Assembly (NCBI GenBank): GCA_029887765.1
Contig: JARXPF010000001.1
Location: 352,750 to 416,749 of the forward strand
DNA length: 64,000 bases
Reading direction: 5' to 3'
From: Thermoproteota archaeon
Lineage (GTDB): Archaea > Thermoproteota > Methanomethylicia > Methanomethylicales > Methanomethylicaceae
In this document: positions 1 through 64,000 of the stretch, piece by piece
Layout of the letters: each line of letters starts with the position of its first letter
How positions within the stretch are numbered: position 1 is the stretch's first letter
Position numbers and translations under genes: made by a program
The notes under the pieces: generated by a model
Database searches by the model: none
What the model was told of the DNA's origin: nothing
Seen by the model: only the letters and a program-made list of their open reading frames with translations

Positions 1-412
1 CAATTTTATAACCTAAAGAGTCCCAATTTACATACTTTGGTTCTTGTTTAATTAAAAATTCATAAAAAATTGGTAATACAGGAGCCCCCATTTCATTAAA
101 TATTTTAATTCCATTATACTCAGGTGGATTATGACTAGCAGTTATTGCAATACCACCTGTATAATATTGAGAATAGAATGCAATAGCTGGTGTTGGAAGT
201 AAACCCATGAAAATAGAATTTGATCCACCAGCACAAATACCATTAGCCATGGCATTTGCTAATAAAGGAGAAGTTAATCTAACATCATGGCCTATTACAT
301 AATCTCCTTTCTTCCAATTTGAAATAATTAAACCTAATTTAATACAAAGTTCTATAGAAATTTCTTCTAATGCAATTCCTCTTATTCCAGATGTTCCTAT
401 TATACTCTTCAT
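1..412 (-). CDS. Phosphomannomutase/phosphoglucosamine mutase family, N-terminal part (runs off window start)
   Basis: Manual translation from ATG at 412: MKSIIGTSGIRG...GHDVR...PTPA...ITASHNPPEYNGIK (phosphoserine SHNP motif). Confidence 0.88.
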   Translation of the reverse strand, partial: MKSIIGTSGIRGIALEEISIELCIKLGLIISNWKKGDYVIGHDVRLTSPLLANAMANGICAGGSNSIFMGLLPTPAIAFYSQYYTGGIAITASHNPPEYNGIKIFNEMGAPVLPIFYEFLIKQEPKYVNWDSLGYKI

Positions 413-439
413 ATAGAATTATTTAATTTTATATAATAT

Positions 440-1048
440 TTAAGATGTGGGGGCAATGACTAATTGAGGAACTTCAAGAAGTTTACTTTTTCTTATTTCA
501 ACTTTTCTTAAAGGATATATTTTCTTAGCTAAATTATAGATCTCTGAGGCTATTTTCCCTAATACAATTTGTTGAGCTAAATCATCATATAATAATTGTC
601 CATCTTTTTTTGTAATTACTTCTTCCATTATTTTTCTTATCATATGCACTTGAGAAGTTTTTGTTCTTGAAGTAGTAATTGCAATAGCACTTACTCTAAG
701 TTTATAACCATCTTTTGATGATATATTAAAAATACCATCTATACGAGAAGTCCCACGTCTTACTAAACTCCTTAAGTAATCTCTAGCAAGTTCATGACCA
801 TAAAATATTGTATATGCTCTATCACCTTCAACTTTAACAATTTTAAATAATAGTTTTATATAAAGTTGAGAGATATCCTCAGTAATATTATATAAAGTAG
901 TTTCTAACACTCTACCAATTAGTTTTTGTGGATCATCCGCAACTGTTCTACCCACTTCTATATTACCAAAAGATGGTGGAGCTATAACCACATACCACTT
1001 CTTTTGTCGCCATTTATCCTTAAGCTTTGTTGTAGGAGCTTTTGACAT
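440..1048 (-). CDS. rps3ae: 30S ribosomal protein S3Ae (eS1)
   Basis: KDKW..KKWY, GRVLETTL, ELARDYLRSLVRRGTSRID motifs. Confidence 0.96.
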   Translation of the reverse strand: MSKAPTTKLKDKWRQKKWYVVIAPPSFGNIEVGRTVADDPQKLIGRVLETTLYNITEDISQLYIKLLFKIVKVEGDRAYTIFYGHELARDYLRSLVRRGTSRIDGIFNISSKDGYKLRVSAIAITTSRTKTSQVHMIRKIMEEVITKKDGQLLYDDLAQQIVLGKIASEIYNLAKKIYPLRKVEIRKSKLLEVPQLVIAPTS

Positions 1049-1093
1049 TTATATCACCGTAAGCACGAAAATAGTAAAACAATAATATAAGCT

Positions 1094-1342
1094 TTAGCTA
1101 GAGAACTCATTTAAAGCTCTTTCGGCTGCATTGATACATGCTAATAAATCATCAATAGTTCTTAAAAAAGAGGGGATATCAGCAGTAGAATCAATTTTAA
1201 TTATTAAAGAATATTCAAAAAGTTCTAATTTTATTTCTGTATTAGTAGGAGCTTCTTTATTATCTGGTTGAATAGCTTCTTTAATAATTTTTGCAATTTC
1301 TTTAGATGATAATTTTTTTTCAATTACCAGATTTAGACGCAA
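1094..1342 (-). CDS. pcc1: KEOPS complex subunit Pcc1
   Basis: 82 aa, 'AIQPDN' and 'LRTIDDLL' motifs; conserved rps15-DHH-pcc1-rps3ae context. Confidence 0.8.
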   Translation of the reverse strand: MRLNLVIEKKLSSKEIAKIIKEAIQPDNKEAPTNTEIKLELFEYSLIIKIDSTADIPSFLRTIDDLLACINAAERALNEFSS

Positions 1343-2759
1343 TATTCTCTAACTCCTTCTTAATCATATCATTTAAATACATTAAAAAATCATTTTCCTT
1401 TCCTATTGGTATTTGAGCTCCAGCTGCTATATTATGCCCACCACCAATTCCACCAAATTTTTTAGCAGCATCTTTAATTAAAGCACCAAGATTTATGCCC
1501 TTATTTACTAATTCTAACGGTGCTCTTGCTGATACTTTTACAAAACCTGAAGATGTAGAAAATCCTATAATTGGCTTATCTCTTGAAAAAGGTTTAGTAG
1601 TAGATAAAATAGAGATAATTGGAGCTATTAATTTATCATCTATTACTGTTCCCCCATAAATTGCTTGAACATGAGAAAGAATTTTAATAGACTCATTATT
1701 TGAAAGTGCCCAATTGATATAACGAGATATAGTTTTCCTATATTCTTGAATTATTTGTTTTAGTTCTACTAAAGCTTGATTTCTATCTCCTAAACATATA
1801 GAAATACCCAAGCCATATTTACCCATACGCCCACAAGCATTTATTGATGAAGAAAATTCTCTAGCATCACGAAGTGGAGAATCTTCTAATTCATTTGGAA
1901 ATATATATATGGTACCAATAATTTTCTCTGCCTCTTTACTTGGCAATCCAATAGAAATTAGATACTTTATTAATCCACTTATCAAAGTCTTAAGTTCTTC
2001 ACTAGAGAGATCTGATTGAGTTTTCCAACTACCATCAATTTTTCTTGGTTCTATTCCTAAGCTTTTAATAAATTTAAGACATGCACCTTCATCTCCTGTA
2101 AGACCTGGTAAATATGGATCCATTGTACTTGCAAGACATTGTATTAATGGACGAGATTCTGATCCATAAAGTCTTAATCCAAGTTTAGTCTTAAGCAATC
2201 CCTTAGATTCAGCTTCTTGAGATATTTTACTATTTAAACCAATAAAAGCTCCCCTTTCTCCTCTATCTTGTACATCTCCAAGAGCACCTACAATAGCAAG
2301 TTGAGAAAATCTTAAATTATTTTTATCAATTTCCTTAGCTAAAAAATAAGCAATACCTGCTGCTGATATCTCTACTGATCCATCAAAGTAAAAATAATGT
2401 GGATTTATTTCTCCTTCTATTTCATTAGATTCTGGTTGATGATGATCAATTATGAATATTTTCTTATTATTAATGGTATTTATTAAGGATTTTTGACCAC
2501 TACCCATATCAACAAAGAATATATAATCTTTATTTAAATTAGAAATTTCTCTTATTACATTTTCATCCAATTGTTTAACAATTCTTATACAAGGAAAGAG
2601 GCCAAGGTCTATAAGAGTACTAAATATTATGCTTCCAGCTGAAATACCATCAGCATCTAAATGAGATATTATTAAAACTTCCTTATTATTAGGAATATTT
2701 TTTAATAATTCTGCAACATACCTAACTTTATCTAAGAAAGAGGACTCTTGTCCTGGCAA
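1320..2759 (-). CDS. RecJ-like DHH/DHHA1 phosphoesterase
   Basis: HLDADG, DMGSG, IDHH, GDVQD, GGGHNIAAG motifs; probable TTG start at 2759 after GGGGGA SD (ORF track extends to 2813). Confidence 0.9.
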   Translation of the reverse strand: MPGQESSFLDKVRYVAELLKNIPNNKEVLIISHLDADGISAGSIIFSTLIDLGLFPCIRIVKQLDENVIREISNLNKDYIFFVDMGSGQKSLINTINNKKIFIIDHHQPESNEIEGEINPHYFYFDGSVEISAAGIAYFLAKEIDKNNLRFSQLAIVGALGDVQDRGERGAFIGLNSKISQEAESKGLLKTKLGLRLYGSESRPLIQCLASTMDPYLPGLTGDEGACLKFIKSLGIEPRKIDGSWKTQSDLSSEELKTLISGLIKYLISIGLPSKEAEKIIGTIYIFPNELEDSPLRDAREFSSSINACGRMGKYGLGISICLGDRNQALVELKQIIQEYRKTISRYINWALSNNESIKILSHVQAIYGGTVIDDKLIAPIISILSTTKPFSRDKPIIGFSTSSGFVKVSARAPLELVNKGINLGALIKDAAKKFGGIGGGHNIAAGAQIPIGKENDFLMYLNDMIKKELENIASKSGN

Positions 2760-2770
2760 TGTATCCCCCT

Positions 2771-3217
2771 TTATTTTACTAATATCGATACTTTTTCTGG
2801 AATATACTTCCAAGTTGAAGGTAATTTGCCTACTCTAATATAATATTTTGCAAGTCTCTTTATTTTAGATTCTACTAGTTCAAGACCTCTTTTTGAACTC
2901 ATATCTTTTGGATGTTCTTCTAAATGTCTTCTAATAATACTTGCACGTTTAATTAAATTTGCTAAATCTTCAGGTATTTTTGGAGCTAGTCCTTTTTCTT
3001 CTAATATTTCGCATATCTTCTTTCCAGTTATTTGTTTTACTAAAGGAATGCCATATTGATCTCTAAGAATGAGTCCAATTTGAGAGGGAGGGATACCTTT
3101 TTTTGCTAAATCTACAACTAAAAATTCTACTTCTTCTGGTGAAGATTTGACCCACTTAGGAATACCACCCATAGGTCTAGTGGAATGAGATTTACCTTTT
3201 TCTTTACTCCTCTTCAA
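2771..3217 (-). CDS. rps15: 30S ribosomal protein S15 (uS15)
   Basis: [36 protein letters not shown]. Confidence 0.96.
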
Positions 3218-3259
3218 ATATTTTCACCCAAGTAAGCAAGTAAAAATATAAACTATTAT

Positions 3260-3868
3260 TTAAGGTTTAGCAATATTATTAATGTACCATTCACCAAATT
3301 TTCTAAAAGCTTTTCCACGATGGGAAAATCTATCTTTTTCTTCAGGTAGCATTTCTGAAAATGTTAAACCATTTCCAGATTTTGGAATAAATATGGGATC
3401 AAAACCAAAACCACTACTTCCACGAATTTCTAAAGAAATTTCTCCATAAGTTATACCTTCAAATATGATTGGTTTATAACCAGGTTGACAATATGAAACA
3501 ACACACTTAAATATAGCTGTTCTATCATTAATTCCATTCATTAATTTTAATATACCTTTACAACCCAATTTATTATAAACATAGGAAGAAAAAGGTCCTG
3601 GAAAACCATTTAATGATTTTATAAAAAGTCCAGAATCTTCTACAACAATTGGTTTTAAAATTTTATTTGCAGCATAAATTGAGGCATATTTCGCTATTTT
3701 TCTAAGAGAGTTTGATTGAATTTCTATTTTAGTAAAATTTAATTTTATCATCTCTATTCCTAATGGTGAAAGTATACGATTTGCTTCATTTACTTTATGA
3801 TCATTATTTGTAATAAAAAGTATTTTATGAGTGCCTACCAACATATCTCCCTCTTCTTCTAATTTCAT
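3260..3868 (-). CDS. rdgB: Non-canonical purine NTP pyrophosphatase (RdgB/HAM1)
   Basis: VEDSGL, GFPGPFS, GFGFDPIF, SHRGKA motifs. Confidence 0.93.
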   Translation of the reverse strand: MKLEEEGDMLVGTHKILFITNNDHKVNEANRILSPLGIEMIKLNFTKIEIQSNSLRKIAKYASIYAANKILKPIVVEDSGLFIKSLNGFPGPFSSYVYNKLGCKGILKLMNGINDRTAIFKCVVSYCQPGYKPIIFEGITYGEISLEIRGSSGFGFDPIFIPKSGNGLTFSEMLPEEKDRFSHRGKAFRKFGEWYINNIAKP

Positions 3869-4466
3869 CCACTCTTTTTAATATATCATTAGCTTCTTCA
3901 CCCATAATACTTTTATAACCTATTATGAAATTTTCATAAGCTAAATTTGAATACATATAATGTGAACTTTCTAAAGCCCTTCTCATTAAATGTATATCAA
4001 CTCCTCTTGCTTCAATATCATAAGTATATTCACTAAGTCCAAAATCTATAAAAAAAATTCTATTTTTTTGAAGTAACATATTAGATGTAGTAAGATCGCC
4101 ATGAATAATTCCTCCTTTATGAAGTAAACCCACTAATCTTCCAATTTCTATGAATAATTCTTTTAACTTTTCATTACTCATATTTATAATTATATTTTTT
4201 AATGGAGGCCCTGGAATATAACTCATAACTATTTCAGTATCATCAAGATTAACATCATAAACAATAGGTGTAGGAATTCCAAGAGCTCTTGCATTTGTTA
4301 ACGATCTTGCTTCAATACTAGTTCTAGTAATACGTATATACTTATCTAAATCAGGATTTCTATATGGTTTAGTTATCCTACGCTTAATAACGACTTCTCT
4401 TTCCATCCAAAATCCTTTATAAAGTTCAGCTTCTGCTCCTTTTTTTATTAATATCATTTTCTCCAT
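3825..4466 (-). CDS. bud32: KEOPS kinase Bud32
   Basis: GAEAELY, IHGDLTTSN, IDFGL, RRRGRY. Confidence 0.95.
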   Translation of the reverse strand: MEKMILIKKGAEAELYKGFWMEREVVIKRRITKPYRNPDLDKYIRITRTSIEARSLTNARALGIPTPIVYDVNLDDTEIVMSYIPGPPLKNIIINMSNEKLKELFIEIGRLVGLLHKGGIIHGDLTTSNMLLQKNRIFFIDFGLSEYTYDIEARGVDIHLMRRALESSHYMYSNLAYENFIIGYKSIMGEEANDILKRVDEIRRRGRYVGRHS

Positions 4467-5434
4467 GGTATTTCTACCTCATCTAAACGCCATTTTGGTC
4501 TTATGTAGCTTAATTCTATTGGTATTGTAACTTTTTCTTTAAAAGCCAAGTATCCAGTCCATGCAATCATAGCACCATTATCTCCAGCTAATTCAGGTGG
4601 AACTACATAAAATCTAGCTGAATGTTCTTCACAAACTGCTTTCAATATTTTTTGTAAACGTAAACTTCTAGCAACTCCACCAGTTAATAATAATGAAGAT
4701 TTTTCAGTATGGGCCAATGCCCTCTCAGCAACTTCTGCAAGCATACCATAAGCTACTTCTAATAGACTCATGCTTAAATCATATGGATCAACTTGTCCAA
4801 TTTTTCTTATAGCAGTAGTTAATAAACCAGAATAGGAAACATCTTGTCCTTTTACTACATATGGGAGAGGAATAAAATTCTTACCTTTTTCTGCCATGGC
4901 CTCAAGTTTAGGAACTCCTGGATGTGATAAACCAAGATGTCTAGCAAATACATCAAGACAATTGCCCAAAGCTATATCTAAAGTTTCTCCAAAAACTCTA
5001 TAACGTCCATCTGAAAATGCAGCTACTATAGTATTACCTCCAGATACATATACAACAAGTGGATCTTCTTCTTTAGTTACAAGACGACCTATTTCAATGT
5101 GAGCTACACAATGATTTACAGGTATTAATGGTTTATTTAATAATAAAGCAAGAGCTCTAGCAATAGTTGCACCAGTTCTTAAGCATGGACCTAAACCAGG
5201 ACCTAAAGATATAGCAATAGCATCAATTTCATTAATACTTATTCCTGCTTCTTCTAAAGCTTTTCTTATTGTTAATGGAGCTTTAATTGAATGATGCTGA
5301 CTTGCTTCTCTAGGATGTATTCCGCCTGATGGAGGGATATATTCTGATTTTACATTTGCTAATATTTCTCCATCAGAATTTACAATACCACAACCAAAAG
5401 TGTGTGCAGTTGATTCTATGCCAAATATATTCAT
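4454..5434 (-). CDS. kae1: KEOPS t6A synthase Kae1/TsaD
   Basis: GIESTAHT, GGIHPREA, VNHCVAHIE, GETLDIALGN, DNGAMIA. Confidence 0.97.
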   Translation of the reverse strand: MNIFGIESTAHTFGCGIVNSDGEILANVKSEYIPPSGGIHPREASQHHSIKAPLTIRKALEEAGISINEIDAIAISLGPGLGPCLRTGATIARALALLLNKPLIPVNHCVAHIEIGRLVTKEEDPLVVYVSGGNTIVAAFSDGRYRVFGETLDIALGNCLDVFARHLGLSHPGVPKLEAMAEKGKNFIPLPYVVKGQDVSYSGLLTTAIRKIGQVDPYDLSMSLLEVAYGMLAEVAERALAHTEKSSLLLTGGVARSLRLQKILKAVCEEHSARFYVVPPELAGDNGAMIAWTGYLAFKEKVTIPIELSYIRPKWRLDEVEIPWRK

Positions 5435-5437
5435 AGT

Positions 5438-5608
5438 TCATCTTATAAATATCGTATAGCCACAATATCCACAAGCCCATCTTGGATTTGGTTTTAAATG
5501 CTTTGCCATAAATCTTCCACATCTTGCACAAACTTTATTTTTTGGCTTTATAGTACGAGTTGAATAATCATATTCATACATATCACATGCTCTAGTTTTT
5601 TTTGCCAT
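5438..5608 (-). CDS. rps27ae: 30S ribosomal protein S27ae (eS31); not in ORF track
   Basis: Manual translation MAKKTRACDMYEYDYSTRTIKPKNKVCARCGRFMAKHLKPNPRWACGYCGYTIFIR (56 aa, C4 zinc ribbon); between rps24e and kae1. Confidence 0.93.
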   Translation of the reverse strand: MAKKTRACDMYEYDYSTRTIKPKNKVCARCGRFMAKHLKPNPRWACGYCGYTIFIR

Positions 5609-5618
5609 TATATATCAC

Positions 5619-5924
5619 CTATTTTTGTTCTTCTGAATTTCTCTGTTGTATATATTTTGGTTCTATTTGTTTACCACGCTCTGCATCTTTATAAATATGA
5701 ACTCTACAAATTGATCTATTTGTACCAAAGGAAGTAATACAACTTCTAACATATATACAATCAATTGGTACTTTAAAAATTGTAGCAAGTGCTTTTCTAA
5801 GTTCAACTCTTTTTGGAGTAGTTTTACTAATAATTTCTAAAGTTAATTCTCTTCTTTCTATCAATGGATTGTACCTATCTTCTATAATGGAAAATTGGCT
5901 CTCTTCAATGGACATTAATATCAC
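5619..5924 (-). CDS. rps24e: 30S ribosomal protein S24e
   Basis: NPLIERRE, TPKR, TSFG, HIY...EPKYI. Confidence 0.92.
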   Translation of the reverse strand: MILMSIEESQFSIIEDRYNPLIERRELTLEIISKTTPKRVELRKALATIFKVPIDCIYVRSCITSFGTNRSICRVHIYKDAERGKQIEPKYIQQRNSEEQK

Positions 5925-6045
5925 TCTTGTAAAGGAAAATACATTCCCCTTTTTTAGTTTATCGTTAAAAATCCAAATTGAGAAATATAAATGTTAGTAA
6001 ATAAAATTTAAATTTTTCAGTAAAATAACCAAAAGATTTAAATTA

Positions 6046-7329
6046 TTGATGGATAAAAAATTAAGTTCTAAAAAGGTGAGAGGTTTGGCTGAAAAAAATC
6101 CCTATCAAATGGCATTAGAACAATTAGACAAATGTGCAAAAATAATGAACTTAGATCCAAACATACATGAAATTCTCAAATATCCAAAAAGAGTATTATG
6201 CGTATACATTCCAGTAAAAATGGATGATGGAAGAATAAAGGTATTCAAAGGCTTCAGATCCCAACATAATGATGCATTAGGACCATTTAAAGGCGGTATA
6301 AGGTACCATCCAAATGTTACTATGGATGAAGTAATTGCACTTTCCATGTGGATGACTTGGAAATGTTCAGTTGTAGGATTACCTTATGGAGGAGGAAAAG
6401 GAGGAGTAATTTGCAATCCTAAAGAAATGAGTCTAGGTGAAATTGAGAGACTTTCAAGAGGTTATTTCTATGCAATTTCAAGAATTGTTGGACCTGAAAT
6501 AGACATACCTGCAGGAGATGTGAATACTTCTAGTAGAGAAATGGCATGGTTTATGGATGAATATAGTAAAATAAAAGGATATAATGTTCCAGGAGTTATA
6601 ACTGGCAAGCCAGTACAAATAGGTGGTTCAGAAGGTAGAACAGAATCTACAGGACTAGGTGTAGCAATTGTAGGAAGAGAAGCTGCAAAACGATTAGGTA
6701 TTGATCTTAAAAATGCAAAAGTTATTGTTCAAGGATTTGGAAATGTTGGTTATTATTCTGCTTATTTCATGGAAAAATTGGGTTGTAAAATAGTTGGAGT
6801 GAGTGATTCAAAAGGAGGAGTTTATAACGAAAAAGGCTTTGAAGTAGATGCATTATGGAATTTCAAAGTCAAAAATGGTACAGTAGTAGGATTTCCAAAT
6901 GCTAAAATTTTAACAAATGAAGAAATTCTTGAACAAGAATGTGACATCCTCATACCAGCTGCTCTAGAGAATCAAATAACTGAGAAAAATGCAAATAAAA
7001 TAAAAGCAAAGCTAATTTTAGAAGGAGCAAATGGACCAACTACTCCTGAGGCAGATGAAATACTTTACAAAAGAGGAGTAATGGTAGTGCCAGATATATT
7101 GGCAAACGCTGGTGGAGTAAGTGTATCTTATTTTGAATGGGTTCAGAATTTACAAGGATACTATTGGAGTAAAGATGAGGTATTTGATAAATTAGACAAA
7201 CTCTTAGTAAAAGCATTCAATAAAGTATATGAGACTTATGAAGAATACAAAATAGACATGAGAATGGCAGCATATGTTCGTGCAGTCAGTAGAGTAGTAG
7301 AAGCTATGAAGATAAGAGGCTGGGTTTAA
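6046..7329 (+). CDS. gdhA: Glutamate dehydrogenase (NAD(P)-dependent)
   Basis: GPFKGGIRYHP, PYGGGKGG, VQGFGNVG, EGANGP, PDILANAGGV. Confidence 0.97.
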   Translation: MMDKKLSSKKVRGLAEKNPYQMALEQLDKCAKIMNLDPNIHEILKYPKRVLCVYIPVKMDDGRIKVFKGFRSQHNDALGPFKGGIRYHPNVTMDEVIALSMWMTWKCSVVGLPYGGGKGGVICNPKEMSLGEIERLSRGYFYAISRIVGPEIDIPAGDVNTSSREMAWFMDEYSKIKGYNVPGVITGKPVQIGGSEGRTESTGLGVAIVGREAAKRLGIDLKNAKVIVQGFGNVGYYSAYFMEKLGCKIVGVSDSKGGVYNEKGFEVDALWNFKVKNGTVVGFPNAKILTNEEILEQECDILIPAALENQITEKNANKIKAKLILEGANGPTTPEADEILYKRGVMVVPDILANAGGVSVSYFEWVQNLQGYYWSKDEVFDKLDKLLVKAFNKVYETYEEYKIDMRMAAYVRAVSRVVEAMKIRGWV

Positions 7330-7838
7330 GGAATTTTTTCAAATTTTTCAATTATATCCATTACTTTTTTCTTTATTTCTTCATTAACTATTATTAAAGC
7401 CATTCCCTTGTCTGGTATTCCATATATTACAAAGGAATTTATTGGAGAATATAAAATTGCTGGAAGAGTAAGTAAATCCTCTTCACCTTCTACATAAACA
7501 ATGTGATTTCCTTGAGAATTTAAAAGATTTTTTATAATAGAAATAGCTTCATCTGATATATAACCAGCAGGATTATTTACTATTGCACTTGGAGATAGAT
7601 TTAAACTAAATGGTAAACGTTTAGTTTTTTTATCATAAATTCCTAAATTAGGAATTATGCCAAGACTTAAGAAATGAAAAAGAACAAAATCTCCAATTAC
7701 TACAATTTTTGGTGGAGAATTATTTTTCATTAAATTAATAATTTGTTTTACATTTTCCTCCGGACTGCCTGTTAAAAGTAAACCAAGTGGTTTTGAAAGT
7801 TCAGTTCTCATGCTTTCCGGAAGTTTTAGTTTTCCCAA
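7326..7838 (-). CDS. GTP-dependent dephospho-CoA kinase (DUF359/COG1909)
   Basis: IGD, IYDKKTKR, NPAG, VEGEEDLL, YGIP motifs; follows rpoE/spt4. Confidence 0.88.
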   Translation of the reverse strand: MGKLKLPESMRTELSKPLGLLLTGSPEENVKQIINLMKNNSPPKIVVIGDFVLFHFLSLGIIPNLGIYDKKTKRLPFSLNLSPSAIVNNPAGYISDEAISIIKNLLNSQGNHIVYVEGEEDLLTLPAILYSPINSFVIYGIPDKGMALIIVNEEIKKKVMDIIEKFEKIP

Positions 7839-7848
7839 AAATCTACAC

Positions 7849-8058
7849 CTAACGAACTTTTATAGCATATCTTCCTGGTTTTTTTGCTCCAATTATTTCA
7901 GCTATAGCAGAGGACATATCCAATATAATTACAAGTCCATCCCAATCTTCAGTTATATCAGTTCCTCCACATATAGGACATTTTGTTTCTTGTTCACTAA
8001 GTATATATTTACATTTTCTACATGCAAACTTTGTTGAAGATGGTCTATCTTTTCTCAT
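7849..8058 (-). CDS. spt4: Transcription elongation factor Spt4 (RpoE'')
   Basis: ACRKC...CPICG zinc ribbon, WDGLVII, PGRYAIKV. Confidence 0.95.
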   Translation of the reverse strand: MRKDRPSSTKFACRKCKYILSEQETKCPICGGTDITEDWDGLVIILDMSSAIAEIIGAKKPGRYAIKVR

Positions 8059-8064
8059 ATAGTA

Positions 8065-8637
8065 TCACTTCTTTTGTAATTTTTTAATATCTTCTTCAAT
8101 CCAATTCAAAGCACCTAAGAATGGTTGCCTCATAGTTAATCCTATTTTACTACTTTTTGATTGACCACTACTTAGACTTACAGTAATTATTCTAGCTCTA
8201 ACCATCATTCCTTTTTCTAAGACTCTTTGTGTTTCTTTACCAATAAGTGCTCCTCTTTTTTCATCATATGTTATAAAATCATCAATAATTTGAGAGACAT
8301 GTATAAGTCCATCCATTGGACCAATTCTTACAAATACACCAAAATCAGTAACATCAATTACTTCTCCTTCAATAACTTCTTGAATAGCAGGGATGTATAC
8401 AAGCATATCAAAAGATGCTTTATGGTAAATCCCACCATCCCCAGGAATAATTTTTCCTACATTTGAAACTTTTACATTTAAGACTGCTATTACAGCTCCA
8501 AATTCTCGAGTTACCATACCTTCATATGTAGATCTAAGAACTTCAGCAGCAACTACTTCAAGAGGCATATCAAATTTATCTGGAGGTATTCTAACGATAT
8601 CATTAACCTGTAAAAGCTTGAACATAAATATCACCAA
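8065..8637 (-). CDS. rpoE1: RNA polymerase subunit E' (Rpo7)
   Basis: VRIPP, GDGGIYH, S1 domain FGVFVRIGPMDGLIHVSQ, KIGLTMRQP. Confidence 0.97.
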   Translation of the reverse strand: MVIFMFKLLQVNDIVRIPPDKFDMPLEVVAAEVLRSTYEGMVTREFGAVIAVLNVKVSNVGKIIPGDGGIYHKASFDMLVYIPAIQEVIEGEVIDVTDFGVFVRIGPMDGLIHVSQIIDDFITYDEKRGALIGKETQRVLEKGMMVRARIITVSLSSGQSKSSKIGLTMRQPFLGALNWIEEDIKKLQKK

Positions 8638-8684
8638 TTATGTTTATTTAAAAGAATTTAAAGTTGTATATAAAATTTGATGTT

Positions 8685-9107
8685 TTAAAATTTAGTAATA
8701 ATATCAACCTCAGCAATTAATCTTCCATCCTTTAAATATATTACAGGTAAACCTAGCTCTCTAAGTTTTTTCCTAATACTTGAATCACATGTAGCAATAA
8801 TATACCCCTTATTTTTTGCTAAGAATAATAATTTTTCATCAACATTACCAGAAATAGGAGGATCTGGCTCTAATTCAAATTTTTCACATAGTTTTAATGC
8901 TAATTTTGCATTTCGTTTTTCCTTATTACTTCCTTTAATAGATAGTTTTTCCAATTCTTTTTTTATACTTTCTATAATCACTGGTTTACCAAACCCAAGC
9001 TCCATAATTTGACTTAAAATATCAAATGGCTCTGTTGCAGAATATATGACTATATTTGTGTCAAGAACTACGGGTGGAAGGCTCTTATTGTATATAACCA
9101 TATCCAA
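8685..9107 (-). CDS. PIN-domain protein (COG1412/Fcf1-like)
   Basis: VLDTN, ELEKL, D..LL, IATCD motifs; downstream of aIF2-gamma. Confidence 0.88.
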   Translation of the reverse strand: MDMVIYNKSLPPVVLDTNIVIYSATEPFDILSQIMELGFGKPVIIESIKKELEKLSIKGSNKEKRNAKLALKLCEKFELEPDPPISGNVDEKLLFLAKNKGYIIATCDSSIRKKLRELGLPVIYLKDGRLIAEVDIITKF

Positions 9108-10317
9108 TTAATCTCCATCTACCAGTTATCATTCTACTAATTGCAACTCGCATTCCTGGTTCAGCACAAACAGGACGTTTTAAAGTAAGATAAGCTTCAT
9201 CTCGATGAATAGAAGATACTGTACCAAGTGTTACTGCTGATCCTATAACAAGCATTAAGTTTTCCCTAACTTTTAATTGTTCTACTTTTTGAAGTTCTTT
9301 AGTCCCAACTGCTCTATCTAAGAGATGAAATTTTATAGTTATGTCATTTTGAATTGGAGGCAATGTTCCAGGCTTACCAGCGATATTCCCAACTAATCCA
9401 TCTGCTTTAGTTAATGCAGGATCTAAATAAGTTCCAACTCCTATTAATCCTCCAGGTCCAACTTCTTCTAAATAATGATCTCCTGCCATTAAGCTTGCAA
9501 CATATGTGTATATTGGTTCATAGTAAGTCTTGCCTCCTTGTTCTATCTTAAGTCCAGGGCTTATCTCTAATTCATCTCCTACTTTTAATCTTCCTTGAAT
9601 TAAAGTACCTCCAATTACTCCTCCTTTCAAATCTTTAGGCCTAATTCCTGGTTTATTAACATCAAATGATCTTGCAATATACATTCTTGATGGTTTTGAT
9701 GGATCTCTATATGGAGTTTTTATTCTTTCTTCAATTACTTGAATTAAATAGTCAATATTAGTACCAAAAATAGAAGATATAGGAACTATTGGAGCGTTTT
9801 CTGCAATAGTACCTTTAATAAAAGAAAGAATTTGATTATAATTTTCAATTGCTTTTTTCTTATCTACAGCATCTATCTTACTTTGAACAATTACTATATT
9901 TTTTATTCCTATTATCTCTAAAGCTACAAGATGTTCCCTAGTTTGTGGTTGAGGACATTCTTCATTTGCTGCAATTACTAATATAGCACCATCCATTAAA
10001 GCTGCCCCAGAAAGCATTGTAGCCATTAAACTTTCATGGCCAGGAGCATCTACAAAAGAAACTTTTCTAAGAAAAATTGTTGGTATATTATGTACTGGGC
10101 ATATTTCCTTAGTAGTAAAGCATTCAGGAGGAGGACATTCTGGACATTTTCTAAATGTTGTATCTGCATATCCCAATTTTATAGTAATACCTCTTTTGAG
10201 CTCTTCACTATGACGAGCTGCCCATATACCACTTAAAGCTGCTACAAGTGTAGTTTTTCCATGATCTACATGTCCAGTTAATCCTATATTACATTCTGGC
10301 TGCTTAAAATCAGCCAT
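9085..10317 (-). CDS. eif2g: Translation initiation factor aIF2 gamma
   Basis: GHVDHGKT, RGITIKLGYAD, DAPGHE, QSKID, WRLIGYG. Confidence 0.97.
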   Translation of the reverse strand: MADFKQPECNIGLTGHVDHGKTTLVAALSGIWAARHSEELKRGITIKLGYADTTFRKCPECPPPECFTTKEICPVHNIPTIFLRKVSFVDAPGHESLMATMLSGAALMDGAILVIAANEECPQPQTREHLVALEIIGIKNIVIVQSKIDAVDKKKAIENYNQILSFIKGTIAENAPIVPISSIFGTNIDYLIQVIEERIKTPYRDPSKPSRMYIARSFDVNKPGIRPKDLKGGVIGGTLIQGRLKVGDELEISPGLKIEQGGKTYYEPIYTYVASLMAGDHYLEEVGPGGLIGVGTYLDPALTKADGLVGNIAGKPGTLPPIQNDITIKFHLLDRAVGTKELQKVEQLKVRENLMLVIGSAVTLGTVSSIHRDEAYLTLKRPVCAEPGMRVAISRMITGRWRLIGYGYIQ

Positions 10318-10666
10318 TTTTTTCCTCCTTTACAACTAAATTTATTTGGACGATATCTTCTGTTATCATATTTCCCCTAATCAATTTCTTTCTCCTTTCT
10401 CCTTCTTTTTTAGGATGATAGCCAGGAGGGCCAGATAATAGAGCATATTTTTTTACCCCACCCTGTATATCAGGTCTCATTGGTATTCCACTTTTATCAC
10501 TCCCACCTGTTATTACTAATTTCTTACCAGGATAGCCAAAAGCTTCTCCATCCACATAGTCTCCTATCTTCAGTCCTATGAATATTCGCGCCATTTCATC
10601 TTTTACAGTAATGGTCTTAGATTTACCATCTTCTGGATTAGATACTACTAGTTTAAACTCTACCAA
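10310..10666 (-). CDS. rps6e: 30S ribosomal protein S6e
   Basis: ITGGSDKSGIPM, GERRKKLIRGN. Confidence 0.96.
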   Translation of the reverse strand: MVEFKLVVSNPEDGKSKTITVKDEMARIFIGLKIGDYVDGEAFGYPGKKLVITGGSDKSGIPMRPDIQGGVKKYALLSGPPGYHPKKEGERRKKLIRGNMITEDIVQINLVVKEEKNG

Positions 10667-10730
10667 CTACACCACCAGTTTTTTCTTTAATCAAAGTTCG
10701 AGGTTGACAATGTTTATAACTCTTTCGCAT

Positions 10731-12537
10731 TTATGATTCTACAGATTCTAATTCTTTATCTAAACGTAATTTTAAGATTTTATCTAATAATTCTAATTCT
10801 TCTTGTGAAAGTTTATCTTTAAATTTTTCTTTAAGTAAGAATATATCATTATCACTTACTGCTACATAAAGTAGTTCTCCTTCTTTTACTTGCCTACCTA
10901 CTATGAAATCTCCTTTAACTGATATTGCTACTTTATCACCTTTTTTTGCCAAATCTATGTTATTTCCACGATCTTGTATTTGCATAATTTCTCCTATTAT
11001 CTCACCATTTTCTTTCATTAAGGGATAGCCTGGCTTTATGCATCCTAATAAAACTTCAATACCAAAAATAGGTGGAGAGCTTCTTCTAAAGACATATCCA
11101 GGAAGAACTTTTATAACTCCAGGAAGAATAACTTGACTAAATTCTTTAGAACGCATTTCTTCAATAATTTTTGTATGCCAAGCTTTAAAATCATCAACTA
11201 TATGATATATTACATTACTAATAAAAATGGGAATTCCTCTATTTTTAGCTTCTATACTTGCTTCTTGAGTAATATTTATATTAAAACCTAGTATTGCTCC
11301 AAGTTCTGGTTTTTTTCTTTTAACAATAGTTGCTTCTATAATATCTTTTTTACTAATTGGACCAATATCTGATATTCTCACTGGAATGCCTGAAGATTTT
11401 AAAAATTTTACTAATGCTTCAAGCGATCCAAGTGTATCTGCTTTTACTATAACACCATTAATATCAGAGGAAAATCTCAATTCTGTCATTTCTTCTTTTA
11501 TTCTATTCTTTGCAAGTTCAATAGATGCTTCATCATTTGCTACTATTACTGGTGCCCCACCTACAGCATCTTCTAATCCTGGTGCTACAATTTTAACTCC
11601 TGCAGCAGCCACAACTTTTTCAGTAGCAATAAACTTATCCTCAGGATCTCTTATTTCATTTAAAGGTTTTGGAAGTAAAATTGCTCTTATTTTTGTTACA
11701 ATTGGACCTTTTAACCCTCCAACAACAATTGTGTCTCCTTTCTTTACTATTCCATTAAAAATAATTACATCAATAGTTTTTCCCAATCCTGGATCTTCCT
11801 TAGTTTCAAGTACAACTCCCTCTCCAGGACCTTCTGTAGTTAATAAACGATCTGTTAAATATTGTTGTGTAAGTCCACAAATTAAAGCAAGAAGCTCTGG
11901 AATACCTTCACCAGTAAGAGCACTTGTAGGAACTATGGCAACAGTCCTTGTAAAGTCTTTTATTCTATCATATCTATCAGATGAAAAGCCAAATCTTGCA
12001 AGTTCACCAATTATCTTATTTATCATTTCATCAAGTCTATTTCTTACATAGGATTCTTGAAGTTTGTAAGATTCTATAAATGATTTATTTGGATATGGCT
12101 TCCATCCTGGAATTTTGTCTATCTTATTTGCTGCTACTACAAAAGGAGTTTTACGAGATCTTAATATTTCTATACATTCTTCAGTTTGACGTTCAACACC
12201 TTTTAGAATATCAATAACTAATATTGCAATATCAGATACTGCTCCACCTCTAAATCTTAAATTTGAAAATACTTCATGTCCAGGAGTATCAATAACTAAT
12301 ATCCCAGGTACTTTAAGTTTAGCTTCAAATCCCTTTATAACAGAGCTACAATATTTAATAATAACATCTGTAGGTAAGAAACTGGCACCTATATGTTGGG
12401 TTTGCCACTGCTTTTTAAGCAGTCATGGCCCCAACTTCACGTGCCATTACACTTGTTCCTCTTATTTTATCTAATAATAGAGTTTTTCCAACATCAACAT
12501 GACCTAAAACAGTAACTATTGGTTGTCTTATTGGCAT
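10731..12537 (-). CDS. infB: Translation initiation factor aIF5B/IF-2, intron-split: exon 1 12424-12537 (38 codons), exon 2 10731-12401; spliced product 594 aa
   Basis: Exon 1 reads [38 protein letters not shown]. Exon 2 reads [10 protein letters not shown]...DTPGHE...NKID with no stop and in frame with the 10731..12026 ORF. Confidence 0.93.
12402..12423 (-). other. 22-nt bulge-helix-bulge (tRNA-type) intron in infB mRNA
   Basis: Minus strand GTTGGG GCCA TG^A CTGCTT AAA AAGCAG TGGC AA^A CCCAAC: 6-bp outer helix, 4-bp central helix, two 3-nt bulges, 6-bp inner helix; contains in-frame TAA. Confidence 0.9.
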
Positions 12538-12568
12538 GTTCTCACCCTTTAAGATATAAAAAAACTTT

Positions 12569-13018
12569 CTAATAAACAAAAGCCTCATCAAGACGTGAAT
12601 AATTTAAGAGATCATTTTCTTTAAAAAATATAGAAAGTTCTTTTTTAGCATTTTCTAAAGAATCTGAAGCATGAATCACATTCATACTTTTTGAACATGA
12701 AAAATCTCCTCGAATAGTACCAGGAGGAGCTTCTTTTGAATCTGTTGGACCAATAATTTTACGCATAATAGAAATAGCACTTTCTCCTTCTATTGCCATA
12801 ACAACAACAGGAGCAGATCTTATAAATTTTATTAAATCATTATAAAATGGTTTATCTCTATGAACTTCATATAATTTTGAAGCTTCTTCTTCAGATAATT
12901 TTATCATTTTCATTCCTACAATTTTCAAACCTTTTCGTTCTATTCTAGAGATGATCTCTCCTATAAGACCACGAAGTACTGCATCAGGTTTTATCATAAC
13001 AAAAGTCCTTTCAATCAT
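12569..13018 (-). CDS. ndk: Nucleoside diphosphate kinase
   Basis: [24 protein letters not shown]. Confidence 0.97.
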
Positions 13019-13209
13019 TTAATTGTCACTCCAGAAGCCCACTTTAAATATTTAGGATTTCTTTTAAGATATAACATATTTTTTCTACATTTACTAGAAC
13101 AAAAACGTAATATTGTACCATCATTTTTTACATACATTATTCCAGTACCAGGTTCTATTTTCTTACTACAAAAAGAACATTTAAATATAGAGACCATGAT
13201 TATCACCAA
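13015..13209 (-). CDS. rpl24e: 50S ribosomal protein L24e
   Basis: CSFC..IEPGTG.MYV..DG...FCSSKC. Confidence 0.96.
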
Positions 13210-13217
13210 ATAAAAAA

Positions 13218-13436
13218 TTATCTTGGTGTTAATTTCTTAGCCTCGCGCTCTGTCTCTCTTAGCATTAATATATCTCCGACTCTCACTGGACCTTTTACAT
13301 TTCTAGTAAGAATTCTACCTTTATCCTTTCCTTCTAACACACGAACTCTTACTTGTATAACTTCTCCAGTAACTCCAGTACGACCTATTAATTGAATCAC
13401 TTCAGCAGGATAAGCCTCGCTAGACTCACTACTCAT
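13218..13436 (-). CDS. rps28e: 30S ribosomal protein S28e
   Basis: [24 protein letters not shown]. Confidence 0.97.
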
Positions 13437-13451
13437 TAATTATCCCCTGAA

Positions 13452-13919
13452 CTATTGTTCTTTCTTTTTCTTCTTTGGTTTCTCTTCTTTTGGTTTTTCT
13501 TCCTTTGGTTTTTCTTCTTTCGGTGCTTCTTCTTTTGGTGCTTCTCCTTTGAATCTAATTTCAGAAACCTTTGCAACAATTTCATCCATTAGTGGTTTTC
13601 CTTTTCCAGGGTCTATTATGGCAACTGCTGATGCTGCAACCTCTATACCAGCAGCTTCTCCAAGTTTACTTTTTGAATCTACATATACATATGGAATTTT
13701 CTTTTCATCTGAAAGTAAAGGTAAGTGGGCTACAATCTCTGGTGGATCTACATCTTGTGCAATTACTAAGAGTTTTGCTAAATTTCTTTCCACTGCTTTT
13801 GTTGATTCATTTGCACCCTTCTTTATTTTTCCACTTTCAGCAGCTAGTTTAACACATTCATATACTTTTTCCATCAATTCTGATGGCACTTCAAATGTTA
13901 CATATATTGGTTTAGACAT
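13452..13919 (-). CDS. rpl7ae: 50S ribosomal protein L7Ae with charged C-terminal extension
   Basis: [37 protein letters not shown]. Confidence 0.97.
13470..13548 (-). repeat. Imperfect 15-nt tandem repeat encoding (PKEE[A/K])n at the L7Ae C-terminus
   Basis: Protein ends [31 protein letters not shown]; repeated tttggtttttcttc-like units on + strand. Confidence 0.85.
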
Positions 13920-13987
13920 TATCCCTCATCCTCTTTCATCGTTCATTTTCTAGGAAAAAAGTAAAAGGGGTTTATGAGCTTTTTGGT

Positions 13988-15709
13988 TTAATCATGAGTG
14001 TAATAACCAATAAGTTTATTATTAATTTTATAGAGTCTTACAAATCCAAATCTATAAAATTGAAAACTATTTGGTAGAGACTCTTTTAAGACATTATCAT
14101 CTACTATGCCATTGATAATACTACCATCCTTCATTATTATTGATATTTCAACACCTACTCCATGAGGAAGCCATTGAATTATAGGAGAATTAAGTTTTTT
14201 AATATCTAAAATATCTTCACTAAAGTAATTGAATTCGGTTTGAGAAATTTTTTTAATATTAAATAAATTCATTAATCTTAAAATTGCTCCGTTATTTAAT
14301 TCTGATACGTCTTTGTTTTGAACCAATACTACACTAGAACCAGAGTTTATTTTATATTTAATAAATCCCCATTCTGGATGATCTGGATGTAGAGGAATTT
14401 TTGCTTCAAAATCCTTTGGAATTCCTTTAATTGTAATTGTAATAGGTTCTTGAAGAAATATAAAACGCTTAGTTAATGGATCCAAAATTTTTCTATTTAT
14501 TGCTTCAAGATTTTCCCAACTTATGGTAGCTTCAGAAGGTTTTATTCCTACTTCAATTATTATTTGTCTAATAGTATCTGGTAAAATACCACGTTTTCTC
14601 AAAGCTGCAATTGTACCAAGACGTGGATCACTCCAATCCATAAATTTTCCTTCTTCTATTCCTTGACGCATTTTTGATTTACTTAATATAGTGCCTTCTA
14701 TTTTAAGACGACCATAATGTATTACTTCAGGATACTCCCATCCAAAGTATTTATAGAGATACAATTGTCTAATTGTATTTATTTCATGTTCCTTTCCACG
14801 TAATATATGAGTTATTCCCATGAGATGATCATCTATAGCACATGCAAAATTATAAAGAGGCCATACACGATATTTACTTCCTTGTAGAGGATGAGGTTTT
14901 GGATCTATACGCATAGCAGGCCAATCTCTAACAGCTGGATTTGGATGGTTCAAGTCTGTTTTAATTCTCATAACAGCTTCTCCTTTTTTAAATTCACCAT
15001 TTAACATCTTACTCCATCTTTTCAGATGCTCTTCCACTGGAAGTTCTCTACATGGGCATGGTATACTTGAAGCGATTAATTTACGAAATGATTCTGGATT
15101 ACAAGTACATACATATGCTCCATTAATTTCAATTATTTTTTCAGCATAATCATAATAAATTTCCATTCTTTGAGATTGAATATACTCTTCATGCCAATTA
15201 ATACCAAGCCATTTAAGATCTTCACGTATGGCATCATATGCTTCAATCATAGGAGGTTTTACTGATGGAGAAGTATCTTCAAATCTAAGAATAAAAATAC
15301 CATTATACATTTTTGCATATTCATCATTAAGTATAGCTGCACGTGAATTACCAAGATGAATGGCAAAATCAGGATTGGGTGCAAATCTTACTTTAATCCT
15401 AGTATACTTTTGAGCATTTGGTAAAGGTGGAAGAATGTGTTTTTGTTCTTTTGGTTTCTCTTTTGAAATAAATATACCAAGTTTTTTAGCTAAATCTTGT
15501 TGCTCATTAATATTCATGGAATTTATTTCTAATACTACAATATTTGATAATTTGAATATTTCTTGTGCCATTTGCTTTAAATCAGGTCTTTCAGATAATA
15601 CTTTTCCAACAACAGCTTTAACTTCAGCCTTACCTCCATATTTTATAGCATTAATGAGAGCATGTTTTTTAATTAATGTAATAATTTCTTCATGAGACAT
15701 TTTAATCAC
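13988..15709 (-). CDS. gltX: Glutamate--tRNA ligase
   Basis: RFAPNP..HLGN, LRFEDT, LRGKEH, LSKS; archaeal N-terminal extension. Confidence 0.97.
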   Translation of the reverse strand: MIKMSHEEIITLIKKHALINAIKYGGKAEVKAVVGKVLSERPDLKQMAQEIFKLSNIVVLEINSMNINEQQDLAKKLGIFISKEKPKEQKHILPPLPNAQKYTRIKVRFAPNPDFAIHLGNSRAAILNDEYAKMYNGIFILRFEDTSPSVKPPMIEAYDAIREDLKWLGINWHEEYIQSQRMEIYYDYAEKIIEINGAYVCTCNPESFRKLIASSIPCPCRELPVEEHLKRWSKMLNGEFKKGEAVMRIKTDLNHPNPAVRDWPAMRIDPKPHPLQGSKYRVWPLYNFACAIDDHLMGITHILRGKEHEINTIRQLYLYKYFGWEYPEVIHYGRLKIEGTILSKSKMRQGIEEGKFMDWSDPRLGTIAALRKRGILPDTIRQIIIEVGIKPSEATISWENLEAINRKILDPLTKRFIFLQEPITITIKGIPKDFEAKIPLHPDHPEWGFIKYKINSGSSVVLVQNKDVSELNNGAILRLMNLFNIKKISQTEFNYFSEDILDIKKLNSPIIQWLPHGVGVEISIIMKDGSIINGIVDDNVLKESLPNSFQFYRFGFVRLYKINNKLIGYYTHD

Positions 15710-16674
15710 TTAATTCTAGATATAGCATATTTTGCAAGTTCTATCAAGTCTTTTTTTGCTTCAGATTCTGGAAATTCAATAATGGAATTAATTGCAATAT
15801 TAATATAAGACTTGGCTTTATTTAGAACATATTCATCTATGCCTTGTTGCTTTATTTCATCTATTAATTCATAAATTTCTTGATTGGAAATATCTTTTTT
15901 GCCTAAAATTTTTAATAAATAGTCTCTAATTGGAGAGGATAGAGCTTTTATAACAATTAAAGTTTTTTTACCTTCTCTTATGTCATTTCCAATAGGTTTC
16001 CCAAGAATTTCTTCTTTTGAAAAAAGTCCTAAATAATCATCAAATATTTGAAAACCTATGCCTATGTTACTACCATATTCTCCTAAGAGTTTTATTGCAT
16101 TTTCATCTCCTCCACCTATTAATCCACCAATTTCTGCACTTGCTTTAAAAAGAGCTCCAGTTTTTTTATAAACCATTGTTAAATACTCTTCCTCAGTCAC
16201 ATCCATTCTTTTTTCAAAAATCATATCTAAACTTTGACCTTCAGAGATTGTTATAGTAGTATCTGCCATAATTTTGGCAGCTTTAATTAATCGCTCATAA
16301 TTAACATGAGGAGAAGATAATAATAATTGAAAAGCTTTTGCAAAAAGTAAATCTCCAGCTAATATCCCCATGGGTATTCCCCATAAAGTATGAACAGTTG
16401 GAACGCCTCTTCTAAGAATATCATTATCCATTATATCATCATGCACTAGTGTGAAATTATGAAGAAGTTCAATTGCAGTAGCAGCAGGTAGTGCTACTTC
16501 TATATTCCCACCAACTAATTCACAAGATTTAATAACTAAGAATGGACGTAATCTCTTTCCTCCATGACTTGGTAAGTGAAAAGCTGCTTTATAGAGAATA
16601 TCTGTACCATATAAGGAATTTTCAATTATCTGATTAATAATAGAAGAAATTTGTTTAAGTTTTAACTCTATCAA
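15706..16674 (-). CDS. Geranylgeranyl diphosphate synthase
   Basis: GGKRLRP, HNFTLVHDDIMDND..RRG, GQSLD, FQIFDD. Confidence 0.95.
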   Translation of the reverse strand: MIELKLKQISSIINQIIENSLYGTDILYKAAFHLPSHGGKRLRPFLVIKSCELVGGNIEVALPAATAIELLHNFTLVHDDIMDNDILRRGVPTVHTLWGIPMGILAGDLLFAKAFQLLLSSPHVNYERLIKAAKIMADTTITISEGQSLDMIFEKRMDVTEEEYLTMVYKKTGALFKASAEIGGLIGGGDENAIKLLGEYGSNIGIGFQIFDDYLGLFSKEEILGKPIGNDIREGKKTLIVIKALSSPIRDYLLKILGKKDISNQEIYELIDEIKQQGIDEYVLNKAKSYINIAINSIIEFPESEAKKDLIELAKYAISRIK

Positions 16675-17746
16675 TCCCTCTCACCTTCAAATCTCTTTGA
16701 ATAATCCAATTTAATAATTCTCCTTTTATAACAATAGGTACTGATTTTAATTCTTTAATATTTCTACATCCCAAAAGAACAAGGATTGTCCTAAGTTCAT
16801 TAATTCTATTTTCTAAATATTCAATTACTTCTTTATAACTAGAAAAAGCTAATGGCAATAACGGTCTTGCTATGCCTACCAAATCTGCACCTAAAGCAAT
16901 GGATTTTGCAATATGAAGACCATTTCTAATTCCACCTGAAGCTATAACTTTAATTTTTGATCCAAGGGATATAACTTCACATAAACTCATTGCAGTAGGT
17001 ATTCCCCAATCCCAAAGAGTTTCAGCTATTTTTACTTTTAAAATTTCTCCTTTTTGTTTTGCATTATAAAATTCCACAGCAGCCCAGCTTGTTCCACCAG
17101 AACCTGCTACATCAATAGCAGAGACTCCAACATTAATGAGTTTTTCTGCAACCTCTTTAGATATACCACATCCAGTTTCTTTTATAATTATTGGTACATT
17201 AATCCAATTAACAATATTAGAAATTTTTTCCAAAATTCCTTTAAACTTTATATCCCCTCCTGGTTGAACTAATTCTTGTAATGGATTCAAATGAATTGAA
17301 AGTGCATCAGCATTTATCATTGATATTGCCTTTTCTACATAATACTTATAGTTATCACTTAAAAGCTGAGCACCACCTATATTTGCAATTACTAAGATGT
17401 CATTTGATACTTCTCTTACAATTCGAAAAGTATCTTCAAGTTGAGGATTTTCAATAGCAGCACGTTGACTTCCAACATACATTCCAATATTAATTTGAGA
17501 AGCTGCTTTTGCTAAATTTTCATTCAATTTTTTTGCTTCATTATGTCCTCCAGTCATTGCTGAAATTAAAATTGGGGCAGATAATTTTTTTCCAAATAAA
17601 TTTATTGATAAATCAATTTCTTCTAAATCTACTTCTGGAAGGGCACAATGTATTAATTCTATATCATCAAAATGTGTACTTTTTCTATAAGAAACATCAT
17701 AGTCTTTGCAAATTAAAATATGAGATAATTTTCTATCAGATATCAA
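16655..17746 (-). CDS. fni: Type 2 isopentenyl-diphosphate isomerase
   Basis: RKLSH, AMTGG, GSQR, HLNPLQE, KETGCG, ASGGIR. Confidence 0.96.
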   Translation of the reverse strand: MISDRKLSHILICKDYDVSYRKSTHFDDIELIHCALPEVDLEEIDLSINLFGKKLSAPILISAMTGGHNEAKKLNENLAKAASQINIGMYVGSQRAAIENPQLEDTFRIVREVSNDILVIANIGGAQLLSDNYKYYVEKAISMINADALSIHLNPLQELVQPGGDIKFKGILEKISNIVNWINVPIIIKETGCGISKEVAEKLINVGVSAIDVAGSGGTSWAAVEFYNAKQKGEILKVKIAETLWDWGIPTAMSLCEVISLGSKIKVIASGGIRNGLHIAKSIALGADLVGIARPLLPLAFSSYKEVIEYLENRINELRTILVLLGCRNIKELKSVPIVIKGELLNWIIQRDLKVRGIDRVKT

Positions 17747-18510
17747 TCAACATCAACTCTTGTACATATTATATTTTCTCCTAGTAGTAATTTAGTAAGT
17801 AAACCAGGACGGGTTATATTAAATATTATGGAGGTTTTTCCTCCTTTAATTAAATATTCCTTTATTTCAGAGAGTTTACCTAACATTCCTCCTGTAACAT
17901 CATACTTTGAATATTCAATTTTTGATGTTAAAGAATCTATTTCTGATAATTTTATTTTAGGTATGATATCTCCATTAATAATAATTCCATCAACATTTGT
18001 TCCAAATATCAAAGCTTTAGCATTGAATTTAATCGCAAGTATTGAAGCAATTTTATCACCAGATAATATTTTAAAACCATGTGATTGATTAGCTATTACA
18101 TCACCTCCCAATATTGGAATTAAACCATTCTTTAATGAAAGTTCAATTGGATTTAAAAAAAATTGTAATTCTCCATTAATTATTGAAAAAATACTTGAAG
18201 AATTAATTGGAAATACTGGAATATTATATTTTAAGAAATATTCACAAATTATTTTTGTAAGTGATAGCATTGCATAATGAATTTCTGATATGCCTTTTGG
18301 ATTTTTTAATATTCCATTATATAAATACTTCTTTGCAACAAAATGGCCGAAAGATCCTCCACCATGAACTATTATTATTGATGGTAATTTATCTAATTTG
18401 GAAAGTTCAAATGCAATATTTTCTATTACTTCTAAATTAGGAGTCATTGGAGTATCTTTTTTTGTAATAGCACTTCCTCCAAGCTTTATTACATATTCAA
18501 TATTATGCAA
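17743..18510 (-). CDS. ipk: Isopentenyl phosphate kinase
   Basis: IKLGGSAITKK, HGGGSFGH, LSGD, DVTGGMLGK. Confidence 0.93.
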   Translation of the reverse strand: MHNIEYVIKLGGSAITKKDTPMTPNLEVIENIAFELSKLDKLPSIIIVHGGGSFGHFVAKKYLYNGILKNPKGISEIHYAMLSLTKIICEYFLKYNIPVFPINSSSIFSIINGELQFFLNPIELSLKNGLIPILGGDVIANQSHGFKILSGDKIASILAIKFNAKALIFGTNVDGIIINGDIIPKIKLSEIDSLTSKIEYSKYDVTGGMLGKLSEIKEYLIKGGKTSIIFNITRPGLLTKLLLGENIICTRVDVD

Positions 18511-19321
18511 TCTCTCTCACTCCATATTTTACAAAATGGTACTTTTGATACTTATTATATTGTAAAAAACTATTTGATGTTAAGATTATTTCACCTAATA
18601 CATCTCCAGCTAATATGACTTTACCACCATAGATATTTTTTATTTTAGAAACACTCATTAAATCCTTTGGTTTTACTAAACCCATAGTAAGAGAAATCCC
18701 AGATTCTATTAACATAAGGCGACCTAATTTTTTTGAATCTCCATCTCTTACAGCTTTACCGCCTTCTATTGTAATATGTCCTATAGTATGAAGCATTGGT
18801 TGATAAAGTTCTGGAAATTCATTAGCAAATTTTTTAATAATTCTATTTTGAGATTTATTTTTGTTCTTTAAATTAATTAATATTGTAGAATCAAGTTTAC
18901 CATTAATAGAAATTATACCTTCATTTTTTCTAAATATTACAAAACCACCAGAAAGAGCTGTAAGAGCTCTCATTAATTTAATTAAAGATGCTCCATTTAA
19001 TTTACTCATTAACTCAACTATATCATACTCAGAGATCTTGTCCCCTATTAAGTACAGTATTGATGTTAATGATATAAAATCATTATTAGGAGGGTTTATG
19101 TTAAATTCAAAATAAAGATTTTTTTTAGAAAAATAATTTTCCATTATTTTTTTTATAGATTTATCTATTATTGGTATTACTATCTTATTTGAGTTATAAA
19201 ATGAAATTTCAGCTTCAATTAAAAAACTTATTGTAGAAAAAAGAGCAGGATTATTAGTATCAATAAAAGCTTCTCCAAGAATAGGTATAGAAAAGGGAAT
19301 GCTGAGCCTAATTTTATCCAC
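18503..19321 (-). CDS. Degenerate mevalonate-kinase-like (GHMP fold) protein
   Basis: Occupies the mvk position; residual P..I.LGE, LSGG.V.F, LG.LM, GGK motifs but catalytic motifs absent. Confidence 0.65.
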   Translation of the reverse strand: MDKIRLSIPFSIPILGEAFIDTNNPALFSTISFLIEAEISFYNSNKIVIPIIDKSIKKIMENYFSKKNLYFEFNINPPNNDFISLTSILYLIGDKISEYDIVELMSKLNGASLIKLMRALTALSGGFVIFRKNEGIISINGKLDSTILINLKNKNKSQNRIIKKFANEFPELYQPMLHTIGHITIEGGKAVRDGDSKKLGRLMLIESGISLTMGLVKPKDLMSVSKIKNIYGGKVILAGDVLGEIILTSNSFLQYNKYQKYHFVKYGVREIA

Positions 19322-19328
19322 TCAATAT

Positions 19329-20201
19329 TCACCTAATCATTATATAGCATCCATAGCCTACAACTTCATTTTTATAACCAGAAGTATCTCCTGATGTAGC
19401 ATAACAAAGACGTTTACACTCACTTGTACCCAATTCTTTTGCAGCTACTATGGTTGTCATAACAGGACCTGGCCCACACATGCTTATATCTTCTTTAATT
19501 ATAACTTCACTTAAAGCCTTTGCATCCATTTTTAATATACATTCACCTGCTAATGCATCCTTCTTATAAGCTTCTGAATAAGGAACATAATGTGAAAAAT
19601 CTGTACTTGCAATTATTAATGAAGATCTTCCACGAAGAATTTTTGATAAACTCATTCCAAGTTCAAAAGAAGTTTCATAATCTTGTAATAACATACATAT
19701 TGGTAAAATTTTAAATTTTTCTTTATATATGAATTGAAGAAAAGGGATTTGAACTTCTATTGAATGTTCATATAAATGTGCAGATTCGTCTATTTCTGCA
19801 ATACCCTCTCTTGCTAATTCTTTTGCTAATTCCAAGTCTATTTCAACTTCACCTAAAGGAGTTATCCATTTTCCTCCTCCCCATACTGAAATACCTGCAC
19901 CCATTCCAGTATGATTTGGACCAATTATTACAATAATTTCTGGTGTAGGTTCTTTTGATATGTAGTAATACCCATGAGCTGCTACTGGACCTGAGTAAAT
20001 ATAACCAGCATGTGGAGAAATCAAACCTATCGAACTTCTTTTATCAGTTATAGAACCTGTAGGAAGCGCTCCTGGGCCAATTTTATGAAGAAAACACCAA
20101 CTTATTTGCTTTTTTAATCCTTCAGATGAGCCTTCATAGAATGTTCCGGCTACTGAAGGACGCCTAATCCTCAACTTCATATCCTCCGTATTCTTCTTCA
20201 C
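19329..20201 (-). CDS. MEMO1 family protein (AmmeMemoRadiSam protein B)
   Basis: [48 protein letters not shown]. Confidence 0.93.
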
Positions 20202-20838
20202 CTACAAGTACTTTTGATTCGAAATCTTCTATAGTTGCTGTTAATTCAGCAGTAGGTGCAATTTCACCTCTTTCTCTTAGAATTTGTCTAGCTAATAACC
20301 AATATACTAATGCTAAAGATTTTCTTCCTTTATTATTTATTGGGATTGCTAAATCAATATATTGACATCTATTATCAGTATCACATAAACCTACAATAGG
20401 AATACCAACTTTAGTCGCTTCTAATATTGCTTGCCAATCTGCACGAGGATCTGTGACAATTACTACTTCAGGTTCCATATATGTTGGAAGCTTAGGATTA
20501 GTAAATGTACCAGGAATAAATCTACCAACTATGGCTTTTCCACCAATTGTAGTTGCAAATTTTTCAACAGGTTTAGCACCATACTGTCTTGCAGAAACAG
20601 CAAGTACTTTTTCAGGTTTAAATCTTGAAATGAATTTTGCAGCTATTCTTATTCTTTCATCAGTTTTTTTAACATCTAATATATAAAGACCATCAGGTCT
20701 TACTCTATATATAAATGGGCGCATATCATTTGTCTTAACATGAGTACCAATATGAATACCTGCAGCTAAGTAAACTTCAAGAGGTATTAATAACTCAGCA
20801 GTTTCTATTGTTGACATTTTCTTACCCTCAATTAGCAT
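20164..20838 (-). CDS. rps2: 30S ribosomal protein S2
   Basis: [32 protein letters not shown]. Confidence 0.97.
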
Positions 20839-20854
20839 TGATATGTTAATTTAT

Positions 20855-21082
20855 TTATTTTTCGCTTTCTCCTCTTCTACATGCATAGAATTGGAGTATT
20901 TCATCTATTAATTCTACATGTGAAAGAAACATTCTTCTACAACAATACCTAGTTATATTTAATTCATCAAGAGCTTCTGAAGGAGTTTTACCATTCATTA
21001 GTGCTTTTTTATAACTTTCCCATTTATCTCCAATTAATTTACCACAAGTAAAACAACGTATTGGTATAATCAAATATATCAC
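20855..21082 (-). CDS. rpoN: RNA polymerase subunit N (Rpo10)
   Basis: [15 protein letters not shown]. Confidence 0.97.
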
Positions 21083-21489
21083 CTATATGACTTTTGCTTC
21101 TTTCTTCTTGCACTATATCCTCCATATTTTTTAGGTTCAGTCCTTCTTGGATCTTCAATAAGCATTCTTCTATCATATTCTAAAAGTTTTTTCTTAACTT
21201 CTTCTCCTCCAAATTCAGCCAAAATTTTTGAAATTACTATTCTAGCAGCTTCTGCTTGACCCATAAATCCTCCGCCCTTTACTTTAATGTCTATATCCAA
21301 TTTTGAAGCTATTCCATCTCCTGCAACTATAATAGGTTCCATTATTTTCATCCTAGCTATTCTAGGTTCATATAGTTCCAATGGTATGCCATTAATTAAA
21401 ATTCTACCACTTCCTTCATAAGCAGTACCTCTAGCAATAGCAGTTTTTCTTTTTCCACTCATTACTACAACTTTCATTATCCACTCCAC
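21079..21489 (-). CDS. rps9: 30S ribosomal protein S9
   Basis: [36 protein letters not shown]. Confidence 0.97.
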
Positions 21490-21911
21490 CCTAAACTTTT
21501 TGAAATTTCTTCAAGTGTTACATAAGGCCCTCTCAAATATTTTACATGAGCCTCTTCTATTTGAGTAAAGTTAACAGATTTTAACTCCTCAGGAATGCCA
21601 ATATATACTTTTAATCTTTTCAATGCCTTTAAACCAGAAGGTCTTTTTGGTAACATATTTTTTATGGCATGATATACTAGTCTGTCTGGCGACTTATGTC
21701 GTTTAGGACCTACTTTTTCAGGATTTTTCCAAGTCCTTATACTTAACCATTTTTTATAATCTTCAATTATAGCATTTCTTCTACCTGAAACAACTACTTT
21801 TTCAACATTTACAATAACTACTTTATTACCATTAAGTAAATATTTAGCCACTCTACTTGCCATTCTTCCTAATCTCAAATTAGTTCCATCTATATAGATT
21901 ATATTGGACAT
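21477..21911 (-). CDS. rpl13: 50S ribosomal protein L13
   Basis: LGRMAS.VAK, VIVNVE, IKNMLP. Confidence 0.95.
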
Positions 21912-21916
21912 TTTCT

Positions 21917-22291
21917 CTACCTCAATATTTTAACATTTTTTCCTTTTGGATTTATTGCAATAAGCTCTTCAAGAGAAAGAGCTTTTCCACCACTTTGTAT
22001 AATTTTTATTTTTGCAGTTTGACTAAATGAAAGAGCTGCTATATCAACTTTCTTTGATAAATTACCAAATCCTAAAACTTTACCAGCTACAACAACACAA
22101 TCTCCTTCTTTAGTCAATTTATCAATTTTTCCTATATTTATAACAATTCTTCTTCTACTTGGAATACAAAGAGCTTCAGAGAGAGCTCTCCATATTTTTG
22201 CTTTATGTATATTAGAGGCTTTTCTCAATAATCTTATTAATCTTCTTGTTCTAGGATTAGTTGGTAATGTTCTTTTAACCATTTGACTCAC
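21917..22291 (-). CDS. rpl18e: 50S ribosomal protein L18e
   Basis: TNP, VVVAGKVLG, FS..AK.KI..SGG. Confidence 0.95.
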   Translation of the reverse strand: MSQMVKRTLPTNPRTRRLIRLLRKASNIHKAKIWRALSEALCIPSRRRIVINIGKIDKLTKEGDCVVVAGKVLGFGNLSKKVDIAALSFSQTAKIKIIQSGGKALSLEELIAINPKGKNVKILR

Positions 22292-23099
22292 CTTCTATAG
22301 TGGATTCTATGGCTTCACGAAGTTCTTTACACTTTTGAACTAAGTAATCACAGGCCATGATTAATAATTCTTCATTTGATCTTGATCCTGTGGTTTCTAA
22401 AGTTAATCTAGCTTTTTTTTCATTATATGAAACTTTTATTGCATTCTTAGGACAAATTTCTTCACATACTTTACATAATGAACATGTCCAAATTGATTTT
22501 ACTAATAATTTATTTTCTTTTATTTCAAGTATTTTTTTTGGACATTTTTCTACACAAATTCCACACAAATCACAATTTTCATTAATTAAAACAATTGGTT
22601 CATATTTTACAACACATATTGAAACAGGTTGCCATTTTGCATGATCCTTCCCTCTCCCTAGTCTAGCATATGCCACTAAGGATATTTTTTGTCCTGTATT
22701 TAACTTAAGTATTGGTATGTTATTACTTACTGGATAAACTGATCCATCTGACTTTAATCTACCAGAATACACTATAGAGAAATCTTCCTTTGCTTCTACA
22801 TCAAGAAAAAGAGCAGCTTCGCATAAAGGACAACCTTTACCTTTACAACTACATTTTTCAGGAATATTGAGATTCTCTCCACCTTTAAGTGGAATCATAC
22901 TTAATCTATGAGCTATTATTTCATCATATAATACACTAGTATTTTCAGCTATGTAGACTTTATCAATAGCAGGAATATAGAGATCCGCCATTATTATTCT
23001 TCTTATAGCATTAACAAAAGAAGGATGTGCTCCTTTTATTATAATATGAAGTTGTTCATTGTTGGAACAAATTGATTCTACTTCCATAATAATCCCCAA
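22275..23099 (-). CDS. rpoD: RNA polymerase subunit D (Rpo3) with ferredoxin-like domain
   Basis: NAIRR, EIIAHRLSMIP, GRGKDHAKWQP; two CxxCxxCxxxCP motifs. Confidence 0.96.
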   Translation of the reverse strand: MGIIMEVESICSNNEQLHIIIKGAHPSFVNAIRRIIMADLYIPAIDKVYIAENTSVLYDEIIAHRLSMIPLKGGENLNIPEKCSCKGKGCPLCEAALFLDVEAKEDFSIVYSGRLKSDGSVYPVSNNIPILKLNTGQKISLVAYARLGRGKDHAKWQPVSICVVKYEPIVLINENCDLCGICVEKCPKKILEIKENKLLVKSIWTCSLCKVCEEICPKNAIKVSYNEKKARLTLETTGSRSNEELLIMACDYLVQKCKELREAIESTIEGESNG

Positions 23100-23101
23100 T
23101 G

Positions 23102-23497
23102 CTATACCCTTCTTCCTTTTCTTCCACCAGGTCTTCTAGTAGTATCATGTGGAATTGGTGTAACATCTTCAATTCTCCCAATAATTAAGCCTGCTCTAGC
23201 AAGAGCTCTAATAGCAGCTTGAGCACCAGGCCCAGGTATTTTACTCTTATGTCCACCTGGTGCCCTGACTTTTATATGTATGGCATTTATTCCTTTCTCA
23301 AGAGCTGCTTGAGCTGCTCTTGTTGCAGCCATCATAGCTGCATAAGGTGATGGTTTATCTCTATCTGCTTTAACAATTCTCCCTCCAGATTGAATAGCAA
23401 TAGTTTCTGCTCCTGTAATATCTGTAATATGAACAATAGTATTATTAAATGAGCTATAAATATGAGCTACTCCCCATTTTAAATCTTTACTAGACAT
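23102..23497 (-). CDS. rps11: 30S ribosomal protein S11
   Basis: [30 protein letters not shown]. Confidence 0.97.
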
Positions 23498-23987
23498 TCT
23501 TTACCTCACCTACAATTGGAAGTTTACATTTTATCATAGATTCTTCTTCTCGAGTAACTAGATATCCAGGTATGGTAACTTTTCTATCACCAATATATAT
23601 ATGACCATGAGTAATTAATTGTCTTGCTTGATATGGAGTTTTTGCAAGATTTAATTTAAAAACAATAGATTGAAGACGTCTTTCTAAAATATCTTCTACA
23701 GTGAGTCCAAGCACATCATCTAATACTGCATTCTCTGGTAAAAGGCCCATTCTATATAGTTTATTTATTAAAATTTTTTCTTCTTTTTCTTTTTGTTCTT
23801 TTTCAAGACCTAATATAGAAATTGCACGTCTCCTTATGGTCTTTAATATTGAATTTGCAATCCATAGCTCTCTTTTATTTCTAAGTCCATATTTGCCCAT
23901 TATAATTAATTCTTTTTCTAATACATCTTTTCTCCAAGGATGATGAGGGCCTTCCCAACGTTTTCTACATTTCTTTGGATCTCCCAT
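23490..23987 (-). CDS. rps4: 30S ribosomal protein S4
   Basis: [30 protein letters not shown]. Confidence 0.97.
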
Positions 23988-24000
23988 TTTATTTCACCCA

Positions 24001-24465
24001 TTATTTCTTTTGTTGTTGCTGTGCTGATTTTCTAACTACACCTACAGTCATACCAAATCTTCCTGTAGTCCTTGTACATTGACCACGAACTTTTAATCCT
24101 AAAGCATGACGAATGCCTTTCCAACATTTTATTTTCTTCATTAAGTCTATGTCCATTTTCATTGAAAGAACTAAATCTGAGCCTAACAAGTGTAGATTTT
24201 TACCAGTTGCTGGATCTTTTCTTCTATTAAGGAGATAAGGGGGGAGGTATGAGCTTAAATTTGACACAGTTTCCTCTATCTTCTTCACATCACTTTCTTG
24301 TAAATAACCAACCCAAGTATTTGGATCTATGTTACAAATACGAAGAATTGCAAAAGCAGTATTTATCCCAATACCCCTTATCTTAGATAGAGCATAACCT
24401 ACTTTCTCGTCTCCTTTCAAATCTGTATCTAATATTCTAACGATATGTCTATATGAGGTGCTCAA
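24001..24465 (-). CDS. rps13: 30S ribosomal protein S13
   Basis: IRGIG, NRRKD..TG, WKGIRH..GL.VRGQ.TRTTGR; TTG start. Confidence 0.97.
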   Translation of the reverse strand: MSTSYRHIVRILDTDLKGDEKVGYALSKIRGIGINTAFAILRICNIDPNTWVGYLQESDVKKIEETVSNLSSYLPPYLLNRRKDPATGKNLHLLGSDLVLSMKMDIDLMKKIKCWKGIRHALGLKVRGQCTRTTGRFGMTVGVVRKSAQQQQKK

Positions 24466-24571
24466 TTTACATCGCCCTATATTTTAAAGCAAAAAATAAC
24501 ATAGATAAAGGATATTTAAGAATTTCTCATTTTAAGACTCATACTTTAAGATGAGTAATTTTTAAATATAA

Positions 24572-24671
24572 TGGCGCCGAGGGGGGGATTTGAACCCCCG
24601 AGCCCATTATGGGCACAGGCTCTCCAGGCTTGAGCAAACTTCTGCTCCCTTCCAGACTAGGAGACCTCGGC
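24572..24671 (-). tRNA. tRNA-Ser(GGA) with 12-nt non-canonical intron at position 29/30 (24630-24641); CCA encoded
   Basis: GCCGAGG/CCTCGGC acceptor, CAG[AAGTTTGCTCAA]GC-CTGGAGA-GCCTG anticodon arm, long variable arm, GGGGG-TTCAAAT-CCCCC T arm. Confidence 0.92.
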
Positions 24672-24705
24672 TAATTTATAATTTAATTAAAATAATCCTT
24701 TAAAC

Positions 24706-25314
24706 TCACCGCTTTATTGATTGAAAAACACGATAACCAGACTTCTTAATTATTATATTAACATTTCCAAAAGTTTCAAACATCTTCTTTGGTATAGTAT
24801 TTAAGCCTTTTCTTAATACTAGAACAAGACTTCCATTTTCTTTTAAATGTTCTTTTGCCCTTTCAATTAAAGGAAATATAATCTTATATCCAGCTGCTAA
24901 TGGAGGATTAGATACTATTAAGTCAAATTTTTTATTCTCAAGTTGAGAATATAAGTCACTTCTAATTACTTTAACATTTGAAAGTTCGTTTATTTTTACA
25001 TTTTCTTTAGCTAATCTTATAGCAATTGGATTGATATCAACCATAGTTATACTTGATTTAGGACGCATCTTCGCTATAACTATTCCAATTACTCCATATC
25101 CACAACCCAAATCTAATATTTCTAAATTTTCTGGTATTCTTAAACATTCAAAAAGACCTTTTAATAATACTTCAGTACCAGTATCTATGTGCTTCTTGGA
25201 AAAAACACCATTGCAACTAAGTAACCTTATCATAACCCCTTCAAAATTGAATTTTATTTCATACTCTCTTCTTTTATCTTTAACTTTTCCTATAAAGTAA
25301 TGTGAATTACTCAC
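24706..25314 (-). CDS. Class I SAM-dependent methyltransferase (RsmC/MTS-like)
   Basis: GVFS...D.GT, LDLGCGYG, SNPP motif. Confidence 0.9.
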   Translation of the reverse strand: MSNSHYFIGKVKDKRREYEIKFNFEGVMIRLLSCNGVFSKKHIDTGTEVLLKGLFECLRIPENLEILDLGCGYGVIGIVIAKMRPKSSITMVDINPIAIRLAKENVKINELSNVKVIRSDLYSQLENKKFDLIVSNPPLAAGYKIIFPLIERAKEHLKENGSLVLVLRKGLNTIPKKMFETFGNVNIIIKKSGYRVFQSIKR

Positions 25315-25349
25315 ATGTAGAATTTATAAAAAAATATTTTATATACTTA

Positions 25350-26321
25350 TCAATCCCAACTTTTAGGATAAGTACCAGGCTCCATTATTACCCTTTCTAT
25401 ATCCACGACTATTCCATGATTCAATTCTAAAATTTCCTCACTAGATTTTAATGCTTTTCCTATACCTATCAACTCTCCTTTTAATGTCATAACACATACA
25501 TAATCTCCAGCTTTTATACCTTTACTAATTTTTAAAACACCTGGTGCAGCAAGATTTGCTCCATGACAAATAGCATCTACAGCTGAATCTCTAACATAAA
25601 TTTTGGGAAAATCAAGAACTTCTTCTATTGGTAAAATTACTTTTCTTAAAAGAGATTCATCATTTTTTTCCTTCCATAAAGTTATAGCATCTAATAATGA
25701 ATGAAGAGTTATCGAATCTTTTTCATTAAAAGGACCTGCCCTAATTCTACGTAATTCCCTCATATGTGCACCACAACCAAGTACTTCACCAATATCATGA
25801 CATAATTTTCTAATATAAGTCCCGGCTTCACAATTAACTTTCATTAATACATATTTTCCAACTCTCTCGAGTATTTTTATAGAATAGATTTTCCTAATCC
25901 TTAATGCTCTCTTTACTGAAGACTTTATTGGAGGTAGTTGATATATAGAGCCTGTAAATTCTGAAATTGTTTTCTTAAGAGTATCATCATTTACTTCTCC
26001 ATGTAATTCCATTACAGTAACGTATTCCTTTCCAGATTTCATTATGAAAGAGACAAGTCTTGTTGCTCTTCCAAGTGTTATTGGTAAAACACCAGTAACT
26101 TTTGGATCTAAAGTGCCCCCATGTCCTGCTCTATTTATAGAAAGCAATCGCCTAACCCATGCAACTACTTCATGACTAGTAGGCCCAGGAGGTTTATCTA
26201 AATTTATAACACCAGTTTCAATGTATTCTTTTATTGGTCTAGATCTAGGGTAAAATCCATAATTTAAATCAGTTGATTCTTCATCCTTTATTAAAAATTC
26301 TTCATTATTCAAATACAACAC
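25350..26321 (-). CDS. cbf5: RNA-guided pseudouridine synthase Cbf5
   Basis: DKPPGPTSHEV, GHGGTLDP (catalytic Asp), GTYIRKL, PUA domain. Confidence 0.97.
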   Translation of the reverse strand: MLYLNNEEFLIKDEESTDLNYGFYPRSRPIKEYIETGVINLDKPPGPTSHEVVAWVRRLLSINRAGHGGTLDPKVTGVLPITLGRATRLVSFIMKSGKEYVTVMELHGEVNDDTLKKTISEFTGSIYQLPPIKSSVKRALRIRKIYSIKILERVGKYVLMKVNCEAGTYIRKLCHDIGEVLGCGAHMRELRRIRAGPFNEKDSITLHSLLDAITLWKEKNDESLLRKVILPIEEVLDFPKIYVRDSAVDAICHGANLAAPGVLKISKGIKAGDYVCVMTLKGELIGIGKALKSSEEILELNHGIVVDIERVIMEPGTYPKSWD

Positions 26322-26872
26322 CGTGGCTTTAGATATAAGTCTATTATTTGCTTTAATAATAATATTATTTCTTCTTTATTCCATTTAGCAGTATTTATTA
26401 CAAAATCGTAAATAGATAAATCATCTATGTCAATATTGTATAATGCTTTATAACGAGATTTTTCACTTAACTCCCTCATTTTAGTACGTTTTTCTGCTTC
26501 TTCAATATTAATACCTTCTCTTAAAGCAATTCTTTTAACTCTTTCTTCAAAAGGTGCATTTAAATAAAAGCTCAATACATTCGGATGTGTTCTTAAGAAA
26601 AATGAAACTAACCTACCTTCAATTATACACCCACCACTTTTTGCTAATTCAATAGTTCTTCTATCTAATTCTCTATCAATTGATGGATCTTTTTCAGCAA
26701 TTTTAGAAAACTCTTCTATAGAAAGGTTTCTTTCCATTGCCATTTTTCTAAATAATTGACCTATTGAATAATGAGGAATATTATATATTTCAGCTAATTT
26801 AGATGCACAATAAGATTTTCCAGCCCCAGCTGGACCACTTATTGTTATAATTAATGATTTAATTCCATTCAA
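26309..26872 (-). CDS. cmk: Cytidylate kinase, archaeal type
   Basis: ITISGPAGAGKS, FRKMA.ER, IEGRL, R...RY..LY.ID. Confidence 0.92.
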   Translation of the reverse strand: MNGIKSLIITISGPAGAGKSYCASKLAEIYNIPHYSIGQLFRKMAMERNLSIEEFSKIAEKDPSIDRELDRRTIELAKSGGCIIEGRLVSFFLRTHPNVLSFYLNAPFEERVKRIALREGINIEEAEKRTKMRELSEKSRYKALYNIDIDDLSIYDFVINTAKWNKEEIILLLKQIIDLYLKPRCCI

Positions 26873-26881
26873 TTATAACAC

Positions 26882-27412
26882 CTAATCTTGAGCTGATGGG
26901 AGATTGAATATTCTTTGAATTAATGCTGAAAAACTTATTGATGTAATTATATACCATGTTAAAAAAGTAAACTCTTTACCTATAAATGGTAAAGTTAATG
27001 GAGAAATTGCAACAACCATATGATTATATTCAAAAACTCCAGTAAATAAATAATAGATTATCAAGAATGGAACTAAAGTGAATATTAATGGCTTTAATTG
27101 TTCACGCATCATTTCAGCTTGAAGTCTTTTTATTATTACTTCTTTTTTCTTAAGTTTTTCAATTTGTTTTGAATCTTTTGATTTTACAGCATTCATATAA
27201 GCAGTTTGCCACTCTTTTACTTGAGTCATTATTCTCCTTACTTTTTCTACATCTGTAAGTAGGCGAGTAATTAATGATGAAAAGAGGGCCATAAGTAAGG
27301 CAATAATTAAAATAGTTATAGAAGAATTAGGAAATTCTCTAGCAGGTCCTAAAAAAGTAGATATTGCAGATACTATAAATAAATAGAAATCATTTAAAGC
27401 TTCTAAAACCAT
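26882..27412 (-). CDS. DUF106 / EMC3-TMCO1 (Oxa1-superfamily) membrane protein
   Basis: Three hydrophobic segments with a cytoplasmic coiled coil, WY..S motif; follows secY-adk. Confidence 0.88.
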   Translation of the reverse strand: MVLEALNDFYLFIVSAISTFLGPAREFPNSSITILIIALLMALFSSLITRLLTDVEKVRRIMTQVKEWQTAYMNAVKSKDSKQIEKLKKKEVIIKRLQAEMMREQLKPLIFTLVPFLIIYYLFTGVFEYNHMVVAISPLTLPFIGKEFTFLTWYIITSISFSALIQRIFNLPSAQD

Positions 27413-27416
27413 AATT

Positions 27417-28025
27417 TCACCCCTTAAATAATGAAGCTATGGTTCTTCCAAGCTCTCTATAAGCGCCTTCTTTATTTTCCAGTATTAAAACTGTACATCC
27501 AGTTAATATAGATAATGAAGCCGCACCTGCCCTTCCCATTAATTGATGTTCTTGAATTTTTTCAATACTATCTTCTTCTCTAATTCTTATATTAGCATCT
27601 TTTCTTCTTCTCTTTGATATTTCATTAGGATCTGCTTCTATTATAACTATTGAATCTGGCATTAAAATTTCAGCAACCCATGCAGGAATGCCGGCCATAT
27701 AGCCATTATTAGTTTTTATAAACATATGAGTGTCAAGAATTACATTTTTTTCTTTTGCTATTTCATTTATTCTATTAGCAGCGCTTAATTGTAGAGAAGT
27801 TTGAATTCTTATTGGAAGTTTACGAATTTCATCTCTATTATTTACAAGATTTTTTGAAAGAGCTTCTTCAAACATTAAATCACCATAATTTATATAATTA
27901 ACATCAACTCCAAATTCCTTACAAAATTCCATAGCTGAATTTAAAACTGTAGTTTTACCAACACCAGGTATGCCTGTAACAATAATTAACTTTCCTTTTC
28001 TTTCAATTTTTTTCATTTTTATCAC
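27417..28025 (-). CDS. adk: Adenylate kinase, archaeal type
   Basis: TGIPGVGKTT, NYGD.M, RDEIRKL, DTH, G.P. Confidence 0.94.
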   Translation of the reverse strand: MIKMKKIERKGKLIIVTGIPGVGKTTVLNSAMEFCKEFGVDVNYINYGDLMFEEALSKNLVNNRDEIRKLPIRIQTSLQLSAANRINEIAKEKNVILDTHMFIKTNNGYMAGIPAWVAEILMPDSIVIIEADPNEISKRRRKDANIRIREEDSIEKIQEHQLMGRAGAASLSILTGCTVLILENKEGAYRELGRTIASLFKG

Positions 28026-29446
28026 TCCCTTCCTAAAAGTTTACCAATTCTTGGATATAATTCTTCTAATTGTTCTTTAGCAAGGAATTGATAATATTGA
28101 TAAATTATACCTACAGATAATAGAATTCCAATTCCCGTACCTATTGCACCAAGTATATCTGCTATACCTGCTAATAAGCCAACAATTATACCACTCAGTA
28201 TTGTAAGAGGTGGAATATAGCGATTTAACATTTGTTCTATTATCATTGGAGATCTTCTAAAGCCAGGTATTTGTAATCCTGCTCTTACTAATTGTTCTGC
28301 TTGTGCCTTTGCACCCATACCTGCTACTTCTACCCAAATTCTGGCAAATATTACAGAAAATAGTAGTAAAATTAGAATATAAACCAGAGCATGAATTGGA
28401 TCCTCCATAACATGTAGTATACTCCTTGGAGAAGTAATATAATAAAGAAAACAACCAGGAAGAACACTTTCATGTGTAGCAGTTACATTCATCATAACAA
28501 ACCAATTAACCCATGGATTATTGTTTAGAAAATTAAAGTTTTGCCAAATTAATCTTCCAAACATATAAAAGTTTGCAAATAAAACTGATGTTAAGATTAT
28601 GGGAATGTTTGAAACATATAGTAATTTGAGTGGAATTTTAGCACGAAGTCCTCCATATTTTTGATGAGCAACTGGAATTTCAATTCTCATTCCTTCTAAG
28701 TAAACAACTAATAAGAATATCCCTACCATAGCTAAAAATCCAGTCATATCAGGATAGGGATCTCTCATGAAAGCATTAATTATATTATCTCCAACTATTA
28801 ATGTTTGAAAGAAAGCTAATAATGCTCCAAGAGATTTTCCATCAGGAAGAGGACCTATTGGAGAAAAAGTTAACCAAACAATTTGTTGAGAAACTCCTGC
28901 AAGTATAAATAAGCTTACACCACTTCCAATACCCCAACCTTTTTGAATTAATTCATCCATTAATATTACAAGAATTCCAACTAAAGTTAATTGTAAAATT
29001 ATTATAATTGATATTGTAAAATCTGGCCTACCATAACTTCCACCTATTAAGAAAGCTATAGCTTCAAATATAGTCATTATTATGGCAAGGAATTTTTGTG
29101 TACCTGTAAAAAGAGCACGATCTCTTGGCTTACTGAGGTCTACATTTATAAGCTTAGAACCTGCTAATATTTGCATTATTAAACCTGCTGTAACTATAGG
29201 GCCTATCCCTAAATCCATCAATGATCCTTTCTTTGAAGCAAAGATTATTCTATAAATCAAAAGTTGTTCATATTCTGTAGTAAAAATAGGAACGCCATAA
29301 AGAGGTATTTCACACATTATTAAATATATTGCAAGAACTAAACCAGTCCATAACAATCTTTGTCTTAAATCTAATTTACGTTGAGGTTTAGGAACTTCGG
29401 GGAGGATTCTTAATATGGGCTCCATTAAATCTAAAAAGCGTGTCAT
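28022..29446 (-). CDS. secY: Preprotein translocase SecY
   Basis: LPEV..P, LGIGPIVTAG, KGWGIGSGVSLFI, YVSNIPII, GTGIGILL. Confidence 0.97.
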   Translation of the reverse strand: MTRFLDLMEPILRILPEVPKPQRKLDLRQRLLWTGLVLAIYLIMCEIPLYGVPIFTTEYEQLLIYRIIFASKKGSLMDLGIGPIVTAGLIMQILAGSKLINVDLSKPRDRALFTGTQKFLAIIMTIFEAIAFLIGGSYGRPDFTISIIIILQLTLVGILVILMDELIQKGWGIGSGVSLFILAGVSQQIVWLTFSPIGPLPDGKSLGALLAFFQTLIVGDNIINAFMRDPYPDMTGFLAMVGIFLLVVYLEGMRIEIPVAHQKYGGLRAKIPLKLLYVSNIPIILTSVLFANFYMFGRLIWQNFNFLNNNPWVNWFVMMNVTATHESVLPGCFLYYITSPRSILHVMEDPIHALVYILILLLFSVIFARIWVEVAGMGAKAQAEQLVRAGLQIPGFRRSPMIIEQMLNRYIPPLTILSGIIVGLLAGIADILGAIGTGIGILLSVGIIYQYYQFLAKEQLEELYPRIGKLLGRE

Positions 29447-29459
29447 AGCCTCAGCTACC

Positions 29460-29915
29460 TCAATTTATTAAAATTACCTCCCCACCTGCTTCAGTAATTT
29501 TTCTTTTAGCAATTTCAGATGCTTGTTTTACTTTAATAACAACTGGTAAATCTATTTTTCCACTACCCAATAACTTATCATAACCCATATTGTTTAAATC
29601 AATAATTACTCTATCTTTCTCATCTTTTTCCAAAATCTTACCTTCAATTATGGACATTAATGAACCCACATTAATACAATTTTTATAATCTACAACTACT
29701 TTAGGTCTAATAAATCCATATTTTCCAAAATGATCCTTTCCGTATTTTATAGTCCAACTCCACTTATGTTTATGAAGACCTGCATTGCCAAATCCTCCAC
29801 GCATTCCAGATTTTCTATGTTGCCCTACAGTCCCCCAGCCATAAGTTCTAGATCCACGTTGTTTTCTAACTTTTTTTTCTCTTCGAACCACCATAGTTAA
29901 TCCCCTTGAAATCAA
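29460..29915 (-). CDS. rpl15: 50S ribosomal protein L15
   Basis: RGSRTYGWG, GGFGNAG, KLLGSG, KITEAGG. Confidence 0.96.
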   Translation of the reverse strand: MISRGLTMVVRREKKVRKQRGSRTYGWGTVGQHRKSGMRGGFGNAGLHKHKWSWTIKYGKDHFGKYGFIRPKVVVDYKNCINVGSLMSIIEGKILEKDEKDRVIIDLNNMGYDKLLGSGKIDLPVVIKVKQASEIAKRKITEAGGEVILIN

Positions 29916-29948
29916 TGTTTTAAAACAATTAAAATCTTTTATATATTT

Positions 29949-30416
29949 TTATATCATCCTCAATAATAATTCATTAATGGCTTCTCCTCTATATCCTAAT
30001 TCCCCACCTTCTTCAAAATGTCTTGTTATTTTACCTTTAAAACCACCACTAGGAGGGGTAAGCCTAAATACTTTCTTCATCATTCTAGGTAATTTACCTT
30101 CTTTAATTATCTTATCTGCAAGTTCTTCAAAACTTGATGCTCCAAGTTTAATTAAGTCTTCTTCTGTAATCCTTTTATTACCAATTAATCTACCTCTTTT
30201 CTTTAAGAGAAGAATTAAGGTTTCTTTATTTATTTCTCCCCAAGTTATATAATCTGAGGCTTTTTTCAACATGCCAACCATAGATGGAGTATCTGGTACT
30301 AAACATGCATTATGTTTTCTAGTTAAATTTAGTCTTTTTAATGTTTCAACTATATCTGGATGAATGCCAATTCTTCCTCTTATCCTTATAGCAGCATATA
30401 ATTTCATTAAAAACAC
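29949..30416 (-). CDS. rpl30: 50S ribosomal protein L30 (uL30, long archaeal form)
   Basis: AAIRIRG, YITWGE, FRLTPPSGG, GELGYRG. Confidence 0.96.
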   Translation of the reverse strand: MFLMKLYAAIRIRGRIGIHPDIVETLKRLNLTRKHNACLVPDTPSMVGMLKKASDYITWGEINKETLILLLKKRGRLIGNKRITEEDLIKLGASSFEELADKIIKEGKLPRMMKKVFRLTPPSGGFKGKITRHFEEGGELGYRGEAINELLLRMI

Positions 30417-31022
30417 CTACTTCTTTAGTAAATAAGTCTTCTTAAGAGCATTGTAAACAGCTCCTGCAAAATTCATTGTTGTCCTAGTTTCTCCTCTAGA
30501 AACTACCCAAGCATCTTTAATACCTGCAAAATTAAGTATTGTTCTAGCTACTTCCCCTGCAATTAATCCAACACCTTTTGGAGCTGGCATTATTGTTACA
30601 GTTACACTTCCACATTTACCAGTTACAGTAAATGGAACACTATGTGGATTTCCACATGGACAGCGCCAATGTCCACAACCACGTTTTACTGGTATTATAT
30701 TTAATTTTGCATCTGCTATAGCTTTATCTATAGCAAATCTCATTTGTTTTGATTTTCCTGTACCTAAACCAACATAACCATCAAAATTTCCAATTACAAC
30801 GCCAATTTTAAACTTAGTAATTTCACCTGCATCTGTTTGTTTTTGAACAACTCCAACATCCAATATTTCATGTTTTATTCCAGGAAGAAGTATATCAATT
30901 ATTTCAGGTTCCTTTATTGGAATATTTTTTTCAAAAATTTCCTTTAAGCTAGTTATTTTACCTTCTAATACTAACTTACCAAGAGTTGTTCTTGGAATCC
31001 ATTGAGTTTGTTGATATGACAT
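30417..31022 (-). CDS. rps5: 30S ribosomal protein S5
   Basis: WIPRT.LG, VQKQTDAG, RGCG.W, PAPKGVG. Confidence 0.97.
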   Translation of the reverse strand: MSYQQTQWIPRTTLGKLVLEGKITSLKEIFEKNIPIKEPEIIDILLPGIKHEILDVGVVQKQTDAGEITKFKIGVVIGNFDGYVGLGTGKSKQMRFAIDKAIADAKLNIIPVKRGCGHWRCPCGNPHSVPFTVTGKCGSVTVTIMPAPKGVGLIAGEVARTILNFAGIKDAWVVSRGETRTTMNFAGAVYNALKKTYLLKK

Positions 31023-31028
31023 ATAATT

Positions 31029-31619
31029 TCACTCCTTTAATATTGTATTTTTTACATTTTCAAAGTGTTCAATTAAATTTTCAGGAGCTAGACCTATTTT
31101 TAAATAATTTGAAAACTGAGCTTGATATTTACTTGGATTTTCCTTCTTTAGAAGTTCTGCATATTCAACAATATGTTTACCTTTTATACGATCTTCATCT
31201 GGTAAAATATCTTCACTATGTGGTATTTCCATACCTGCATCTAAAGCCCCTTTTAGAGCAGCAAATAATCTACTACCTTTAGTTATAGAATACAATCCTA
31301 AATCTAGTATTGCATTATTATAACCTCTCTTCAATGCCCTTTTTCCAAGTAGAAGTCCTGCTAAATAAGCAGCAGGAAGATTTCCAGTTCCACCTTTCCA
31401 TCCATATTTAGATAATTCTTTTGTATTAGCTTGTACTAAAACTCTATCACCATTAACTTTTGCTTCTATTAATTGAAGATAGAGATGCTTTAACGATTTT
31501 CTAATTACTAATCTAAGTTTTTTACTACTAACTAACTTCTTTCTGAGACGATAATCAGTTTTTCCCTCTCTTCTTCTTCTATAAGGAACTCTATATGTAC
31601 ATGATTTTGCCATTATCAT
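31029..31619 (-). CDS. rpl18: 50S ribosomal protein L18 (uL18)
   Basis: RRRREGKTDY..R, NLPAAYLAG, A.LD.G, GALDAG. Confidence 0.97.
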   Translation of the reverse strand: MIMAKSCTYRVPYRRRREGKTDYRLRKKLVSSKKLRLVIRKSLKHLYLQLIEAKVNGDRVLVQANTKELSKYGWKGGTGNLPAAYLAGLLLGKRALKRGYNNAILDLGLYSITKGSRLFAALKGALDAGMEIPHSEDILPDEDRIKGKHIVEYAELLKKENPSKYQAQFSNYLKIGLAPENLIEHFENVKNTILKE

Positions 31620-32050
31620 CTCCTCGCAAGTCCATGTTCTTCTATATATGTCTTGAGCTGTCTTCTATCATGGAATATCCCACTCTTAACTTTTATATAG
31701 AGCATGCGATATACTTTTGGTGTAATAATTTTTTTCTTTTTTAATAAACGTAAAAATGATCTCATAGCTCTAACTCTATATATCCAATCATCTGATTCAA
31801 CAGGACCTTTTCTACTACCAGGACCTTTTCTCAAGCCTTTCTTCTTTTGCTCTCTTATTTTTCGCCATCTACCTCTACTTATACCAATTTCAGGTCTAGC
31901 TTTAATAATTCCATCCTCAATAAATTTTCTTATTTCCTCTCTAGTAATTGCAGCACTCACTTCACTTATTTTACTTGGATCTATCCAAATTCTATTTTCT
32001 CCTACACCTAATACTTCAGCAGCTAATCTTCTCTGTACTTTTAAATTCAT
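31616..32050 (-). CDS. rpl19e: 50S ribosomal protein L19e
   Basis: QRRLAA, RIWIDP, AITREEIR, GPGSRKG. Confidence 0.96.
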   Translation of the reverse strand: MNLKVQRRLAAEVLGVGENRIWIDPSKISEVSAAITREEIRKFIEDGIIKARPEIGISRGRWRKIREQKKKGLRKGPGSRKGPVESDDWIYRVRAMRSFLRLLKKKKIITPKVYRMLYIKVKSGIFHDRRQLKTYIEEHGLARR

Positions 32051-32469
32051 TTTTGACCCTCCAATTGCTTTAATAAAGCTCTATCCTCACTAGTAACATT
32101 AACTACTTTAAGATTAAGAGATTGAGCTTTTTTAATTATTTCAATACGTTTCTTTTTTCCAACACTTGATGCAATTCTTACAACATATAAAGAGGAGTCT
32201 AAACCTTCTAATTCCTTTATATTATGAACTAAAATTTCTTTTTTACCACATGGATGAAAGCCTCTAACAAGTCTAGGTCCTCTATATCCTGGTTCAACAA
32301 TTGCAGGCCTGCCTGCTTTCTTTAAGCGCATTTTCGATCTAGGACCTTTTGGTGCTCTCCATTTTTCACCTAATCTCGAAAATCTATGAGCATCTTGTCT
32401 TATGAAATCAGGTCTTTTTTGTGAAATTTTTTCTCTAAGTTCTAAGGCCTTTAAAATATTAGAGTCCAT
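32047..32469 (-). CDS. rpl32e: 50S ribosomal protein L32e
   Basis: P.FIRQD, WRAPKG..SKMR, GY..P..VRG.HP.G. Confidence 0.96.
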   Translation of the reverse strand: MDSNILKALELREKISQKRPDFIRQDAHRFSRLGEKWRAPKGPRSKMRLKKAGRPAIVEPGYRGPRLVRGFHPCGKKEILVHNIKELEGLDSSLYVVRIASSVGKKKRIEIIKKAQSLNLKVVNVTSEDRALLKQLEGQK

Positions 32470-32474
32470 TCAAT

Positions 32475-33002
32475 TCACCTCTTTTCTACAAGATATATTC
32501 CATCTTGAAATACTCTAGGATCCATTCCTTTTATATGAGTAGCTAAGTGAATATTTGCTGCAGTTTGCCCAACTTCATCTTTATCAATGCCTTCTACAAT
32601 TACTTCATCTCCACTTACACTTACTTTAACATTACCAACAATTTTTGCTATTCTTTTACATCTTTCACCCATAAAATTCTCTATGTGAACTTCTTTTCCA
32701 ACAACTTTAACATTTATAGGGAAGTGGGCATATGCAATTTTCATTCGATAAACATGCCCTTCCTTAACACCCTTTATCATATTCTTTATATGGGCTGATA
32801 TAGTACCAACAATTGCTTTTGGCCTTCTTCCTCTTCCAAAGGACTTTACTACTATTTTATTATTAATAAATTCAATATTTACATTTGCATGTGAGAAATC
32901 CTTAGTCACACTACCCTTTGGCCCAGATATAGCAATTGTGCTTCCATTTATTTTTACATCAACATCTTCAGGAACAGGTATAATGATAGAACTTTCAATC
33001 AT
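32475..33002 (-). CDS. rpl6: 50S ribosomal protein L6
   Basis: GPKG, HIKNMIKGV, YAHFP, NFMGE, DPRVFQDGIY. Confidence 0.97.
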   Translation of the reverse strand: MIESSIIIPVPEDVDVKINGSTIAISGPKGSVTKDFSHANVNIEFINNKIVVKSFGRGRRPKAIVGTISAHIKNMIKGVKEGHVYRMKIAYAHFPINVKVVGKEVHIENFMGERCKRIAKIVGNVKVSVSGDEVIVEGIDKDEVGQTAANIHLATHIKGMDPRVFQDGIYLVEKR

Positions 33003-33013
33003 TATTTATCACC

Positions 33014-33409
33014 TTAATATACATAAGCTAATAATTGTCCACCTATCTTATTTACTAAAGCTTCTTTATGAGTCATTAATCCTTTTGATGTAGTTAATAT
33101 TAATATTCCTAAATCTTTTCCAGGAAGAAGTTTCTGAATCCATTTATCTATTTCTTTATAAGATACACTAAACCTTGGCTTAATAACTCCACATTTATTT
33201 ATTCTTCCCAAAAGTTGAATTCTAAATTTACCAAACCTTCCATCATCAATAAATTCAAATTCACCAATATAACCATGCTTTTGTAATAATCTAAGAACAT
33301 TAGCAACTAACTTAGGTGCAGGAGATACTATACACTCTTTTTTACCCCTTTCTTCATTATTCATTATTGTTGATAATGCATTTGCTAATGGATCCAACAT
33401 TTTAATCAC
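33014..33409 (-). CDS. rps8: 30S ribosomal protein S8
   Basis: [33 protein letters not shown]. Confidence 0.97.
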
Positions 33410-33543
33410 CTATATTTATTGAAACCTAGAGTTCTTGCTACTTCTCTAAAACATTGTCTACATAAATAAAGTCCATATTTTTTAACCAATGAACATCCTC
33501 TAGAGCCACAACGTCTACATACATTTTCAGATTTTTGTGACAT
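33406..33543 (-). CDS. rps14: 30S ribosomal protein S14 (uS14, zinc-binding); not in ORF track
   Basis: Manual translation [45 protein letters not shown] (45 aa) between rpl5 and rps8. Confidence 0.95.
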
Positions 33544-33545
33544 AA

Positions 33546-34082
33546 TTATCTCCCTCTTTCAATACTTACACCAAGCTTTTCTTTAAAGAAAGCAATAGCC
33601 TCCTCTTTAGTAATTCTATGTTTTTTTCCTATTTTTGAACGTTTATATTTTCTTACAGCAACCCTATATCCTGGACGTTCTAAAACTATACAAATATTCA
33701 TTCCAAATATTCCAAGTGTTGGATCATATTTAACTCCTGGAATATTTATATGTTCAGAAATTCCAAAAGAAACATTACCATAATCATCAAAACATGACTC
33801 TGGAAGTTTATATTTTTTCACTTCCAATACTCGCTTAAGAAAAGATTCTATTTTTTCTTTTCTTAATGTAACCTTACATCCAATATTTTCTCCTTTTCTT
33901 ATACCAAAATCTCTTATTGTACGTTTTGCTCGAGTAGGACATGGTTTTTGTTCTGTTAATAATTCTAAAACTTTCATAGCTTTTTCTAAACGTTCTCCAC
34001 TTTCTCCCACACCTATATTTACAACTACTTTTCCAATTCTTATTTCTCTCATAGGATTTTGTTGTAAAGTTTCAAGAGACAT
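33546..34082 (-). CDS. rpl5: 50S ribosomal protein L5
   Basis: NPM...[31 protein letters not shown]. Confidence 0.97.
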
Positions 34083-34083
34083 T

Positions 34084-34815
34084 TCAGACTACTCCACTTA
34101 TTACTATGGCTGGACTTTCTTTACCTATTGGAAAAGCATACTTAAGCGTAACGGTTCTCTCATTACCTTCTAAAAGTATTTTTGCTAATTGCATTGGTTT
34201 TCTACTCTTTGGCAATTCTAAAATTTTACCATATTTTCCGATATTTTCTCCTCCAGTAATAACAATTAAAGAATCTTTTTCAAGTGGAATATATTCACAG
34301 ACATCTCCTTCTGGAATTTTTATTTTCATTACATCAAATATTTTATAATTAACATCATGATTGAATGGATCATCTAATTTTACAACATGACAACGCCCAT
34401 CATGAAAGTTTAATTGTATATGTCCACCTTTTACTGTTCTTTTTCCAATAATTCTTACTAATTTAAATGATGCATCTTCAGGTGGTATTTTAATTAATGA
34501 TAAGACTTTAACTGGATGTGGAAGAACTCTATAATATTCATCAGAAGGACGAATATATATAACATCCATTAAACCTACTGGAAACTTATAATCAGTTCTT
34601 ACTTTTCCATCAACCATTATTTTTCTTTCAGATAGTATTTTCTTAACTTCAGATAGAGTAAGAGCATATTTCAACATATCTCTTAAAATTATTCCTAATG
34701 GAATACAAAATGATATTGGATGTGGACCAGGACGAGGTCTTATTGTAAATTCTTTTTCTTTAATATTTATATGCCAAAATCTTGGTGCTGGATAAGTTTT
34801 TAAATGTTTTTTCAA
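34084..34815 (-). CDS. rps4e: 30S ribosomal protein S4e
   Basis: HLK...AP..W, PGPH, VDGKVRTD..FPVGLMDV, TGG.N.G. Confidence 0.97.
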   Translation of the reverse strand: MKKHLKTYPAPRFWHINIKEKEFTIRPRPGPHPISFCIPLGIILRDMLKYALTLSEVKKILSERKIMVDGKVRTDYKFPVGLMDVIYIRPSDEYYRVLPHPVKVLSLIKIPPEDASFKLVRIIGKRTVKGGHIQLNFHDGRCHVVKLDDPFNHDVNYKIFDVMKIKIPEGDVCEYIPLEKDSLIVITGGENIGKYGKILELPKSRKPMQLAKILLEGNERTVTLKYAFPIGKESPAIVISGVV

Positions 34816-35126
34816 GCTTCTTCACCTCTTTTAGATTCAAATTTTTCTTTTCTCTTTTTATCAGTGAGATCTAATTTAGTTATCATAACTTTAGATGGAT
34901 GAATTAAAACAGGTCTTAAGGAACCGTCAGCTTTCTTTATATTTATACCTTCAATAGTTATTCTATTCTTAGAATAATTAACTGAGGTTACTTTACCTTC
35001 ATGTCCTTTATAATCCCCTCTCATTACTAATACAGTATCTCCTTTTCTAACAGTAGCACTTCTAAATCCATATTTTTCTCTTAATTCTTTAGACAAAGGA
35101 GCGCGTATTAATTTCTTAAGATTCAT
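34812..35126 (-). CDS. rpl24: 50S ribosomal protein L24 (uL24)
   Basis: LSKELREKYG, KOW motif RKGDTV.V.RG, IHPSKVMITKL. Confidence 0.95.
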   Translation of the reverse strand: MNLKKLIRAPLSKELREKYGFRSATVRKGDTVLVMRGDYKGHEGKVTSVNYSKNRITIEGINIKKADGSLRPVLIHPSKVMITKLDLTDKKRKEKFESKRGEEA

Positions 35127-35137
35127 AATAAATCACC

Positions 35138-35575
35138 TCAAACTACCATAGATGCAAGTGCAGCAACCCTTGGCCATCTTTCTGCAGCCTCTTTTGCAAC
35201 AGGTCCTCTAATTTCAGTACCTTTACATTCTCCATCCTCAGTAACTATTACAGCTGCATTATCTTCAAATTGAACCCAAGATCCATCCATTCTTCTAAAT
35301 GGTTTTCTTTGTCTTATTATTACTGCATGAAAAATTTGATGTCTAACTTCAGGAGTCCCTTCTTTAACTGCAACAATAACTTTATCACCAACACAAGCAG
35401 AAACTAGTCTTCTTAATCTACCTTTTAATTTAGGTATTCCAATAATTTGAACAATCTTTGCTCCACTATTATCAGCACAATTTAAATATGCACCTATTGG
35501 AAGACCAGCACTCAATCCAGGTCTATAGGTAATCCCTTTTCCTAAACCCTTTCCTCTCTTAGCCATAAAAACCAC
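35138..35575 (-). CDS. rpl14: 50S ribosomal protein L14
   Basis: [31 protein letters not shown]. Confidence 0.97.
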
Positions 35576-35885
35576 CTACTTTTTTTCCAATTACAACAAA
35601 TGAAACTGTTTTACTAAGTGGACGACATTCAGCTATTTTTACAATATCTCCTTTAGTAGCATTTATACAAGGCGGATTATGTGCATGTATTTTTGATCTA
35701 CATCTTGCATATCTCTTATACTTAGGATAATAACGTAAATAATCTACTTGTACTACAACAGTTTTTTGCATTTTATCACTTACAACTTTTCCAGTTAATA
35801 TTTTACCTCTAATTGAGAGATTACCATGAAATGGACATTTTTTATCAGAACATGAAATTTTAGGTTTTTCAATAACCATAAACAT
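35559..35885 (-). CDS. rps17: 30S ribosomal protein S17
   Basis: [33 protein letters not shown]. Confidence 0.97.
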
Positions 35886-35886
35886 C

Positions 35887-36162
35887 TCAATTCCTCCTTT
35901 TAATTCTCTTTAATCTCTCAGCAGGATTATATGCAATTTTTTCCCCTTCAATAACCACAGGCTTGGGTATAAAAAATGTAAAAGTACAATTCTTCTTTGG
36001 TATTTTTTTAATTTTACCATTTGTCAGAATAATGAGCATATTTTTAGTTTCATCTATTACAATTCCTTTAATACCTATTTGAGTAGGATCAGTAGAGTGA
36101 CTTACTTCTACATTAAGACCTACAAGATTATGATAAATTAGATTAGATGCTGTAAGATTCAT
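35887..36162 (-). CDS. rnp1: RNase P protein Rpp29/Pop4
   Basis: H.LVGL, G..GIVIDET.N, IPK....F, P.ERLK. Confidence 0.93.
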
Positions 36163-36404
36163 TTAGTTTTTTCCTCCTCCACTTTTCTTTTTATTCCAAG
36201 CTCCTCTTCTCTATTTATAGTTAATATTCTTGCAATTGTTTTTCTAATCAATCTAATTCTTGAAGGATTCTCAAGAGAACCTCCTGTAGCTTGTAATGCT
36301 CTAAGTTTTGCTAATTCTGCTCTAAGTTCTTCCAATTTCTTCATTCTTTCGTCTTTTGTCATTTTTCTAATCTCATTGGTTCGTAGTAGTGCCAATTGTC
36401 TCAC
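36159..36404 (-). CDS. rpl29: 50S ribosomal protein L29
   Basis: EIRKM..ER..KL.EL..EL, NP.RIR.IRKTIARILT. Confidence 0.95.
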   Translation of the reverse strand: MRQLALLRTNEIRKMTKDERMKKLEELRAELAKLRALQATGGSLENPSRIRLIRKTIARILTINREEELGIKRKVEEEKTK

Positions 36405-37002
36405 CTTGTTGAGGTTTTACTATGGATATATCATCTACGGTATTAACTGGTAGGAATATACTAACTTTTATTCCATAAACACCTGGCTTAAGTAATACAT
36501 GGGTTACTGCTCTATCTACAGCGTATTTACTAGGCTCACCGGCTTTTAGTATTACACCAGCTCTAAATTTTTCATATCTTGCTCTTTCACTAACTAATTT
36601 TCCACGAATTACGATTTCTGCGCCCCTTGCACCAGCTTCCATAATTTGTCTTAATGCTACAAATGCTGCTCTTCTAAAATGTATTCCTTTTTCTAATGCC
36701 ATAGCAATTCTATTTGCCATTATTCTCGCATTTAATTCTGGGGTTTGAACTGGTACAACTGCAATTTGTGGATTTTCAAATCCAAACTTCATTTCTAAAA
36801 TTCGAGCTAGTTCTTTTATTGTTACTCCTTGTCTACCTATTACTAATCCAGGTCTTTCAGCATATATTACTACTCTATCACCTAATGGAGTTTTTTGAAA
36901 TTCAACTCCTGCATATCCTGCTCTTTTCAATTCTTTTTGAAGATAATCATCGATAAGCATATTTTTTATAGCTTTATTTATGAAAAATTTTACAACACTC
37001 AT
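36373..37002 (-). CDS. rps3: 30S ribosomal protein S3
   Basis: AGYAG, RPGLVIGRQG, FRRAAF, GARGAEIVI.GKL. Confidence 0.97.
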   Translation of the reverse strand: MSVVKFFINKAIKNMLIDDYLQKELKRAGYAGVEFQKTPLGDRVVIYAERPGLVIGRQGVTIKELARILEMKFGFENPQIAVVPVQTPELNARIMANRIAMALEKGIHFRRAAFVALRQIMEAGARGAEIVIRGKLVSERARYEKFRAGVILKAGEPSKYAVDRAVTHVLLKPGVYGIKVSIFLPVNTVDDISIVKPQQGETIGTTTNQ

Positions 37003-37490
37003 CTACTCACCTCTTCAACAACAACTTCAATATGTGTTAATGGATGAAAGAAAGGAGTTGCTCTACCAAATGCTCTAGGAATATAACTTTTAATAACACT
37101 ACCTTTTTGAGCACAAATATGGGATATCCTAAGATTTTCAATATTTAAACCTTTATTTTCAGCATTAGCTCTTGCATTTTCTAAAACCTTAAGAATTTCT
37201 TTACAAGCTTTTACAGGATATCTACCTGATGGAATACCAAATCTTTCTCCTAAACCAGCCTTATGTGCAATTTTCTTTTTATAACGTCTATATGGAATTG
37301 CTTCTTTTTTAGAAATAACTCTCTTTAAATACTCTATTGCATCTTCTAAAAACATATATCTTATAGCATTACAAACTTCTGTAGCTTCTTTTGGTGAAAT
37401 TCGAAGATCTCTACCACTAGCTCTAACCATTCTATCAGGATCATACTTATGTGATGAATAGCCCCATGTGGGCACCTTTACCACTTCCAA
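36999..37490 (-). CDS. rpl22: 50S ribosomal protein L22
   Basis: LRISPK, GRYPVKA, NA..NAE.KG, PRAFGRA, THIEVV. Confidence 0.97.
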   Translation of the reverse strand: MEVVKVPTWGYSSHKYDPDRMVRASGRDLRISPKEATEVCNAIRYMFLEDAIEYLKRVISKKEAIPYRRYKKKIAHKAGLGERFGIPSGRYPVKACKEILKVLENARANAENKGLNIENLRISHICAQKGSVIKSYIPRAFGRATPFFHPLTHIEVVVEEVSR

Positions 37491-37560
37491 ATTATCATCA
37501 TGCGTAGGTTAAAAACTTTTAAGAGATATAAAAAGTTTTTTACAATAAAGAAAATTAGAA

Positions 37561-38004
37561 TTACTTAAGAGGAACAAACATTGAACTTCTTGTTGCTTTC
37601 AAACCTGGAGCACCATGTACGACTTTAGCTGTAGTGATAGCAAATTCTCCAAGATAGTGACCAATCATTTCAGGAGTTATCTCTATAGGAACAAATTCTT
37701 TTCCATTATGTACACATATAGTTAAACCTACCATTTCAGGAAGTATTATCATGTCTCTACAATGTGTTCTTATAATAATTTTCTTTCCTTTTGCTAACAT
37801 AGCTTTAGCTTTTCTTATTTTTTTAAATAAAGTTCTTTGTTCAGGTGTTAATCCTCTTAAGAGCGATCTTCTTTGTCTACTTGGAAGTAATTTTATGAAT
37901 TCATCCATTGGCATATTTAATAATTGAGGTAAAGTATAACCTCTATAGGTAAATTCCTTAGACATGTTATCACCTCTTCTTTCTACCAGTTCTCTTAGAT
38001 GCAA
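37561..38004 (-). CDS. rps19: 30S ribosomal protein S19 (start probably at the internal MSKEF)
   Basis: [33 protein letters not shown]. Confidence 0.97.
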
Positions 38005-38695
38005 TTATACCAACTTTTTGTCCTGGTGGGGCATTTCTTGCAACTGGAGTGCCTCCTTTTGGATGACTCCCTCCACCATGTGGATGTGAACATGGATTCA
38101 TAGCTTTTCCTCTAACAGTTGGATACTTTATAGATTTTGCTCTACTTTTATGATAATTTGCACCTGCTTTTAATAATGGTTTTTCAATAATTCCTCCTGA
38201 AGCAACTATACCGATTGTTGCTCTACATAAACTATTAAAAGATTTTACCTTACCAGATGGAAGTTGTACGAGAACAGAATTACCTGAATGTGTAATTACA
38301 GTAGCATAAGTTCCAGCAGATCTTACAAATTTTCCACCATCTCCAGGACTACTTTCGATATTACATATCTGAGTACCATCAGGAATATCTCTTAATGGTA
38401 AAATATTACCAACATTAATTGGAGCATTAGGACCTACATAAATTTTCTGACCTACAAACAATCCTTCAGGTGCAACCATAAGGGCTTTTTTCCCTTTATT
38501 ATCACTAATTATAGCAATAGGCGCCCCTCTTCCAGAATCATGTACTATATCTTTTACTATATATTCACTAATGGATTCTCCTTCATATAAAGGAGGATAT
38601 TTAACATCTCCAACCCTCTTCCAAGATGGGGACTTAAATACTGATCCTCCTCGTCCTCTTCTTTGGACTAACAATCGCTTTCCCATTTTTTCCAC
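37970..38695 (-). CDS. rpl2: 50S ribosomal protein L2
   Basis: [36 protein letters not shown]. Confidence 0.97.
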
Positions 38696-38696
38696 C

Positions 38697-38975
38697 TTAT
38701 AATAAACCTATTTTAGTAGCTAATTCTGAAGCACTATATTCCTTCTTAAGTTTTATTATTGCTCTTTTTTCACCATTTGGAGTTATATAAGTATTTACTT
38801 TTTCCACTTTTACACCATATAATTTTTCAAAAGCATCCTTTATCATTTTTTTGTTAGAATTAATATTTACTATGAAGGTTAATTTATTCTCTTTCTCAAT
38901 TCTTTCTATGGCTGATTCTGTTGAAACAGGCCTTATTATTATTTCATGAGGATTCAATAATATCACCTTAACCAA
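38697..38975 (-). CDS. rpl23: 50S ribosomal protein L23
   Basis: P.STE.A, ENKLTFIV, V.KVNT, GEKRA.IKL. Confidence 0.96.
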   Translation of the reverse strand: MVKVILLNPHEIIIRPVSTESAIERIEKENKLTFIVNINSNKKMIKDAFEKLYGVKVEKVNTYITPNGEKRAIIKLKKEYSASELATKIGLL

Positions 38976-39735
38976 AGATTTCTCCTAGTTTTTTTATTGC
39001 AGATTCAGTCCATATAGTAAGCCTTCCTGGATTTCCTCCAGGAGCTAAGAGTTCTACATTTAATAGATTAACTGTAGCAAAATCTACTCCAGGAAAGTTT
39101 CTTAATGCAAGTCTTACAGGAGGATTAAGTTCATCAGTTACAAATAAAATAGATTTCGCTTTTTTCCATCTTCTTCCTCTATATTTGCCTTTTCCTGGAC
39201 GTTCTTTAACCCTTTTCTTAGCTCTAATAACATCTTCTAATAGAGATAAATTGCTTAAGAAAGTTCTAAATTCTTTTGCTTTTTTTAAATTTTTAACTTC
39301 ATCTGATACAACTATTGGTAAAGAAATATTATCCTTAATTTTATGTCCTCTATTAATTACTAATTCTCTAATACGAGTAGCGGCTATGGCAGATTTTAGA
39401 GCAATTCTCCTTTCCTTCTTATTTATTCTTTCATGGATTATTTTTTCTACTTTAGGTGGAAATGCCAATCTGCCACCTACAACATTCGGTACAAAAGCTG
39501 CACGAAGACCTCCTTTTATACGAGGGACTCTAGCTAAATCTAATCCAACACCCAGACTCTCAGCAGTAGTCCTCTTTCCAGCCATTGGATCTCTTCCTTT
39601 TGGTTGAATTCTTGCAGTTATATATGATATTACTGCTCTTCTTATTAAATCAGGTCTAACTTCTTCAAAAAATACATTTGGTAACTTTATTTCTCCTTTA
39701 ATACTACCATCTATAGAATAAATAGGAACTGACAT
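38968..39735 (-). CDS. rpl4: 50S ribosomal protein L4
   Basis: RPDLIRRA, AES.G.G, GGR.AFPP, GKGKYRGR, LAPGG.PGRLT. Confidence 0.97.
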   Translation of the reverse strand: MSVPIYSIDGSIKGEIKLPNVFFEEVRPDLIRRAVISYITARIQPKGRDPMAGKRTTAESLGVGLDLARVPRIKGGLRAAFVPNVVGGRLAFPPKVEKIIHERINKKERRIALKSAIAATRIRELVINRGHKIKDNISLPIVVSDEVKNLKKAKEFRTFLSNLSLLEDVIRAKKRVKERPGKGKYRGRRWKKAKSILFVTDELNPPVRLALRNFPGVDFATVNLLNVELLAPGGNPGRLTIWTESAIKKLGEIFG

Positions 39736-39738
39736 ATT

Positions 39739-40749
39739 TTAAACCCCCTGTTTTGAAGAAAGACTTATTGTAACTATCTTAGGAGGTTGAATTACTGGTT
39801 GTTTAGCTCTAATTGCACATCTAAATCTAATCAATCTTTTTGCTGAACCAGGAATAGAACCTGCTACTATTACGTAATCTCCTCTTACAAGTCCATAATG
39901 TAGAAAACCACCAGCAACATTAATTTCTGAAGGATTATCCCCAACTTTTAAAATTATTTTATTATATTCAGTTCTTTGATGAAAGCCCATTTTTCCAGGA
40001 CGGGGAACAGTAAACATCATACTTGGAGAAGATGGACTTATTGCTCCAACGACTCTATGCCCCTTCCTATGTTTATGCCACTTAGGAAGTATTTTTACAC
40101 CAAATCTTTTAACAGCACCTGCAAAACCCTTTCCTTTTGTAACTGCTATAACATCAACTAACATTCCTTCTTTAAAGAATTCTTTTGCTCTTATTTCTTT
40201 TCCTAAAATACTTTTAGCATATTCGTATATTGCTTTTATATTATCTCCTCCAATTTTAATTTCTAAAATCTCAGGAGTTTTCTTTCCAATACCACTTTTA
40301 TGAGGTTGTGTTAAAGCAAGAATTCTTATGTCAGAAATTTTATCAAGATTTTCTTCTATCTTCTTTTGATTTTCTGAAAAATCTTCATCTTTTGGAATAG
40401 TAAGTACTCTATCAGCATATTTTGGTAGAGGTAATTTTAAGAATTCTCCAAAAGTTTTTAATCCCTTATGAGTTTTAACATAAGCTCTTATACCAAATAT
40501 ATAAATTGGAGGGGTCTCTACTACAGTCACAGCCTTAACAACTTCTCTACCATAAAGTGGACTTTTTGGTTTATTATCAACCATAACAATATGAGTCATT
40601 CCAACTTTATATCCAGCAAATCCTAATAATGTTGGTGCTCCTTTAACTTCTGGCCAATTTCTTATTCTACCAGTAATTCTTCTAGCTCTTACTCTAGGAT
40701 AATACATTAATGAGCCTCTTCTTGGCGCACTTTTCTTTCTATGTCCCAT
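39739..40749 (-). CDS. rpl3: 50S ribosomal protein L3
   Basis: PRRGSL, FAGYKVGMTH, TKGKGF.G.VKR.G, G.MGFHQRTE.NK. Confidence 0.97.
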   Translation of the reverse strand: MGHRKKSAPRRGSLMYYPRVRARRITGRIRNWPEVKGAPTLLGFAGYKVGMTHIVMVDNKPKSPLYGREVVKAVTVVETPPIYIFGIRAYVKTHKGLKTFGEFLKLPLPKYADRVLTIPKDEDFSENQKKIEENLDKISDIRILALTQPHKSGIGKKTPEILEIKIGGDNIKAIYEYAKSILGKEIRAKEFFKEGMLVDVIAVTKGKGFAGAVKRFGVKILPKWHKHRKGHRVVGAISPSSPSMMFTVPRPGKMGFHQRTEYNKIILKVGDNPSEINVAGGFLHYGLVRGDYVIVAGSIPGSAKRLIRFRCAIRAKQPVIQPPKIVTISLSSKQGV

Positions 40750-40808
40750 TTCATTTCCCCTTCGTACTTCGATAGAGTATGAGAACTAAAATATATTTCT
40801 ATCCATCA

Positions 40809-41642
40809 TTAAAAAAGTTCAATAATTGAAATAATTGCTAAAGATATTATTAGAGCTTCTTCTGTCCTTATTGTAACAGTTCCTTGATTTGGAACCATAT
40901 TAACAATTAAATCTGAAATACTATTTATATCAATTGATTCTTTTTTTAAAATTTCATGCAATCCTTCATATGGAGAACCAAATAGAATTGCAATTTTTTT
41001 CCCTAATTTTAAAATATTTTTAATTTTATCAATAACTAAATTTATAGGAGTGCCAAGTCTTGATGTTGAGATAATATGATCATATTTAAAATTTCTTAAA
41101 TGATGACCTAATCCTTTCATATCAATATGAACTTCATAACCCCAATAATATGGAATATCTTCTTTTTTTATAGGAATCCACAAATCTCCTTCTTTTTTCA
41201 TAGATACTCTTTTATTTTGTGGAAGTTGAAAAGGGCAATCTATTGGTTCTTTTAAACCAATATCTACTATTGCCCCCTTATCCCAACTTTTAAGTACAAA
41301 TCCTTCTCTAAACTCTATATCAGAGTCCAAAGTTGGATGATGTGGAGTTCTTAGAGGTGGTATTAAACCAGCATATTTTAAATTTGGAGATATTGGAAAA
41401 ATATAACGTCTTAAATATTGAGGAGTTTCAGCATATTCTAAAAGTTCTTTCATTAATAAAGCATCCTTTTTATTACCATAATTATCAGCATATATTACTA
41501 CTTCATTTACTCTATATATTGAAACTGCTCTTGCAATAATGCCTGTAATTATAGTTTTTTCAATTAACGTATCAACAATCGAGAGAATAGAAGATGGGAT
41601 GCAAATAGTTAAGTTATAATTCCTCTTTGGTGGAAGTGTCAT
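40809..41642 (-). CDS. SPOUT-family RNA methyltransferase (COG2106/DUF171)
   Basis: ICIPSS, IARA...YRV, ETPQYLR, GLIPPL..PHH, FGSP..G, NQGT.TIRTEEA. Confidence 0.92.
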   Translation of the reverse strand: MTLPPKRNYNLTICIPSSILSIVDTLIEKTIITGIIARAVSIYRVNEVVIYADNYGNKKDALLMKELLEYAETPQYLRRYIFPISPNLKYAGLIPPLRTPHHPTLDSDIEFREGFVLKSWDKGAIVDIGLKEPIDCPFQLPQNKRVSMKKEGDLWIPIKKEDIPYYWGYEVHIDMKGLGHHLRNFKYDHIISTSRLGTPINLVIDKIKNILKLGKKIAILFGSPYEGLHEILKKESIDINSISDLIVNMVPNQGTVTIRTEEALIISLAIISIIELF

Positions 41643-41716
41643 TTCTTTTTCTTTTCCTTCTCTTTTTCTTCTTTTGATATTGATTCAAGTATTGTTGTTC
41701 TTTGTCTTCCTCCCAT
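41639..41716 (-). CDS. Putative 25-aa basic small protein
   Basis: MGGRQRTTILESISKEEKEKEKKKK; AGGTGA SD directly upstream; TGA overlaps the next ATG (ATGA). Confidence 0.55.
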   Translation of the reverse strand: MGGRQRTTILESISKEEKEKEKKKK

Positions 41717-41777
41717 ATGATCACCTAATAAAAAATATAAACTAAAAAATTTATTTTTACCTTTTGTATATTTGAAT

Positions 41778-41840
41778 ATGGCCGATGATGAAATTGCCGA
41801 GTTCGAAGTTAAAGATGCCGAGGGAAAATTCAGAGGCCAT
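41778..41840 (+). ncRNA. Candidate box C/D sRNA
   Basis: ATGGCC/GGCCAT terminal stem, box C ATGATGA (41785-91), D' TCGA, C'-like TTAAAGA, D CAGA (41831-34); about 60 nt and GC-enriched. Confidence 0.6.
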
Positions 41841-41858
41841 GCTATAAAGGGGATAATC

Positions 41859-42230
41859 ATGGAAATTGATAGGAAAGATTTAATTCGAATAATAAAATAT
41901 GCAAAAAAATTTTGTGAAGATAGGTGTCCAGCAGAGAGAGATCCTGATGTATGCTTAGCATTAATTGAAATATGTAGAGATTTAAATATAGAACCTCCTG
42001 CATGTGTAGAAGAGACTGGGGGTTTTGTTAAATCTTATTTCATAGCAAAAATAAGAGAAATAGAAGCAAGATGGAAGAAAAATGTTAGAGAAGTAATTAA
42101 AGAAATAGAGATTAGAGGAGCGAGACATTTTGAAGAAGAACTTGACAGAATGGAGGCAGAATTTGCATTAAGAGCAATAAAAGCCATAGATGATAGAATA
42201 CTTGAAAAAGAATTAAGAAGAAAACTTTAA
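41859..42230 (+). CDS. Hypothetical cysteine-containing protein (123 aa from the probable ATG at 41859; ORF track starts 41772)
   Basis: Open frame with host-like codon usage; GGGGA SD before 41859; no family recognised. Confidence 0.7.
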   Translation: MEIDRKDLIRIIKYAKKFCEDRCPAERDPDVCLALIEICRDLNIEPPACVEETGGFVKSYFIAKIREIEARWKKNVREVIKEIEIRGARHFEEELDRMEAEFALRAIKAIDDRILEKELRRKL

Positions 42231-42258
42231 AACATTTTTTCCATTAGGAGGGCAATAA

Positions 42259-44652
42259 TTGGAAAAACTTTATTCACCAAAAGACATAGAAGAAAAGTGG
42301 CAAAAGCTTTGGCTTTCGCCAGAATATTATGATGTATTTAAATTTAAAAATGATGGAAGGCCAACTTTTGTAATAGACACACCTCCACCTTTTACATCTG
42401 GAGAACTCCATATGGGTCATGTATACTGGTGTATATTAAATGATACAATAGCAAGATACAAGAGAATGAAAGGATTTGATGTTTTATTGCCACAAGGATG
42501 GGATTGTCAAGGGCTACCAACTGAACTTAAAGTACAATATAAGTGGAAGATTCCTAAGGAAAATAGAGAGCTTTTTAGAAGTAAATGCATTGAATGGACA
42601 AATATTATGATAAGTAAAATGAAGGAAGGTATGATAAAAATTGGTTATAGACCAGATTGGGAACAATTTGAGTATAGAACAATGGATAAAGAGTATTGGA
42701 AAATGGTACAATATACATTAATATTAATGTATGAAATGGGACTAATATATAAAAAGGAATTCCCAGTCCATTGGTGTAGTAGATGTGGAACTGCCCTTGC
42801 TCAAGCAGAAACTGGTTATATTCAAAAAAAGGGAAAGTTATATTATATAAAATTTAAGCTTGATCAAGAATCTATAATAATTGGAACGACACGACCAGAA
42901 CTTCTTAATGCATGTGTAGCTATTGCAATTAATCCAAATGATGAAAGATACAAGAATATTTTAGGAAAAGAAGCTGAAGTTCCAATATTTGGACAAAAAG
43001 TTAGAATAATTCAAGATGAAGCTGTTGATCCTAAGTTTGGAACTGGAATAGTAATGATTTGTACTTATGGAGATGAACAAGATATAAAGTGGCAACAAAA
43101 ATACAATCTTCCAATAATAAAAGCAGTAGATGAAGATGGTAGAATAATTAATGCAAAAGAATATACTGGATTAAAAATTGAAGAAGCAAGAGAGAAAATT
43201 ATTGAAGATTTAAGAAAATTAGGATTTTTAGTAAAAGAAGAGGAAATTTTGCATAATGTATTAGCCCATACTGAAAGATCCGATTGTATGACGCCAATAG
43301 AGTTTTTAGTAAAAGATCAATGGTTTGTAAAATCCAAGGATTTTAAAGAAATTATGAAAGAAGAAGCTGAAAAAATTCAATGGATACCAAAGTATATGAA
43401 ACAACGCTTGATAGATTGGATAGATAATATAGAATGGGATTGGGTAATTTCAAGACAAAGAGTTTTTGGAACACCTATACCTTTTTGGTATTGTAAAGAT
43501 TGTGGTTTTATAATACCACCAAAAAAAGAAGATTTACCAGTAGATACTAGTAAGGATAAACCTCCAATAAGTAGTTGTCCAAATTGTAATAGTAAAAATA
43601 TTAGTGGAACTAGTGATGTTTGTGATTGTTGGATAGATTCCAGTATTACTCCATTAATAATTACTAAATTCTTAAAAAATAATGAAGTTTTTCATAAAAC
43701 TTATCCAGTTGATATAAGACAACAAGGACATGACATAATAAGAACTTGGTTGTATTATACAATGCTTAGATGTAAAATTTTAACAGGAAAGGGGCCATTT
43801 AAAAGTGTAGTAATAAATGGTCACATACTTGGACCAGATGGTTCAAGAATGTCTAAATCTAAAGGTAATGTTATAATGCCTGAAGAAGGAATTTCTAAAT
43901 ATGGAGCTGATGCTTTAAGACAAGCACTATTATTATTAACACTTGGATCTGATTTTCCCTTTAGATGGGAACCTGTGAAATATGGGAAATCCTTTTTACA
44001 AAAGCTTTGGTCTTCAGTAAGATTTGCAAGTCAATTTATAAATAATAAAATAGAACTTGATAATAAAAAACTTAATGATATAGATAAATGGATTATTTCA
44101 AGATTGAGAAATACTATAAGTATAGTAAGTGAAGCTATGGAAAATTATCAATTTCATATAGCTGTAGATACACTTCAACAATTTTATTGGCATGATTTTT
44201 GCGATCAATATATTGAAGCAGTAAAACCAAGACTTTATAATTCAAATAATAAAGATTTAGATACTGCAATAGCAGTGATGTATAAAATTATCTGGATATT
44301 CATAAGAATGTTTGCTCCTATATGTCCACATATTACTGAAGAAATTTATCATAGAATTTTCAAAAATTTTGAAGGTTTTACTTCTATACATTCAACTACA
44401 TTTCCAACATTAGAGGAATTGCCTGAAGTAGATGGAAATGAAGGGGAAAAAGTGATAAAAATTATAGCTAAAATTAGAACAAAAAAAGTAGATAAAAAAA
44501 TTCCATTATCTGCACCTGTGAAATACGTTATAATTAGGGATAAAAATGAATTATTAAAAACTTATAAGAAAAATGAGTGGTTAATTAAAGAAGTACTTCA
44601 TATAGAAAAGATAGAATTCTTGGAAGGGGAGCCCAGTATAGAATTAGAGTAA
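42259..44652 (+). CDS. valS: Valine--tRNA ligase
   Basis: IDTPPP..SG.LHMGH, GWDCQGLPTE, W.ISRQR.FG.PIP, QGHDII.TW, MSKSKGN. Confidence 0.95.
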   Translation: MEKLYSPKDIEEKWQKLWLSPEYYDVFKFKNDGRPTFVIDTPPPFTSGELHMGHVYWCILNDTIARYKRMKGFDVLLPQGWDCQGLPTELKVQYKWKIPKENRELFRSKCIEWTNIMISKMKEGMIKIGYRPDWEQFEYRTMDKEYWKMVQYTLILMYEMGLIYKKEFPVHWCSRCGTALAQAETGYIQKKGKLYYIKFKLDQESIIIGTTRPELLNACVAIAINPNDERYKNILGKEAEVPIFGQKVRIIQDEAVDPKFGTGIVMICTYGDEQDIKWQQKYNLPIIKAVDEDGRIINAKEYTGLKIEEAREKIIEDLRKLGFLVKEEEILHNVLAHTERSDCMTPIEFLVKDQWFVKSKDFKEIMKEEAEKIQWIPKYMKQRLIDWIDNIEWDWVISRQRVFGTPIPFWYCKDCGFIIPPKKEDLPVDTSKDKPPISSCPNCNSKNISGTSDVCDCWIDSSITPLIITKFLKNNEVFHKTYPVDIRQQGHDIIRTWLYYTMLRCKILTGKGPFKSVVINGHILGPDGSRMSKSKGNVIMPEEGISKYGADALRQALLLLTLGSDFPFRWEPVKYGKSFLQKLWSSVRFASQFINNKIELDNKKLNDIDKWIISRLRNTISIVSEAMENYQFHIAVDTLQQFYWHDFCDQYIEAVKPRLYNSNNKDLDTAIAVMYKIIWIFIRMFAPICPHITEEIYHRIFKNFEGFTSIHSTTFPTLEELPEVDGNEGEKVIKIIAKIRTKKVDKKIPLSAPVKYVIIRDKNELLKTYKKNEWLIKEVLHIEKIEFLEGEPSIELE

Positions 44653-45201
44653 AAATTCAGCATTTGAAAGAGCTATTTTTATTATTTTTGATCCTCCTTC
44701 TTTTAAATAATTTCCATGACCAGGAAGAATTGATTCTATATTTAAAGTTGAAAGAAGACGAAGACTATTTTTCATATCTTCATTATTTCCACCAGGTAAA
44801 TCAGTTCTACCAAAACATCCATCTGAAAAAATAGTATCCCCACTTATTAGTAAAGCCTTTGATTCAGAGTAGAAACATGTACTTCCTGGTGTATGTCCAG
44901 GAGTATGAATTGACATTAATCCAAATTCTTCTAATATTTCTTCTCCATCATTAATATCTAATACTGAATTAGTATGTAGTAAATATAAATCACAATAGTT
45001 TATGTAACATTTAATTCCACTTTTATTTAAAGAATGTATACCTGCAACATGGTCAAAATGACCATGTGTTAAAAAAGCACCCACAACTTTTTCTTTATTT
45101 ATCCCTAATTCTATTAAAAAATTTAATAAATCTGGATGACCACTTGCATCAAATATACAATAATTATCTTGTAATTTTAATATATAAACATTTGATGACA
45201 A
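44644..45201 (-). CDS. MBL-fold metallo-hydrolase (start uncertain)
   Basis: THGHFDH, HTPGHTPGS, SGDT.F, GRTDLPGG, PGHG. Confidence 0.92.
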   Translation of the reverse strand: MSSNVYILKLQDNYCIFDASGHPDLLNFLIELGINKEKVVGAFLTHGHFDHVAGIHSLNKSGIKCYINYCDLYLLHTNSVLDINDGEEILEEFGLMSIHTPGHTPGSTCFYSESKALLISGDTIFSDGCFGRTDLPGGNNEDMKNSLRLLSTLNIESILPGHGNYLKEGGSKIIKIALSNAEFLL

Positions 45202-45260
45202 TCCAACTCCTTCAAAAGATTCCTCATGTATTATTATAAAATTTTTAAAAATTGATGTAA

Positions 45261-46724
45261 TCAGCCCTTGGTCACCCCTATTGGTACCATTCTAGCTACT
45301 AAAGTAGCAATTCCAAGTTTATGAGAGACTTCAGCCACTCTATCCACATCTTTATAAGCACCTGGAGCTTCTTCTGCTATAACACGAATATTTGCCGCTC
45401 TTATCATTATCCCTCTATTTTCAAGTTCTCTTTTTACTTCACTACCCCAATATTTCTTTATAGCAGCTTCTCTACTAAGATATCTTCCAGCTCCATGAGC
45501 AGTAGATCCCCAACTAAGTTCCATAGCTGCAGGAGCACCAAGTAATAAGTAAGATGCAGTACCCATACTGCCTGGAATTATAACTGGTTGACCTATTTCT
45601 CTATATTCTTGTGGAATCTCAGGTCGACCAGCAGGAAAAGCTCTAGTTGCACCTTTTCTATGTACATATACTATTCGTTTTTTCCCTTCATAGATATGTT
45701 CCTCTCTCTTTGCTAAATTATGTGCAACATCATAAACTAAATGCATTCCCAATTTTTCAGGATCAGTTTTGAAAACTTTTTGAAAAGCTTCTCTAGTCCA
45801 ATGTGTAATACATTGTCTATTTGCCCAAGCATAATTACAAGCTGCTGACATTGCAGCAAAATAATCTTGAGCTTCAGGACTATTTGCAGGAGCACATGCT
45901 AATTCTCTATCTGGAATTTTTATTTTATATTTTGAAACTGCATGTTCCATTACATGAAGATAATCACTACAAACTTGATGTCCAAGTCCTCTACTACCTG
46001 AATGTATCATAACTACAACTTGTCCTTCATGTTCAATTCCAAAAATTTTAGCTACTCTTTGATCATAAATCTTATCTACTACTTGAACTTCAAGAAAATG
46101 ATTTCCACTCCCAAGAGTACCAAGTTGACTTGCTCCTCTAGATTTTGCACTGGAAGATACTTTACTATGATCCGCAGTTTTCATACAACCTTCTTCTTCA
46201 CATCTTTTAGCATCTTCATCCCAACCATATCCTTGTTCTATTGCCCATTGTACACCCATATCCAATACTCTATTTTGTTGAGTGGTGTCTAAGCGTATCC
46301 CGCCCTTACTACCAAGACCTGAAGGAACTAATTCAAATAGAGTATCAATTAATTTCGATAAATGAGGACGAACATCTTTTATATCAAGATTTGTTAAAAC
46401 TAATCTAACTCCACAATTAATATCATATCCAACTCCACCAGGAGATATTACTCCTTCTTCTGCATCAAATGCCGCAACACCACCTATTGGAAAGCCATAA
46501 CCTTGATGACCATCTGGCATGGTAATAGAATACTTTAAAATTCCAGGTAATTGAGCTACATTAGCACATTGTTGAAGTGTTAAATCTTCCTTCATTTTCT
46601 CAAGTAAGTATTCATCAGCATATATTCTACAAGGAACTTTCATATTTGGATTATAATTCTTGGGGATTTCCCATATATATTCGCTTATTTTTTTAAGAGG
46701 GATATTTGTCATTTCAATCACCAA
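45261..46724 (-). CDS. rtcB: tRNA-splicing ligase RtcB
   Basis: [55 protein letters not shown]. Confidence 0.98.
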
Positions 46725-46794
46725 TAAACCATAAATATTTTCTTATTTCTAATATGGTAAAGATATAATTAAACTTTTTATTGGAGGGAAAAAA

Positions 46795-47214
46795 ATGGTT
46801 TATTCTTACCTAGACCATACCTCAGATGTCTATGTTCATATAGTTTCGAATACACTTGAAGAATTATTTGAAGAAGCAGCAATAGCTACTTTTGAAGTTA
46901 TGTTAAATACATCAAATGTAGAAGTCAAAGAAGTCATAGATGTAGAAATTGATGGAGATGATTTAGAACAATTACTTTATAAATGGATAGATAATCTCCT
47001 ATTAGTCTTTGATTCTAGAAGTTTTGCTTTAAGATATGCTAAAGTTGAAGAAATTAAAAATAATGGTAGATATTATTTAAAAGGAAAGCTTTATGGAGAA
47101 GAATATGATCCAAATAAACATGAACATAGAGTAGGAGTAAAAGCAATGACTTATTCTCTTATGAAAATTTTTAAGAATGATAAATGGGAGGCATATTTTG
47201 TACTTGATATTTGA
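46795..47214 (+). CDS. Archease
   Basis: LDHTSD, EELFEEAA, GEEYD, VKAMTY, C-terminal VLDI; divergent from rtcB. Confidence 0.95.
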   Translation: MVYSYLDHTSDVYVHIVSNTLEELFEEAAIATFEVMLNTSNVEVKEVIDVEIDGDDLEQLLYKWIDNLLLVFDSRSFALRYAKVEEIKNNGRYYLKGKLYGEEYDPNKHEHRVGVKAMTYSLMKIFKNDKWEAYFVLDI

Positions 47215-47249
47215 AAAATTTAATGCTTAGTAATTTATACTATTATTTA

Positions 47250-47354
47250 GCCGGGGTGGCTGAGTGGTTAAGGCGCCGGCCTCGAGATCTCATAAATGGG
47301 ACAGGTGAGCCGGTCCCCCTTTGGGGGTCAAGGGTTCGAATCCCTTCCCCGGCG
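47250..47354 (+). tRNA. tRNA-Ser(CGA) with 21-nt canonical 37/38 intron (47287-47307)
   Basis: GCCGGGG/CCCCGGC acceptor; CCGGC-CTCGAG[ATCTCATAAATGGGACAGGTG]A-GCCGG; long variable arm; CCA not encoded. Confidence 0.93.
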
Positions 47355-47366
47355 CTAAATACTACT

Positions 47367-47675
47367 TTAGAGCAATTCTATTTCAATATAGACATTATCA
47401 GGTATTTGAATGCGCATCATTTGTCGCATTGTTCGTTCATCTGCATCTATATCTATTAAGCGTTTATGAATACGCATTTCCCACTTTTCCCAAGTTTTTG
47501 TGCCTTCACCAGCGGTTGGCCTAAATGAAGGAACTACTAATCTTTTAGTTGGAAGTGGAATTGGACCAGACATTTTTACTCCAGTTTTTTCTACAATTTT
47601 CTTAATTTGCATACACACATCTTCTAATTTTTTGTAATCTGTACTACTTAAAAAAATTCTAGCTTTTTGAGGCAT
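47367..47675 (-). CDS. rps10: 30S ribosomal protein S10
   Basis: [26 protein letters not shown]. Confidence 0.97.
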
Positions 47676-47696
47676 TTCTATCCCTCATAAAAAAAA

Positions 47697-49007
47697 TTAT
47701 TTGGTTAGAGTTGCTGGTTTAACTTCAATTACCACGCCTGCTGCAACTGTTCTTCCCATGTCTCTAATAGCAAATCTTCCAAGTTGTGGAATATCTTGAT
47801 AAACTTCTAAGGCTACTGGTTTCATTGGTTTAAATGTCACTATAGCACTATCTCCTTGTTTTAAGAAACTTGGTTTTTCTTCAATTACAGCTCCAGTTTT
47901 TGGATCTATTTTCTTTTCTAGTTCTAAGAATGTTGTAGCGACTGTTGCAGTATGCACATGTAATACAGGAGTATAGCCAGCAGCAATAGCAGTTGGATGA
48001 TACAATACAAATATTCTACCTTTGAAGGTTTCTGCTACTGTTGGTGGTTTATTAAGATCGCCACAGACATCTCCTCTTCTTATATCTGTTTTAGCTATAC
48101 CTTTAACGTTAAATCCAATATTGTCTCCTGGTAAAGCTTCATCAATTCTCATATGATGAGTTTCTATGGATTTGACTTCACCAACTTTGTTAGCAGGCAT
48201 GAAAATTACATTCATGCCAACCTTCATAACTCCTGTTTCTACTCTTCCTACTGGAACTGTACCTACTCCAGTTATGGAGTATACATCTTGTATTGGAACT
48301 CTCAATGGTTTATTAATTGGTTTCTCAGGTGGAATAAATGTATCCAATGCTTCAAATAATGTTGGGCCTTTATACCATGGAGTATTACTACTCAATTTCA
48401 TTATATTGTCGCCTTTCCAACCTGAAATAGGTATAGCATAAATCTTAGAAGTATCGTATCCTATCATTTTTAAGAATTTGAAAACACCATCTTTAACTTC
48501 ATTAAATCTTTTTTCATCATAATTTACAGTAGCATCGTCCATCTTATTAACAGCAACTATTATTTGATTAACACCTAGTGTTTTTGCTAAAAATGCATGT
48601 TCTCTTGCTTGACCTCCTGGACCCATTCCTGCTTCATATTCACCTCTTTTTGCAGAAATTACTAGAATTGCACAATCTGCTTGAGAAGCTCCAGTTATCA
48701 TATTTTTCACGAAGTCTCTGTGGCCAGGAGCATCAATTATTGTGAAGAAGTATTTTGGAGTTTCAAATTTCCAAAATGATAAATCTATGGTCATGTCACG
48801 TTCTCTTTCTTCTTTTAATTTATCACCAAGCCAAGCGAATTTTGCAAATTCCTTACCAGATTTCTTTGCTTCTTCTTCTAAAGTCATCAGATATCTAGGA
48901 TCAAGGTTTCCTGCTAGATATAACAAATGGCCTACTAAAGTACTCTTACCATGATCTACATGCCCCATTACAAGTAAGTTCAAATGTTCTTTCTTTTGAG
49001 AGGACAT
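47697..49007 (-). CDS. tuf: Elongation factor 1-alpha
   Basis: [51 protein letters not shown]. Confidence 0.97.
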
Positions 49008-49071
49008 TCAATACCACCTTTTATTGACAATTGAATGTTAAAATAAAGTAGTAATATATAAAGTTTAGGAA

Positions 49072-49638
49072 TTATCTAGCAGACATTGCAATACGTTCTA
49101 TTTCTTCTCTTTTTTGTATACTATAACTCTTAGGATCATTATTCGCAGCCATTATAATTTCATCTGCAAGACATTCATCAATAGGTTTATTACTACTAAA
49201 AGATGCCATTCTTGCACCTTCTGTTATAAATCTAAGTGCTAAATCTAATCTACGTTGAGGAGAAGGATCAACTGATTGAGGATATATTATACCACCATAT
49301 GTTATTCTAGTAACCTCTTCTTTAGGAGCAGAATTTTCCAATGCTCTAACTAATACTTGAATAGGATTTTCACCAGTTTTTAAATGTATAATCTCTAAAG
49401 CATTTTCAACAATACTAGTAGCTAGAGCTTTCTTTCCACCATTCTTACCTGGACGCATCATTTTATTTATTAATCTTTCTACAATACAAACTTTAGCTTT
49501 TCCAAAAGGTCTATGTTCATGTCTTCCACTTGAATGTGGAAGATATCTTGGAGTTAAACAAATATAAGCTTTTAAACCAAGATCTCTAACTTGAACATTA
49601 GAAATATCCCATTTGCCAAATAATTTAATCTCAGCCAT
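49072..49638 (-). CDS. rps7: 30S ribosomal protein S7
   Basis: [32 protein letters not shown]. Confidence 0.97.
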
Positions 49639-49642
49639 GAAA

Positions 49643-50095
49643 TCACCTCACAGGTTTTTGCTTTTTACCTGTCATAAGAGCATGAAGAGAAACACCATTA
49701 ACCTTTACAACTTTCCATCTAACTCCAGGTAGATCTCCATAAGCTTTTCCCATTGGTCCACCAATTCCTTCTACAATAACTTCATCATGTTCATCTACAA
49801 AATTTAATGCACCATCTCCAGGGAGAAATGCAGTTATTTGTTTACCATTTTTTATTAATTGAACTCTTACACATTTTCTAACAGCACTATTAGGTTGTCT
49901 ACTCTCTATTCCAACTTTTTCAAGTACAATTCCTCTAGCTTGAGGAGCTCCTTCTAAAGGATCGGCTTTCTCATCTAATCTTAACATTCTTCTCTTAAAT
50001 TGCCTAAGGTGCCATCTAAATTTCTTCCTTTTTAAGACTAACTTTCTACCTGCAAATAACCCCTTTGGTGATTTTGATCCAGGCATATATTGCAC
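49643..50095 (-). CDS. rps12: 30S ribosomal protein S12
   Basis: [30 protein letters not shown]. Confidence 0.98.
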
Positions 50096-50139
50096 CTTTG
50101 TCTTCGTTAAATATTTACCAAATATTTAACTTTGTCGGA

Positions 50140-50574
50140 TTATAGAATTACAACATTATCAATATCGAAATATCTTTTCATTAATAATTTAGCTTTTACA
50201 ATATTCCTACCATTTTTACCAATAGCAATTCCTTTATCCTTTGGATCAACAGTTACTTGCATAAGTTTGTTTCCACTAGGATCCTTAGTTATTTTTATAG
50301 CCCTAACTTTAGCAGGAGAAACTATATTTTTGATAAAGTTCTCTGGATCCTCTGCATATTCTACAAACTCTATTTTTTTACCAAGGAATTTCTTTGCTTT
50401 TTCTACATTAATACCATTTTTACCAATAGCAAGTCCCATATCTCCTGGACGGATTACAAAAATTATTCTATTTTCTTTTGGTTCATAAATACAATCTTTT
50501 GCAACTGCACCAGTTAATGTCTCAAGTAATGCAATATAACGCATTTCATCAGCTGTTAATTTTATATTAGACAA
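50140..50574 (-). CDS. nusA: Archaeal NusA (KH domains)
   Basis: LT.DEMRYI, G.AIGKNG repeated twice, IE.VEY. Confidence 0.96.
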   Translation of the reverse strand: MSNIKLTADEMRYIALLETLTGAVAKDCIYEPKENRIIFVIRPGDMGLAIGKNGINVEKAKKFLGKKIEFVEYAEDPENFIKNIVSPAKVRAIKITKDPSGNKLMQVTVDPKDKGIAIGKNGRNIVKAKLLMKRYFDIDNVVIL

Positions 50575-50575
50575 T

Positions 50576-50868
50576 TCATTTCACCTCCTTTAGTATTGAA
50601 GATTCTCCAGGATCTATTATTGCAAGTGAAGTTACTGTATGAGGTCTTCCACATGCACTACCTAAATCCCAGCTTGATCCTGGAAAAACATATATTGGGA
50701 TAGAGTCTCCTGCAGCTTGTTTTATTTTAGATGAAATTTTTTCTGGTAAATTAGATGCCATTATTATTAATTTTGCACGTTTTTTATTTATAGCTTTAAG
50801 AGTAGTTTTATATCCCATTTCTACTTTTCCAGTATTAATTACAATTTTTAATTCTTTAGCTATATCCA

Positions 50869-50869
<1 letters not shown>
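50576..50869 (-). CDS. rpl30e: 50S ribosomal protein L30e
   Basis: TGKV..G, LG.ACGRP, AIIDPGES.IL. Confidence 0.96.
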
Positions 50870-54679
<3,810 letters not shown>

Positions 54680-54683
<4 letters not shown>

Positions 54684-57600
54684 ACCCTCTCAGCTAGTTT
54701 TAATCTTGGAGATATTCCTAAACTCATTAATTCTTGTAGAAGTAATTTAAAAGCATACGACATTACTACAGGAGATATTTTTGCTTTATCTCCACAAATT
54801 GGGCAAATGTATCTATCTTTTATTCTATCATAATAAGCAATAAAACCACAATCTTCACATACATGTACAATAGTCCTATCAGATTCATCAAGCAATCTTT
54901 CCTTTAATAACATAGCAGCACCATGTCCAATTAAACAATCTCTTTCCATTTCTCCAAATCTTAATCCACCCTCTCTTGCCCTTCCTTCAGTAGGTTGTCT
55001 TGTTAATATTTGAACTGGACCTCTTGCTCTAGCATGCATTTTATCAGAAACCATATGATGTAGTTTTAGATAGTATGCAATTCCTATAAAAACTTCTGCT
55101 TCCAATACTCTTCCAGTTCTTCCATCATACATTATTTCCTTTCCTGTAGACTTAAAACCTGCTTTTTCTAATAATTTGCGCATTTCTTCTTCAGTACAAC
55201 CACAAAATGCAGTTCCATCAACTGAGACACCAGAAACTGCAGCAGCTTTTCCTCCTAAAGTCTCTAGGATTTGCCCAATAGTCATTCTTGATGGAATTGC
55301 ATGTGGATTTATTATTAAATCAGGTACAACTCCATCTTCAGTATAAGGCATATCATATTGTGGAACTAATAATCCAATAACACCTTTCTGACCATGCCTT
55401 GATGCAAATTTATCTCCTAATTCTGGAATTCTTTCATTTCTAACTCTTATTTTAACAAGTTTATTACCATCAGCAGATTCGCTTACTAAAACTAAATCTA
55501 CAATTCCTTCCTCTCCAACTCTTACAGAAATAGAAGTTTCTCTTCTTACTGGACTTGTTACTTCAAATTCTCTAAATTCTTCAAGAAATCTTGGTGGACT
55601 TGTCTTTCCTACGAGTACATCACCGCCTTGGACGTTAGACTCTGGTTCAATAATTCCATCTTCACCTAGAAATCTATACGATTCTGGAGTTCTATACCCT
55701 CTAACATCAGGAGGGGGGATCTCAATTTTATCTTCTTGCCCTCCTGGATATTTTCTTTCTTCAACTTCATAACATCTAAAGAAAGTAGATCTAGCCAAAC
55801 CTCTATCTACTGAAGATTTATTGATTATTATAGCATCTTCAATATTATAACCAGAATATGATAATACAGCCACAACAAAGTTTTGGCCTGCAGGTCTTCT
55901 ATCTAATTTTAAGATATCAGCAACTTTTGTATTAACAAGTGGCTTTTGTGGATAATGTAAAAGATGAGATCTTGAATCTGTTCTCTCAATAAAGTTTGAT
56001 GCATAGAATCCTAATGCTTGCTTTACCATAGCTGAGCCATAGGTATTTCTAGGAGATTGATTAGTCTCAATGAAAGGAATCATAGATGCATTTATACCTA
56101 AAATAGCTGAAGGGACTATTTCCATATGAGTATGTTCATTATTTAATTCTTCTGGTGAAATTGCAATATATGCATTCTCTTCTTCTTCAGCATCTAAATA
56201 TTCAACAATTCCTTGATTTATTAAATCACTCCAAGTCCATTCTCCTGATTTAAGTTTTTCAACATGCTCTTTTGTTAATCGAGGAATGCCATTATCAACT
56301 ATTATTAATGGACGCCTTACTCTCCCAGCATCACAATTAACATAAACTTCTTGAATTTTACCATAGTTATAATAAGCAACATTAACTTCATTATGGATTT
56401 TTCTTCGTCTTCTCAATTTTCTAATTTCAGAAACTAAAAATTCTGGATTTTGATGAATTCCAATTAAACGTCCATTTAATATTACTTTTGCACCAATTAT
56501 TCCTTTTTCTCTTGCAAATTCAATTGGTTCTGTTCCTAATTCATAAAGAAGTTCTTCAACAGGATGTTCATCTATACCAACAGAAATAAGTGCCATTATG
56601 GCCAAGTTCTTTACAAGACCACAATTTGGTCCTTCGGGAGTTTCAGATGGACATAAACGACCCCATTGTGTTGGATGAAGATCTCTAGCTTCAAAATGAG
56701 GTTGACTTCTACTTAATGGTGATACTACTCTACGTAAATGACCTATTGTTGATAAATAATTTGTTCTATCTAATAATTGACTTACACCAGTTTTTCCTCC
56801 AACCCAATTTCCAGTAGCTAATGCATGACGCATTCTTTCAGTAATTACATCAGCCCTGACTAATGTAGAAATTAAGGCTCTTTTACTTCTACTCTTGGCT
56901 CTTTCAAGTTGATATTTTAAATCTCGACAAAAGCTTCTAAATGCAACTCTAAATAAACTTGCTAAAAGATCCCCTGCGAGTTTTAATCTTTTATTTGCAT
57001 AATGATCTTTATCATCTGGCTTTCTACGACCTAGTGCAAGTTCAATAAGCTTCTCGGCCATTTGACCTAAGAAATATGCTTTCTTTTTTCTATCACTTGG
57101 ACTCATTCCTATATGAGGAAGTAAGTATTTGTCTATGATTTGCTCAGCTCTTTGTATTCTAAAATCACGTGTTTGACCAATAGCTACTCTATTTCCAATA
57201 TAATCTAATGCATCTTCTACTGTATTAATTTCCATTCCTGCTTCAAGTGTAGGTATTAAAGCATTTTGTATTTCTGAATCGCTTGAAACAATACTCACAA
57301 TATCTTTATCAGAAACAATTCCAAGAGCTCGCATTAATATAGAAAGAGGAATTCTTCCAGGAATTGCAGGAAATGAAACTTGGAGATCTCCATTTTTCAT
57401 TCTTTCCATAACAATTGATACTCTAAAACCAGAAGTTGCTGAAAATACTTTAGCAATATGAGTTGTAGGAGAGCTACCTTCAACAACATCTACAAGAACT
57501 CTATTTACTGCAAGATCTTCTTGAATTACTAAAACTCTTTCTGAACCATTTATTATGAAATAACCACCAGGATCATCAGGGTCTTCTCCAACTTTTATTA

Positions 57601-58009
57601 ATTCTTCTCTATTCATTTTTGATAAAGGACATAACAAAGATTTTACCATGACAGGTAATTTTCCAATATATACTTCCTGTTCTTCTTCTTCAATTCCATC
57701 TTCAATTGGTGTTAATTTTAAAAACATAGATGAAGCATAAGTTAGATTTCTCTGTCTAGCTTCTAAGGGGGTTATCTCTTTTTCAGATCCATCAGCTTCA
57801 TATATTGTAGGAGTTTTTATTATGAGCTTACCAAGTTTTATTTTTAAACCAGGAACGTCGGTATCGATTACTCCTTGTTCATTTATAATTTCTTGGATTT
57901 TATTTCTTATAAAATCATTGTAAGAGTCTAAATGTTGTCTTACTACACCTTTTTCTTTAAAGAAAGCTTCCACAAGAACCCATCTATCATCAATGGAAAT
58001 TCGACTCAT
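54680..58009 (-). CDS. rpoB: RNA polymerase subunit B (Rpo2, unsplit)
   Basis: [43 protein letters not shown]. Confidence 0.98.
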
Positions 58010-58015
58010 ATATAA

Positions 58016-58255
58016 TCACCAAGGAACTACATATCTATATGCTATTGCTTCTCCAGCAACTGGGCTTTTTCTTATTATTTTTATAACATCTCCTGGCTTT
58101 GCCCCAAGTGCTTTACACATTGGATCATTTTTCCTTATCCAAGGTAATTGTTCTTTTCTTATACCATATAACTTTTTCAATTCTTCTACCTCTTCCTTAG
58201 AGAGTACTATAGCTTTTGGTACTAATTCATGTTTAAAAATATCGAATTTTGACAA
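58016..58255 (-). CDS. rpoH: RNA polymerase subunit H (Rpo5)
   Basis: HELVPK, LPWI..DP, GDVIKIIRKS..AG...YRYV; TTG start at 58255 after GGTGG SD (ORF-track start lies inside tRNA-Tyr). Confidence 0.93.
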   Translation of the reverse strand: MSKFDIFKHELVPKAIVLSKEEVEELKKLYGIRKEQLPWIRKNDPMCKALGAKPGDVIKIIRKSPVAGEAIAYRYVVPW

Positions 58256-58335
58256 TAATCCACCACCCGACATCTGTAAAATCTTAATTAAGCATAAAAT
58301 GGAAAATTTACCTGATTTATAAACTTTCCTATTTT

Positions 58336-58475
58336 TGGTCCCGCCCGCCGGATTTGAACCAGCGACCACCCGGTATTTGCCCAGCTAACACAGGCTCATC
58401 TAATGCCATAAGGCAAAAATTGCCTGTGTGACATTTAGTCTACAGCCGGGCGCTCTACCACTGAGCTAGGGCGGG
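58336..58475 (-). tRNA. tRNA-Tyr(GUA) with 65-nt 37/38 intron (58375-58439); CCA encoded
   Basis: CCCGCCC/GGGCGGG acceptor with C1-G72 and A73; CCCGG-CTGTAG[intron]A-CCGGG; GCTGG-TTCAAAT-CCGGC. Confidence 0.93.
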
Positions 58476-58520
58476 ACCTGATAGGATCATGTGAAAAATT
58501 TCTTATAAGTTTTTTGAGAA

Positions 58521-59684
58521 TCATGGCCTAACTCCAAGTATTACTGGAATTGTAAGAATTTCACCACTTCTTATTATTGTAACATTTATTTTTTGATTGG
58601 GAACGGTATTTCTTACAAGATATGAAGCAAGATTTTCCATATTTTTTATTGAATTTCCGTCTATGGAGATTATAATATCCCCATCTGCATATATTTGCCT
58701 TCCAGCAATATTGATTGGCTTTGATCCTCCTCTTAATCCAGCTTTATCTGCAGGACCTCCTTTAACTACAGATTGAATAAGTACTCCATATGTATAATTG
58801 ATTCCTATGGATTTTGCAATTATATAATCAACATCAATCCCACTTATACCAATATATGGATGTTCATAATAACCTTTTGTAACTAAATCTTTAATTTCTC
58901 TTATTAAAGTATCTGATGGAATTGCGAATCCAACATTTTGTGCATTTTCAATTATAGCTGTTGTTATACCAACAACTCTTCCATAAATATCAAGAAGAGG
59001 GCCGCCAGAATTTCCAGGATTTATAGGAACAGTGATTTGTATTAAATCAGCTAAAAGATAACCACTAGTAGTCTCTATAGTTATAGCTCTTCCTAATTGA
59101 CTAACTATTCCTGAAGATAAAGTAGATTGAAAACCAAAAGGATTTCCAATTGCAAATACAATGTCTCCAATTCTCAATGTTGAAGAAGAAACTACATTTA
59201 ATGGAATGAGTTTTTCTTCAGGTGCATATGGTTTTAATATTGCTAAATCACTATACTTATCTGATCCAATTACATCAAAAGGATAAGCTTCTCCATCAAA
59301 GAAAACTATACACCCATTAACAATTTTATTAACAACATGAAAGTTTGTTACTACAAGTGGATAACCAGTTAAATTTACTATAAAACCAGAACCTATAACT
59401 TCTTGATAGTAAACAGTACCAAGTATGGAAATTGCAGGAACTAAGCCTTTAATCATTACAACAGAATTTTTGACATAATCATAAATATCAGGTAATGAAA
59501 AATTATTTTGATAAACTACTACATAACTTTTGGATTCAAGAGAAGATATTTTATTTTGTAGTAATTTTATTTCAGATAATAAATTTTGAAAATTATAGTA
59601 AGATATGGAATAACCAATATAACTACCTATTATTAACATAAAAAGAGCAAGTGCAAGTTCTTTTGAATTCATTGAAAATCCCAT
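58521..59684 (-). CDS. Membrane-anchored HtrA/DegP-like serine protease with PDZ domain
   Basis: N-terminal TM segment, GSGF, TNFHV, DLAIL, NPGNSGGPL, GGPADKAGL. Confidence 0.93.
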   Translation of the reverse strand: MGFSMNSKELALALFMLIIGSYIGYSISYYNFQNLLSEIKLLQNKISSLESKSYVVVYQNNFSLPDIYDYVKNSVVMIKGLVPAISILGTVYYQEVIGSGFIVNLTGYPLVVTNFHVVNKIVNGCIVFFDGEAYPFDVIGSDKYSDLAILKPYAPEEKLIPLNVVSSSTLRIGDIVFAIGNPFGFQSTLSSGIVSQLGRAITIETTSGYLLADLIQITVPINPGNSGGPLLDIYGRVVGITTAIIENAQNVGFAIPSDTLIREIKDLVTKGYYEHPYIGISGIDVDYIIAKSIGINYTYGVLIQSVVKGGPADKAGLRGGSKPINIAGRQIYADGDIIISIDGNSIKNMENLASYLVRNTVPNQKINVTIIRSGEILTIPVILGVRP

Positions 59685-59766
59685 AAATTAATTAAAAACT
59701 TAAGAAATATAAAGGTGTCTCGTTTCAAAAAACTTATAAAAAAGTCACGAAATTAATAAAACTAGA

Positions 59767-59844
59767 GCCCCGATAGTATAGTCCGGCCCAGAATGCTGGC
59801 CTGTCGAGCCAGCGACCCGGGTTCAAATCCCGGTCGGGGCGCCA
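59767..59844 (+). tRNA. tRNA-Asp(GUC), intronless, CCA encoded
   Basis: GCCCCGA/TCGGGGC acceptor, CTGGC-CTGTCGA-GCCAG anticodon arm, CCGGG-TTCAAAT-CCCGG. Confidence 0.95.
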
Positions 59845-60857
59845 TAAAGTTCTAAAATTTTATTTTTAATCCATTCAAAATTACCTTCAATTATTTGTTT
59901 TTCATTAAAAATTTTTTTATAAATAATATTTCCAAAATCATCATCATTTTCAACTTTTAAAATAATTGAATTTGGATGAAATTTCGCTCCCTTAATTAAT
60001 CCATCTTTGTCTTCATCTACTATTCCAATAATTGGAATATTAAATCTCTCTAGTATATCTCCAACAATTGTAGTAGTATCGTCTCCTACAGTTACAGCAC
60101 AACATATACCTTCATCTAAAATTCTTAAAATATCATAACCAGCATGATTTATAAAAGCTATTTTTTCCTTAGAGATATATTCTAAAGATGCTCTATTTTT
60201 TACTTCATCTCTTAAAATTTTTATAGTATCAATTTTAGCACTTCTTAAATCAATTTTCTCTAATTTTTTAATTCCATTTTCTTTTATAATTCCTCCTCTT
60301 ATATCTAATATTTTACCATTTTTACATACAAAAATTAAATCTTTTTCAATGACTTTTCCAATAATTATTCCATTAACTAATATCCAATCTCCTGGTTCTA
60401 CAGCTAATATTTTTCTATATTCTATTTCATTTTCTATCCAAAAAGTTTCACCATAATCAATACCTTCCATTAACTTAAAGTTTAAATCATTAGAAATTTC
60501 TTCAGCTATTTTTTTAACATTTTTCCAATATGCAACTACTTTATTATTTACCTCTATACCAATTATTGGTAAATTTATTTTCTTATATAAATGCCAACAA
60601 TCTGCAAGCATTCTTTCTAAAGAAGAAGCATGAGTTGCACTTATAATTAAGTCAAAATTCTCTTTATTAATCCAATTAACAAATCTTTCTTTTAATATTT
60701 TAATTCCTTTAAGCCCAAAATCCATCATTGAAATAGTAGTTATAGTTCCTGAAGTAATTGCAATTACATCTCCATATTTTTTAAGCAAAGTTAAAATTCT
60801 TTCAGCCCACCCTGATTCAAATATTTTAGACATGTGAAATCTTAAACAGATTTTCAT
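59823..60857 (-). CDS. Probable DUF2117 family protein
   Basis: Recalled family features: 'SG.A..I', 'GE.I.VNGIIIG', 'H.G...L', 'VTVGDDTT...GDIL.RF.IPIIGIVD.D.DG'. Confidence 0.7.
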   Translation of the reverse strand: MKICLRFHMSKIFESGWAERILTLLKKYGDVIAITSGTITTISMMDFGLKGIKILKERFVNWINKENFDLIISATHASSLERMLADCWHLYKKINLPIIGIEVNNKVVAYWKNVKKIAEEISNDLNFKLMEGIDYGETFWIENEIEYRKILAVEPGDWILVNGIIIGKVIEKDLIFVCKNGKILDIRGGIIKENGIKKLEKIDLRSAKIDTIKILRDEVKNRASLEYISKEKIAFINHAGYDILRILDEGICCAVTVGDDTTTIVGDILERFNIPIIGIVDEDKDGLIKGAKFHPNSIILKVENDDDFGNIIYKKIFNEKQIIEGNFEWIKNKILELYGAPTGI

Positions 60858-60899
60858 AATTAGAAAATAAAAAATAAGACTGTTATATTCTTTATATCA

Positions 60900-61604
60900 A
60901 TGGTTGAAGTATCTATTATAATTCCAACTTATAATGAAGAAAAAAACATAGCACGTACATTATACTATATTTTAAATCAAACAATCCCTAGAGAAAAATA
61001 TGAAATAATTATAGTAGATGGTGGAAGTAAAGATAAAACAATAGAAGTAGCATCAAAATATGCTGATAAAATAATATTTCAAAAAAGTAAAGGTGTAGGA
61101 GGAGCAAGAAATGATGGAGCTGCAATTGCTAATGGAAAAATTTTAATTCATACTGATGCTGATGTTATTGTTGAAAAAAATTGGATAGAAAAAATATTGA
61201 ATAAATTTTCTAATGGAGTTATAGCAGTTTGTGGTCCAGATGAACCTTTAGAAAATGATGTAAAACTAAAAATACTATATAATATAATAAATATTATATC
61301 ATATATTGCAGCTAAATTAGGAATTATTTGGACAAGGGGTACAAATACTGCTGTATTAAAAAAGGCATTTTTACTTATTGGAGGATACAAGGATTATCCT
61401 ATATGTGATGATGGAGAATTAGGAATTAGATTAAAAAAAATTGGAAAAATTATTTATGCAAATGATATAAAAGTTAAAGCTTCAGCTAGAAGATTTAAAA
61501 AACATGGAATTTTAAAAGTCCTTATTGAATGGGCTAGAGGAGATATCTTAGTATTAATAGGAAGGAGGCCTGTAGGAAAATATCATAAAGAAAAATATTT
61601 CTAA
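60900..61604 (+). CDS. Glycosyltransferase family 2
   Basis: VSIIIPTYNEE, IIVDGGSKD, G.GGARN.G, DAD. Confidence 0.92.
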   Translation: MVEVSIIIPTYNEEKNIARTLYYILNQTIPREKYEIIIVDGGSKDKTIEVASKYADKIIFQKSKGVGGARNDGAAIANGKILIHTDADVIVEKNWIEKILNKFSNGVIAVCGPDEPLENDVKLKILYNIINIISYIAAKLGIIWTRGTNTAVLKKAFLLIGGYKDYPICDDGELGIRLKKIGKIIYANDIKVKASARRFKKHGILKVLIEWARGDILVLIGRRPVGKYHKEKYF

Positions 61605-61870
61605 TTAAAAAAGAAATTGATAGATGAAGAACATGATTTAAAGTAAATGTATAAATTCACTATAAGAACTCTATAGATGATTAAGAAAAAAGTTTAGGAA
61701 GGTATTATTTTTCATTCTAATAAACCACTAAGGTTGCTGATTATTTTCACATGAATATTCTGAAAATTCAATTAAACTAAATATAAAAGGTTATTTTATA
61801 TAAAAATTAAATATTTTATTATGAGATTATTTAACAAAATATAATAATAAAAAAAGATAAATTTAATATG

Positions 61871-62932
61871 TTAATGTAATCTTAAAATTTCAATTATTAT
61901 ATTTGCCAATATTTCAGTATTAATTTTATTTAAATATTCTATTGTTTTATTAAAGTTAATCTTTATAGATTCTACTATGATTTGTGCTCCTATTGACATA
62001 TTATTACTAGCGATATGTTCAACTATTTGAGTTGCTATTGAGGTTTCCATGTTTAAAATTATTTGAGGTGTTTTTCTAGAAAGTTGTAATATTTTTGCTG
62101 ATGAATTACTATCCATTATAGATAAAACTTCTACAGCTCTCTCGATAGTAAGATTTTCAATAAAGTTAACAGCTTCCTTAGGAGTTAAATTCATTAAATA
62201 AGTTGCGATTTCCTCTGGTTTGTTTTCTTCAACTAAAGGTTCTTCAGTTGATTGTTCAGAAGGGGACTGTTCATATTGTGTAGGGGGTTGTTGAGGCGTT
62301 ATAGGTGAAGGATAAATTGGTGGAATATTAGGCAATGATGATAGTGTTATAATTCTCATAAAATTCCCAATTTTCACTGTAAAAGTTCCTTCTGGTATAT
62401 AGCTTGTATCTAGACTGTAAGTATATAAACCTTCTTCATTTGTAATTATAGTAGTTGATGCTGTTATTCTTAATTCTACATTTGTTAAATTATTTTCAGC
62501 TTCACCATATATCACAACATCATAAGTACCTATGGGAATATTACTCTGAGATATAGAAGCATATCCACCATTACCATTAATACTTTTAGTAATCCAAAAA
62601 AAGAACAATTTCACAGCTACATTCAAGTTTTTTATACCATAGGCCTCTACTTTAAATGTATTTGATGCATATGGTATTTTAACACCATAAATTCTATATT
62701 CATAAAATCCATTAGTTGTAGGTACAATTTTTTGAAAATACATAGATACTGGAATTTCCTCAGAAGATGATGTTCTTATAATTACATTTAGAATATCTTC
62801 TTTAACAGGATTTTCTGGATTTATTTCAATATACTCTATACTTGCATAATATATAATTGGATAACTAATAATAGATAAAAAAATAGGAAAATTAAGACTT
62901 CTTTGAATATCTAAGCACCACGTACAGTACAA
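61871..62932 (-). CDS. Hypothetical exported/surface protein (beta-rich domain, P/Q/T/E linker, helical repeats); start uncertain
   Basis: Hydrophobic N-terminal segment, PPIYPSPITPQQPPT linker, MgtE-N-like helical repeats at the C-terminus. Confidence 0.6.
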   Translation of the reverse strand: MYCTWCLDIQRSLNFPIFLSIISYPIIYYASIEYIEINPENPVKEDILNVIIRTSSSEEIPVSMYFQKIVPTTNGFYEYRIYGVKIPYASNTFKVEAYGIKNLNVAVKLFFFWITKSINGNGGYASISQSNIPIGTYDVVIYGEAENNLTNVELRITASTTIITNEEGLYTYSLDTSYIPEGTFTVKIGNFMRIITLSSLPNIPPIYPSPITPQQPPTQYEQSPSEQSTEEPLVEENKPEEIATYLMNLTPKEAVNFIENLTIERAVEVLSIMDSNSSAKILQLSRKTPQIILNMETSIATQIVEHIASNNMSIGAQIIVESIKINFNKTIEYLNKINTEILANIIIEILRLH

Positions 62933-62956
62933 TTATTATAATTATTAATATTATTA

Positions 62957-64000
62957 ATGGCTAAACTTAGCTTCCAAAACTTTGCGCCTCTTCTAACTGG
63001 ATAAGCTATAGAGATAATTAGAAAAGAGTATCCAACAGCCGAATTCATAAAATCCAGCGTAGCGCTTCCGGCACATAATAGCCTAAGAAACGCAAAGCAA
63101 ACACTATTACCAAAGCTGAGACCCAAATGAAATCTATGAAAATCCCAAAATAAAACAAGAGTTGTTTTGCCTTATGGAAATGCCATTCCTAGTCGTTCAT
63201 AGCCTAAAAATTATAAATGATCAAGAACTAAAAAGCATTACCCTATTCGATTTTATTCGCCTCTATCACATTTTTCAACGTAACAGCGCGAAAAACACAA
63301 AAAAGACAAAATTTACATTTTTAAGGCAAATTCGCTATACCACCCTCTTCATCAACTTAAGCCTCTCCATATTTGATAACAAGAAAGAAATGGAATACGC
63401 AAAAAGCATCAGCCTAATAACAGAAAAGGTTCATAGTTGAGCAGAGTTATATTTTTGATGACTTGAACTCTTTTGGATTCTTTCCCAGATAGTTTTCAAG
63501 CTTCCTCTTCCATGAGCCATCTTTCATGCAAAGAATTGTTAGCAACATTCATTGCCGTTTAGATCCAGTTTTTATTAGCTCTTAAATTATTTTGAGGACG
63601 TCGGTTCCATAAAATTGCTATATCTGATTTCCCTAACATTTTGAAGTTTGCGGAGTGTATTGCAGAGGTTCTTGACCTAGAGCGTATAACAGAAGTTGGC
63701 ATGGATAAGTTGGAATTCGTTGTTATTTCAAGGAGCGATGAGAAGAAATCAATTCAACGGCATCCTCGTAAACTTTAATTACCTCTGTTCATGAAAAATA
63801 GACAGAGGTTTCACCGTTGCCAATTTTCCTTGGGGATTTCGCAAGTTTCGTTGATGGCAAAAAGGATGATTTAAGAAATAAGGTTTTGAAAGGTAAGCCC
63901 AATTGGTTAGAGGAAGACTTTAAGAAATATGTTAATGCTCATTGGGTGTCATTAGAAGAGAGTTTAAATGATTTTACAGTTAGCCCTGCAGATCTTGACA
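62957..64000 (+). pseudogene. Degraded or foreign coding-like sequence in several short, interrupted + strand frames
   Basis: Higher GC and more CpG than the flanking genes; longest frame 63162-63440; in-frame stops and frame switches. Confidence 0.35.

Follow-up and report, generated by a model that had tools for sequence, protein, structure and literature searches.

The window analysed here, a stretch of 64,000 nucleotides, corresponds to C1:352750-416749 of a metagenome-assembled draft genome (1.17 Mb, seven contigs, 28% G + C) whose nearest public records are MAGs of Methanomethylicia (Verstraetearchaeota). Its minus strand carries infB, the gene for the translation factor aIF5B, in two parts on either side of a short insert; an RtcB RNA ligase, an archease and an intron-bearing tRNA are encoded elsewhere in the window (Table 1). 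The start of the first part, MPIRQPIV, agrees with that of orthologues.

Table 1. Coordinates of the infB features and of the splicing-related genes in the window (carets mark predicted cut sites).
Feature	Position in window	Strand	Remarks
infB (aIF5B) exon 1	12424..12537	-	38 codons, ATG 12537 to AUG 12426-12424; encodes P-loop GHVDVGKT
infB exon 2	10731..12401	-	ACC CAA CAU ... stop; 556 codons plus stop; begins at the switch-I Thr
Whole hBHBh' motif	12395..12435	-	Direct reading and fold, strict scan, relatives, covariation
Outer helix, 6 bp	12430-12435 pairs with 12395-12400	-	
Central 4-bp helix	12426-12429 pairs with 12404-12407	-	GCCA/UGGC between UGA and AAA
Bulge 1	12423-12425	-	UG^A
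Bulge 2	12401-12403	-	AA^A
Inner hairpin	12408-12422	-	
Predicted 22-nt BHB intron, ACUGCUUAAAAAGCAGUGGCAA	12402..12423	-	Boundaries are those of the insert relative to intron-less orthologues
RtcB RNA ligase, presumed exon joiner	45261..46724	-	Only copy in the genome; PF01139, 598.6 bits
Archease (RtcB cofactor family)	46795..47214	+	Divergent from rtcB; PF01951, 141.7 bits
tRNA-Ser(CGA)	47250..47355	+	Intron at 37/38; in-genome reference BHB: GGC CUCG AGA ... UGAG CCG GUC

On the minus strand, the sequence around the insert reads GUUGGG GCCA UGA CUGCUU AAA AAGCAG UGGC AAA CCCAAC, which gives a flank helix, a 4-bp helix and a 3-nt bulge on each strand. The first-pass annotation of this DNA had described the layout as a bulge-helix-bulge (BHB) substrate of the archaeal tRNA splicing endonuclease, and its helices and bulges proved exact, base for base. 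RNAfold returned the BHB hairpin as both the MFE and the centroid structure (-25.3 kcal/mol over 61 nt, z = -3.8), and its folding energy was not matched in 200 shuffles. In the MFE fold, the first bulge is shifted by 1 nt, at no cost because the A pairs with the same U in either register. Cuts after the second nucleotide of both bulges would take out the 22 nt and join GCC AUG to ACC CAA, and the predicted spliced-junction read is GGGGCCATG^ACCCAACAT, with species-specific flanks. The 1-nt ambiguity of the cut in this genome is settled by relatives with G or U as the first intron base: where bulge 1 is UGG or UGU, ACC (Thr) is obtained only if the cut falls after the second bulge nucleotide, and the alternative register is thereby excluded.

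The spliced and unspliced frames were recomputed. Without the insert, the frame that opens at ATG 12537 and closes with the stop at 10731 is an ORF of 1785 nt and 594 aa, whereas the unspliced frame reads ACU GCU UAA, with the stop as the third codon of the insert, after 40 residues. The first-pass annotation was thus right about the 22 nt excised, about the AMTQHIG junction and the early UAA, and about the product length of 594 aa. The spliced protein scored 804 bits against NCBIfam NF003078 (archaeal IF-2/aIF5B) and aligned gap-free over the junction to PDB entries 5fg3, 7yyp and 1g7r, with AMTQHIGAS here corresponding to GITQHIGAS in 5fg3 and 7yyp. An intact infB paralogue was absent both from this 97%-complete genome (estimate, 96.9%), where the other tblastn matches were distant GTPases (E ~1e-7), and from closed relatives, since single-contig genomes contained the interrupted copy only.

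BHB geometry alone is common by chance in an AT-rich genome. A loose h-B-H-B-h' scan that allowed G-U pairs gave 6302 matches in the genome and 5139 in the shuffled genome, and was no better than chance. A strict filter, requiring at least 16 bp with at least eight G-C pairs and excluding G-U, left the infB motif as the sole match in 1.17 Mb. It also ranked first among the ORF-restoring BHB candidates of the genome, and for spliced protein genes other than infB that scan gave only AT-rich candidates of low quality. Because the geometry is common by chance, the significance of the motif rests on the identity of the BHB cut sites with independently defined insert boundaries and on covariation.

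Other classes of insert were considered and rejected. A group I or II self-splicing intron, or another curated RNA family, is disfavoured by the absence of any Rfam match for positions 10000-14000 at E <= 1 and by the length of 22 nt, which is far too short. An intein is incompatible with an insert that shifts the frame and carries a UAA. Origin by transposition from a tRNA intron was likewise dismissed, as a search of the genome allowing up to four mismatches gave no other sequence related to the 22-mer.

The insert is not peculiar to this genome, and the same codon boundary is widely occupied in the class and in several other families of Thermoproteota. In total, 68 distinct sequences from genomes and metagenomes carried an insert of 17-33 nt there. 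At the level of the order, 26 of the 29 infB loci with a readable junction had an insert of 22, 25, 27 or 33 nt, and the other three were intron-less (GCCATG^ACCCAR, GCAATG^ACCCAA or similar); the sequence predicted to result from ligation is exactly that of the intron-less orthologues. In other families of the class (f7-f9), inserts of 29-33 nt with unrelated inner-helix sequences occupied the same boundary, and in families f3-f6 there was no insert and the exons (CCTGGAACTATG^ACTCAA) were unable to form the helices. Each of the 34 genes tested had an uninterrupted ORF of about 580 aa once the insert was removed at the BHB-guided cut sites, and none had any other disabling change. The alignment of infB from related MAGs that the first-pass annotation had proposed thus found the same site occupied and, as described below, the helices covarying.

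A scan of public metagenome contigs with the insert pattern gave 101 matches, of which 44 were true infB loci (38 distinct). No contig in that collection, which may hold no transcript assemblies, contained the spliced junction in a BHB-competent exon context. This context, GTTGGGGCCATG^ACCCAR, was therefore found in 44 true infB loci with an insert and in no metagenome contig without one. Judged from these sequences, exon codons seem to drift quickly after intron loss.

The insert lengths cover all three classes modulo 3. All inserts whose length is a multiple of three (27, 30 and 33 nt, and 18 nt in family f22) contain an in-frame stop (loci L016-L021, L025, L028-L038, L043 and L074-L083). 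These stops arise independently, either as UGG UAA from the H' strand and bulge or as UAG or UGA in the loop or stem, a hint that selection acts against reading through unspliced mRNA into switch I. One locus of family f9 (L087, genome G054) has CGGC in place of UGGC as the intron strand of the central helix, giving an A.C mismatch; such a relaxed BHB would require an EndA of broad specificity.

The top matches in the phylum had given the impression that the intron is confined to the class. Split infB genes score low in such a search, so the low-scoring genomes among the 401 of the phylum search were examined, and the impression proved wrong. Five further families (f15, f22, f32, f40 and f43) had inserts of 17-32 nt at the same boundary. 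In these families, the exon encodes G-G-I or G-E-M rather than G-A-M, and the change is matched on the intron strand of the central helix. Thus, G-A-M goes with the exon strand GCCA and the intron strand UGGC or UGGU, G-E-M with GAAA and UUUC or with GAGA and UCUC, and G-G-I with GGGA and UCCU or UCCC.

Two of these families, f22 and f32 (L220, L223 and L226-L231), also had a second BHB-type insert of 17-30 nt in the P-loop codons of infB (GH^...^VDHGKT), and some genes had both introns. Its BHB motif reads UCUA GGCC AC^A ... GGCU AA^G UGGA, the insert has the length of the predicted excision, and at least one compensatory change was found (GGCC/GGCU versus GGUC/GACU). A further split in infB, near residue 120-130 in genome G392 (L232, G392:C2:13080-13888), was a run of N with duplicated flanks and was discarded as a scaffolding artefact.

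Covariation was evaluated on a gapless alignment (A1) of 60 distinct sequences trimmed to the fixed-register parts (36 columns). With the canonical structure, 95.4% of cells were paired versus 78.5% after shuffling, and the covariation score was 0.483 versus 0.165; neither value was reached in any of 500 shuffles, although the structure was derived from the same related sequences and the controls therefore overstate significance somewhat. When the partners were slid by 1-3 columns, 26-43% of cells were paired. The central helix was 99.6% paired across the 60 sequences and the 6-bp outer helix 96.4%; in the inner helix, the first 5 bp were 91% paired. Changes on both sides were found in 134 cells, distributed over seven pairs: all five inner-helix pairs and two central-helix pairs, the latter between exon and intron. 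In the central helix, this compensation takes the form of GCCA/UGGC, GAAA/UUUC and GGGA/UCCY. The effect size together with the exon-intron compensation would be hard to explain other than as a real structure.

The codons that form the helices are rare in this genome. GGG, GCC and ACC account for 4.3%, 4.2% and 2.9% of its Gly, Ala and Thr codons, respectively, a joint expectation of 5e-5. They are nearly invariant in intron-bearing genes, whereas intron-less genes of the same family have drifted to GGA, GGT, GCA, GTC and ACG.

In a maximum-likelihood tree of aIF5B, the intron-bearing genes fell into two well-supported clades, (f1 + f2) and (f7-f9). Intron-less genes from genus g8 and genome G003 were nested in f1 with support of 100/98 and 100/97, and the G003 gene was sister to one with a 27-nt intron. 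This nesting indicates at least two precise losses. As for the deep distribution, one old gain and repeated gains at a predisposed site would both be compatible with the tree.

The enzymes expected for such a reaction are encoded in this genome. Many of its tRNA genes are intron-bearing, and two PF01974 genes were identified, an alpha-like EndA at C1:87.9 kb and a beta-like paralogue at C3:55.9 kb. The catalytic subunit most closely resembles the alpha subunits of Aeropyrum, Sulfolobus and Pyrobaculum and keeps the crenarchaeal-loop lysine aligned with K44 of A. pernix. The second paralogue has Pro where the alignment with the M. jannaschii enzyme has the catalytic His, and is likely a structural beta subunit. 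As in-genome references for the motif, only the intron of tRNA-Ser(CGA) gave a clean canonical structure, with the same strand order as infB, and tRNA-Tyr and tRNA-Glu were ambiguous.

Taken together, the 22-nt insert is very probably a real mRNA intron, spliced by EndA and RtcB, in the single aIF5B gene. The testable features of BHB introns are all present, namely the bulges and 4-bp helix, the flanking helices, the cut rule, and genes for EndA and a ligase. The intron reading of the first-pass annotation is strongly supported, on comparative evidence, by the shared site, the intron-less orthologues, the compensatory changes, the single copy and the enzymes. Excision alone restores the frame in every insert-bearing gene (the lengths fall in all classes modulo 3, and in-frame inserts carry stops).

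In the proposed mechanism, codons 35-38 of exon 1 (GUU GGG GCC AUG) and the start of exon 2 (ACC CAA C) would pair with each other and with the intron in the pre-mRNA, so that a short inner hairpin is enclosed by two 3-nt bulges, the 4-bp central helix and the outer helix. Cleavage by a heteromeric (alpha/beta) EndA would then fall between the second and third nucleotide of each bulge, and RtcB with archease would ligate the exons to give ...GCC AUG^ACC CAA..., encoding GAM^TQHIG. The excised 22-nt intron may be released as a circle. The 594-aa GTPase would come only from spliced mRNA, and translation of the unspliced mRNA would end at the UAA. The timing of splicing relative to translation also has to be considered: the intron is only 114 nt from the start codon, and splicing must compete with ribosomes unwinding the exon helices, which counts against the mechanism.

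Four other explanations were weighed. The first is that EndA cuts the mRNA, for regulation or decay, with the exons left unjoined or the two halves serving as separate polypeptides. EndA is known to process non-intron substrates, for example rRNA precursors and the Haloferax 5'-UTR element (PMC7714728), but cleavage of this kind is very improbable for infB. Exon 1, with its 38 codons and P-loop, has kept its protein sequence despite many synonymous changes and is under strong purifying selection, and it is therefore translated. In exon 2, no start codon lies close to the junction. Moreover, the gene is the sole infB, the frame after removal was perfect in every gene tested, and RtcB and archease are both encoded.

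The second explanation, highly implausible, is translational recoding, in which the ribosome bypasses or frameshifts over the insert and the RNA is left unspliced. Ribosomal hopping is known from phage T4 gene 60, and the stop soon after the take-off region and the stable hairpin in the gap superficially resemble bypass signals. However, there are no matching take-off and landing codons, as neither AUG nor GCC is repeated in frame at the landing site. Inserts of 17-33 nt in all modulo 3 classes fit no single frameshift rule, and those in frame always contain stops. The conserved features are exact BHB elements, including exon-intron pairs that a hop would not need.

Decay of infB into a pseudogene, with the insert as a disabling mutation, is scarcely credible: the DNA-encoded gene is indeed out of frame, with a stop after 40 codons, but no other disabling change was seen in the 34 genes, the position of the insert is conserved with compensatory changes across families, the factor is universal, essential and encoded in single copy, and nested lineages have lost the insert precisely. 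The addition of 22 nt by assembly or sequencing error, a concern already raised in the first-pass annotation, can be set aside as practically negligible: the genome is a draft assembled from a metagenome into seven contigs and the unrelated split in G392 did prove to be an N-gap, but inserts that differ in sequence and share a structure have been recovered at the same site by different studies in dozens of independent assemblies, some of them single-contig genomes.

The closest analogue of the proposed EndA/RtcB-spliced infB intron is that of cbf5, which was reportedly studied by Watanabe in 2002 and Yoshinari in 2006 in Desulfurococcales and Sulfolobales of the Crenarchaeota. Like it, the infB intron is a short, ORF-less, BHB-type intron within protein-coding sequence, in hosts with a hetero-oligomeric (alpha/beta) EndA; its distribution is lineage-specific with secondary precise losses, and gene callers would be expected to mispredict the gene. 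In contrast, the host gene of the cbf5 intron encodes a pseudouridine synthase rather than aIF5B, and its BHB is unconventional, whereas that of infB is a strict hBHBh'. The infB intron is also far wider in distribution, in several Methanomethylicia families and other Thermoproteota. For cbf5, splicing has been demonstrated with cDNA and by cleavage in vitro; the infB case rests on comparative evidence. The two introns are analogues rather than homologues, because cbf5 of the present genome (C1:378105-379058) is uninterrupted, with a TIGR00425 match over positions 3-321 and no stops.

In 2009, cbf5 was described as the only archaeal mRNA with confirmed splicing, with a predicted cut between the second and third bulge nucleotides (Yokobori 2009, PMC2738675), a rule that also fits infB. 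A 2020 study names the cbf5 intron as the only one on record apart from a 5'-UTR element in Haloferax (PMC7714728), and a 2025 paper on the structure of EndA cites only the cbf5 work for mRNA. The first-pass annotation knew of no precedent in infB, and our full-text literature search likewise found no published description of such an intron in infB/aIF5B or in Methanomethylicia/Verstraetearchaeota.

Comparison with other systems places the infB intron close to archaeal tRNA introns (37/38 and non-canonical), which are EndA/RtcB substrates and share the flank helix, the 4-bp helix, the 3-nt bulges and the length range. The difference is that the infB exons are mRNA codons and not a tRNA body, so the helix halves must satisfy protein and RNA structure at once, using rare codons. 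The BHB intron in the 5'-UTR of HVO_1309 of Haloferax volcanii is also an EndA substrate within an mRNA, but it lies in an untranslated leader and interrupts no frame, whereas the infB frame is broken and needs exact ligation (PMC7714728). In eukaryotes, the IRE1/RtcB splicing of XBP1 and HAC1 is similar in that a short, frame-changing intron with stem-loop flanks is removed by a non-spliceosomal route. Ligation in metazoan XBP1-type splicing is performed by RtcB with archease. The endonuclease there is IRE1, the recognition motif is another one, and stress regulation is known, whereas for infB regulation is a hypothesis only.

It is conceivable, though we consider it unlikely, that the intron is a retained control point through which EndA and RtcB-archease gate aIF5B synthesis, or, in a related reading, that the site is a self-complementary landing spot. 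Persistence over deep divergences, the stop in every in-frame variant and the short distance from the start codon are compatible with selection on the unspliced state. The EndA/RtcB-archease machinery also matures tRNAs and rRNAs. If the intron were a control point, initiation capacity would track RNA-processing capacity, in an archaeal counterpart of the IRE1/RtcB-controlled splicing of XBP1/HAC1. As for the landing spot, a possibility is that the coding sequence of G-x-x-T-Q (..CUGGGG../..ACCCAG..) is intrinsically self-complementary and forms a recurrent BHB landing site, with a second one in the P-loop.

The tRNA-type splicing of archaeal coding sequence has so far been documented for one gene, cbf5. 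From the sequences compared here, many lineages of Methanomethylicia and other Thermoproteota appear to depend on the same mechanism to make aIF5B, a translation factor that is universal and essential. Gene callers can be expected to present such infB genes as broken or truncated, which would affect completeness estimates and marker-gene phylogenies. The gene is also an example of codons whose evolution is constrained twice, by the protein and by the RNA structure of the splice site, and offers a testable system for the question of whether mRNA splicing in archaea is regulated, in lineages that now have cultured members.

Three further features of the window were recorded. Beside rps10, the divergent rtcB and archease genes are followed directly by the intron-bearing tRNA-Ser(CGA) gene (45261-47355), so that the ligation genes adjoin a substrate of their own. 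At 24572-24671 on the minus strand, ARAGORN without intron mode predicted a tRNA with a 4-base anticodon, and with intron mode a tRNA-Glu(CUC) with a 3-nt intron; the gene is probably that of a tRNA whose non-canonical intron is misplaced in both modes. Finally, the L7Ae homologue at 13452-13919 (minus strand) has a lysine/glutamate-rich C-terminal tail, which seems unusual for an archaeal L7Ae.
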